Below, one piece after another: positions 1 to 44,197 of a DNA stretch of 44,197 bases; within the stretch, counting starts at the first letter, position 1, and the number at the start of each line of letters is the position of its first letter. The notes under the pieces were generated by a model. That model did not search any database, was not told the DNA's origin, and saw only the letters and a program-made list of their open reading frames with translations. The position numbers and the translations under genes are program-made. The DNA is from a virus (Duplodnaviria > Caudoviricetes). The DNA is taken from positions 1 to 44,197 of IMG/VR virus record IMGVR_UViG_3300024249_000002. The stretch is one strand, 5' to 3'.

Positions 1-24
1 GGCTCGCGCCTCCCTAGACTGTAG
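1..24 (+). repeat. Terminal direct repeat, left copy (GGCTCGCGCCTCCCTAGACTGTAG)
   Basis: Identical to 44174-44197. Confidence 0.95.
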
Positions 25-32
25 AGGCCGGC

Positions 33-82
33 ATGGCGAGGCCTCTCAAACGAGATGGCGAGGCCTCTCAAACGAGATGGCG
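33..82 (+). repeat. 22-bp tandem repeat ATGGCGAGGCCTCTCAAACGAG, two copies plus a partial third
   Basis: Copies at 33-54 and 55-76, partial 77-82. Confidence 0.9.
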
Positions 83-195
83 CCCGGCGTGGCGGTTCCT
101 ATACCGTCCACAACGGGCGCCAAGATAAAGGCAACTAACGCAACTAAGCGGGTAGGACACCGGTGCTTGACAATGTGTTGCGTCAGTTGCGCGCG

Positions 196-474
196 TCACT
201 GCATGAGATCGAACACATGCACCACGCGCCCGTCCGGGTGTTTGATCGTTCCGAGGATGCGACAGAACATGACCGGTGGAAGTTCCTTGCCCGTGAAGGC
301 CACGAACAAGCTATAGGGGGACCGTGGAGCGTCCGTCTCCGGTACCTCGAACCACACGGCCAGGCCGGGTCCCTCGATACCGACGCTAAGCGCGCGCGCG
401 CCGAACGGGACCTCCAAGACAACGCCGGTGTGAGCGATTACGAGATCGTATTTCCATATCGTTCTGTGTGACAT
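196..474 (-). CDS. Conserved small phage protein (TIWKY...TG...GT...VxHVF type)
   Basis: Start re-assigned to ATG at 474 (MSHRTIWKYDL); motif pattern typical of a widespread phage family. Confidence 0.7.
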   Translation of the reverse strand: MSHRTIWKYDLVIAHTGVVLEVPFGARALSVGIEGPGLAVWFEVPETDAPRSPYSLFVAFTGKELPPVMFCRILGTIKHPDGRVVHVFDLMQ

Positions 475-475
475 G

Positions 476-811
476 TCAGTTCCCTTGACGTGCGTTGAAC
501 ACGGCGCGGACACGTTCCACGCCAGCGCGTATGGGTGCCGGCGCCTTGCGCCAGCTAGCAGCGGACGCCGCCAGGATGCCGGCACACTCCGCGCCCGAAG
601 CGTCCGCGGACAGCGCGCGCGCCGCCGTGGTGGCAACGTTGAACACGAACAAGGCGACCTCGAACGGCGCCTTAGACATGGCTATCCCAAGCGCCATGTT
701 AGTCACGTTCGTCATTTGCGCGCGCGCGGCGTCCGGAAGCTTGCGTTCCGTGGCGAGCAACAGAGTGGCCATAGAACCTAGTTGCTCCGGCGTGGTGGCG
801 TTGTTCGGCAT
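476..811 (-). CDS. Hypothetical protein
   Basis: 111-aa ORF in a tightly packed minus-strand operon. Confidence 0.65.
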   Translation of the reverse strand: MPNNATTPEQLGSMATLLLATERKLPDAARAQMTNVTNMALGIAMSKAPFEVALFVFNVATTAARALSADASGAECAGILAASAASWRKAPAPIRAGVERVRAVFNARQGN

Positions 812-815
812 GGGT

Positions 816-1211
816 TTAGTTATCCCCCTGGCCGCGCTTGGCGTGTTTCAAGTGTGTCTTGTGAATCGGGTCAGTCACGGACCCGAATGACGATAGGCGC
901 TGATGCGTTCGCTGGACTTGCTCGTCACTGGGTGGTTGCCAGGCGCCACACTGACACGTGATCAGTTGCTCTAACGGTTGTCCAAACGTTGCCGCGCCTG
1001 GCAACGTGGAGTCCGACCCGTGGATAAGCTTGGCTGTCACCGTCCCGTCCGGGCGTTCGCCATACGAATAAATCGTGTAGTGAAAGCGTGGATTCTCCGT
1101 GCTCCGGTAACACACGAGCGCTCCGTCCTTCCACCCGGGATAGCGCCGCGCCGCGGCCGCCACCGCGGCCGGGCGACCGGCCACCCATGCGTCCCATTGC
1201 TCGTTCGTCAT
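816..1211 (-). CDS. Hypothetical protein
   Basis: 131 aa; ATGA overlap with the upstream gene. Confidence 0.7.
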   Translation of the reverse strand: MTNEQWDAWVAGRPAAVAAAARRYPGWKDGALVCYRSTENPRFHYTIYSYGERPDGTVTAKLIHGSDSTLPGAATFGQPLEQLITCQCGAWQPPSDEQVQRTHQRLSSFGSVTDPIHKTHLKHAKRGQGDN

Positions 1212-1558
1212 GTGGTCCCCATGTTGCGCGTGTTGCTGGCCACGAGGCGGACGTGTGCAACGCGTTCGCGCGCATCGTTAGGCGCTAGCCGCCAGGCGTC
1301 CGCCGCCACCTCAAGCATAGCCTCCTGTGCCACGTTCACGCGGCCGGCGTGGAGCGCTTGCGCCACGTCTAGCGCGGCCGTGAGGACGGCAAGGGACTCC
1401 GGGTACGCAGCGCCTATTGTGCCGAGACCGATCGCCATGTTCGCCAAGTCACGCAACCGGTCCCGTTCGTCCGGCCGCAAGCAACGCTCCACGTCCAACA
1501 ACGTCGCCACGAGCGTCCCGAGGGATACGGACTCGTCCTGCAAGGCGCCGGCCGTCAC
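1208..1558 (-). CDS. Hypothetical protein
   Basis: 116 aa; GTGA/ATGA overlaps at both ends. Confidence 0.7.
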   Translation of the reverse strand: MTAGALQDESVSLGTLVATLLDVERCLRPDERDRLRDLANMAIGLGTIGAAYPESLAVLTAALDVAQALHAGRVNVAQEAMLEVAADAWRLAPNDARERVAHVRLVASNTRNMGTT

Positions 1559-2007
1559 GGCGCCGCCTCCCGGACCTCCGCGGACACTTGGACGAGGTCC
1601 AGCTCCGCGTTCACCACGAGATCCCGGATCCGAATGGTCGGACCGTCAGCGCCAAGCGCGTCCACGAGTCCTAGCGCGTTCGCCATGGTGAGCCAGCGAC
1701 GGTTAGGCGTGGAGATCCAGGTGTTGACCTCCGGTCCCGGTTCAAGCACGTCCACGCCATAGCGACGGAGCGCCAAGCGCTCCACGGCCTCCCGCAACGC
1801 GTCGTGGCCGGGTCCTGGCCGTCCGTACTCGCGCGCCATGACGACGTTCGCCATAACTCGAATGTCCATTGACGAGTACGCGGGGCCGTCGTCCCCGTAG
1901 CGAGCAATCAAGCTTGACGGCGCGCAATAGTACAGGTCGTGTTCGTTGTACGTCCCAAGGGACACGCACATATCACAGTCATGTGTATACAGCGGTTTAG
2001 TCGTCAT
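1555..2007 (-). CDS. Hypothetical protein with N-terminal HDCxxC motif
   Basis: Start re-assigned to ATG 2007 (MTTKPLYTHDCDMC) after a GGAGG RBS. Confidence 0.7.
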   Translation of the reverse strand: MTTKPLYTHDCDMCVSLGTYNEHDLYYCAPSSLIARYGDDGPAYSSMDIRVMANVVMAREYGRPGPGHDALREAVERLALRRYGVDVLEPGPEVNTWISTPNRRWLTMANALGLVDALGADGPTIRIRDLVVNAELDLVQVSAEVREAAP

Positions 2008-2245
2008 GTGACACGTCCTCCGCCAGGTCCGGCCGGCCGTCCGTGGCGATGTACGCCCGGACCGCGGCGTCCTTCGCCTCCAACAACTTCCGCAACGCAA
2101 CCGTCCGTTCCGGATTGCGCGGTAGCGTGCGCAAGATCCAGTCCGCCAGCGCCGCGAACGGCGCGCTGATCTCCTGCAATGCCGGTGGCAAATGGGTGTA
2201 GCGAAAGAACTGTGCAATGTGTTCTGTGTGTGTTGTGTCTGTCAT
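1997..2245 (-). CDS. Small helical-hairpin protein, possibly Acb2/Tad1-like nucleotide sponge
   Basis: FFRYTHLP..LQ.IS.PF..LA..I...LP..PERTVALRKLLEAKDAAVRA; conserved phage family, function inferred. Confidence 0.55.
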   Translation of the reverse strand: MTDTTHTEHIAQFFRYTHLPPALQEISAPFAALADWILRTLPRNPERTVALRKLLEAKDAAVRAYIATDGRPDLAEDVSHDD

Positions 2246-2652
2246 GGTTCACCTAACGTTTTGTTAGCCTCACTCGTCACCGCGTCCACGCGTTGGCAGT
2301 GGCGCTCATGGCCGGCCAGCGCGTCCGCTTCCGTGGCGTAGCGTTCCATGGCATACGCCGTGGAACCCTTGGCACCGCGAAAAACCATTGTTTCAAAGAT
2401 CGCCACCGGAGGTCCGGTTTCCGCCTGGCCGGGTCCATGGTCAACGCCAGTCCACACCGTGGATACACGCATGCCGCGGATCACGGTGACGGCCACCTGG
2501 CGCACGTCCATGCTCCGGAAGGCCTCGATACATTCGTGCACGGTAAGACACTGTCCAGCGCGCGAGTAAAACACCCAAGGCGCGTCCACGTATTCACACA
2601 GGCGCAACAGTTGCTGTGACGCCACCGCGTACGTAAACAGTTCACTAGTCAT
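2242..2652 (-). CDS. Conserved phage hypothetical protein (VSTVW.G.DH...FETMVF...RY.T...A.AGH type)
   Basis: Recognisable motif pattern; operon overlaps. Confidence 0.75.
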   Translation of the reverse strand: MTSELFTYAVASQQLLRLCEYVDAPWVFYSRAGQCLTVHECIEAFRSMDVRQVAVTVIRGMRVSTVWTGVDHGPGQAETGPPVAIFETMVFRGAKGSTAYAMERYATEADALAGHERHCQRVDAVTSEANKTLGEP

Positions 2653-3116
2653 GTTCGCACCACCTGGACCGCGTCCCAGCCTTCACGCCAGGCGCTGACG
2701 TATGCCAGTTGCGCCCGTAGGAACGCGTCCGTCCAGCCATAGTCAGGCGGCAACGGTTGCGGCCGCGCGGCGTCCCGCGCCCGGCACAGTTGCGGGTCCG
2801 CGCGCAACATGACGAGCTCACACCTGGCGCCGGCCTGACGCGCAACGCGTAGCCAGGCCTGACGTACGCCGTCCTGTAGTGCACACGTGTCAATCACAAC
2901 GTGTGCGTACTTCCAGTCCGCCAGCGCGCGCCGGAGCTGTGCGTCCAGACGCGCGTATATCGAGCCAGCGCTAGGCTGTCCGGGTCCCGGCGCCTGGCCT
3001 CGATACTCGTGGACAGACAGGATTAGCCACGAGGCGTCCACGGCCTGGCGCTGCGCCCATGTGGACTTGCCAGCGCCAGGCGGACCGCACGTCACGTAAA
3101 CCGTCACAGTTCGCAT
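2649..3116 (-). CDS. P-loop kinase (AAA_33 / polynucleotide kinase-like)
   Basis: GPPGAGKST Walker A, VVID, C..R...R lid motif; start re-assigned to ATG 3116. Confidence 0.8.
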   Translation of the reverse strand: MRTVTVYVTCGPPGAGKSTWAQRQAVDASWLILSVHEYRGQAPGPGQPSAGSIYARLDAQLRRALADWKYAHVVIDTCALQDGVRQAWLRVARQAGARCELVMLRADPQLCRARDAARPQPLPPDYGWTDAFLRAQLAYVSAWREGWDAVQVVRT

Positions 3117-3484
3117 ACAAGCGCCTCCGGGTCCGATTCTGCGAAGCACTGGCGCACGGTGGCAACGCTGGCGTGATCCTCGTCCGACATGGACGCCAGC
3201 GCCACGACGGCCGCGCCAAGCGTTCGCTCCGCGGAGGCGGGGCGCTCGCCACGCTCGGACCACTCCGCACAGATCATGACGGCCGCAACGGCCATAGCGG
3301 GTCCCGTGGGGTTCCCCCGAACGAGCAACAGGACGGCGCAGTCCACGAGCGGCCGGATCACCGGTTGCGCGTCCGCGCCTACTTCGTGTTCAGCCATGAG
3401 GACGAAAAACGTCAGCGCGGGGTTGTCCAGCGCGCCGGACATAACAGCTTGCAAACACTTTGCACACAGTAATGCGTTACCCAC
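3104..3484 (-). CDS. Hypothetical protein
   Basis: 126 aa, GTG start after GGGAGG. Confidence 0.65.
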   Translation of the reverse strand: MGNALLCAKCLQAVMSGALDNPALTFFVLMAEHEVGADAQPVIRPLVDCAVLLLVRGNPTGPAMAVAAVMICAEWSERGERPASAERTLGAAVVALASMSDEDHASVATVRQCFAESDPEALVCEL

Positions 3485-3514
3485 GATTGACCTCCCGGGC
3501 GCGCCTAACGCCCG

Positions 3515-4192
3515 TCATAGCAACACGTAATCTCCGGCCGGCAAGCGTCCCGGGACCTCCGCGGGACGCTCCGGTCCAACACGCTCCACACCTGTGACGG
3601 CGTTCAACGCCAGCGATACGTTCAAGTTGACGAGGTTTAGCGCTTGCATAGTCCGGAGATCCTCCGCCTCTAACGGTGACTGGACCCGCGCGCCTAACGA
3701 ACCTGGACCGTGATAGGAACCGTCCCGGAGGTACTCCGCGGTTCGTGCCATTTGCGCAAGTTCGATTGACGAGCCAAGCGCCACGTAACACCACAAGTCA
3801 CGTCCGGCGTGGTAGACAGAATGCATTACGCGTACAGGTTCCAAGGCGCCGGACGGCGCCAGGATCGCCAGGTTGTGATCTCGAGGGAACACGGTTAGCC
3901 AGGACAACCACGGACCGCGCGGACGCTCGGACGGGGCCTCCGTGGCAAGCGCTACGAGGCGTTGCGGCGTCACCTCGACAAGCGGCAAGCCACACGCGCG
4001 CCAGGTTCCGAGCAACGCGTATGTGACGTCCTGATCGGACGCTGGTTTGCCTGTGAGGCGCGCCGGGCGGAACGCCTGCAACCCTAGCTCCGGATGCACG
4101 TCACAGATCATGTATCCGGGATCCACGCTGGCGGCCATGCTGGCCGCGTTGCCTGCTACTTGCATGTTCGGGTTTAGTCGCGATCGGTTCAT
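3515..4192 (-). CDS. Hypothetical protein
   Basis: 225 aa, GGAGG RBS. Confidence 0.7.
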   Translation of the reverse strand: MNRSRLNPNMQVAGNAASMAASVDPGYMICDVHPELGLQAFRPARLTGKPASDQDVTYALLGTWRACGLPLVEVTPQRLVALATEAPSERPRGPWLSWLTVFPRDHNLAILAPSGALEPVRVMHSVYHAGRDLWCYVALGSSIELAQMARTAEYLRDGSYHGPGSLGARVQSPLEAEDLRTMQALNLVNLNVSLALNAVTGVERVGPERPAEVPGRLPAGDYVLL

Positions 4193-4214
4193 CCCACCAC
4201 CTCCCGGGCGCGCG

Positions 4215-4349
4215 TCACAGCGCCCACTTCAACAACACCACCACTGCAACCGTGATCAGCGCAATGGCGAGGCCAGCGCAACCCACTTGGAGATCGTCTT
4301 GCCGCTTGGCGTCCGCTAACAGTTGTTCCCATTCCTCCGGGTCCCACAT
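4215..4349 (-). CDS. Small membrane protein (44 aa, MWDPEEWEQLL...LAIALITVAVVVLLKWAL)
   Basis: Translated by hand (below the ORF-track cutoff); GGAGG RBS; one hydrophobic helix. Confidence 0.6.
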   Translation of the reverse strand: MWDPEEWEQLLADAKRQDDLQVGCAGLAIALITVAVVVLLKWAL

Positions 4350-4354
4350 GACAC

Positions 4355-4609
4355 CTAGCCTCCCATGACAAGCCAGTGATTCACACCGGCCGGCGTGACT
4401 CGATATACACGACGCTCGAACGGTGCGGACCCGCGGAAGGCCACGAGCGCCACACGTTCAAGCGCTGTCAGTGTGCGGTAAAGTTCGTGGACGTTCACCG
4501 GTCCGCGGTAGGCGGCGATCAGTTGACCCGGGCGGAGTTCCACGGCGCCGTCCAGCGCGGGTCCCATGAGCGTACGCAACACATGACGAACGAGTGCGTC
4601 CGTTGACAC
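4355..4609 (-). CDS. Small winged-helix-like DNA-binding protein
   Basis: LYRTLTALERVALV...RRVYRVTPAG resembles PadR/MarR wing motif. Confidence 0.55.
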   Translation of the reverse strand: MSTDALVRHVLRTLMGPALDGAVELRPGQLIAAYRGPVNVHELYRTLTALERVALVAFRGSAPFERRVYRVTPAGVNHWLVMGG

Positions 4610-4640
4610 GGGTAGCCTTCCTGGCGTGTGGTGACTTACA

Positions 4641-4657
4641 CGCGATATATCACGCGC
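4641..4657. promoter_or_regulatory. 17-bp quasi-palindromic motif CGCGATATATCACGCGC, copy 1
   Basis: Exact second copy at 11957-11973; both lie just upstream of gene starts. Confidence 0.5.
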
Positions 4658-5369
4658 CAGGACGCGCCGTGTCTAGGTGAATCGCGCTAGAACGCCACGC
4701 CGTGACACGATCGCGCGCGATTGCATAACGTGTGTTGTCCGGTTCCGCACCGGTGGCCAGTCGTCCTTGCGTCAGCGCCGCTAACAGCGTCGTCCCGGAC
4801 CCGGCACACGGATCACACACGACGTCACCGGGACGTGAGTAGTTATGAACAAGCGCCTGCATTAGCCATAGCGGCTTAGCTCCGCCGAACGCGAGGCGTT
4901 CACGCGCGCCCACGTACGCGCCCGGCAACGTCCCGGACCGTGGCTGCATCGCGCGCGGACGAGCAACCACGATCCACGTCGTCCAGCTGGACGGACCGTC
5001 ACCCGCCAGGCGCACGTTCGCTCCACGTATGACGGCCGGCAACGGCGCGAACACGTAGCGACCTTGCGCGCGAAAGGCGCGTTCGTACTCCGGCACGAAG
5101 TCATGCGAGCACAGGACCACGAACCAACGCCGGCACAGTGGCGACCACACATTGACGAACTCGTGGACGTCGTCCGCGGTCCATGCGTCATACGTCAAGC
5201 CGGTGGTGCTGGTTCCGGTGGCGCCGTCCACACGACGGCGGACCCGGGCGCCACGTGACACACGCGCGCTAAACGGTGGATCGGACATGACGACGTCCGC
5301 GGCGCCAAGCGCGTTAGCGGCGCTCCGGTGATCCGTGTTGAGTAATCGCCAGGTCCCGTCCAGGGCCAT
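4650..5369 (-). CDS. Orphan DNA amino-methyltransferase (N6A/N4C, beta class)
   Basis: DPPF catalytic motif precedes the KP and DPCAGSGTT SAM-binding motif. Confidence 0.88.
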   Translation of the reverse strand: MALDGTWRLLNTDHRSAANALGAADVVMSDPPFSARVSRGARVRRRVDGATGTSTTGLTYDAWTADDVHEFVNVWSPLCRRWFVVLCSHDFVPEYERAFRAQGRYVFAPLPAVIRGANVRLAGDGPSSWTTWIVVARPRAMQPRSGTLPGAYVGARERLAFGGAKPLWLMQALVHNYSRPGDVVCDPCAGSGTTLLAALTQGRLATGAEPDNTRYAIARDRVTAWRSSAIHLDTARPGA

Positions 5370-5574
5370 GTCCGTCCTCCGGACGCGCTTGGCGGAGCTG
5401 TCTCAAGTGACGCTCTAACTGGACCTGTAAGTCCCGCGCGCGCGCCAGGTATATCACGGACATATTCGTTTGACCTAACCTGTCGAACGCTTGCGCGGCC
5501 AGGTGTAAGTCCGCGATCGCGCGTGTGTGGATCTCACTAATCGAATACGTTAGGCCTGTTAGGTCGAGTTCCAT
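5314..5574 (-). CDS. Hypothetical protein
   Basis: Start probably ATG 5574 (MELDLTGL). Confidence 0.5.
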   Translation of the reverse strand: MELDLTGLTYSISEIHTRAIADLHLAAQAFDRLGQTNMSVIYLARARDLQVQLERHLRQLRQARPEDGHGPGRDLAITQHGSPERR

Positions 5575-5578
5575 TGTG

Positions 5579-6121
5579 TCACCGCTCGCGCTTGCGCTGG
5601 CCACCGGCGCGCCGGGCGCCGCGGCGTGGTGGGCGTGGCGCGGCCGGGTCCTGATGGCAACCCCACCACGAGATCAGGATCGCCGCTGACTCGTCCGATC
5701 CGAGGTCCGCTCGGCCGGTCCAGGCGCGCGCCGTTAGTTGCTCGTGGGCGCGGACGTCGTCCCGTGGCGCTCGCACCCACTCCCGTCCGAGGACGGCGGA
5801 ACGCCAGGTATTAGGCTGGACACTGATCACTTGCTTGGGTGACACCCGGGCGCGCCGGAGGGACGCGAGCCAACGTTCGCGCGCCATACCGAGTCCCACG
5901 AGGACGCGGACGTTACCTCCGAATGGATACTCCAAAACGACCACGAGCGGCGTCCCCGTCTGGCGAGCGAGATCCACCGCTCTATCCACCGGAAGGTTCA
6001 CTAACTCAGGACGCTTCGTGTCCAGCTCCCACGACGCCACGAGGCGTCCCCGGACACGGACAGCGGCGCCGCTCGTGGCTGCAACGTCCACTCCCAAAAC
6101 GGTTGTATTGAGCGCTCGCAT
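5579..6121 (-). CDS. RuvC-like Holliday junction resolvase
   Basis: LGVD...SG, VVLE, P.TWR, DE..A motifs of the RNase H-like RuvC fold. Confidence 0.8.
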   Translation of the reverse strand: MRALNTTVLGVDVAATSGAAVRVRGRLVASWELDTKRPELVNLPVDRAVDLARQTGTPLVVVLEYPFGGNVRVLVGLGMARERWLASLRRARVSPKQVISVQPNTWRSAVLGREWVRAPRDDVRAHEQLTARAWTGRADLGSDESAAILISWWGCHQDPAAPRPPRRGARRAGGQRKRER

Positions 6122-6346
6122 ACTTTTCTCGTTTTGTAGACAAATGTCCGAATACGACCCATGCGGACTACGTTCTCGTTTTATGGCTAACGTCGGTGGT
6201 ACGACATGTGTTTTTGTGACCGGCCGTGGCTAGTCGCTGACGCGCCATGACTACGGTGGTACATGCAGCTGACGGCGGCGGACGGCGGATACGTGGGTGT
6301 ACACTCACTTGGCACCCGTGACGCGTGGAGGTGGTGCGACGTGTCG

Positions 6347-7000
6347 TCATGGGTGCGCCTCCGTAGGTTGCGCTGCGACACTAGGCCACGTTTCCGGAGT
6401 ATGCACTTCACGTAGGCTTAGCCCCCACGCTGTGAGCACACGTGCGACGGTGTAACGCCGCGTAGGCGTGTGTGGTTGAACGTCGCGTCCTAGTGTGTGG
6501 ACGGGGAACAAGTCATTGTGTTGACTTTTCGCCTTGTATTCCAACAACTTATCTATCACCCGGTAGGCGCGATCGGCCTCCGCGCCCATGACGAGCGCAA
6601 GCCATTCCGGACCCGTCAGGACGATCGCTCCGCGCGCGCGGAGCATGCGTTCGCCTAGGCTTAGGCACACCCACACGTCCCGCGTGTCTCGGACAAGGCG
6701 CCAGGCGGAGGCGACAGGCAACGCCGGCGCCAGGTAGGCGGGTAGCTTGGCAAGCTCCGCAACCCGTAGGGTATGCACCACCTCGTTCGTCCCGGGCGTT
6801 GTAGGTACCGCCACGGCGCCGCAATCGGCATTCCCGGGTGTAGCCTGGACGGGTGGTGGTGCCGGAGGCGCGGCCGGGCGCGCGGTGGCGGGTGGGTGCG
6901 TGCCGGCCGGAGGCCGGTGGGTGGCCTGTCCCTGATCCGGGATTTTGAATGATCCCGCGGGTTTACGCATGGTTGCCGGCCACATTCTCCGGTCCGCCAA
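6347..7000 (-). CDS. Hypothetical protein with Pro-rich N-terminus
   Basis: 217-aa ORF; true start uncertain. Confidence 0.6.
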   Translation of the reverse strand: MADRRMWPATMRKPAGSFKIPDQGQATHRPPAGTHPPATARPAAPPAPPPVQATPGNADCGAVAVPTTPGTNEVVHTLRVAELAKLPAYLAPALPVASAWRLVRDTRDVWVCLSLGERMLRARGAIVLTGPEWLALVMGAEADRAYRVIDKLLEYKAKSQHNDLFPVHTLGRDVQPHTPTRRYTVARVLTAWGLSLREVHTPETWPSVAAQPTEAHP

Positions 7001-7342
7001 AACGTGGCCAGCAATGTGTCCGGACTCCGGAAGCGAAAAACGTCAATGATTGTCTATATATATATATAGAGTGGACACAATGGTTACATTGGACACATTC
7101 TTTGGTAGAGCCTTCCGATCGGTCTGTCGATTTTGACGTATGGTCATGCACTCCGTGCACAATGCACATGCACACATATGCACTCCTGTATTGCTCTCTC
7201 GCAGGGAATGTGGCCACAGAGTCCGACGTGACCAAACGAACGTAACTTGTTGTAAACACAAGTGAATCAGCCGGACACAGCGCTAAACCGTATGCGTCCA
7301 ATGTGGCCAGCGACCTCCCGGCCACTGTCCGGTTGCTTGCGA
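7001..7342. other. AT-rich intergenic region, putative replication origin
   Basis: Palindrome TCTATATATATATATAGA (7053-7070), repeated GGACACA and AATGTGGCCA motifs, directly after the primase-helicase gene. Confidence 0.55.
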
Positions 7343-9952
7343 TCACTTTCCGTCCTCCACGCCGTCCATGGGACCGGTCCAAACAACCCAGCGTGATCGG
7401 CCTTCACCGTCCTCCGTGCGCCTGCATGTGTTGTATGTGCGTCCACCGGTATCCTCCGTTTCAATCCACCGGTGGTGTCGCCAGTCCTGCATGACGTGGC
7501 GGTACGTTTTCCGGTGCGTCCGACACAGCGCCTTGAGTTCCGTGGGGACGATCAGGAGTTCGCGGAACGTCCCGTCCACGTTGAACACCCGGACGCCGAA
7601 CCGCTGACGGACCGGGTCCGTGGACGTGACGTGGAACGCGCCTAGCAAGTTCGCCTCCGCTCGTGGCCAGGCGTCCGGCCTGGACCTAACCCAGTCCGTC
7701 AGGACGCCGGCCATGTACGTGGAGGCGGACTCCACGGCGCTGGCCTCCGGTGCTAAGTCGTCCTCGAACATGTCGAGTGACTCTGACTGCCTAGGCGCGA
7801 AGTCATATTGCGCGATCGCATATTCCTCCACGAGCGCCAGGAACGCGCGGTATTCAACCTGACGGCGCTCCACGTTGCTCGTGACGCCTTCGGACAACTT
7901 CGTGTGTATCGCCGCGAGGCGCGCGCGCATGGCCGCCCACCGGTCCGCGTCCGCCGCCACGAGGCGCCCGATCCAGTCCGCGCCAAGCTGGCCGGCGTTT
8001 GCTTCGCACGTGCGGATCAGTGCGTGTATGTCCTGGCTGCGACCGTCCAGGGATCCCCACCCGTCCACGCACAGATCCAGGATCCGCGCTTGTGCGCCGG
8101 TGGCCATCGTCTCGTCCGCGAGGCCCGTTTCACCGTTGGACAACACGATCGTTCGCCACGTCTGCGCCCGGCGCACCGTGGAGTCACGCGTCATGCGTCC
8201 ACGGCCTTCACCGTTGACGAGCGTGTAAATCAGGCGCTGGACGGTCTCGATTGTGGACGCGCCCACCTCGTCATAACACAGCGGCAGGTCACACAAGATG
8301 GCCGCGCGGTGTTCCGCGGCGTTCGCGGTGGTGTTCCAACTGGACAGCCACGCCGGGTTGCGCGGGTCCCCGTATACACTCGAGATGCATTGCAGCATGG
8401 TTGACTTCCCTCGTGACGTGTCTCCGTACAAGTGCACAGCAAACGATCGTTGGTTGAGTGGTCCGAGCAACGGCGCGGCCAGCGCGGCGCAGATCCCCAC
8501 CCGGACGATCGGGGACGCCGCCCACACGGCGCGGAGCGCCACGAGGTGAGCGTCCAGGGACCCGCGCGGCGTCAGCGCCTCGCGTAGCTGGACCGCGAGA
8601 TCACCGCCCACCACGAAGTCCGCGGCGTCGTCCTGTGTCGTGACGTCGTCCGATACGAAGGCCACGCCGGGCGCGCCCGGTGCACCGATCCAACCGGTCC
8701 GAGTCACGAGGCGGGACACGCGCAACACGTTGTGATTCACCCGTTCAAAATCGAGGAACCACGCCATGAGCGCGCGTGTATGTCCGGCATGCATGGGCGC
8801 GCCCATGGGTGCGAGTTCCGTCACCATGGTCCGCGCGTCCATGAGCGCCTTGCGGGACGCCTGCAACGCCGCCCATGTCCCGCGCGTCGTGCGCCACACG
8901 AGGTCCGCCCGGTGTTCCCCGGAGGACACGTCCACGTAAACGCGTGTGATCAGGATCGGCGCGTGTGCAACCTCGACGGTCCGATCGCCAGTGTGTGACG
9001 TCACCCGGCCGGAGTCGTGGATCTGATAGCCACGAGGAACCACGAGGCCGGCCGGCACCGGCGCCGCGGCATAGCCTGTCAGCTCCGTGACGGGTGTTTC
9101 TGCGCCAGCGGCTGGATCATTGGGTGACAGGTCCTGTGCACTGCTAAGCAGGTCCCGCAACGCCTCGGACCCGTGGACCGCGAACCAGTCGTCAATGCCT
9201 TTGGCGGGTTGAAAGTCAGGCGGCGTCACGAAGCAAACGGACGCGGCGCCGGCGTCTAACAGCGCTTGCGCCAGGCAACGCGCGGCGCGCATGACGTCGC
9301 CTTTCGTCCGCGCGTCCTGATCCCACACGATCACGATACGACGATCCTGGATCGTGACGTGTCGTGTGATCAGTGGGTGCAAATGCCAGGCGCCGTCCTC
9401 CTTACGCCGGGCGGCGTCCGACCAGTTCCACACGCCTGTCAGTCCAACACACGCGTATCCTTCCTGATCTAACACTAAGGCTTTTTTCTCGCCTTCGGTT
9501 AGGTAGAGGTTTTCGACTACATCACGATACGCGTCACGGGCGCGCGCGCGCGGTGGGTAATAAACCATCACGCCTACGCCGGCCGGTTGATCGTACTTCA
9601 CCGGCCGCGCCTTTTGCTTGCGCGGGAAGTCCGGGCGAACGCGGTAGCCATACGGCGTCAGCGCGCCAGGTTCAAAGAACGGAAACGCGATCGCGGGTCC
9701 CACGGCCAGGTTGCGCGATCGGCCTAGCAGGCGTTCGTATTCACCGTGTTGTGTCACGGTCCATAGTTGCGCCGCGGCCGCGGACTCGCTACTAATGCCG
9801 CATGCCGACATAACCGCAACGTGTTCTGGAGTTAGACACAGCTCCGTAGGGAGCGGCGGAGGCGAATACGGCGCGGAGGTTGCGAGTCCTCCGCGCCGTT
9901 TGTTTTTCGCCGAAGTGATGGGAGTTACGTCACCACTTGTTTGCTCCGTCAT
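7343..9952 (-). CDS. Primase-helicase (DUF3854-type TOPRIM + DUF927 + P-loop helicase)
   Basis: KYDQP, TEGEKKA, WDQD, KGIDD TOPRIM motifs; G.TSRGKST Walker A, CYDE Walker B, GRGR, W...LSNGE. Confidence 0.9.
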   Translation of the reverse strand: MTEQTSGDVTPITSAKNKRRGGLATSAPYSPPPLPTELCLTPEHVAVMSACGISSESAAAAQLWTVTQHGEYERLLGRSRNLAVGPAIAFPFFEPGALTPYGYRVRPDFPRKQKARPVKYDQPAGVGVMVYYPPRARARDAYRDVVENLYLTEGEKKALVLDQEGYACVGLTGVWNWSDAARRKEDGAWHLHPLITRHVTIQDRRIVIVWDQDARTKGDVMRAARCLAQALLDAGAASVCFVTPPDFQPAKGIDDWFAVHGSEALRDLLSSAQDLSPNDPAAGAETPVTELTGYAAAPVPAGLVVPRGYQIHDSGRVTSHTGDRTVEVAHAPILITRVYVDVSSGEHRADLVWRTTRGTWAALQASRKALMDARTMVTELAPMGAPMHAGHTRALMAWFLDFERVNHNVLRVSRLVTRTGWIGAPGAPGVAFVSDDVTTQDDAADFVVGGDLAVQLREALTPRGSLDAHLVALRAVWAASPIVRVGICAALAAPLLGPLNQRSFAVHLYGDTSRGKSTMLQCISSVYGDPRNPAWLSSWNTTANAAEHRAAILCDLPLCYDEVGASTIETVQRLIYTLVNGEGRGRMTRDSTVRRAQTWRTIVLSNGETGLADETMATGAQARILDLCVDGWGSLDGRSQDIHALIRTCEANAGQLGADWIGRLVAADADRWAAMRARLAAIHTKLSEGVTSNVERRQVEYRAFLALVEEYAIAQYDFAPRQSESLDMFEDDLAPEASAVESASTYMAGVLTDWVRSRPDAWPRAEANLLGAFHVTSTDPVRQRFGVRVFNVDGTFRELLIVPTELKALCRTHRKTYRHVMQDWRHHRWIETEDTGGRTYNTCRRTEDGEGRSRWVVWTGPMDGVEDGK

Positions 9953-10386
9953 GTTCCTATCGGTTCACCGTAGTCATGTTGCTTGGCGAGTCCGATCGGT
10001 GTGGGCGCCGGAACGGGAGGCGGAACCGGCAACAGGTTCGTTTGACGGTCCGCGGACGTAAGCGGACGTTGCGCCAGGACTTCGCCAGTGTCGTCCCGTA
10101 CACACGTCGTTATGCCGGTCCCGTAGTCAGCGGTCCATGTGCATTGCACCATACGCTTTTCCGTGCCGGACTCTATGACGTGTGCGAGGACGCGCCGGCG
10201 TTCGCGCAAGTCAGCAATCTGTCCGTTTAGGCCTTTGCGCTGTGACTCTAGGCCTTCGATCTCGACTTCCGCCGCGGCCATCTCGTCACCACGAGCAAGC
10301 GCCTCCGCCTCAGTGAGCGTGCATTCGAGTTCGCGTTGCTCGTGTTCGATCTCGACAGCTGGCTTGTTTGTCGGTTTGCGCGCCAT
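9949..10386 (-). CDS. Hypothetical coiled-coil protein
   Basis: 145 aa; ATGA overlap with primase. Confidence 0.75.
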   Translation of the reverse strand: MARKPTNKPAVEIEHEQRELECTLTEAEALARGDEMAAAEVEIEGLESQRKGLNGQIADLRERRRVLAHVIESGTEKRMVQCTWTADYGTGITTCVRDDTGEVLAQRPLTSADRQTNLLPVPPPVPAPTPIGLAKQHDYGEPIGT

Positions 10387-10390
10387 GGGA

Positions 10391-10861
10391 TCAACCTTTC
10401 CCGTTCGCGCTGACGGCCTCGTGTGCGCTGGCGCGGCCGCGGCCGGTGCTGGCGGTGGCGACTTGTGGCGGAGGCGGAGGCGGCAACCGTGGCCGCGGTC
10501 CCGGTCTGCCCCGTTCAGGTACGCCGGGTGGTTGTGTGGTGGCTACGGTGGCTGATTGTGTTGCCTTACGGTCTCTAGAGTTCTTTCTCGGTTCCGTCCC
10601 TACACTGGCCGGTTGCCCACGAGTGGGACGTATCACGGCCGGTGGCGCTGGCGGAGGCGGCGGAGGTGGTTGCGTCCCGGCCAGGACGGGGACCGTCACC
10701 TGGCCGCCTGTCATGTATCGGATCTTGTCCGCGATAGCGCCGGACGCTGATCCTCCTTTCTTTGCAATGCGTAACAGCGTGGGATACGAGATCCCCCATG
10801 CCTCCGCACATTGACGAATAGACGTGTTGACTCGGTTTGCCCAATCTTGGAGGTTTTCCAT
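10391..10861 (-). CDS. Cro-like HTH protein with Pro-rich tail
   Basis: SIRQCAEAWGISYPTLLRI HTH and I...TGGQV motif; divergent from repressor; start ATG 10861 or 10876. Confidence 0.7.
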   Translation of the reverse strand: MENLQDWANRVNTSIRQCAEAWGISYPTLLRIAKKGGSASGAIADKIRYMTGGQVTVPVLAGTQPPPPPPPAPPAVIRPTRGQPASVGTEPRKNSRDRKATQSATVATTQPPGVPERGRPGPRPRLPPPPPPQVATASTGRGRASAHEAVSANGKG

Positions 10862-10868
10862 GACCTCC

Positions 10869-10897
10869 GGTATCATCGTACATTACGCGTAAGTCAA
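10869..10897 (-). promoter_or_regulatory. Sigma70-like promoter for the cro operon (TTGACT-17-GATACC)
   Basis: Lambda PR/PL-like hexamers with 17-nt spacer containing the palindrome TTACGCGTAA. Confidence 0.55.
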
Positions 10898-10913
10898 CCC
10901 GCGCCACCTGGCG

Positions 10914-10930
10914 CAACGCATTTTGCGTTG
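10914..10930. promoter_or_regulatory. Putative operator CAACGCA-ttt-TGCGTTG
   Basis: 7-bp inverted repeat in the cro/cI intergenic region. Confidence 0.45.
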
Positions 10931-10969
10931 GACGATTTTATACTTCGGGGCGTAGTCTCCGCCGTAACC

Positions 10970-11593
10970 ATGCCAATGGATGAACTACCGCCAGTAAATC
11001 ACCCGCTGGAACATGAGACGCTTCAGCGGCGGATCCGGGCGCTATACATAGCCAAAGGCTACACGCGCATGTCGTTCGCAAAGGCAACGGGCATTGGTTA
11101 CAACGTGATCTGTACGTGGGACTCGGAAGCACACGTTCCGTTGCTTCGCCAGCTGATCAAGGTGTCAACTGTGTTGGACACCTCGCTGGACGATCTCGTG
11201 CATGGGCGCAAAGGCCGGCCAGCATATTCCCCGGGACCGCTGGCGGACGAGGTTGTCCGCGAAGTCCTGGACGCAATGCGAGCCACGCCAGCGCAACGCG
11301 CGGCCGTAGGCGAACACTTGACGTCACCCGCTGCGCGGTATCAACAAGTCACGCGCGAATACGTTCAACGGTACGCGCAAGTGTACGGTGATCAGTTAGC
11401 GGCCGGCGCAACCACGAAGCGCGCCGCGGACGTGGCCTTTGCGGAAGCCGTCAACATGCGAGCGCTGACGGCCGCGGCCACGTCCCCGTCACCCACCGTC
11501 AACGGTGCCAGTGCGAGTCCGAAACGTGAACGAACAACGCGCGCACGGAAACGAACGCCGCCTCCACGGCGTGGACCTGACACACGATCGTAA
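10970..11593 (+). CDS. XRE-family CI-like repressor
   Basis: RIRAL..AKGYT...FAKATGI...I..W...P....LIKVS.VL.TSLDDLV HTH_3 pattern; start re-assigned to ATG 10970. Confidence 0.8.
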   Translation: MPMDELPPVNHPLEHETLQRRIRALYIAKGYTRMSFAKATGIGYNVICTWDSEAHVPLLRQLIKVSTVLDTSLDDLVHGRKGRPAYSPGPLADEVVREVLDAMRATPAQRAAVGEHLTSPAARYQQVTREYVQRYAQVYGDQLAAGATTKRAADVAFAEAVNMRALTAAATSPSPTVNGASASPKRERTTRARKRTPPPRRGPDTRS

Positions 11594-11852
11594 GCGCCCG
11601 GCGTTGATCTTCGCGCGTTGACGCCGGGTTGAACCGGACCACCGTGCGCCCGGCCACAAGAGCGTCGTCCAGCTCCGCGTCCTCCGGCGCCAGGTATAGG
11701 CCTAGTTTCTGCGCCCATACTTCCGGATCTTGTTGGACTCGTGGCGGCGCCGGCATGGGTGGCGTGTAGCCATGCACAACCTCCGCGCGGAGCGTGGCTA
11801 GTGCACGCCCGAACGCAAACATGAAGTCGGCACGCTTGTCCCGTTCGCTCAT
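11499..11852 (-). CDS. Hypothetical protein convergent on the repressor
   Basis: AAGGAGG RBS before ATG 11852; overlaps repressor 3' end. Confidence 0.5.
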   Translation of the reverse strand: MSERDKRADFMFAFGRALATLRAEVVHGYTPPMPAPPRVQQDPEVWAQKLGLYLAPEDAELDDALVAGRTVVRFNPASTREDQRRALTIVCQVHAVEAAFVSVRALFVHVSDSHWHR

Positions 11853-11956
11853 GAGTCCCTCCTTATGCGTCACAGTGGGACGATCGTGATCGCATTGGCG
11901 GGTCAAGATCGCAAGCCCGATTTGCGACACCTTGTTATTGCAAGCTGTATACGACG

Positions 11957-11973
11957 CGCGATATATCACGCGC
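11957..11973. promoter_or_regulatory. 17-bp motif CGCGATATATCACGCGC, copy 2
   Basis: Immediately precedes ATG 11974 of the early operon. Confidence 0.5.
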
Positions 11974-13014
11974 ATGGTAACGACAGGATGGCGTCACCAA
12001 ACATACGGGACCGTTGCGGACCCGATCCACAAGTCGCATTTGAATGTGTTTGCGGGACCTTATGGGTGTCCGCGCAAGTTCGAACTCGACAGGCAATACA
12101 CGGAAGATGATACATCATCCGTAAGTCACACGGCCGCGCTTGGCACCGCAACGCACGGCCTATTAGCGGCATATCTGACGTTAGGGGAAACGCCGCCACC
12201 TGACGTGTCCGCTGTGACTCGCGCGCTCATGACGTGGCTAGGTGAGCTGGCCGCGGAAGTTGACCCGGACGACGTCCGCGAACGCGCGGAAATGATTCTA
12301 GGCCTGTATGCGCACGGGTTGCCGCGTCACGTTCGGCGGGTGGTTGCCGTGGAGGCGGCGTTCATTGCGCCGTTTGACGAGTATTGGTTGTCAGGCCATG
12401 TGGACCTTGTATACGAACCACTTACCGGTCCCAGGACACTAGCCATTGCAGACTGGAAAACGGGCGCACAGAAACCGCACGCGATCGATCTGGATCACGG
12501 GTGGGAGGCCGGCGTGTACTCCGCGGCGCTCCGGCACGGAACCTTCGTTCCACACAACGGCCGGACCCGGGCGGAGTTAGAAGCGATCCTAATCGCGCGC
12601 GCTCGCGCCGGTGGCCTGACGCCTACCTACGGCGTTATGCCTTCCGAGATATATCACGTTCACCTGGCGGATTATGTCCCGTACCGGAAGGCCGGGAGCA
12701 AGGTCGTAACGCGCCCGGAGGACTTGCGCGCGTTCGGTTACTCGGAACCAACCAAGCACGCCTACAAGGCTGGACAGATCCGCGGAGGCGCGTGGATACC
12801 TGTCAGACTAACAGAGCACGACTTGCCGCGATGCAAGGCGCGCTTGCGCCAGGTGGTGGGGACTATACGCATGGGACGCATGTACGATCGGCCAGGCGTG
12901 CATTGCACATGGTGTCGGCACATGACGCCGTGTTTGAACTCAGGTTACGCGGAGCACACGGCCGCGGAACGCAAGTATCTATTGAACCTGTTACGGGAGG
13001 ACTCGAACACATGA
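11974..13014 (+). CDS. PD-(D/E)XK nuclease (RecB/Cas4-like exonuclease)
   Basis: CPRKF, GT..H, VE..F, G.VDLV, DWKTG and C-terminal CTWC....C; four Cys consistent with an Fe-S staple. Confidence 0.85.
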   Translation: MVTTGWRHQTYGTVADPIHKSHLNVFAGPYGCPRKFELDRQYTEDDTSSVSHTAALGTATHGLLAAYLTLGETPPPDVSAVTRALMTWLGELAAEVDPDDVRERAEMILGLYAHGLPRHVRRVVAVEAAFIAPFDEYWLSGHVDLVYEPLTGPRTLAIADWKTGAQKPHAIDLDHGWEAGVYSAALRHGTFVPHNGRTRAELEAILIARARAGGLTPTYGVMPSEIYHVHLADYVPYRKAGSKVVTRPEDLRAFGYSEPTKHAYKAGQIRGGAWIPVRLTEHDLPRCKARLRQVVGTIRMGRMYDRPGVHCTWCRHMTPCLNSGYAEHTAAERKYLLNLLREDSNT

Positions 13015-13853
13015 CAACAGAACAAGCACACGACGCATTGGCACTGACTCCGGAGGACGTGACGGCCGCGCTGGCGGAGGCCGGGATCACGGTGGGTGAT
13101 GGATACGACGGTTATAGCGCGTCACAGGACGGGATCAGGATCCCGCGCCTGTTATACAACCGGACCGGTACGGACGCGTATGGCCAACGGATCCGCGTGG
13201 ACATGTTTTGGAATAACGTGATGAACACGACGGTCCCGATCGTGGACGCGATCCTCGTGATGGAACACCGGACGCGCGCGTGGTTTGAATGGAACGACGC
13301 GGAGGAACGCAATGATTATCTTTGCTCGTCCGGGGACGCTGTCACCGGCCACCGGGAGGACACGGGCGCGGCGCGCGCTTGTAAGACTTGTCCGGACGCC
13401 AAGTGGTCTAAGAACCCTAAAGGCAAGCGTTCTGTTAGGTGTACTGACATACGCACAGTGTTAGGTCTAGACCTCGCCACCGGGGAACCGTTCCTGTTGC
13501 GGTTTCAAAAGTCGTCCGCGAAAGTGATCCGCACGCACACGGAACGTCACCACGACGGCAAGCTACGCGGACCGGACGGCAAACGATACAATACGCCTCT
13601 ATACGCATACGCCGTTCGTCTCGGATTGCAGCTGTCCGAAAACGAAAAGTACGCGGTCCCCACGATCCACGTGACGCGTATCGTGACGCCGGACGAGGCT
13701 AAGTTGTGTCGTGAAACGTTAGTTGCGTTGCGCCCGGAAGTGGAGCGCGCCACGGCGGACCGTGACGTGGACTCCGTGGACGCGGAGGACGTGGGCGGCG
13801 CTGGCGGTGGTGCCGGTGACGGTGACGCCAGCTTCAACCCGGACGAGTTCTAG
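13011..13853 (+). CDS. Putative ssDNA-binding/annealing protein
   Basis: Real start ATG 13011 after GGGAGG; CSS.D...C..CP...C motif; acidic tail ending DASFNPDEF; lies between exonuclease and helicase. Confidence 0.6.
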   Translation: MTTEQAHDALALTPEDVTAALAEAGITVGDGYDGYSASQDGIRIPRLLYNRTGTDAYGQRIRVDMFWNNVMNTTVPIVDAILVMEHRTRAWFEWNDAEERNDYLCSSGDAVTGHREDTGAARACKTCPDAKWSKNPKGKRSVRCTDIRTVLGLDLATGEPFLLRFQKSSAKVIRTHTERHHDGKLRGPDGKRYNTPLYAYAVRLGLQLSENEKYAVPTIHVTRIVTPDEAKLCRETLVALRPEVERATADRDVDSVDAEDVGGAGGGAGDGDASFNPDEF

Positions 13854-13856
13854 ACC

Positions 13857-14816
13857 ATGCCGCGCGTCGTGGGTGAACTCGAGTCGTGGACCGCCTACGG
13901 CGCGCGCGGATGGGGACGCGGGACGTTGCGGGTGGGCGTGGTGGGCGGCGCGGCCGGCGCGCCCGGTGGGGACACGTTGACGATCGTGGGCGTGATCCCT
14001 GGCGCGCGTCCCGGGGACTACGTGGACGCGTGGGGGGATCACGAGTCACACGCGAAGTACGGGGATCAGTTCGTGGTTGAACGCGCCAGCTTGTCCGCGC
14101 CGCAATCCTCGGACGCGGTGGTTGCGTGGCTTGTGGCGACGTTGCCGAACGTAGGCGACAGGCGCGCGCGGCAACTTGTGGCGCGGTTCGGGGACGACTT
14201 GTGGCGCGTCGTGGAGCACGAACACGAGCGCCTAACCACCGTGGACGGGATCTCCCGGGACCGTGCCGTGGAGATCCGCGCCGCGTACCTGGCGGCCAGT
14301 GGGGACCGTGAGGCGCAAGTTGTATTGCGTGCATGGGGACTGACGACGTCACAGATCGGCCGGTGCGTGGAGCACTGGTTCACGGCGGACGCGGCCGTCC
14401 ACGCGATACGTCAGGACCCGTACGCGCTGGCGCGCCACGTGGACGGGTTCGGATGGAAGCGCGCGGACGAGGTGGCGCGCGCTTCCGGGTTGCCGGCCAG
14501 TGCGCCCACCCGGGTTGCGGCCGCGATCGATCACGCGCTGGCGGAAGCGTTGCAGGCTGGCCACGTGAGTATGCGGCCGGGTTACTTCCGGGTTGCCGTG
14601 GAGGCATTGCTCGGACCGGAGGTGGCGCGCCCGGACGTCATGCGAGGTATCGCCACGGCGCTCCGCGTGGGACGCGTCGTCAAGCGCGGCGCCCGTGTGT
14701 ACCTGGCGCGCGCGGACAGGGACGAGGACAGGTTAGCAGGGTTGATTGCACACAGGTTAGGCGGTCGGACGCCGGAGGACACAACGTATGACACAACGCC
14801 CGCTAGTAGTGATTGA
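13857..14816 (+). CDS. RecD2-like helicase, N-terminal part (OB fold + HhH repeats)
   Basis: H.KYG.QF, LPNVG..RA..LV..FG, V.GIS, I..DPY.L...VDGFGWKRAD..A, R..AAI..AL....GH. Confidence 0.85.
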   Translation: MPRVVGELESWTAYGARGWGRGTLRVGVVGGAAGAPGGDTLTIVGVIPGARPGDYVDAWGDHESHAKYGDQFVVERASLSAPQSSDAVVAWLVATLPNVGDRRARQLVARFGDDLWRVVEHEHERLTTVDGISRDRAVEIRAAYLAASGDREAQVVLRAWGLTTSQIGRCVEHWFTADAAVHAIRQDPYALARHVDGFGWKRADEVARASGLPASAPTRVAAAIDHALAEALQAGHVSMRPGYFRVAVEALLGPEVARPDVMRGIATALRVGRVVKRGARVYLARADRDEDRLAGLIAHRLGGRTPEDTTYDTTPASSD

Positions 14817-15261
14817 GTCGCCATACAAGGGCCACCCACCTGCATGGGTGCCATGGCCTATGCGTGAGGTGGTTGCGCGCGCAATCGAGCTAGGTAACCG
14901 CGAATACGCCATGCGCTGTGTATTGGATTCATTGTCACGAGGTGAAGCTCCGTATGCGTCGCATGTGTTCTTTACGATGAACGGGTTACTCCGGGACCAC
15001 ATACCGCACGAACGCGACGTAGGTATGGAGGTGGGATTCAGGTGGGGACACCACGCTGACTTGCGCGTGTTCTATTGCGATCGGGGGATCTCGGATGGCA
15101 TGCGGTTAGCACGGCTGCGCATGCCACAATCTCAGGGTCTGGAATACAGATACATCATGCGTACGGGTGACGCGGTTCCCCGGTGCGTCAACTTGGAGTG
15201 TAAGCGCGTGTTGCCAATGGAGGAACCAAGGTGTCCAACGTGTCTAACCTGGCGCAAGTGA
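14788..15261 (+). CDS. Conserved phage protein (VVIESPY...GEAPYASH...GIS.GM; nucleoside deoxyribosyltransferase-like fold) with C-terminal Cys cluster
   Basis: Motif pattern; GGAGG RBS; C....C...C..C tail. Confidence 0.7.
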   Translation: MTQRPLVVIESPYKGHPPAWVPWPMREVVARAIELGNREYAMRCVLDSLSRGEAPYASHVFFTMNGLLRDHIPHERDVGMEVGFRWGHHADLRVFYCDRGISDGMRLARLRMPQSQGLEYRYIMRTGDAVPRCVNLECKRVLPMEEPRCPTCLTWRK

Positions 15262-15482
15262 TCACACGGTTGAACGAGGTAGACGCAACCGTTCGCCTAC
15301 ACCTTGCGATCTCGATTCTGCATGGTGTGGCGACGGTTCCAACGGACCGTCCGGACGTCGCGATCGCTCGGATGATCCGCGCGCGCGTGATCGTGGCGGA
15401 CGTCAGCGCCGCGTTGCTCCGCGCGATCGTGGACCTCGATTCCGCGTCACCGGAACCACCTCCATACAACGGTCCAACATGA
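15231..15482 (+). CDS. Hypothetical protein
   Basis: GTG start after GGAGG; ATGA overlap with the helicase. Confidence 0.6.
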   Translation: MSNVSNLAQVITRLNEVDATVRLHLAISILHGVATVPTDRPDVAIARMIRARVIVADVSAALLRAIVDLDSASPEPPPYNGPT

Positions 15483-16684
15483 CGAGCGCCGGCGCGCGTT
15501 CCGCGCTTGTTTTCTCGCTAGATCCTTCGCAGCAACGCGGCGTGGATTTAGTGCTCCGCGCGCGGTTCGGCGCGCTGACGGGACCTCCGGGATCAGGCAA
15601 AACGACAACGCTATGCGCGGCGCTAGATGCATGCGACGCGCGCGGGATCACGTACGCGCTGGCCGCGCCCACCGGCAAGGCAGCGCGGCGCATGACACAA
15701 CTAACATCACGTCCAGCGTGCACGCTGCATCGCTTGCTTGAGTGGCGCGGTGGCGTGTTCACTCGGAACGAGGACGCGCCGCTGGACGCGGACGTTGTGA
15801 TCGTGGACGAGGCCAGCATGATTGATTACGCGCTAGGCCAGGCGTTGCTAGCGGGGACACAGCGGAGTCGTTTGATCCTTGTGGGTGACGCGGATCAACT
15901 TCCGCCGATCGGTGTGGGACGCATGTTCGGAGACCTCGTGGAGGCGGAGGTTGTTCCCACTGTCAGACTAACAACCCAACACCGCGCGGCCGCGGAGTCG
16001 TGGGTTGCTCGCAACGCACCACTGATCAACGCCGGCCAGTGGCCGGAACTCGTGGAGTGCAAAGGGTTCCGGCATGTGCTTGTGGAGGCGGCCGCGGACA
16101 TAGTGCCGGCCGTGTCGGACGTTGCGCGCGGGGACAGGGACGTGGTTGTCCTCGCACCACAGTATGCCGGCGCGGCCGGGTGTGACGCCTTGAACACGAC
16201 ACTGGACGCGCTTCTAAACCCGTGTGCGCTAACCGAGTACGTGACGCGCCATGGCGTACGCCGCGGCGCGCGTGTGATCCAAACGGTGAACAACTATCGC
16301 TTGGAAGTCATGAACGGACAGATCGGCGTGGTGGAAGCGATTGACTCCACGGGCGCACATGTTGTGTTTGACGACGATAACAAACATGTTATGTATGCAA
16401 GCGCTGACGTTAGCGCATTACGTCTAGCGTATGCGCTGACGGTACACAAAACACAGGGATCCGAGTTCCCTCACGTATGCGTCGTGTGTCATTCGACACA
16501 TACGCACATGTTGTCTAGGTCGCTGATTTACACCGCTGTGACCCGCGCCCGTGCACACGTGACGCTCGTGGGTGACATGGTGGGGTTAGAGCGGGCGCTA
16601 CGTACCAACGCCGCCCGGCGCGAAACAAGTTTAGTTGAACGCTTGACAGGTGGCCTTCCGGCCGCGGAGGTGGCGGACGGTTGA
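15479..16684 (+). CDS. RecD2-like SF1B helicase core
   Basis: GPPGSGKTT, APTGKAA, TLHRLL, DEASM, GDADQLPP, NG..G, YALTVHKTQGSE, YTAVTRA. Confidence 0.92.
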   Translation: MTSAGARSALVFSLDPSQQRGVDLVLRARFGALTGPPGSGKTTTLCAALDACDARGITYALAAPTGKAARRMTQLTSRPACTLHRLLEWRGGVFTRNEDAPLDADVVIVDEASMIDYALGQALLAGTQRSRLILVGDADQLPPIGVGRMFGDLVEAEVVPTVRLTTQHRAAAESWVARNAPLINAGQWPELVECKGFRHVLVEAAADIVPAVSDVARGDRDVVVLAPQYAGAAGCDALNTTLDALLNPCALTEYVTRHGVRRGARVIQTVNNYRLEVMNGQIGVVEAIDSTGAHVVFDDDNKHVMYASADVSALRLAYALTVHKTQGSEFPHVCVVCHSTHTHMLSRSLIYTAVTRARAHVTLVGDMVGLERALRTNAARRETSLVERLTGGLPAAEVADG

Positions 16685-16688
16685 ACGA

Positions 16689-17231
16689 GGCAGGCGGGGC
16701 GCGGCCTGGCGTGGCCAGGCATGGCAAGGCAGGCGGGGCGGGGCGAGGCGCGGCACGGCAGGGTCAGGCAAGGCAGGCACGGCAAGGCATGGCGTGGCCG
16801 GGCACGGCAAGGCAGGCATGGCGAGGCATGGCGAGGCATGGCGAGGCATGGCTAGGCCGGGCAAGGCAGGCGAGGCGAGGCCTGGCACGGCGAGGCGAGG
16901 ATGGGTTAGGCGTGGCAGGGCAGGCAAGGCAGGCGGGGCAAGGACTCGCATCGTTAGGCGCGGCAACGCCTGGTTAGGCTGCGCATGGCTACGCGGGGAA
17001 TGGCGAGGCAAGGCAGGCGTGGCATGGCGAGTCCCGGCGTGGCAAGGCGCCGCAACGCAAGGCAAGGCAGGCGAGGCGAGGCCGGGTTAGGCGTGGACGG
17101 GTGACGACAGGCAAGGCAGGCGGGGCAGCGCTAGGCGAGGCAAGGCGCGGCAACGCTAGGCAAGGCAGGCGTGGCGCGGCGTGGCTGGGTTCGGCGCGGA
17201 CTGGCCAGGCAGGGCGAGGCAAGGCAGGCAA
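16689..17231 (+). repeat. Segmented GGY-NN pentamer array; putative guide-RNA array
   Basis: Parses exactly into 99 pentamers (mostly GGC-NN; some GGT/GGA/CGC variants) and 12 GGCA tetramers; GGCAA-GGCA closes 10 segments; ORFs over it are low-complexity artefacts. Confidence 0.9.
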
Positions 17232-17299
17232 CAACTAACGCTAACACTTAGACTTAGACACAACACAAAACGCTAAAGCGTAGGAAGCGATCACAGCAA

Positions 17300-17974
17300 A
17301 TGCCACGAGCAAAACTCACAGTCGCAAGGCAGGAACAACACATATCAATCAGCGCGCCGAACTTGCAAACGGCCGTGTTTGAATGTCGCGGGACCGCGCC
17401 GCTTATGATCTCGCGCTTTGACTCGCGCGGACCGGACGGCGCCGGGTCCAAAATGCGTCAAGCACAGGAGGCCGGTGGGACCGCGGACTCCAAGAAAAAG
17501 AAAGCTCCGCGTGATTTTGACGCGGAGTTCATGCGCGCGCGGTACCTGGCGCGCCCGGAAGGTTGGGACGGGATCAACGCCGCGGCGTTCCGCAACGCTA
17601 TGATCTCCGCGTGTCGCCTCGTGGGTTACAAAATGACGATCGCGAAGTTGTCCGTGTGGGTGATTGCGGACGGGATCAGTGAATGTGACACGCAGCTAGT
17701 TAGGATATACGGGACGCCGGAATGCAACGTCCGCAATGCGCGGAACGCGAACGGCGGAACCGACTTACGCGCGCGGCCGTTGTGGCGTGAATGGGCGTGC
17801 AACGTAACGATCCAGTATGACGCGGATCAGTTCACGTTACAGGACGTGACGCATCTAATGATGCGCGCCGGCGCGCAGGTGGGAGTGGGTGAAGGACGGC
17901 CGGATTCACGCCTGACGCCGGGAATAGGTTACGGGACTTATCGCGTGGACGGGTCCGGGACGGTGACGTCGTGA
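17300..17974 (+). CDS. Stand-alone Cas7/RAMP-like RNA-binding protein
   Basis: N-terminal strand FECRGTAPLMI, GINAAAFRNAM helix (cf. IPGSSLKG of Cas7-group RAMPs) and C-terminal Gly-rich loop GVGEGRP...GYGTYRV; AGGAAG RBS. Confidence 0.75.
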   Translation: MPRAKLTVARQEQHISISAPNLQTAVFECRGTAPLMISRFDSRGPDGAGSKMRQAQEAGGTADSKKKKAPRDFDAEFMRARYLARPEGWDGINAAAFRNAMISACRLVGYKMTIAKLSVWVIADGISECDTQLVRIYGTPECNVRNARNANGGTDLRARPLWREWACNVTIQYDADQFTLQDVTHLMMRAGAQVGVGEGRPDSRLTPGIGYGTYRVDGSGTVTS

Positions 17975-18432
17975 CGCCTGCAATCGTAGAGGAACTTCGC
18001 GCGTTGACGGCGCAACACGGTGGAACGTTACGTCCTCGTGACGTGTTAGATCGCGCCCGGGATCCTGACAACGTGTTGCATCCGTTGTTTACTTGGGACG
18101 ATACGACGGCCGCGGAACTCCGCCGCCTGGACGAGGCGCGCGGCGTGATCATGCGCGTTCGCGTGTGGGTGCAACCTCGTCCGGACAAGCCTGCCGTTCA
18201 AGTCCGGGCGTTCACTTCCCTAGCCACAGATCGCGTATCTGGCCTAGGTTATCGGCCGATTGAAGCTGTAATCACGGATCCGGTTCAACGTGTGGCGTTG
18301 CTCCGGACCGCGCTGGCGGAGCTGCATTCACTGCAACGCCGGTACGCGATCCTCGTGGAGCTAGCGGACGTGTTCGCGGCAGTGGAACGTGTGACGGGTG
18401 TGGCAGTCACAAGCGCGGAGGCGGCGCTGTGA
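17971..18432 (+). CDS. Conserved partner protein of the Cas7-like gene
   Basis: GTGA coupling; L.P..V...A.....LH..FTWDD..AA...RL..AR..I..V.V motif. Confidence 0.75.
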   Translation: MTPAIVEELRALTAQHGGTLRPRDVLDRARDPDNVLHPLFTWDDTTAAELRRLDEARGVIMRVRVWVQPRPDKPAVQVRAFTSLATDRVSGLGYRPIEAVITDPVQRVALLRTALAELHSLQRRYAILVELADVFAAVERVTGVAVTSAEAAL

Positions 18433-18686
18433 TCGGTCCGGTGACTCCCGTGGTTACGATCACACGACGCAACGCGCGGGACGTCACCGGTATGTCCTGG
18501 ACGCGTTGCCTGACGTTCGCGCGGGACCATGGCGTTCCGGTCCGGCGCCTGTCCCCTCGGACGACGGTGATTGACGCCGGCGCATTCCGCGCGGCGTTCG
18601 CGCGCCTGGCGGAGGACGGGTCCACGCCGGCCGGTCCACCCATGGACGCGCTGGACCTCGTGTTGCGCCGGCCGTTGCGACGTTGA
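18429..18686 (+). CDS. Possible excisionase / small DNA-binding protein
   Basis: Basic 85 aa; HTH-plus-wing-like pattern; at end of early operon facing the integrase. Confidence 0.45.
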   Translation: MIGPVTPVVTITRRNARDVTGMSWTRCLTFARDHGVPVRRLSPRTTVIDAGAFRAAFARLAEDGSTPAGPPMDALDLVLRRPLRR

Positions 18687-18964
18687 CGCGACATGTGCGA
18701 TCACGCGTTATGGACGGCTTGAAGGACCGGAACGATCAAATGTCAATGCGTATCCTGGCCGTGTTGGCAACGCGTGAGGACGCGCCGATCGCGGACGTGT
18801 TGAACCTCGTGGCGCGGGACGAGGACGAGCGGACGCTCGCGCTGATGGCGCTTGGCGGACTGATCGGGCGCGGCGTGGACTTCGTGGGCGCGGAGGGATA
18901 CACGCGCCGGGTCCCACTGGCGGAGCTTCGTGTCCGCCTCGTCCCGTTGGATCGGCCGCGGTAG
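18683..18964 (+). CDS. Hypothetical protein
   Basis: TTGA overlap; start uncertain. Confidence 0.55.
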   Translation: MTRHVRSRVMDGLKDRNDQMSMRILAVLATREDAPIADVLNLVARDEDERTLALMALGGLIGRGVDFVGAEGYTRRVPLAELRVRLVPLDRPR

Positions 18965-19127
18965 GCGCCAAACGCAAAACGACCTCGTGTCACCGCTGCA
19001 AAGTGACACGAGGCCTAGCAACCCGCGAAGGCAACCACCCGCCACGAACGAGCAACCGGGACGCTACCTCCGGCCGGCGCCGGGCGCAACCGTGGACAAC
19101 CGGGCGCGCCTGTGACACGACGCGGCC

Positions 19128-19352
19128 ATGGCGAACGAGGCGGACGACGGACACGCGCGTGTGGGCGTGGCGCAAGCTGGCGCGCGGGTTGAACACGTCT
19201 ATCCGCCAGCGCCCACCACGCCCACCGCGCCTACACCGTACGTCGTGGTGACGGCCGTCGTGTGTGCGGTGGCCTCCGTGTGGCAACCCGCGATCGGCAT
19301 TGCGTGGATCATTGGGTTCCTCGTGTGGCGGGACTTGCTCCGCGCGCGCTGA
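19128..19352 (+). CDS. Small membrane protein (two hydrophobic segments)
   Basis: YVVVTAVVCAVASVW and IGIAWIIGFLVW. Confidence 0.55.
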   Translation: MANEADDGHARVGVAQAGARVEHVYPPAPTTPTAPTPYVVVTAVVCAVASVWQPAIGIAWIIGFLVWRDLLRAR

Positions 19353-19521
19353 CGGCGGAGCTAAGCGGACGCCGGAGCGAGTACAGGGACAGGCGGAGGC
19401 GTTCCACTTCAAGCGCACGGGTCCGTTCCGCGTACGCCTCGTGTAACAGCTTGACGAGGCGCGCACCGGCGCGCGCCATCCTGGCCGCGCGGTCCGGCGT
19501 AGGCGCGGCGTACCACGTCAC
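19309..19521 (-). CDS. Hypothetical protein
   Basis: GTGA overlap with upstream gene. Confidence 0.45.
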   Translation of the reverse strand: MTWYAAPTPDRAARMARAGARLVKLLHEAYAERTRALEVERLRLSLYSLRRPLSSAVSARGASPATRGTQ

Positions 19522-20156
19522 GGCGCCACCGCCCGGCGCAAGGCGTCCTCGACTTCGCCAGCGTCAAGCCACACGCCTACGGTCTCCGCCTCCGTCATGA
19601 GCGCCAGCGCGGCCGCGCCCACGGATCCGGCCGCTCGGACTCGTCCGGCCAGGAAGTCCGGATCCACAGTGGGCGCCACGAACCGGGTGTAGGTGGGGAC
19701 CCGCGCCACCGTCACACGCAAGTCCGCAAGCTCCGTTTCCTTCTGCTGCGCAAGTGGGCGCCACCGTCCGCGGCGCTGGCCGTCCGGCGTGTCTGTCGTG
19801 GACCCGGCGTAACCTGTGCACAGGTACGTCAACAACGCCTCGTTCGCGCGCAACGTGTGGACTAGCTCGGACACCACGACACGCGGATCAATCCGCGCCA
19901 GGTACTTCCACCGGCCTAACCACGCGGGTTGCGGCAGTCCTTCGCCCACACAAGACCACAACACAACCTTGGCGCCTGGCTTGCCGTCCTCACGTTCACC
20001 GGGTGGGACGAGGTATAACTCGTTCCGCGCTTCCGGACGGTCCCGGAGTGGTTCGCCCACGTCGTACCACACGGCGCCGCGGCGTGGTGCGGTGGCGGTG
20101 GGTGCGGTGGCGGTGGCGGTGGGCGCGGTGGCATTGTGAACGAGGCGCAACGTCAT
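19518..20156 (-). CDS. Hypothetical protein with N-terminal TAPTATA repeat
   Basis: Start re-assigned to ATG 20156 after AGGGAG. Confidence 0.65.
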   Translation of the reverse strand: MTLRLVHNATAPTATATAPTATAPRRGAVWYDVGEPLRDRPEARNELYLVPPGEREDGKPGAKVVLWSCVGEGLPQPAWLGRWKYLARIDPRVVVSELVHTLRANEALLTYLCTGYAGSTTDTPDGQRRGRWRPLAQQKETELADLRVTVARVPTYTRFVAPTVDPDFLAGRVRAAGSVGAAALALMTEAETVGVWLDAGEVEDALRRAVAP

Positions 20157-20463
20157 TTGTCTGACTCCCTGGCTGTCAATCAACCAACGATCGGGAGTCT
20201 GGAAGGCCTCGTTCCGGCGCGCTAGTTTTGGCGGCGCGGAGTATGGTGGCCAACACACGTCATGTCGAACGCAATCGAACAAAACGTATCGTCTATTTAC
20301 TGCCTAAATGGCCCGCTAGAAACGCTTGCGGGCGCGTGATTATTACCACGCGCCCGCAACACAACTTGTTTATCCGGCGTTTATTGGCAGAGTTTCAGGC
20401 GGTACTGCCCCTGATGGTGGCCGTTAGCAGTGCACAAAAAACGCTACTAAACATGTTGTATCC
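20157..20463. other. Probable attP region containing a 13-bp inverted repeat (20326-20359)
   Basis: AT-rich gap directly downstream of the integrase; TTGCGGGCGCGTG-attattac-CACGCGCCCGCAA. Confidence 0.5.
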
Positions 20464-21786
20464 TCACTCCGCCGCATTGGCCGTAGACGATTCAAGACGA
20501 TTCACTAGTTCTAGCAGCTCCGGGATGGCTTCGTGGAGGGGGACGAGCGTCACCGTTCCGCGGGCCACGAGGACGCCGGCCGCGTCCGTGTAGTGAGCGA
20601 TCATGACTGCGCCCGTGTGGCCGGTGTGTGACCGGATGTAACCATCTCCGCGTCCCTGTGCTACGGCCAGCGTCACAAAGAACCGGCGCAAGTCGTGGAT
20701 ACGGATCTGGCGCCTGTCGCCTTCGGACTTGCCGTGGATCGCAAGCTCCGGATGCAGGTTGAACACGCCGGCCTTTGCCAACGAACGCCGGAACGATCTG
20801 CTGAAATAACGCTTCCGCCCGAAGATCAGATCGGTCGGTTTGGCGTCCGGCGCGAAACACGTGCGGTACATGCGGAGCGCCGATACAACGTCAGCGTCCA
20901 ACGCGAGATCGTTCGCGGACGTCGTCTTGGTTCGGTACAAAGACAGGATCCCGTCCGAGGACAGATCGCTCCATTTCAAGGCTAACGCCTCGCCAAGTCG
21001 CAACCCTACGCGCGCCAGGAACCCGCAAAGGATCCTGTCTTGGATCGGGACCTCGCGACACGTCATGAGTAACCGGTAGTCCTCCGGGTGGAAGGCCGGC
21101 GTCCGGCGCACGTCTCGGATCTTCGGGCGCGCCTGACGCGGAATCGGATGGCCGGTGATCACTTCAAGCGGATAGCGCGCAATGGACAACACCCGGCAAA
21201 TCATTTTCCACACGTACAGTATCGTTTGATCGCGGCGCTTGGCGGCGCGCATCCGAGCCACCACGAGGTTCAAGTGTGTCACGCGCAAGTCCTGGATCGG
21301 GACAATGCCGATCACGGGATACGCATACAACCTGAACATGGATTCATCCCGTTTCGCAGACTTCACTACAGGGACCGCGTCCCCGTGTTCCTCGTGGAGC
21401 TTGCCGGACGTCCACTGCTTAGCTAGGCGTTCGAACGTCAATCCCTCCGTGACAAGTGCAACACCCACGAGCGCCGTGATCACGTCGTCATGTGCGATAT
21501 CCTCCCAGCGCTGGACGTAATCCGGTCCCGCCAGTGGTGGGCGCACGTCACGCATGCGGCGTGACGCCTCCGTAAACCCAGCCTGGATCTGTTGTGGCGA
21601 CAGCCGCGCCGCCTGTTGCAGCTTGCGCGCGTATGCGTTCATCACCCGGAGTGCTGGCTTGACGTAAGGATCCGTCGCGTTGCGCCACAACGGCACAGAT
21701 AGGCGCTGTCCGCCTGCAATCGTCAAACGCGCAATCAAGGTTCCGTCCGCGGACGTGTACGTCGTACCGGTTGCTTGCCGACCCAT
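20464..21786 (-). CDS. int: Tyrosine integrase
   Basis: GLRLGEALALKWSD (R), TKT (K), HDLRR (HxxR), TGH, HY (Tyr). Confidence 0.93.
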   Translation of the reverse strand: MGRQATGTTYTSADGTLIARLTIAGGQRLSVPLWRNATDPYVKPALRVMNAYARKLQQAARLSPQQIQAGFTEASRRMRDVRPPLAGPDYVQRWEDIAHDDVITALVGVALVTEGLTFERLAKQWTSGKLHEEHGDAVPVVKSAKRDESMFRLYAYPVIGIVPIQDLRVTHLNLVVARMRAAKRRDQTILYVWKMICRVLSIARYPLEVITGHPIPRQARPKIRDVRRTPAFHPEDYRLLMTCREVPIQDRILCGFLARVGLRLGEALALKWSDLSSDGILSLYRTKTTSANDLALDADVVSALRMYRTCFAPDAKPTDLIFGRKRYFSRSFRRSLAKAGVFNLHPELAIHGKSEGDRRQIRIHDLRRFFVTLAVAQGRGDGYIRSHTGHTGAVMIAHYTDAAGVLVARGTVTLVPLHEAIPELLELVNRLESSTANAAE

Positions 21787-21944
21787 ATGTGTCTACTCCT
21801 AAACGTGTCGTGTTGCTGGCTACTATCTGACGCGTCGTGTATGACCCGTCGTGTAGCCATGTCGAGTTAGACACGATTTATTACCGCTGGCAACCCGCGC
21901 GAACATGTTGCGTCGTGAACGGCGCGTTGTGTATTGTGCGTGGG

Positions 21945-22412
21945 ATGCGAGATCACACGAAGCGCTTGACACGATTTATTCAATCGTTGCCGGAGGCTAC
22001 GACGGTCCCGGAGATCGTACGCCGGGCGGCGCGCGCCGGGATCCTGACCTCGGACAAACAAGTTTATAACGCTAGATATCGTCTACGCCGCGCCGGTGCG
22101 CCCGTGGCCGTGGACCGTGTGGCGGCGCCGGTGGCGGCCGCGGCGTCCACGCCGTCCACGCCGTCCAAGCGCGCCACGCCACGGCCGGCCTCGACACGCC
22201 GCGCGGCCACGCCCACCCGGCGCCAGGCGCCACGCCCGCCGGCCGCGCCGCCTGGCCACCCACCGGCGCCGCCCATGCCGTCACTGGACGAGGTGGTGGC
22301 CAGCTTCCGGTCCGCGGCCGTGCGCCTTGGGACGGAGCGCGCCTTGGCGTTGCTCCGCACGCTGGCGGAGGACGTGGGCGCGCCCGGGTCCGTGGCCGTC
22401 CCTAACACATGA
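21945..22412 (+). CDS. Putative DNA-binding protein with basic Ala/Pro-rich linker
   Basis: Start ATG 21945; EIV..A...G...S.KQVYNAR.R HTH-like; TTGCGT-18-TATTGT just upstream. Confidence 0.6.
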   Translation: MRDHTKRLTRFIQSLPEATTVPEIVRRAARAGILTSDKQVYNARYRLRRAGAPVAVDRVAAPVAAAASTPSTPSKRATPRPASTRRAATPTRRQAPRPPAAPPGHPPAPPMPSLDEVVASFRSAAVRLGTERALALLRTLAEDVGAPGSVAVPNT

Positions 22413-25026
22413 GCGTCGCTGTAAACCCGGACTGCACACCTCCGCCGTCCGTCCCGTAAAACACCTGTGTTGTGACGTTAGACAGAAGTGCAAGCGACAA
22501 CGTGTGAGATCCGATCGCGGGTTGCCACACGAGGGACGGGGATATCATGCCAACCTCACTGGCGGCGCCGGTCTTGAACTTGCCGCGCAGTCCGAGGACC
22601 GTGGTTAGCGCGGCGTCTTGCACGAACGCGGCGTTGCCTTCGTTTCCCGCGGAGGCATGTCCAGTGGACATGGCGCCCGTCGCAAACATGAACGGCGCCC
22701 ACTGGCCTTGCACGAACTCCAACTTCGCGTTGCCTTGAACTTGCCATGCGCTGGCTACCGTGACGGCATATGTTGCGTTCGCAAACAAGAACGACGGCAT
22801 GATCGGAACCTGGTTATCGTTGTTCCACAGATCCACGCGCGGCGTGTTCGTATCGTTGCCGTTCATGCGCCACGTGAGAGATCCGTTTGCGGCGCGCGCG
22901 CGTATCGTTCCGAGGTAACGCCGGGTTTCATCGCCGGACTTGATCAGGAAACCGCTGACTGTAGAACGGATAACGCTCGTGGCACGCACGGAACTACTTG
23001 TCCACGCTAACAGCTCCAAACCGACGTTGCCGGCCAACGGGTTAGCTTGATTAGTTAGGTATCCGAACACGTCGTATACAAGGTCCGTTGTCAACCCAGA
23101 TAGCGCAAGTGTGGCGCCGTTCGTTGCTATGGGAACAACTTGTCCCACCGTTGACGAATACAACGCGATCAGTGTCCCCGTGTATGGGAGCAACCATATT
23201 GAAGTAGCGGCGGGAATGTCCGCCACCGGGATCGCGTTGCTGGCATTCAAGGTCAACCGGAGCTGATTCACGGCGCCGCATGCGTTAGAAAACGACCATG
23301 CGGCAGTGGCCGCGGCGGTGGCTCTTAGAGCTTGCCCTTGCACAGGCGCGGGCGTGCCGGAGATAGACACGTCCGTTGCGCCTGACAGCGTGCTCGCCTT
23401 TAGAAACCGCGTATCGTTTCCCTGTGCGAACGTGCCGGAGGTGGATCCATACGCGGGTAGTCCGTGTGTATGATCGGACCGGCACAACGCCGCGTTGGAA
23501 CCGCCGCTGTTACTTCCTCCAACTGTTAGCGAAACAGGAACCGCCACGTTGACAACGTGTTTGTGGTCAGCGCGTGCCGCGGTCGTAGCTACGCCAACAA
23601 CGGCCGAGTTAGAATCAACGGCAGCGGGCGCGGTAGCCGTGAGTGCCGCGGCGCCCGTCGCAACGCCTGCTAGCTTTACTTTCTCCGCGCCGGAGAAAAA
23701 CCCGCTAACCGTTGTGGTTGCGTCCGCGTGGAGCGCGCCGCCTCCGCGGTTCCCATGCTGGCCGTCAAACGACAGGACGCCTACACGCAACCCGTTAGGG
23801 TTGTTGACAACGATCGATCCTTCCACCGTGTCAACCTGGACGTCCAGGCCTTGGCTGCGACTTCCGGTGCGCTTCAACCCGTAACCGAGTTCGATCCCGG
23901 CCGTCCCGTTGGCCTGTGTCCAGTAGGATCCGGTGACACCTAACACAAACGGTTCGCCAGGATCGTCCATGATCCATAACGCGTTTTGCACGTAGGACGA
24001 CGAATCACTCATTTGACCGTATTCGATCAGGTACTGGATCCCAGCGCCGATATCCACGGACCGCGCAAAGTCAGGCGGCCGGGTCCAGGCGCCTGTCTGT
24101 ATGATCCATGGTCCGTTTTCCGCGCCGTCGTCCTGGCCGGTCAACAGGATACGCATCCCGGCCGTGATCGTGGTTTCGCCTAACGGGACACCCGTCAGGT
24201 CCTCTTGTTCGTATGAGATGAACCAACATGGCGGACGATATGTTACGAATGGTCCGCACGGGACCATGGACTCGTCCCCGGGGACGTTGCTCGCGCCACG
24301 CCACACGGATCCGCCGTACGTGTCCCCCTGCGCGATCCACACGAGCGAACGCGTTGTGATCTCGCTCGGAACAAACACCCAAGCGCCGTTCGTTCCGGTC
24401 CCTGGCGTTACGACTTCATACACGCCGAACGCCGGCCACAAGACCCGGTCCCCGGCCGCCAGCGGTCCCGCGCCGTCCGCGTAAAGCGGCGCCGCGTCCG
24501 GGGTCAACGTTTCTTCCGCCCACACGGCGCGGCAAGCGCCTTTCCAGTCGTTCGGGTGGGTGTGGTCCGCGGCGCTCGCCAGGTCCGACACGCCGGCGCT
24601 GGCCGCGCCATTGTTCGGCAACGGCGCTTCCTCGGATATGACGGCCGCGCTGGCTAGGCGGAGTTTTTCCGTGGGTGACATGAACCCGGGCGCCGTGTCC
24701 GTGGCCAGTGCGTGGAGTGCTCCGCCGCCTAGGTTGCCGTGTTGTGCGTCCGAGGCCAGCGCCTGGACGGCCACGCCGGCCGGTCCCACCGTGAGGCCTC
24801 CGCCCGGCGCTGGCTTGACGCTTAGCGTGTTCGCCGTGAGCAACAACCCGTTGCCAGCGATCACACCTCCGCCCGGCGTTGACGCCCATTCCGCGGAAGT
24901 GGACGACGTAGCCACGAGCGTGTCCCCGGCGTTCGGCGTGTTGCCCGTTAGGACGACAGGCGGACCCGCCTCCGTTGCGATCTCACTGATGGGTGTACCG
25001 GCCAGGATCGTGTCTAGAAAGCTCAT
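22402..25026 (-). CDS. Tail fibre / receptor-binding protein
   Basis: 874 aa, Gly/Ala/Thr-rich, repeated DHxH motifs, last gene of tail operon. Confidence 0.8.
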   Translation of the reverse strand: MSFLDTILAGTPISEIATEAGPPVVLTGNTPNAGDTLVATSSTSAEWASTPGGGVIAGNGLLLTANTLSVKPAPGGGLTVGPAGVAVQALASDAQHGNLGGGALHALATDTAPGFMSPTEKLRLASAAVISEEAPLPNNGAASAGVSDLASAADHTHPNDWKGACRAVWAEETLTPDAAPLYADGAGPLAAGDRVLWPAFGVYEVVTPGTGTNGAWVFVPSEITTRSLVWIAQGDTYGGSVWRGASNVPGDESMVPCGPFVTYRPPCWFISYEQEDLTGVPLGETTITAGMRILLTGQDDGAENGPWIIQTGAWTRPPDFARSVDIGAGIQYLIEYGQMSDSSSYVQNALWIMDDPGEPFVLGVTGSYWTQANGTAGIELGYGLKRTGSRSQGLDVQVDTVEGSIVVNNPNGLRVGVLSFDGQHGNRGGGALHADATTTVSGFFSGAEKVKLAGVATGAAALTATAPAAVDSNSAVVGVATTAARADHKHVVNVAVPVSLTVGGSNSGGSNAALCRSDHTHGLPAYGSTSGTFAQGNDTRFLKASTLSGATDVSISGTPAPVQGQALRATAAATAAWSFSNACGAVNQLRLTLNASNAIPVADIPAATSIWLLPYTGTLIALYSSTVGQVVPIATNGATLALSGLTTDLVYDVFGYLTNQANPLAGNVGLELLAWTSSSVRATSVIRSTVSGFLIKSGDETRRYLGTIRARAANGSLTWRMNGNDTNTPRVDLWNNDNQVPIMPSFLFANATYAVTVASAWQVQGNAKLEFVQGQWAPFMFATGAMSTGHASAGNEGNAAFVQDAALTTVLGLRGKFKTGAASEVGMISPSLVWQPAIGSHTLSLALLSNVTTQVFYGTDGGGVQSGFTATLMC

Positions 25027-25035
25027 TGTGTCACC

Positions 25036-26034
25036 TCACCCATTGCGCGCGCCGGGATCCAAGTACCCTACGCGAACGCCAAACAATGCATTGTTGGGAC
25101 CGTCCATTAGTTGGATATCCACGAAGTATGCGTCCGTCGCGTTGTTCACCGTGTGAAGCGTTGGCAGAAACGACGTCCACGTGTGCACAACTTGTGTGGA
25201 GGAAAACGAGGCCTGATCCAGTGTTCCAAGATCTATCGGGTCTGTCGGATCCGCGGGATCCGCCGTCCACGCCGCTTGCGAGTTCATACGTAACGTGATC
25301 GTGTTTGCGGCTGCGACCGCATGCGCTCGCCACAGAGCGCCAAACAAGATCGCGGGCGCACCACGAGGTAACCCGAACACGGGGAACCGGATGGTTGCGG
25401 GTCCGCCGCCAGCTGTCAGTCCCCACGTATCGAACAAGTCGTCATAGTGTCCGGCCGCGCCGATCTGTCGTCCCGTGGACAAGGGGATGTTGATCCACCT
25501 TAGGGGTAAGGACGACCCGGTATACAACACGTCACTTGACGCGTTAGGGAATGTCAGGTTGCCCGTCAACGCGACATTGGCACCGGCCACGTTGCTCGTG
25601 ATCTCCACGGTCCCGTCGTCCGCGCGAATACCTCCGTTCGCTGTGATCGCGCCTGTCGCCTTGACCGTGGACTGCGCCACGAGTGCGGACGTAACCTCCA
25701 CGGTCCCGTCCGGCGCCGTGATCCCTCCGGCCACGGACAACGCGCCAGCGACACGAACGGACGTGCCGTTCAGCTCCAAGGATCCGTCCGTGGCGCTGAT
25801 CCCGTTGTTCGCGATCACGGCCGCGTTGAACGTGTTCGTTCCGGTGAACACGTTGTTACCAGCTAACAGCGCAACGTAACTTGTTATGCGTTGCTTTAGC
25901 CATTGCGAGCGGTTTGCGAACACTTGCGAAAACGCTTCCACGACTAGCGCGGAGTCGTCCATGGTGTCCGTCAGCTCCGGAACCGTGACTGTCTCGGACC
26001 CGAACACGGGCGTTTCAATCAGTACCTTTGGCAT
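25036..26034 (-). CDS. Tail fibre-like / baseplate-distal protein
   Basis: ANRSQWLK N-terminal motif, N.FTG.NTF and three GGI.A.DG..E beta repeats. Confidence 0.7.
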   Translation of the reverse strand: MPKVLIETPVFGSETVTVPELTDTMDDSALVVEAFSQVFANRSQWLKQRITSYVALLAGNNVFTGTNTFNAAVIANNGISATDGSLELNGTSVRVAGALSVAGGITAPDGTVEVTSALVAQSTVKATGAITANGGIRADDGTVEITSNVAGANVALTGNLTFPNASSDVLYTGSSLPLRWINIPLSTGRQIGAAGHYDDLFDTWGLTAGGGPATIRFPVFGLPRGAPAILFGALWRAHAVAAANTITLRMNSQAAWTADPADPTDPIDLGTLDQASFSSTQVVHTWTSFLPTLHTVNNATDAYFVDIQLMDGPNNALFGVRVGYLDPGARNG

Positions 26035-26040
26035 GTGTCG

Positions 26041-26709
26041 CTAGCCTCCCACCGGAATACGTCCGCCGTCCGCGCCGCTTCCCCATTGTTCCGAGTTCCC
26101 CCACAGCCGTCCGCGCGGGTAACCCCACAAGCGCGCGCCCGGTGGCATCAAAATGATCTCGCCTAAACAGTGCGCCGCGATCCATTCGCGCGGAATGATC
26201 TTCAAGTCCTCCGCGTCCGCCATGGTGACCTGATCGGTGAAGTACAACAGCACCCACCGCGCCCACTGCGCCACGTCCCTGGACACGCTGACGTTCGGCG
26301 TGATCGTCCCGTCCGGGTCCATGGCGAACAACGCGCCGGACCTGTACAAGAGCACGATCGGAAACGTGTTAGGCGAGTAGTGATAAAACAACTGTTGCAG
26401 CAACGCATACGGACCTCCGCGCGTCCGGTGATCAATCCACCACCGGATCAGGCGTGACGCGTATGGCGCGTCCGCTTCCGTGAGGCCACGCCGGATCCGG
26501 CGTTCCTTGCCGATCGGTCCTAACGACTCCGCCGAGTACAGGTTAGGGAACCGCAACTTCACGCCGGCCACGAGTGCGTCCCCGGCCGCGTCCAGCTGGA
26601 CCGCGATTGAATACAGGATGCGTTGCGCTAGGCCTGTCTGCAGCCACGGCGGAGACAGGCGCCACAACGTGTCCCGGTACGTTAGTATGACCTGATCGGG
26701 CGCTGTCAT
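26041..26709 (-). CDS. Baseplate wedge protein (P2 gpI / Mu gp48-like)
   Basis: Follows baseplate J; L..IG.ER.I.R...E....Y..RL motif. Confidence 0.7.
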   Translation of the reverse strand: MTAPDQVILTYRDTLWRLSPPWLQTGLAQRILYSIAVQLDAAGDALVAGVKLRFPNLYSAESLGPIGKERRIRRGLTEADAPYASRLIRWWIDHRTRGGPYALLQQLFYHYSPNTFPIVLLYRSGALFAMDPDGTITPNVSVSRDVAQWARWVLLYFTDQVTMADAEDLKIIPREWIAAHCLGEIILMPPGARLWGYPRGRLWGNSEQWGSGADGGRIPVGG

Positions 26710-27899
26710 GAATAGAACGCTTCCGGCGGCGGAACCTGGACGATCTGTGTGGCCGTGATCGCGCCCACCGTCGCAACCTGTTGTTTAGTCAGCGGCTGAT
26801 CCGTGGCCGGCGTTGTGATCTCCACGTGGAAGATCTCCCGGTACGTGGACGCGATCGCGCTGCGCAAGGCGTCAACGAATATGTGACCCGGTTGCGCTGG
26901 ATCGATCACGTTGCCGCCCACCGGTTGCGCACGGATGAACGCCACGATCGCGTCGTGGATCCTGGCCGTGATTTGCGCCACCGTTTGACCGGAGGTGTTA
27001 TACATCCAAACGGAATACGTCACAGCGAACGGAAGCTCCGTTGCGCCGAACACGCGCGCCGTGACAGCTTGCGGCGCCGCGTTTTGCAGGACGGCCAGTT
27101 GCGCCGCGCCTAGGTCCGTAGCCGGGTCCGTCATGTCACCGGTGACAGCGCCGGTGGCCGTGGCGCAGTAGCAGTCAACGTGTCCATACCCGTCAACCAC
27201 GAGCGAGATCCGCGCGATGCCTATGTTCGTTCCGTCCTGTCGGACAGCGTTGCGGAGCGCCACGCTATACGCGTCCCATGGTCCCATAGGTGACAGTGCG
27301 CCTAGGCGTTCCGTGCAACGCTGGCGGAGGGACGGATCTCCCTCCACGTCCGCGCCGAACAACGCCACCGGGTTGTCCACGGTGACGCCTAACAGGCCTG
27401 TGACTAACTGTGAGATCGCGTGCGCGTCCGCGTTGGACGCGGTCCCGGCCTCCGTAGCCACCACGCCCACCGTCGCGATCGGGTGGGCCGGGTCCAGCGT
27501 GAAGGCCTCCGTGTTGCGGTACGTGTGGCCGGTGGCCGCGTTGCGGACGATCGCGTCACCCGGATCCAGGTTGTAGATCGCGCCACCGGTGGAAGTGAAC
27601 ACGACGTCACCGGCCGCGAACTCCGCGTCCCGGCGCTCCACGCCGTAGACGTACCACGCCACGAGCGTCAACCATTCCGCGTCCGAAGTCTCGAGGAACC
27701 CGGACCGCGCGATGCTGGCCATCAGGGACGAGTACGCCGCGAACACGGCACTCACTCCCACGATCATAGTCCGGACCACGGATCCCGGTTTCCACGCGGA
27801 CGTGTTGACGCCCACAGCGGCCAGCACGTCATATATTGAGGCCTGGACCTCCGCGCGTGTGAGCGGCGTTGTGAGCTCCGCGATCGTTAGTCTAGCCAT
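26706..27899 (-). CDS. Baseplate J-like protein
   Basis: A.G.V.F, A.EAG...N, G.D.E.D..LR.R motifs. Confidence 0.88.
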   Translation of the reverse strand: MARLTIAELTTPLTRAEVQASIYDVLAAVGVNTSAWKPGSVVRTMIVGVSAVFAAYSSLMASIARSGFLETSDAEWLTLVAWYVYGVERRDAEFAAGDVVFTSTGGAIYNLDPGDAIVRNAATGHTYRNTEAFTLDPAHPIATVGVVATEAGTASNADAHAISQLVTGLLGVTVDNPVALFGADVEGDPSLRQRCTERLGALSPMGPWDAYSVALRNAVRQDGTNIGIARISLVVDGYGHVDCYCATATGAVTGDMTDPATDLGAAQLAVLQNAAPQAVTARVFGATELPFAVTYSVWMYNTSGQTVAQITARIHDAIVAFIRAQPVGGNVIDPAQPGHIFVDALRSAIASTYREIFHVEITTPATDQPLTKQQVATVGAITATQIVQVPPPEAFYS

Positions 27900-28377
27900 G
27901 TTTGTCGATACTTTCTCGCAACTGGATCCCGTCCGCCGTCACGAAAAACACGAGCGCAAAGGACTCGCGCGAGTCCTTCAACATGCCGCGCATATGAACG
28001 CGTAATGCGTTCGCTCGTGTGACGTATGTGATCGCTACCGTGGCGGACGCCACACGCTCGTCCTTCAACGCCTCGGATCGGACCTGTGCTTGCAATCGTG
28101 AGATCTGTTCTAACGTCACGCCGCGGTTGCAATACGAACGCAAGTCATATCCATATGCCAAGTCGTCAATCACGCCTCCGCGCGGCGTGATCAGGCGGCG
28201 GAGCACGGCCTCCGCAACGGCGTTAGGCGAGTCCGGCGCCACCTCGTCCAGCGCCGGCGTCAGGTCCACGATACATGACAAGTCCACGCCGTAACCCACC
28301 CGGTCCGGTGGGACGCGGTCCAGTGGAGGTCCTAACAGCGCCAGCTCCGCCGCAATGTGATCTGTTAGTTGTGTCAT
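27892..28377 (-). CDS. Baseplate wedge protein (gp25/gp46-like)
   Basis: A.LRRL.TPRG......YG.DL and E..KDERV. Confidence 0.8.
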   Translation of the reverse strand: MTQLTDHIAAELALLGPPLDRVPPDRVGYGVDLSCIVDLTPALDEVAPDSPNAVAEAVLRRLITPRGGVIDDLAYGYDLRSYCNRGVTLEQISRLQAQVRSEALKDERVASATVAITYVTRANALRVHMRGMLKDSRESFALVFFVTADGIQLRESIDKHG

Positions 28378-29603
28378 GCCGGGTCCCCGTCCAGCGGCGC
28401 CGGCGCTGTGATGGTAGGCGCGATGAACACAACGTTACTCCCGGACGTGACTGTCCCGTCCGCGGTGGCGTTGTTCCACGTGATCACTCCGGAGATGGGG
28501 TTGCCTTGGAACGTGCCGGTCAAGGTCCCCGGAGGCAACGTCACCTTGACCGTGTCCCCCTTGCGCGCGGCCGGGGACCCGGAGTCACCACCTAACGTCA
28601 GCGACACGGGCGCGTAACCGTCCGCGCCGTAATGCGCGTAACCCATGACGAGCGGCGCCGCGCGGTCCCCACCGGCAAACATCACGAGCGCCTCACCACC
28701 GGGCGCAATCGAGGCGCGCGCGCCCGGGATCCCTGGCCATGGCGAGATCGCGCGGAGGTCCGGCAAGTCCGGATCCAGCGCTTGCAAGTCCAAGCGATCG
28801 TCCACGCCTTGCGACACAACACGATACCTGTACACGCCGAACAAACGTTGTGACGTGATCGTTTCTGTGATCGCTGTGATCAGTCCGGCAAGGCGCCCGG
28901 AGGCCTGGCCGGTTCCGCCAAGCCACACATGGATCCGGAGCTTGTCCTCACCACCCGCAACGATCTCGAGTTCGCGGACCGTACCTGGCTCGTCCAGGCC
29001 TTCCGCCAGCGTGGCGCCTACGGTGATCAGACTTGGATCGTCCGCCGTCACCGTGGCTGTCCGTTCGGCCGGGTCGTATGCCAGGACCGTGTACGTGGCG
29101 GCGTCCGGCGCGCTGGCCGGCCGCGGTCCGACTTGCGTCACGCCGGCATAGTCAACCCACCATGCCGCGCCGCCCACGACGTCCACGAGCGCCCGGGACG
29201 CGGGTCCCGCCTGGCGCGCGTAGTCCGGTCCGATGCGTTCACGGGTGGGCGTGAAGATCCCAAGTGTCTCACCCACGACGCGCGCAGCGTCCTGTGCCAC
29301 GAGCAACGCCTTGACGCCGGCGTCATTGTGGTATCCGAGCGCCGGAACGTCGCGTCCCCACCCACCGGCGCCGCCTATGATCCGCGTGGTGCGTTGCAGC
29401 GCATACGTCCCGTCAAGCTCCGGTACCGGTGAACCTGTCAGGGACAGATCTCCGATACGGATCACGCACCGTTCCGGAAGCGTCGTGTTCACCGGCAAGT
29501 GAACCTCTGCCTGCCACGGTCCCACGTAACCCACCGTGACGCGCGCCCACGAACACGGGAGGCCGTTCACGCTGACATACAGATCCACGTCCTCCGTCGT
29601 CAT
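28374..29603 (-). CDS. Baseplate hub fused to spike OB-fold domain
   Basis: WWVDY.G...VG hub motif, then YRYRVV...PG..ALVMF.GGD...P and AARKGD spike-like motifs. Confidence 0.7.
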   Translation of the reverse strand: MTTEDVDLYVSVNGLPCSWARVTVGYVGPWQAEVHLPVNTTLPERCVIRIGDLSLTGSPVPELDGTYALQRTTRIIGGAGGWGRDVPALGYHNDAGVKALLVAQDAARVVGETLGIFTPTRERIGPDYARQAGPASRALVDVVGGAAWWVDYAGVTQVGPRPASAPDAATYTVLAYDPAERTATVTADDPSLITVGATLAEGLDEPGTVRELEIVAGGEDKLRIHVWLGGTGQASGRLAGLITAITETITSQRLFGVYRYRVVSQGVDDRLDLQALDPDLPDLRAISPWPGIPGARASIAPGGEALVMFAGGDRAAPLVMGYAHYGADGYAPVSLTLGGDSGSPAARKGDTVKVTLPPGTLTGTFQGNPISGVITWNNATADGTVTSGSNVVFIAPTITAPAPLDGDPA

Positions 29604-30130
29604 GGGTTCCCCTCGTCCAGCGCCAGGCGCTTGCGCTGTGCTTCCCCGTCCAAGTCCCCGATCTCCACTTCGCGAGGATCGGCCGGCGTGGCCTCCGCGC
29701 CGTCAGGCTTAGACGCGCCTAACGAATACCGCCTCCATTCAATGCATTTGACTTCTATCTGCCACACGCCGTCCTCTACTTGCTCCGGCGCGGTTACGTC
29801 CTCCACAACTAGTTGCGAGATCCCCACCTCGTTCAACACAGGATGGTTCACGTCCAGCGCTTTCGCGCGGCGTCCCACCGGAGGACGTAACAAGACAGGC
29901 TTGATTATTTCCCACTGATCCCAGTGCGTCAGCGTGAACAACCTAAAGCGTAACGTGAAGTGTGCGAGGCCTATCCCGCGATACAACAGGATCGCGCCCG
30001 TCATGGCGTAGCCCGCTTGTTCATCCCACTTGCGAGGTGAGGACGCGCCCACGACTTCACACAAGCCAGGCGTGGCGTAGCCAGCGAGCAAACACTCGTC
30101 CGTAGGATCTTCTATGGGATTCCACGTCAC
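29600..30130 (-). CDS. Tail tube initiator-like protein
   Basis: GTG start overlapping the tape-measure stop (MTWNPIED...); located between TMP and hub. Confidence 0.65.
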   Translation of the reverse strand: MTWNPIEDPTDECLLAGYATPGLCEVVGASSPRKWDEQAGYAMTGAILLYRGIGLAHFTLRFRLFTLTHWDQWEIIKPVLLRPPVGRRAKALDVNHPVLNEVGISQLVVEDVTAPEQVEDGVWQIEVKCIEWRRYSLGASKPDGAEATPADPREVEIGDLDGEAQRKRLALDEGNP

Positions 30131-32064
30131 GTAACAGGCGCTCCCATTTGTACGGCCAGGCCTTGAAGGATCGTTTCGAGTTCGCGCTTGATAGCCATGG
30201 CCACCGGCCGCGCGTCGTCCGCGCTGGCGCCTTTGCCTACTGTCACTTGTAGCGTGGTTATGTTGACTGTCGGACCGCCTCCGCCAAGCGCGCGCGCGGC
30301 GCCTCCGGGCGCGGTGGCCGGTGGCGTGATCATGTCCTCCACGCTCGATTGCGCGGCCGGTGTGCCGGCCTTTACGCCTACCGTGACGCCGGCCGGGATC
30401 TGCGCGCCTAGGTCCGCGAACACTTTGGACGGTGATTGTATGAATAGCGTCGTCTTGAATCCCGTCACGGCGGACGCGGCCAGTTCCTTCAAGGCTTGCC
30501 ACAACGCGTCACCCATGGACTTTACGCCGTCAATCAACCCGTCCACGAGGGACACGCCTAACGCTTTCCACTCCGTGGTTGCCCACGCCTGATACAAGGC
30601 CTCGAACACGCCATATATTAGGCCGGGGACGATCTTGATTAGTTGCGGTCCGAACTCCCAAAACGCTTTTTGGACCACAAGACTGACGCGGAACATTGTC
30701 TTGACCGCCCATACCGCGAAGTTGAACGCGAACTTCGCGAGGCCAACGGCCGCGTCCAGCCAGGCGCTGGCCACAAGTTTTCCTATGTTCGCGAAGATCT
30801 TCCCAAGGTCCCGGCCGCCTCCCTTGATCGCCAGGCGGAAGTCCAGCCATTTGTTTTCGAACTTCAACGCGAATATGATCAGTTCCTGGAACATGATCTT
30901 GGCGCCGCGGAGGACGGCCGTCGTGATCCCGATGAACGGTCCCGCAATGCCGCTTAGGACCCGTTTCATGACGGCGCCGCTGTTGGTTGACTGACTCACG
31001 AGGTCCGCCAGGCCTTTCTTCGCGAGCAAGTAAGGCTTGATATCAATCCCGGAAAACAGCGCCTGTTGTGACTCCGCCAGCTTCCGTTGCTGGACTTCTA
31101 AGCTAAGCATTTGCTTAGACACGACTCCGCCGATCTGTGACTTGACGCGGTCCGCCAGCCGCTGGACGTTGCCGCCTGTGAGCGCCAGTGACGCGGACCA
31201 TGCCAGCGTCCGGTCCGCTTGTTCCTTCCCGAAACCGGACGCGGCCATGGCTACCGCCTGCAACGCTGGCGCCATGTTCTTACCTCGAACACCGGCCTTC
31301 TCTAGTTGCATTGTGTAGCCTGCAACTTCCTCCCGGGAGATCGAAACGCTGGCGGACACCTTGTCAATCGTGGCCTGCAAGTCCTCTGCCTTGTCCTGGC
31401 CTAGGCGGAACGTCGTGGCGTACACGGTCCGGAGTTTCGTCACGGCCTCAAGTTGCAACAGTTCGTTGCGCCGCGCGTTCGCGGCCGCGATCGCGAACTC
31501 CGTCAGGTGGGACGCCGCCTTTAGCGCGGCCACGCCTAACGCGATCACGGCGCCACCTAACGCCAGCGTCACGAGGCGCGCGGACCCGGCCACGCTCACC
31601 CACCGGAGCGCCGTGGACAGGACGGAACCCATGGGACCCGGGACGCCGCTGGCGACCTTGGATAGCTCCGCCAGCTTGTCTTTGAAGGACGTGGCGCCGG
31701 CGCCGGCTTCCTCCGTCTTGGGTTTTTTGACGGCGTCCGCCAGCTCCCGCAACTTGTCTTTGAACGAACCGCTGGACTTTTTCGCGGCACCAAAACGCTG
31801 GCCTAGGTTTAGCGCCTGTTGCTGATTCTCCGCTAACCGTTGCTTCGTTTTGCCTAGGATAGATTCTAACTTCGTGATCTCCGCGATGTTTGGGTTAGCG
31901 GCGCCGCGCAAGTTCTTTAGCGCCTTTTGCAGTTCGGACAGCGCGCGCGTGTCCTTCGCGATCTGTCCCTGCAAACCTTCAAGCGCCTTGGCGGCGGACT
32001 CGACAGGTTCCGAAACGTCGTCAATCGCTTCAATCCGGAAGGTTGCGTAATCTTGCGTCGACAT
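30127..32064 (-). CDS. Tape measure protein
   Basis: 645 aa, helical Ala/Leu/Lys-rich, C-terminal I.SPSKVFA..G motif. Confidence 0.88.
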   Translation of the reverse strand: MSTQDYATFRIEAIDDVSEPVESAAKALEGLQGQIAKDTRALSELQKALKNLRGAANPNIAEITKLESILGKTKQRLAENQQQALNLGQRFGAAKKSSGSFKDKLRELADAVKKPKTEEAGAGATSFKDKLAELSKVASGVPGPMGSVLSTALRWVSVAGSARLVTLALGGAVIALGVAALKAASHLTEFAIAAANARRNELLQLEAVTKLRTVYATTFRLGQDKAEDLQATIDKVSASVSISREEVAGYTMQLEKAGVRGKNMAPALQAVAMAASGFGKEQADRTLAWSASLALTGGNVQRLADRVKSQIGGVVSKQMLSLEVQQRKLAESQQALFSGIDIKPYLLAKKGLADLVSQSTNSGAVMKRVLSGIAGPFIGITTAVLRGAKIMFQELIIFALKFENKWLDFRLAIKGGGRDLGKIFANIGKLVASAWLDAAVGLAKFAFNFAVWAVKTMFRVSLVVQKAFWEFGPQLIKIVPGLIYGVFEALYQAWATTEWKALGVSLVDGLIDGVKSMGDALWQALKELAASAVTGFKTTLFIQSPSKVFADLGAQIPAGVTVGVKAGTPAAQSSVEDMITPPATAPGGAARALGGGGPTVNITTLQVTVGKGASADDARPVAMAIKRELETILQGLAVQMGAPVT

Positions 32065-32068
32065 GCAT

Positions 32069-32266
32069 TCATCCGGGTTTAGTGAGCGCCTCTAAGATCC
32101 GGCGTATGACGCGCAAGTCGTGGAGCGCTTCCGCCACGTAGGCGGCGCCGGCATAACCTTGCGCCGCCTGGCCTATCAGCTCCGGATCTTCGTATCCGAT
32201 CAGTGCGAGCAAGCACCGCGCCGCAACCTCCGGATCTCCACGCGCGGCGCGGCGCAGAGTGTCTAT
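32069..32266 (-). CDS. Tail assembly chaperone -1 frameshift extension (gpT-like)
   Basis: -1 frame open from GGCAAAA-TAG to TGA 32069 with no ATG of its own; fills the gap before TMP. Confidence 0.6.
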   Translation of the reverse strand: MDTLRRAARGDPEVAARCLLALIGYEDPELIGQAAQGYAGAAYVAEALHDLRVIRRILEALTKPG

Positions 32267-32700
32267 TTTGCCTTTAGCTGGACGTTGCGGTGGCCGGCCA
32301 GTTCAACACATACGCTCGCTAGTTGCGTCAGGATCCCCGGAAGCTGGCGGAGCAACTTGTCCAGTTCCGGTTTACTCGGAAACAACAAACACGAGCGAAC
32401 TAGTTCCTCCGCGTGATCTGACGTGAGTTCGCCAGCGTCTTGGAACTTCCGGAACGCTGCAATGTGTGGGCGGCGGAGGATCACGGCGCCCACTTCCGTC
32501 CGGACCATGCGCACGGCGCGCGCGCCATATTGTTCCTCCGCGCGGTCCAGTTCCTCGTCCTCGACTAGCGCGCGTTCCTCCGTGGCTAGCGTTTCCTCCA
32601 CGGTGGGCGTTTGCCGTGCCAGGGACGCGTCCGCCAGCGCGGCGCGCCGCGCGCGGACCTCCGCGATCCTCGCCTCCAAGTCGTCCGCGGCGCTCGTCAT
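32263..32700 (-). CDS. Tail assembly chaperone (gpG-like)
   Basis: Between tube and TMP; VILRRP motif. Confidence 0.75.
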   Translation of the reverse strand: MTSAADDLEARIAEVRARRAALADASLARQTPTVEETLATEERALVEDEELDRAEEQYGARAVRMVRTEVGAVILRRPHIAAFRKFQDAGELTSDHAEELVRSCLLFPSKPELDKLLRQLPGILTQLASVCVELAGHRNVQLKAK

Positions 32701-33179
32701 ACGGGGACCTCGCCAGTGGAGTCATACAACGTGAACCCATTGCGTTTGATCGCCATGCAATCAATCTCTATGTCCTCCTTTAGCGGATCCGGGGATTCTT
32801 CCTCGGACACAGTGGAACCGATCCAAACGCATCCCGTGATCTGGACGTCCTGGTTAGGTTCCTCCGGTTCCGAATAGAACACACTGATCATAAACTCCAC
32901 GTTGCCGTAACTCCGTTGATCCGGAGCGAGCGCCGCCAGCGCCGCGCGCGCGTTCGCGATGCTCGTTTTCCAACCTGTCAGCTTGACGGACTCCGTGGAG
33001 TACTTGCCGGACGAACGGCCGCGCGGCGCGTGGTGACGGCCCATTCCATACGCCTTCACACGCTCGCGCTTGTCCGCGTATTGAATACCTGTGAATCCGA
33101 AAAACGGTTCGTTATTGATAATCAGTCTGATGGATCCCCATGACAGCTGGTTCTGATTTACGCGAATGTTGTCAGGCAT
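32697..33179 (-). CDS. Tail tube protein
   Basis: SW..I, I.Y.D, YG.G..P.GR..G.Y; follows the sheath. Confidence 0.82.
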   Translation of the reverse strand: MPDNIRVNQNQLSWGSIRLIINNEPFFGFTGIQYADKRERVKAYGMGRHHAPRGRSSGKYSTESVKLTGWKTSIANARAALAALAPDQRSYGNVEFMISVFYSEPEEPNQDVQITGCVWIGSTVSEEESPDPLKEDIEIDCMAIKRNGFTLYDSTGEVPV

Positions 33180-33193
33180 GACTAGTCACTCCC

Positions 33194-34648
33194 TTACGCC
33201 GCGGCCGGCGTGGCCAGCGCTGGGTTGTAGAATCCAACTTCAATCTCGATAAACTCCGGGTAGGCCAACGGGATCACGCGCGCGCGTCCTGTTAGAGTTT
33301 TGGTTGCCAACACGTTGTCCACGCGTGACAAAACGAACTGCACGCCGGAGGCTTTTGGCTTGGCGAGCAACGCCGCGCGGAGCGTCTCCGTGGCGCCGGC
33401 CTCTATCTCTACCGCATCCGCCTCCAAGATGAATCCGGTGGAAGTGTCCACGCGGACCGGCCGGTTCAAGCGCCGGATGAAATACATTCGGAGTGCGTCC
33501 TCCGCCAGGTTCATCACGCGCCGGTACGGAATGATCTGAAAGTCGCTAGTTGGACCCGACAGCAAACGCGGCCGCGTCACGTACACGCCAGGGTAACCGT
33601 CCCACGAACGCGCCGTGATCGCGCGATTGTCGTCCAGGCCTGGATTCAAAGACTCGTCATGCTCTAACGGGTTGCCGTTGCCGTCCGATATGAACGCGCC
33701 CGGGATTGGACCTAGGTTGACGTCCGCGACATTGACTTCCTCGGACACGTTGCCCTGCAGCGCCATGAACCCGAACAACAGAGGACGCCGGAACACCCGG
33801 CCGTCCAACACGGACACGAGGCGTGTGGCGCCGGCCGTGACGCCACCGTTGATTGACACGGCAGTACCGAACGACGCATTGAATGCAAGCTGGTAGGCTG
33901 ACTCGGACTCGCCAGCGTTCGGCATGCGGTAGCAACCGATCCACGAGCGGTACCGGCCATGGGCGCGGAGGCCGTTGATCGCTGTGTCTATGGTCCCCAC
34001 GAGCGATCCAATGATCGGTCCCGTCAGGACTAGTTGCTCCCATGCGATCGCGGACGAGGCGAGCGCCGTCAACGCCGCCTGTAGCGTCGTGGAGTCGTAC
34101 ACGGGTCCGGTCCCCTCCGCGGAGTAGACGTCACCCGCCACCATGGTCCCGGGTCCGACCGCGAACGTAACGCCCGTAACCGTCGTGATCTCCGTGAGTG
34201 TTCCGAGTGGAACCACCGGCGTCCAGGTATATCCCCCGTCACGTGATCCCTGGACCGTGATCCCGGCCGTGCCAACCGTTCCGCCGTTCACAACACGCAA
34301 CCTGTATTGATAGTCGTCCGCGGGTTCCCCGGTGGCGGCGGACACGGTGATCACACTCGTCCCGGTTCCGACCATGGTCACAGGTCCAACGCTTGGCGCC
34401 GTGCTCCCTACGGCCGCGCGAATGAACACCACCGGGCGGCCGGTGTTCACGATATAGAACGCGGCCGCCTCCACGTTAGGTCCGATCCCGAAGTTCGATT
34501 GTAAGTCCTGTGTACGCGCGAACGTGGCCGGCATGTTGTAGGGACCGGCACTGCAACACCCAAGGAACACTGTTAGGCGTCCAGCGGACGGCGGCAAAAC
34601 GCCAAGCGCTCCGTCCAGTTCCGTGATCGTGACTTGCGGTAGCGTCAT
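33194..34648 (-). CDS. Tail sheath protein (DUF2586-like)
   Basis: LP.V.ITELDG.LG start; LD.....T.R...G..G.Y, SDF..I...RVMN. Confidence 0.85.
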   Translation of the reverse strand: MTLPQVTITELDGALGVLPPSAGRLTVFLGCCSAGPYNMPATFARTQDLQSNFGIGPNVEAAAFYIVNTGRPVVFIRAAVGSTAPSVGPVTMVGTGTSVITVSAATGEPADDYQYRLRVVNGGTVGTAGITVQGSRDGGYTWTPVVPLGTLTEITTVTGVTFAVGPGTMVAGDVYSAEGTGPVYDSTTLQAALTALASSAIAWEQLVLTGPIIGSLVGTIDTAINGLRAHGRYRSWIGCYRMPNAGESESAYQLAFNASFGTAVSINGGVTAGATRLVSVLDGRVFRRPLLFGFMALQGNVSEEVNVADVNLGPIPGAFISDGNGNPLEHDESLNPGLDDNRAITARSWDGYPGVYVTRPRLLSGPTSDFQIIPYRRVMNLAEDALRMYFIRRLNRPVRVDTSTGFILEADAVEIEAGATETLRAALLAKPKASGVQFVLSRVDNVLATKTLTGRARVIPLAYPEFIEIEVGFYNPALATPAAA

Positions 34649-35232
34649 GGTGAATCGTCTCCGGTTACGTGTATGACCTCGTCAACGTCTAACTCCGTGA
34701 CTGTCAGATCCGCGGCCAGGCGTGGATCTCCGTCCGGTGGATATTCAACAACAGGCGGCGGGACCGCGTCCGGATACGGGACGTCCGGGATCACCGTTTG
34801 CAGCTCGCACACGACGCGCAACGCGGCGCCGTGGCGCCGTTCGAGCTTGTCCGTGATCCATTGCTCCGCACGGATTGCGGACACGCCGTGCGCCACCTGA
34901 TAAACAGCGCGGAACCATGCGTCATGCAGGTATCGGCAGATCTCGTATTGTTTGATCTCGTTCTCAGGATCGGCCGGGTCCTGGCCGTTGATTATGACGG
35001 TGAAGACTTCGTTCAACGTCGCGAGTGATCGCGGCGTTTGACCCGGGTTCCGTGGCGGCGCCAGCTGGCCTAGGACGCCAGTGGGATCACCCGGCACCCA
35101 TGCAATACGGTTGCCGTATGGGTGTTGCGCCGGGATGCGCCACCCAAACAAGTTGACGACGGGTGTTCCGTCCGCTGCCAGGCGCGCGCTGACTTCCTCG
35201 AACAACCACACTAACGCATGCTTGCTAGGCAT
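34645..35232 (-). CDS. Tail completion/terminator protein
   Basis: Position before sheath; 195 aa. Confidence 0.6.
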   Translation of the reverse strand: MPSKHALVWLFEEVSARLAADGTPVVNLFGWRIPAQHPYGNRIAWVPGDPTGVLGQLAPPRNPGQTPRSLATLNEVFTVIINGQDPADPENEIKQYEICRYLHDAWFRAVYQVAHGVSAIRAEQWITDKLERRHGAALRVVCELQTVIPDVPYPDAVPPPVVEYPPDGDPRLAADLTVTELDVDEVIHVTGDDSP

Positions 35233-35624
35233 TAGGTTGCGTTGCCTTTCATCACGGCGTCAAACTTCGCGGACAGGACGCGGTGGATTGCGAGCGCAAC
35301 AGGTTCCGTTATGTGGGTGAGTATGATCTCGCGCTTGACCTTGCCTTTGGCGCGTCCCTTGTGGTGCAACGCTTCCGGTCCCACGAGGCGGATCCAGATC
35401 GTTCCGCGGACCGTGGCAACACGAAGCGCCTCCACGGCGTTGTTCAACACTGGCTTGTGTCCACGTTTGCGCGGCGCCCATGGGACGCCGTCCGGCGTCG
35501 TGTGCGCCGTGATCGTGGACTCAAGGACGGCGCGGACAGCAACTGTTAGTTCTTGCCAGGCGTCCAGCGTCAACGCCGCGGGGACCGCGCGAACGCGTTG
35601 TATGATCTCGTCTACAGTCAACAT
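35232..35624 (-). CDS. Virion morphogenesis / neck protein (Mu gpG-like)
   Basis: TPDGVPWAPRK, H..G, R.I motifs. Confidence 0.75.
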   Translation of the reverse strand: MLTVDEIIQRVRAVPAALTLDAWQELTVAVRAVLESTITAHTTPDGVPWAPRKRGHKPVLNNAVEALRVATVRGTIWIRLVGPEALHHKGRAKGKVKREIILTHITEPVALAIHRVLSAKFDAVMKGNAT

Positions 35625-35631
35625 GTCAGGT

Positions 35632-36117
35632 TCACCGAAGTCCCTGATCCTCTGATCGGCCTAACTGTGCTTGCTCGTCCGCCCACACATAGGGCGAGTA
35701 TTCCGAGTGGACGCGAGGGAACCCGCGCGCCACCGCGCCGTCGTCCGTGTCCGCGCGGAGTGGAAGTTCAAACAATCCTTCCGCGCTGTCCGCCGCCTCG
35801 CGGATATCCGCGAACGCCTGGACCGCCTGTAGCTTGTATTCTTGGAACTCCTGATCGGTGGCCGCGACACCACGCCGTAGCCACACGTCTACGGACACAA
35901 TACGTTGACACCACTCCACAACGGCCAGCGGATATGGAAGCTTGAACGGCGCGTCATAGCGTTTGCACAAGCGCGCATCGATAAAGCTGGACGCCATAAG
36001 CAGACGACGATCCACCCACCCGGGAGTCCGGAGTTCCACCTCGTCAATGAACGAGGCCGGGACAACGCTGACTAGCTTGAACTCTGCTAGATCTAAATAC
36101 GCAACTGTCCCGGCCAC
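35632..36117 (-). CDS. Head-tail connector (Mu gp36 / DUF1320-like)
   Basis: AY, AS..ID.RL.KRY..P motif. Confidence 0.8.
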   Translation of the reverse strand: MAGTVAYLDLAEFKLVSVVPASFIDEVELRTPGWVDRRLLMASSFIDARLCKRYDAPFKLPYPLAVVEWCQRIVSVDVWLRRGVAATDQEFQEYKLQAVQAFADIREAADSAEGLFELPLRADTDDGAVARGFPRVHSEYSPYVWADEQAQLGRSEDQGLR

Positions 36118-36182
36118 GGTTCACCTCCGCGTGTCACCTAACACCCAAGCGCGCGGCCACCGGCCGTCAGCGCGTCACGCCG

Positions 36183-37205
36183 TCACGTAGCGAGGCATTT
36201 GAACAACAGGTACGGGTGGCCAGGGAGCACGCTGTTACGTCCCTCCGTGGTCCACTGGAACTCACGGATCCGCGCCAGCTGTGCATCGTTTTGCGGACCG
36301 TAATACAACACGCTAAACGCTTCGCGATTCACGTAGGAAAAGGCCCCTAACTCGTTAGTTAGAATGTCCTCCATTCCGAGGTACCACGAGGTGTCCGACC
36401 CGCCTGGATACCCGGCCGCGAGCTCCGTCACCTCCACAGGTTGTCCGAGTCCGAAGTTGCGGATCAACGCTTCCACGTCACCGGAACCACCACCGGCCGT
36501 TGCCGCTTGTGCAATGAACTTGGCGTTAGTGATCTGTTGCGCGCGCGCCACGAGCGCCGGAGGAACGAACAAGTAGGCCGGGCGGAGGAACCGCGGATCC
36601 TCACCGTTCGGCATTTTGATCGTGGCAATGTATGCAATGGCCTTTGCGACGTTCGCCACAGCCACGTCCACACTGACACTCGTGTCGATAGGCAACGCGC
36701 CCGGACCCGAACCAGCTGTGAACAAGTTCGTGTAGGTTCCCAGCGTCGTCCGGAACGGATTCAATGGGTGATCCGTCGTGAAATACACCTTGCCGTCGTA
36801 TCCGAGCGGATTGGCGAGGATCGCTTGCGCAACCATCTTTTGCGGCCAGTACGCGGCGTAACTTCCAACGGTCCGCGACCACTGCGCCGCGTAATCGATC
36901 CCGTTGCCGTCCACGTCCTCGAACTTTTCTTTCTTGATCTTCAACCCGGCCGCGGCGTTCAGGTTCTCAACCTCTGTCGTCAACGCAACGATATCCTCGA
37001 ACTCGATATTGCCACCGTGTCCGGTCCGCTGGATCCGCGCCGTGTCGAGCAACCACGACAGACGCTCCTTTAGCGCCATGCTCGGAACTGTCTTGGCGAT
37101 CTTGTTCCACCACAAGTTAGACGTCAGGCGTCCGTACTCGTTGGACGTGATCGTCCGCATGTTGGACTCGAGATCGTAAAGGAACTGAGGGGTGATGGTA
37201 GGCAT
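36183..37205 (-). CDS. Major capsid protein (Mu gpT-like)
   Basis: E...WL, EDV, YDGK.YF..DHP, P..L.VPP.L, SWYL. Confidence 0.88.
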   Translation of the reverse strand: MPTITPQFLYDLESNMRTITSNEYGRLTSNLWWNKIAKTVPSMALKERLSWLLDTARIQRTGHGGNIEFEDIVALTTEVENLNAAAGLKIKKEKFEDVDGNGIDYAAQWSRTVGSYAAYWPQKMVAQAILANPLGYDGKVYFTTDHPLNPFRTTLGTYTNLFTAGSGPGALPIDTSVSVDVAVANVAKAIAYIATIKMPNGEDPRFLRPAYLFVPPALVARAQQITNAKFIAQAATAGGGSGDVEALIRNFGLGQPVEVTELAAGYPGGSDTSWYLGMEDILTNELGAFSYVNREAFSVLYYGPQNDAQLARIREFQWTTEGRNSVLPGHPYLLFKCLAT

Positions 37206-37211
37206 GACTAG

Positions 37212-37640
37212 TTACACCTCCGCCGTCGTGGTGGCGTCCGGAGCGAATGGATAAGACGAGTACACGAGGACGCCTTTCGCGGTGTCTACGCGGAGGACGA
37301 GGCCTAGGGACACGGCGCCTGCTTTCTGGACTGTCTGATCGTCTTTGACGTAAGCGATCTTGCCAGCGTCAGCGGCCACGAACGCGGCCGCCGTATCGTT
37401 GTCCCACCACCTCGCATTGATCGGATAAAACAGTTGGACTTGGATCGTTTTGATCCCGTCACCTGTTTTGCTCTGCATGAACACGCCGATCGGAAGCAAC
37501 CCAGCGGTGGCCGCGCCTTTCGTAACGAGTCCTGTTGCCGTGTCGAGGCAAGCCAGCTTGCCGCGTTCCGCCACAACGGCGTTCGTCAACACGAAGTCCT
37601 GATATCCCCACACGGCCTCCGTCACCATTCTATCAGCCAC
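37212..37640 (-). CDS. Head decoration / capsid cement protein
   Basis: GTG start at 37640 after GGAGG; D.GK..Y..DDQTV motif; precedes MCP. Confidence 0.7.
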   Translation of the reverse strand: MADRMVTEAVWGYQDFVLTNAVVAERGKLACLDTATGLVTKGAATAGLLPIGVFMQSKTGDGIKTIQVQLFYPINARWWDNDTAAAFVAADAGKIAYVKDDQTVQKAGAVSLGLVLRVDTAKGVLVYSSYPFAPDATTTAEV

Positions 37641-39126
37641 GGTTGACCTCCACTCCCGGCGCGCCGGGGATTGCTGGAATAGAGACGCCAAGTTGCAACT
37701 TGTAATCGGACGCGATTACGCCCGTTTTCTCGCCTACCAGTCCCATACGCATTGCAAGCGCGTTGGCCTCGTTCGGCGGAAGCGCTGGCGCGTTTGCCGG
37801 CGCGTTGCCGCGCGTAGGCGCCGCGGCTGCCGCTGCTAGCGCGGCCGCGGCCGTGGCTGTCTGCGCCGCTGGCTTGGCCATCTTTGCCGCCAGCGTGCGG
37901 ACCGTGGCCAGTGGGACCTGATCCAGTTCTTTGCGGATCTCAGGAGTCCAGTCCGGGCGCGATGCATACAACGCAACACGTTCTGACTTTGCTTGTGTCG
38001 CTGTGTATGAGCGGACTTCGCGGAGCGCCTGTTGCGCCAGCTTCAATGCGGACGCCGCGGACGTGGCCGTGGCTGCCTTCGCCTTGTCCTTTGCGGGCGG
38101 TGTGGCCGGCGCCTCGTCCCCGTCCGGTTCCTCGTGTTCGGCGTCCGGCGCTGGCTTGTCGTCCTCCGCCTCCGGCTTGTCCTCGGACTCGTCCTCCGCC
38201 TCCGGCTTGTCCTCGGACTCGTCCATTGCGGCAAGCGCGCGCTTGGCCGCCTCCGCGTCCGGACCTTCCCCCTCGGACGCTTTTTTTAGCGCCTGGCGCG
38301 CTTCCTCAATAGCACTCATGTTCGTCAATCCTTTAGCTGTTAGATCTAACAACCCGTCAAAACTGATCACGCCGTCCGCCAGGCGTTGTGTCACCGCGTC
38401 CCGTCCGAGGAACACGGCCGCCTGCAACGCCTTTGCGTCCACCTTGCGCGCCTCACGAACGAGTTCGAAAAACAACGCGGCCATGCCGTCCACGAGCAAC
38501 TGTTGCGCAACTAGTTCCTCGGAAGTGATCGGCGTGTCCGGGTTGCCGTCCGCCTTACGCGCGCCGCTCGTGATCAGCGCAACACGCAAGCCTAGTGACT
38601 CGTTACGCGCTGTGACGTCGTCCCGGACCGCCAGGACGCCGATCGATCCAACTATCGAGGACGGCGCCAGGTAGATCTTTGACGCGCCACACGCCACCGC
38701 ATACGCCGCGGAACACGCTCGTTCCTCCACGTACGCGATCAGTTGTTTGCCGGCCGCGGCGCACACGGCGCGGATCTCCCGGGCGCATTCCATGGACCCG
38801 TACGCGTCGCCGCCTGGACTCGAGATCCGGAGCACCACGAAGCGCGCGCCGGACTCCGCGGCCGCGCGAACACGTTGTGTCACCTCCGTGTATGACAGCC
38901 ACCACCCGTCCGCCTCCGCCGTCAGCGGACCGCACACGGGGACGACGGCCACCGCGCCGTCCGCCACGGTGAACCACCCGGGGTTGACTCGCTCGTGAAG
39001 CTCGAACACTTCAAGCAAGGCGTCAGGCTGGATTGCTACGACCCGTCCGCGGCGCTCAAAACGCGCGGACAGGCGTGTGGCTATGGTGGGCGGCGCGGCC
39101 GGCGTGGTGCCGTTGGACAGCGTCAT
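37633..39126 (-). CDS. S49 (SppA-type) prohead protease fused to scaffold
   Basis: SSPGG, ACSAAY, VGSIGV, G.RK.DG; acidic/Ala-rich C-terminal half with a 30-bp tandem duplication at 38161-38220. Confidence 0.9.
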   Translation of the reverse strand: MTLSNGTTPAAPPTIATRLSARFERRGRVVAIQPDALLEVFELHERVNPGWFTVADGAVAVVPVCGPLTAEADGWWLSYTEVTQRVRAAAESGARFVVLRISSPGGDAYGSMECAREIRAVCAAAGKQLIAYVEERACSAAYAVACGASKIYLAPSSIVGSIGVLAVRDDVTARNESLGLRVALITSGARKADGNPDTPITSEELVAQQLLVDGMAALFFELVREARKVDAKALQAAVFLGRDAVTQRLADGVISFDGLLDLTAKGLTNMSAIEEARQALKKASEGEGPDAEAAKRALAAMDESEDKPEAEDESEDKPEAEDDKPAPDAEHEEPDGDEAPATPPAKDKAKAATATSAASALKLAQQALREVRSYTATQAKSERVALYASRPDWTPEIRKELDQVPLATVRTLAAKMAKPAAQTATAAAALAAAAAAPTRGNAPANAPALPPNEANALAMRMGLVGEKTGVIASDYKLQLGVSIPAIPGAPGVEVNRG

Positions 39127-40751
39127 GCCGCCTCCGTCGTGGCCGGCGCCGGCGCGGTGGGCGCGGTGGGCGCGGCCGGCGTCAGTCCAGCGGATCCCAG
39201 CATGGCGTCCGCCTCCGCGGCGTCCACGAGGAACGAGCGCTGTATGATGGCCGCGGCCGCGTCACGCGGGACGAGGCCAGCAACCACCGCCTGGACGATC
39301 TCTAACAGTGACCCGATCTGTGCGCCGTTTAGCGCGGAGTCTTGTGCAGGCTTGCCGGTGGGCGGCGCGGATACGTCCGCGGCCGTCACCACGCCGTCCG
39401 CCTCGTCCACGTCCACGCCGTCCACGTCCGTCCCACCCACGAGGCGGAGGCCTCCGGATTGCGGCGCTGGCGCAGGTTGCTTGATCGGAATGGCGAAGTC
39501 CTCCGTCAGCGCCTGGACGTCTAGTTCCTGGCCGGACCCGGCCAGCGCCGTCGTCATTTGCTGGATCGCAGTGGCCAGCGTTTGAATCGTGAGTGCGTCC
39601 GCGTTTTTGTCCTTCGGAGGCGTCACGTCGTATTCCATGACGCAAGGCTTGGTTTCGATTGCGGCCGGTCCCCACCGGAGCGCCACGAACACCGGGATCC
39701 CTTGCGTATTCAATGTGTATGCGAGGCCGTCCGCGGTGGCCTGGATCAAGTCCGCGCGGATCATGCGGTGGATATCCTGATTGCTGAAACCAGTTCCGCC
39801 TGACGTTGTGATCGTCTGTCCAGCGATCGTGATGATGATCTCTTGATTCTGATCCTCGATAGTCCGGACGAACGAGTCAGCGCCGCGGCCGTTTGACTCC
39901 AACAGGCGCACGTCATATCCAACCGGCAACCCGAATACCGTGTTGATTCCCCACGCTAATATGTTGCGGAAGAATGAATCTTTCTGCGCCTCCGTGGATC
40001 CGTTCGGCGCAACGGCCACACGCGCCGGGTGTGCGAGTTTTGACTCCCAGTTGTCCCGGTGCCAGTTCGCGTGATCCTTGCGTATGTAGTTCCGGCCTAG
40101 CGCGCGCCACAACCCGTTGTTCCACGGCGCAACGCGGCCGCCCGGTGTGTGTAAGATCCAGCGACCGTCCCCGGGTGTGATCGGCAAACGTCCGATCACA
40201 CTGAGATAATACCAACGGTTCTCCGCCCACACATATTGCAGGTATTGCGGATCCAACCGGCAAAACACCGGGAAGTCGCGGCCGATCACTGGCAACAGTT
40301 CGCCTACGCCTACGCCTAACAGTTCACCGTCCGCGGCCAGTAGCGCGAGTTCGGACGGCGGAAACATCTCGTCAAACAAGCTCCGGACGGAGTCCCGTCC
40401 AACGCTTAGTTGTTCCACCACCTCCGGGTCCCCGCGGAACCGGCGCGGCAAGCGAACGAGTCCGGACGTACGCGTGGACAGGACGCCGGAGATCACGCCG
40501 TCCCGGCGCGCCGCGGCCATCAAACGCCCGGCCAGCTGTAACGAACCGTTGTCCGCGTTGTGTTCGGCTGTCTCGAGGTCCGCCAGATACCACCGCGATT
40601 GTGTCGCGGTAGGCATTTGCAACTGGCCGCCGTTGACGTTCCGGCGCGCCTCGTCAATGTCGATGGAACCAGCGCTCCATGGTGGCGGCGTATAGGTCGA
40701 ACGACCTAACAGCCGGGAAGTCATGAGTGTGATCCCGTTGACTAGTTCCAC
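39123..40751 (-). CDS. Portal protein (Mu gp29 / DUF935-like)
   Basis: RRD..I..VL.TR, G.GVGEL, I.GQT.TT; lies between terminase and protease. Confidence 0.85.
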   Translation of the reverse strand: MELVNGITLMTSRLLGRSTYTPPPWSAGSIDIDEARRNVNGGQLQMPTATQSRWYLADLETAEHNADNGSLQLAGRLMAAARRDGVISGVLSTRTSGLVRLPRRFRGDPEVVEQLSVGRDSVRSLFDEMFPPSELALLAADGELLGVGVGELLPVIGRDFPVFCRLDPQYLQYVWAENRWYYLSVIGRLPITPGDGRWILHTPGGRVAPWNNGLWRALGRNYIRKDHANWHRDNWESKLAHPARVAVAPNGSTEAQKDSFFRNILAWGINTVFGLPVGYDVRLLESNGRGADSFVRTIEDQNQEIIITIAGQTITTSGGTGFSNQDIHRMIRADLIQATADGLAYTLNTQGIPVFVALRWGPAAIETKPCVMEYDVTPPKDKNADALTIQTLATAIQQMTTALAGSGQELDVQALTEDFAIPIKQPAPAPQSGGLRLVGGTDVDGVDVDEADGVVTAADVSAPPTGKPAQDSALNGAQIGSLLEIVQAVVAGLVPRDAAAAIIQRSFLVDAAEADAMLGSAGLTPAAPTAPTAPAPATTEAA

Positions 40752-40798
40752 GCCACGAAGCTGACGCGCGCGCGCGGTGTGCGCAGCGAACTCGAGCG

Positions 40799-41041
40799 TT
40801 AGTCGTGATCGGTGGCGTCGTGGAGGTGTTGGACCGTCCAGGCCACGACAGGGATCCTGTATGTGTTAGCTAGACGCTCCGCGGCGCGCGGGTTAGGCCT
40901 GGCGTCACCTGACAACCACTCCGATACGCACGAAGGAACGACTCCGCAACGCGCGGCCACTTCGCGCGCGGTGGTTCGTTGGATCACGGCCACGAGCAAG
41001 CGCCGGCCACGTGAACGCCTGACTAACGTGATCGCCACCAT
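40799..41041 (-). CDS. XRE-family HTH protein
   Basis: AREVAARCGV.PS.VSEWLSG..RP. Confidence 0.75.
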   Translation of the reverse strand: MVAITLVRRSRGRRLLVAVIQRTTAREVAARCGVVPSCVSEWLSGDARPNPRAAERLANTYRIPVVAWTVQHLHDATDHD

Positions 41042-42690
41042 TCGTTGCCTCCGTATGGATCGATCGTTTGCTCCGCGTATGGCGTCACAGCGTCCCGGCC
41101 TTCGCTCGTGGCGGTGGCGGCGCTTGGCGGCAAATCACCGGAGGACAGGCTAAGTGGTTCCCATGCCGACAACGCGAACGCGTCATATCTGTCCGGGGAC
41201 CGGCCGATCAGTTTGCGGATCAGTTCCTTCGGGGTGAGTTTCAGGCGTCCGTTGATCGCTTGCTTCCATTCCAACACGTGGAGTTCCGTGGCCAGCTTGA
41301 CGTCCTCCGGTATCGCGCCGCCGTCACGGAACCATTGTTCCGCGTTCGCGGCCAGTTCATCACGCGCGCGATCGTATATGTGCGGTTTGCGTTGCGCCTT
41401 GTCACTGGCGCGGACCGTAACTAGTTCGAACGCGTTCGGGTTCATCTCCGTGAAGTTGCGCAACCGGCCGGCCAGGGACGCGCCGATCCTACCTTCGCGA
41501 TCCAGCACAACCACCGGTGTTTCACGAGGCAACCGGAACTCCGTCAACAGGATCAGTAGCTGGACGAGGTGTTGCTCGTCATTCAATCCGCGTTGCGTGC
41601 GCAGCGTTAGGAGCTTCATACCGCGCCGGATTGCAAAGCACGTATCGTCCCCTAGGCCGGATTCACCGGCCGGGTCGAGGCCCACGAACAAGCGCCCGGC
41701 CGCCTCCATGGTTGGCCAGCGTTGTTCCGCCTGTGTGATCGCGTGGACCGTGAATATCTTCGCTTCCTCTTGTAACGCGTGCTGTCCCTTTACGCGTATC
41801 TGATACAGCGGACTCGCTTCCCCCCATTCTTGTTTCTTGTCCTCGCACCACTCATACGTTGCGAGTCCGGGGATCACTAGTTTGCGCGCCTTGTAGTTCG
41901 GCGTGTCCTCGGACGATATGCGCATGGTCGCATACAGTTTGGACTTGCCGTAAAACGCTTCGTAGAACTCACCGGAGTTCCGCGTCCCTTGGGACAGCAA
42001 CAACAACTTGGCACCACCGGCGCGGTTCCCCTCGATTGCCTCGAATATGAGATCGTCAATCCCGGAGGCCTCGTCCGCTATATAGAACAAGTTACGTCCG
42101 GAGATCCCAGCCACCGCCTCGGACTCCTTAGCAGTGAATCCAACGATCTCCCGGAAGTCCTCGGACTTGAGTCCCGTTCGCGCGAGTTCGCCTTGTTCGC
42201 CGTCAATCAGCGCGCTGTGTTCGCACGGGCGCTTGATTAGCAAACCTTCCGGGTCCCGTTCCTTACACTCGACACAGCGCCCGGACCGCGCGCGGATCAT
42301 GCGGAGTTCGCGCCATAGGATCTGATCCACCTGGCGGGACGTCGTGGACGTCATGACGACGCGCGCGTCCGGAAACGAGCAATAATACCAGAGCGCCAGG
42401 GACGCGGCCGTGTGGGACTTACTGACCTTGTGTCCCGAACATATTGCAACGCGATCATGGTCCCGGACGAGTTCCATGATTTGCCACTGCTTTTCCCATG
42501 GTTCCACGCCTAGGATCTCACGGCAAAACGTCACCGGGTCCCGTTGGTAGTGTGGGTTAGGGAACTGTATATGTAACGTGCGCTCTAGTAACTTATCGAG
42601 GCGACGATCAAACGACTCCGCAAACGTCCACAGCTCCGGATCAGGTGTCCGCCTCCGGAGTGCTAACTCCTGCGCTCGTGTATCTGGCAT
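41023..42690 (-). CDS. terL: Terminase large subunit
   Basis: PW.KQ, SGHKVSKS (P-loop), IADEASG (Walker B), RVKGQ, GLDPA, GRSPDRYDA. Confidence 0.9.
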   Translation of the reverse strand: MPDTRAQELALRRRTPDPELWTFAESFDRRLDKLLERTLHIQFPNPHYQRDPVTFCREILGVEPWEKQWQIMELVRDHDRVAICSGHKVSKSHTAASLALWYYCSFPDARVVMTSTTSRQVDQILWRELRMIRARSGRCVECKERDPEGLLIKRPCEHSALIDGEQGELARTGLKSEDFREIVGFTAKESEAVAGISGRNLFYIADEASGIDDLIFEAIEGNRAGGAKLLLLSQGTRNSGEFYEAFYGKSKLYATMRISSEDTPNYKARKLVIPGLATYEWCEDKKQEWGEASPLYQIRVKGQHALQEEAKIFTVHAITQAEQRWPTMEAAGRLFVGLDPAGESGLGDDTCFAIRRGMKLLTLRTQRGLNDEQHLVQLLILLTEFRLPRETPVVVLDREGRIGASLAGRLRNFTEMNPNAFELVTVRASDKAQRKPHIYDRARDELAANAEQWFRDGGAIPEDVKLATELHVLEWKQAINGRLKLTPKELIRKLIGRSPDRYDAFALSAWEPLSLSSGDLPPSAATATSEGRDAVTPYAEQTIDPYGGNEWWRSR

Positions 42691-43318
42691 GCGGTCCTAA
42701 CCCACTGGACGGATCACGAAAGGCGCGTTGGATCGCCTCGTGGACTGCCTTCGCCGCCAGTGGGTGAGGTTCTAACGCGTCAATGACGAGATCGCAAAAT
42801 CGTCTAAACGCCGGGTGTTGCCGAACATATCTGTCCTCTGACAGTTCCTGCGATCCTTCAAGGCGCGCGCGGAGCGTTAGGATCTTCGCCTCCGCGTCCG
42901 CAAGCCTAACGCGTTCGGTAGGCAGCAACCCGGGTTGCTGGCGGTCCTTCCGGATCACGGCCAGCAAGTCCAAGCAATCCTGTAGCGTGCTTGGCGCGCC
43001 GTCTTTGTGCGTCGTGGGTGACGCGGCGCCGGGCGCGGTGGGCGCGGTGGGCGCCGGGTCCGCGCCGTCCAGGGAGTGACCCGGCAACACGAGCCAGGCG
43101 CGTTCCGGGATCCCGTACATGGCCGCTATGCGCTGGCGTGTCTCCGGCGCCGGGACCTTGGCGCCCGTACGCCAGTCAGCAACGGATTGCGGGGACTTGA
43201 CGCCTAGGTCCGCCGCAATGGCCGCCAGCGTCCCCACGACTTGAAGGAACCGCGCTTGTCCTTCCGACCGGAGTACAGGCGCGGCCAGGGAGATCGGCCG
43301 CGGATCTCGTGGTGCCAT
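42641..43318 (-). CDS. HTH protein in the packaging operon
   Basis: LAAIAADLGV.SPQSVADWRTGAKVP HTH followed by a helical C-terminal domain. Confidence 0.7.
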   Translation of the reverse strand: MAPRDPRPISLAAPVLRSEGQARFLQVVGTLAAIAADLGVKSPQSVADWRTGAKVPAPETRQRIAAMYGIPERAWLVLPGHSLDGADPAPTAPTAPGAASPTTHKDGAPSTLQDCLDLLAVIRKDRQQPGLLPTERVRLADAEAKILTLRARLEGSQELSEDRYVRQHPAFRRFCDLVIDALEPHPLAAKAVHEAIQRAFRDPSSGLGPHARYTSAGVSTPEADT

Positions 43319-43321
43319 GCG

Positions 43322-43747
43322 TTACGCCTCACCACGCCAGGACGAGGGATATGGCGAGATCGGCCGCTCGTGTTCCACCGGAGGCGTGCCGGCCGCGCGC
43401 TGGCGGACCGTTTGCAATATGTAGTGGTCCGGGTGCTTACGCTCTAACAGCCACGCCGCGGCGCGCCAGTCCGCCGTAGGAGGTGACTGTCCAAGCGCCG
43501 CGCGCGAGATCACGAGGTGGTTACGCCGGACGTCGTGTGCGATCGCTTCCGCGACGTCACGCGCAAGTTGCGCGTACGGTTCACGGCCGGCACGTCCGAG
43601 CGTCAACCACTCGTCCAGTTCGTCCAGCGTGAGGCCGGCAAGCGCCGCGGCGTGGACGGGGAACACGCCCACCCGAAGCGCGTCAGTTAGTTTTGCGTGG
43701 CGCTCCGGTGTGTACTCCGGTCCCGTGGATTGTGGTCGTTTCGGCAT
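43322..43747 (-). CDS. terS: Terminase small subunit
   Basis: N-terminal HTH (AA..AG......EW) and DWRAAAWLLERKHP motif. Confidence 0.75.
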   Translation of the reverse strand: MPKRPQSTGPEYTPERHAKLTDALRVGVFPVHAAALAGLTLDELDEWLTLGRAGREPYAQLARDVAEAIAHDVRRNHLVISRAALGQSPPTADWRAAAWLLERKHPDHYILQTVRQRAAGTPPVEHERPISPYPSSWRGEA

Positions 43748-43994
43748 GCGTCAAATGTGTACGACTTACTAACGCGAGGCCACGCTCCACGGTGGGTTGT
43801 ATCCTGGCAATATGCGCCGCGAAGGACTCGTTCCGAACGGCGCACACGCGGATTGTGAACGTGATCAGTAGCGCTGTTACGTCCTGCACACTCACGGCGC
43901 CACCGTTTAGTTGTTCAAGCTTGTCCTCGATTAGGTTGACGACTTCTAGGATCTCGAGTGCGTGATCGTGCGGATTATTGGATCGCGGAGCCAT
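43683..43994 (-). CDS. Hypothetical protein
   Basis: Start probably ATG 43994 (MAPRSNN). Confidence 0.5.
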   Translation of the reverse strand: MAPRSNNPHDHALEILEVVNLIEDKLEQLNGGAVSVQDVTALLITFTIRVCAVRNESFAAHIARIQPTVERGLALVSRTHLTHAETTTIHGTGVHTGAPRKTN

Positions 43995-44173
43995 GTTTGT
44001 TCGGTTGCCTTTATTTTGGTGGCACACGGTCCCCCGTCAGGGATGACGTGGGAACCGGTACCCTTGCATTGGGACAAGTGCCGGAAACGATTGCGGTTTT
44101 TCCGCCGGGTTTTTCAGAACTTCCGTGTCCAAAAAACTGTGCAGTTCTGGGACTTTTCGCCGGGGTCCTTTGG

Positions 44174-44197
44174 GGCTCGCGCCTCCCTAGACTGTAG
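44174..44197 (+). repeat. Terminal direct repeat, right copy
   Basis: Identical to 1-24. Confidence 0.95.

What the first reader, a model, noticed from the sequence alone, without database searches (positions are those of the whole stretch)
42815..42850. Two array segments, read as NN-x-NN-x, nearly match one in-frame site in the phage's own packaging operon
Minus-strand codons of the gene before terL read CAG GAA CTG TCA GAG GAC AGA TAT GTT CGG CAA CAC (QELSEDRYVRQH). Their first two bases give CA GA CT TC GA GA AG TA GT CG CA CA. S5 matches codons 1-10 at 16/20 bases and S8 matches codons 5-12 at 14/16, with the skipped base on the wobble position. S8 decodes to (E/D)(E/D)RYVR(E/D)(H/Q), a plausible homolog, and one mismatch is the AGA Arg codon that is rare at high GC. 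Inference: the guides target the homologous gene of related phages in a synonymous-mutation-proof way while this phage has escaped self-targeting. Caveats: found by eye post hoc; rough uniform-base chance is about 0.02-0.03 per segment over both strands; S5 and S8 share sequence and are not independent.
Basis: partly seen in the sequence, partly recalled or inferred. Interest (0 to 1): 0.8.

Follow-up and report, generated by a model that had tools for sequence, protein, structure and literature searches.

The report
Phage RNA guide aimed at kin
A bacterial virus carries a recently described RNA-guided silencing system (VIPR), and one of its guides matches exactly a conserved spot in the DNA-packaging gene cluster of many related viruses but differs at two letters from the virus's own copy, so it likely silences relatives while probably sparing itself.

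Summary
Confirmed and explained. The array (16689-17231) is a staggered VIPR guide array ahead of a vipr gene (best PDB sequence hit SUSP1 Vipr; Cas7/Csm3 fold) and an accessory gene. The NN-x-NN reading and wobble skip are the published VIPR code. S5 (16/20) and S8 (14/16) match as stated, but inside this genome alone they are only marginal (p 0.014-0.09 each). Relatives decide it. S8's 16-base gapped pattern has 23 exact hits in IMG/VR, and 12 are the orthologous codons of the gene between terS and terL in related ~44-kb phages. In the terL clade holding this phage, 6 of the 7 other lineages score 16/16. Both self mismatches (AGA, CAA) are derived. Limits: in a motif-independent sample only 6 of 32 orthologues are perfect; S5 reaches at best 17/20; evidence that selection made the self mismatches is modest (p 0.01-0.06, post hoc); and 14/16 exceeds the papers' 80% target threshold, so the phage's own site may still be bound. 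Verdict: a new member of a known system. Its target class, a core gene the carrier shares with its kin, was not in the VIPR papers I read.

The parts
16689..17231 (+). Staggered vrRNA array: 10 in-phase runs of GGY-NN pentamers (6-15 variable units each) separated by a constant GGCAA-GGCA junction that shifts phase by 1 nt
   Evidence: the same junction pattern occurs in at least 122 IMG/VR loci, 70 of them with a Vipr-profile hit
16869..16918 (+). Guide segment S5 (10 units); overlaps the S8 target; best natural match 17/20; followed by an irregular junction with an extra 4-nt unit
17070..17109 (+). Guide segment S8 (8 variable units, 16 read bases); perfect match to the orthologous site of related phages
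17300..17974 (+). vipr gene (224 aa, RAMP/Cas7-like with C-terminal glycine-rich loop)
   Evidence: profile hit to SUSP1 Vipr, PDB 36pp, E 5.7e-6 (single sequence E 0.0014); model pLDDT 85 matches Csm3/Cmr/Cas7 folds (top Z 11.7, rmsd 3.5, 153 aligned)
17971..18432 (+). Accessory gene (vap candidate, 153 aa), function unknown
   Evidence: homologues in 65 of 122 foreign array loci, 51 together with vipr; phrog_15946
42815..42850 (-). The phage's own copy of the target site, codons 157-168 (QELSEDRYVRQH); mismatches to S8 at codon 163 (AGA) and codon 167 (CAA)
42641..43318 (-). Target gene: N-terminal HTH plus conserved helical C-terminal part, function unknown; lies between terS and terL and overlaps the terL start
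   Evidence: PHROGs HTH regulator hits; present in 15 of 15 near-complete relatives searched
43322..43747 (-). Terminase small subunit (upstream of the target gene)
   Evidence: phrog_4102 E 2e-14
41023..42690 (-). Terminase large subunit; its start codon lies 126 nt downstream of the S8 footprint
   Evidence: phrog_2 E 6e-21

Best explanation
This phage has a VIPR cassette inserted behind its recD2-like gene, and guide S8 matches exactly a conserved site 126 nt before terL in many related phages but only 14 of 16 bases of its own copy, so it likely silences the relatives' packaging/late operon while probably sparing its own. Shown here: the cassette, its identity, the matches, the wobble register, and the absence of vipr from most relatives. 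Taken from the VIPR papers: Vipr coats the guide RNA, each NN pairs with two target bases with one skipped, and binding inside a gene represses transcription. Inferred: the array is expressed and cut into guides; binding 126-160 nt before terL blocks transcription into terL, portal and capsid genes of a co-infecting or induced resident relative; and two mismatches are enough to spare self. S5 is likely a paralogous guide for a variant of the same site, or a decaying copy.
For: 12 of 23 exact IMG/VR hits of the S8 pattern are the orthologous site. 12 of 18 viral orthologue loci score 16/16, 4 score 15, 2 score 13; two further metagenome loci score 16 and one 15. Across 2.48 Mb of family DNA, S8 has 9 exact sites; shuffled S8 has at least one exact site in 4 of 1500 and 0 of 1500 tries, and skips 0, 2 and 3 give no 15 or 16. 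Family-profile score: S8 15.6/16, S5 15.9/20, p <= 0.001. 76 foreign guides: the top scores give no perfect hit of 14 or more bases in the family set. The footprint is among the 35 most conserved of 4221 late-gene windows, and self matches 29 of those 35 exactly but not this one. terL tree: self and L005 sit in a 9-row clade whose other 7 rows score 16 (six) and 15 (one), so AGA163 and CAA167 are derived. The relatives are syntenic. vipr is in 1 of 20 near-complete relatives, and recD2 lies directly next to the gene that follows the cassette in 3 complete relatives.
Against: In a sample found through the baseplate gene, without the motif, only 6 of 32 orthologues are perfect; the 24 new ones score 4-15. 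The 12 of 18 figure comes from a motif-seeded search. Self at 14/16 (87.5%) and S5 at 16/20 (80%) meet the >=80% threshold used for natural targets, and SUSP1 guides average 89% on their real targets, so self may be bound. At a looser conservation cut, self has 2 or more mismatches in 54 of 143 windows. The branch-length test gives p 0.011-0.064 and is post hoc. Q at position 167 occurs in 6 of 53 homologous proteins. AGR enrichment in the footprint of non-self relatives is not significant (4 of 37 vs 21 of 360, p 0.27), and this gene has 4 AGR among 21 Arg codons. The one VIPR-bearing relative has no clear kin-directed guide. No host, expression or binding data.
Confidence: 0.65

Rival explanations
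1. S8 is a real kin-directed guide, but the self mismatches are ordinary lineage drift that predate or are unrelated to the cassette. Only a survivorship filter acts (guides that hit self perfectly are lost), with no escape by the target. The practical effect on relatives is the same as in the best explanation.
For: The self stem is long in the terL tree (0.28). Self differs at many conserved windows (54 of 143 at the 50% cut). The same two changes are in L005 (94% identical protein) and in contigs of two other runs, whose VIPR status is unknown or only partly known.
Against: 3 changes at read positions fall on 12-15% of the clade's branch length (p 0.011-0.064), and L005 has a further CGG-to-AGA change in the footprint.
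Confidence: 0.2
2. The guides are autoregulatory: partial matches let VIPR dampen or delay the phage's own packaging operon (for instance in the lysogen or early in infection), and the better match to relatives reflects the ancestral sequence of the phage's own gene.
For: Self scores reach the papers' 80% threshold; two guides overlap on the site; S8 equals the inferred ancestral state of the clade; S3 also fits a self gene at 11/12; the phage has an integrase.
Against: A self-regulating guide should track the self sequence, yet S8 fits relatives better. The cassette is an insertion absent from 19 of 20 near-complete relatives, so it is not a core regulator. Self near-matches are not enriched in 134 foreign guides (4 with p <= 0.05), and the discovery paper found none at >=80% in three guide sets.
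Confidence: 0.13
3. The match is chance.
For: In-genome p values are 0.014-0.09 with 10 segments tested; 11 of the 23 exact IMG/VR hits are unrelated chance sites.
Against: 12 exact hits fall on one orthologous site in wobble register; shuffles and other skip lengths fail.
Confidence: 0.02

Closest known systems
VIPR systems (Vipr + vrRNA), bioRxiv 10.64898/2026.04.26.720920, including the staggered-array architecture (fig. S18 legend)
   Same: Phage-borne vipr plus accessory gene, GGY/NN pentamer guides, one-base skip on the wobble position, targets in competing phages, 1-nt staggered array
   Different: The target is a core late-operon gene that the carrier itself encodes, and the carrier's own site scores 80-87.5%; the paper reports no self hit at >=80% in P. 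fulva, type III and type V guide sets. Its named targets are satellites, prophage lysis-lysogeny regulators and other VIPR loci. Type (I-VII) not assigned: figure 5A and data S4 were not visible.
SUSP1-family kin-directed guides, bioRxiv 10.64898/2026.10.15.759431
   Same: Guides against relatives with lower self-match than non-self match; read positions conserved and wobble variable at the target
   Different: There the kin-directed guides hit vipr genes and vrRNAs, often from vipr-null phages. Here a vipr-bearing phage aims at a packaging-operon gene of mostly vipr-null relatives.
Class 1 CRISPR backbone RAMPs (Cas7/Csm3/Cmr4)
   Same: Fold of the protein
   Different: No CRISPR repeats or other cas genes seen in the locus; the guide code is non-contiguous

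Membership tests
VIPR | Stand-alone RAMP (Vipr) with RRM core, thumb and G-loop | tested here: met
   Best PDB sequence hit is SUSP1 Vipr; confident model matches Csm3/Cas7 folds; invariant glycines 191, 195, 199, 208, 210 in 120 homologues
VIPR | Minimal locus: vipr plus one accessory (vap) gene | tested here: met
   17300-17974 overlaps 17971-18432; the partner co-occurs with vipr in 51 of 122 foreign array loci
VIPR | Flanking non-coding tandem GGY/NN pentamers | tested here: met
   16689-17231, same strand as vipr. Runs are 6-15 variable units; several are shorter than the 9-16 given for type II; some scaffolds deviate (GGA, CGC)
VIPR | One-base skip rule, skip on the wobble position | tested here: met
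   S8: 9 exact family sites with skip 1, none at 15-16 with skips 0, 2, 3; codon positions 1/2/3 conserved 0.97/0.99/0.60
VIPR | Guides match competing phages or mobile elements | tested here: met
   S8 perfect in related phages; the other 8 segments have no convincing target
VIPR | vrRNAs expressed, processed and bound by Vipr; transcriptional repression | not testable with these tools
   Needs small-RNA sequencing, pull-down and reporter assays
VIPR, staggered array | Successive guides offset by a 1-nt overlap | tested here: met
   Every junction is a 4-nt unit that shifts phase by one; processing boundaries not tested
VIPR type II (SUSP1/P. fulva) | Each guide followed by a conserved ~40-nt structured 3' tail | tested here: not met
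   Segments abut through a 9-nt junction with no intervening tail, so not filed as type II

The most novel reading that the evidence does not exclude
A PAM-less RNA-guided system used for kin discrimination: the phage silences the packaging operon of its own close relatives through a gene it shares with them, and has recoded its own copy, partly through the one synonymous route the wobble-skip code cannot cover (Arg CGN to AGA). AGA variants in relatives and the overlapping guide S5 (ending in AG at that Arg) would then be successive moves of a codon-level arms race.
Probability: 0.25. Interest if true: 0.75.

Novelty: new member of a known kind. Interest (0 to 1): 0.5.

Why it matters
VIPR has no PAM, so how it tells self from non-self, and how many mismatches it tolerates, is open; I found no mismatch-tolerance data in the parts of three VIPR preprints that I read. 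This locus gives a natural graded series for one 8-unit guide (16/16, 15/16 by a synonymous AGA, 14/16 self, 13/16) at a site just before terL. It extends the target classes named in those papers to a core late gene shared by carrier and victim. It also shows that first-position synonymous changes in six-codon amino acids can break the match, which matters for the claim that the wobble skip prevents escape and for designing VIPR guides.

Tried and rejected
Other guides: S1, S2, S4, S6, S7, S9 and S10 have no significant family target (profile p 0.35-0.85; scans). The 3' half of S6 gave 37 exact IMG/VR hits, none above 22/30 for the whole guide. An S5 pattern with one base left free gave 2 IMG/VR hits, neither in the family. 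No orthologue of the target gene was found in GTDB genomes or in the cultured-phage collection, so the host is unknown. A major-capsid relative lies on a 4-kb contig of a Polyangiaceae MAG (62%) and on a 20-kb contig of a Gaiellaceae MAG (48%): a lead only. No Rfam match over the cassette and no sigma-70-like promoter match at 40700-44197. No RNA holder listed. Run X3 shows no cover over most of the cassette and has a 9-letter loose end at 16675; it might be a strain without the cassette, but a hole proves nothing. General self near-matching by staggered-array guides: not enriched. The careful terL tree did not finish; the quick tree is used. Literature searches returned the same four VIPR preprints; the supplementary tables and data files of the bioRxiv preprints (data S1-S4; tables 6-18) could not be seen and may list comparable targets.

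Full report
Observation. The window is a whole 44,197-base phage record with an integrase, Mu-like portal, contractile tail sheath and a terS - HTH gene - terL block on the minus strand. At 16689-17231 lies an array of GGY-NN pentamers in ten in-phase runs, each closed by GGCAA-GGCA, which shifts the phase by one base. With one base skipped between dinucleotides, S5 scores 16/20 at 42822-42850 and S8 14/16 at 42816-42838 on the minus strand, with the skip on codon position 3 of ORF 42641-43318. Against three nulls S5 has p 0.014-0.031 and S8 0.024-0.089; with the junction AA counted, S8 is 14/18, p 0.49. Taken alone this is marginal, and S5 and S8 share 26 of 30 bases.

What the array is. The ORF after it (17300-17974) has the SUSP1 Vipr protein (PDB 36pp) as its best solved-sequence hit: E 0.0014 alone, 5.7e-6 as a 120-sequence profile, covering the C-terminal stretch. 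Its model (pLDDT 85) matches Csm3/Cmr/Cas7 RAMPs. The overlapping ORF 17971-18432 travels with vipr in 51 of 122 other loci that share the junction pattern, and 70 of those 122 have a Vipr-profile hit. This is a VIPR system. In bioRxiv 10.64898/2026.04.26.720920 (I read parts 1-4 and 6 of 6, section 27 and passages; supplement PDF searched for six terms) the guides use a one-base skip, mostly on the wobble position, repress transcription from either strand without a PAM, and include staggered arrays with a 1-nt overlap. 10.64898/2026.04.26.720927 (parts 1-2 of 6) gives the structure. So the reading rule and the wobble argument are published. The junction is treated as constant because it recurs in the foreign arrays and its AA falls on a Pro codon invariant in the 23 aligned homologues.

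The test in relatives. The target gene has 53 distinct homologous proteins from two searches. 29 carry EDRYVR[DE]H, which is what S8 decodes to; 6 carry the self form EDRYVRQH; 11 carry other variants; 7 were not parsed by the motif expression. The exact S8 pattern occurs 23 times in IMG/VR; 12 are the orthologous codons and 11 are unrelated. Of 18 viral orthologue loci 12 score 16/16, 4 score 15/16 and 2 score 13/16. Of 6 metagenome loci, one is the window's own record and two repeat viral loci; the other three score 16, 16 and 15. All five 15/16 loci miss by an AGA Arg codon. In 19 of these relatives, codon positions 1, 2 and 3 of the footprint are 0.97, 0.99 and 0.60 conserved, and 18 of the 19 sites differ in full sequence. 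In 2.48 Mb of family DNA S8 has 9 exact sites; order-shuffled S8 has one in 4 of 1500 tries, base-shuffled in 0 of 1500; skips 0, 2 and 3 give no score of 15 or 16. On a codon profile of 15 relatives, S8 averages 15.6/16 and S5 15.9/20 at this site, p <= 0.001. Among 76 foreign guides the top scores show no perfect match of 14 or more bases in the family set. S8 is therefore a real guide for this site.

An important limit. One search was seeded with the motif. A baseplate-seeded search gave 53 loci. Eight are records already seen (six at 16, two at 15). I passed the other 45, where 24 had a full-length orthologue; these score 4-15, none 16. So 6 of 32 are perfect: S8 covers part of the family, not all. 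That part includes the phage's nearest kin. In a quick terL tree of 37 rows (careful search unfinished), self and L005 sit in a nine-row clade (support 93) whose other seven rows score 16 six times and 15 once; perfect sites also occur in other clades.

The relatives. They are syntenic ~44-kb phages, 50-83% identical in most head and tail proteins; four of five complete ones have an integrase homologue. vipr was found in 1 of 20 near-complete relatives, with both positive controls found (also 0 of 20 records with the single sequence). In three complete relatives recD2 lies within 3-18 bases of the homologue of 18429-18686, so the 1.75-kb cassette is an insertion. The single VIPR-bearing relative (G045) has it at another place, with a more degenerate array whose six hand-parsed segments show no clear kin target. 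A contig of run X2, whose pieces are mostly 95-99% like the window, has the array in another order with a different segment (depth 3.5, laid at low stringency), which suggests turnover of guides between strains. Contigs of X2 and X3 that cover the target site show no difference from the window there.

Did self escape? Both mismatches (AGA at codon 163, CAA at 167) are absent from the seven sister rows, so they are derived, and L005 adds AGA at 166. Among the 35 of 4221 late-gene windows in which at least 70% of relatives share one read pattern, self is exact in 29 and has two or more mismatches in 5, two of them this footprint. At a 50% cut it has two or more in 54 of 143. Placing changes on branch lengths gives p 0.011 (nine rows) or 0.064 (eleven rows), post hoc. 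AGA is 11 of 720 Arg codons in 29 genes, but this gene has 4 AGR in 21, and AGR in the footprint of non-self relatives (4 of 37) does not differ significantly from the rest of the gene (21 of 360, p 0.27). Selection is thus plausible, not shown, and the order (guide kept because self already differed, or self changed afterwards) cannot be told. Whether two mismatches protect is also open: the papers% a target, and SUSP1 guides average 89% on satellites they silence (10.64898/2026.10.15.759431; I read parts 1-3 of 8, sections 17 and 25 and passages). One self mismatch lies in unit 7 of 8, near the 3' end from which the filament is reported to assemble; that this is a seed is my inference.

S5. 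Its best natural score is 17/20. Each of its odd units fits some family variant (E at -4 in L028, Thr in L020 and L025, AGA at the second Arg in L005, L007, L015, L027), and its TG over CGN would give a U-G pair. No sequence seen combines them. It is likely a paralogue of S8 for an unsampled variant, or a decaying copy.

Mechanism. Likely: array and vipr-vap are transcribed with the replication genes on the plus strand; Vipr coats S8; the complex binds the template strand 126-148 bases before the terL start of a co-infecting or induced resident relative. Because terS, the HTH gene, terL and a second HTH gene abut or overlap, with portal 48 bases further on, the block would be polar on head assembly. 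Expression, co-transcription, a shared host and self-sparing are inferred.

Generality and prior art. In 26 other array-bearing records fetched, 134 guides from 25 records were scored against their own record: 4 had p <= 0.05, no excess (20 reached 80%, as short guides do by chance). Self near-matching is not a general trait. The discovery paper reports no self hit at 80% in three guide sets; the October preprint reports kin-directed guides against vipr and vrRNAs with lower self-scores. Searches returned the same four VIPR preprints (the fourth, 10.64898/2026.10.21.760802, seen as passages). In what I read none describes a guide against a core packaging-operon gene that the carrier shares; their supplementary target tables were not visible. 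Two unchecked notes of this scan describe similar cases in other genomes.

Verdict. Observation confirmed. Interpretation partly supported: kin targeting by S8 is strongly supported, escape is plausible but unproven, and the code is not fully proof against synonymous change. New member of a known kind, interest 0.5.

Noticed in passing
window 16776-16805 (S3) versus 27760-27776 (+), codons 42-47 of baseplate wedge gene 26706-27899: S3 fits this conserved site antisense and in wobble register at 11/12 in self and in 28 of 53 relatives, never 12/12 (profile p 0.001-0.014 before correcting for 10 guides). Possible third kin guide or chance; self is not spared.
   Followed up: partly
run X2, contig record 6 on window 16753-17069: A near-identical strain appears to carry the array in another order (S7 before S6) with a segment not in the window; low depth, laid at low stringency.
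   Followed up: no
G045, L288:1500-3130: The only VIPR-bearing relative has vipr-vap followed by a degenerate array, inserted at a different place; independent acquisition is likely.
   Followed up: partly
G067, L394:7630-7656: A 9-unit guide of this unrelated phage matches its own record at 16/18 (0 of 300 shuffles), a few hundred bases from pentamer repeats; possible self-regulation of a VIPR locus.
   Followed up: partly
window 13857-14816 and 15479-16684: A RecD2-like helicase is split into an N-terminal OB/HHH gene and a C-terminal helicase gene with two small genes between; both halves are found in five complete relatives.
   Followed up: no
window 16815-16859 (S4) and 16914-16931: S4 contains a 10-nt unit three times over, and S5 is followed by an extra 4-nt unit before the junction; both look like slippage within the array.
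   Followed up: no
window 40799-41041: A second small HTH gene sits between terL and portal, so the terminase gene is flanked by two HTH genes; the same holds in most relatives.
   Followed up: no
H1-H20: Vipr homologues annotated as hypothetical proteins occur in 31 records of the GenBank phage collection (25 Mycobacterium, 5 Gordonia, 1 cyanophage at 53%); some may be ready laboratory models.
   Followed up: no
window 33-82: A perfect 22-nt tandem repeat (2.3 copies) at the left end of the record; may be an assembly or terminus feature.
   Followed up: no
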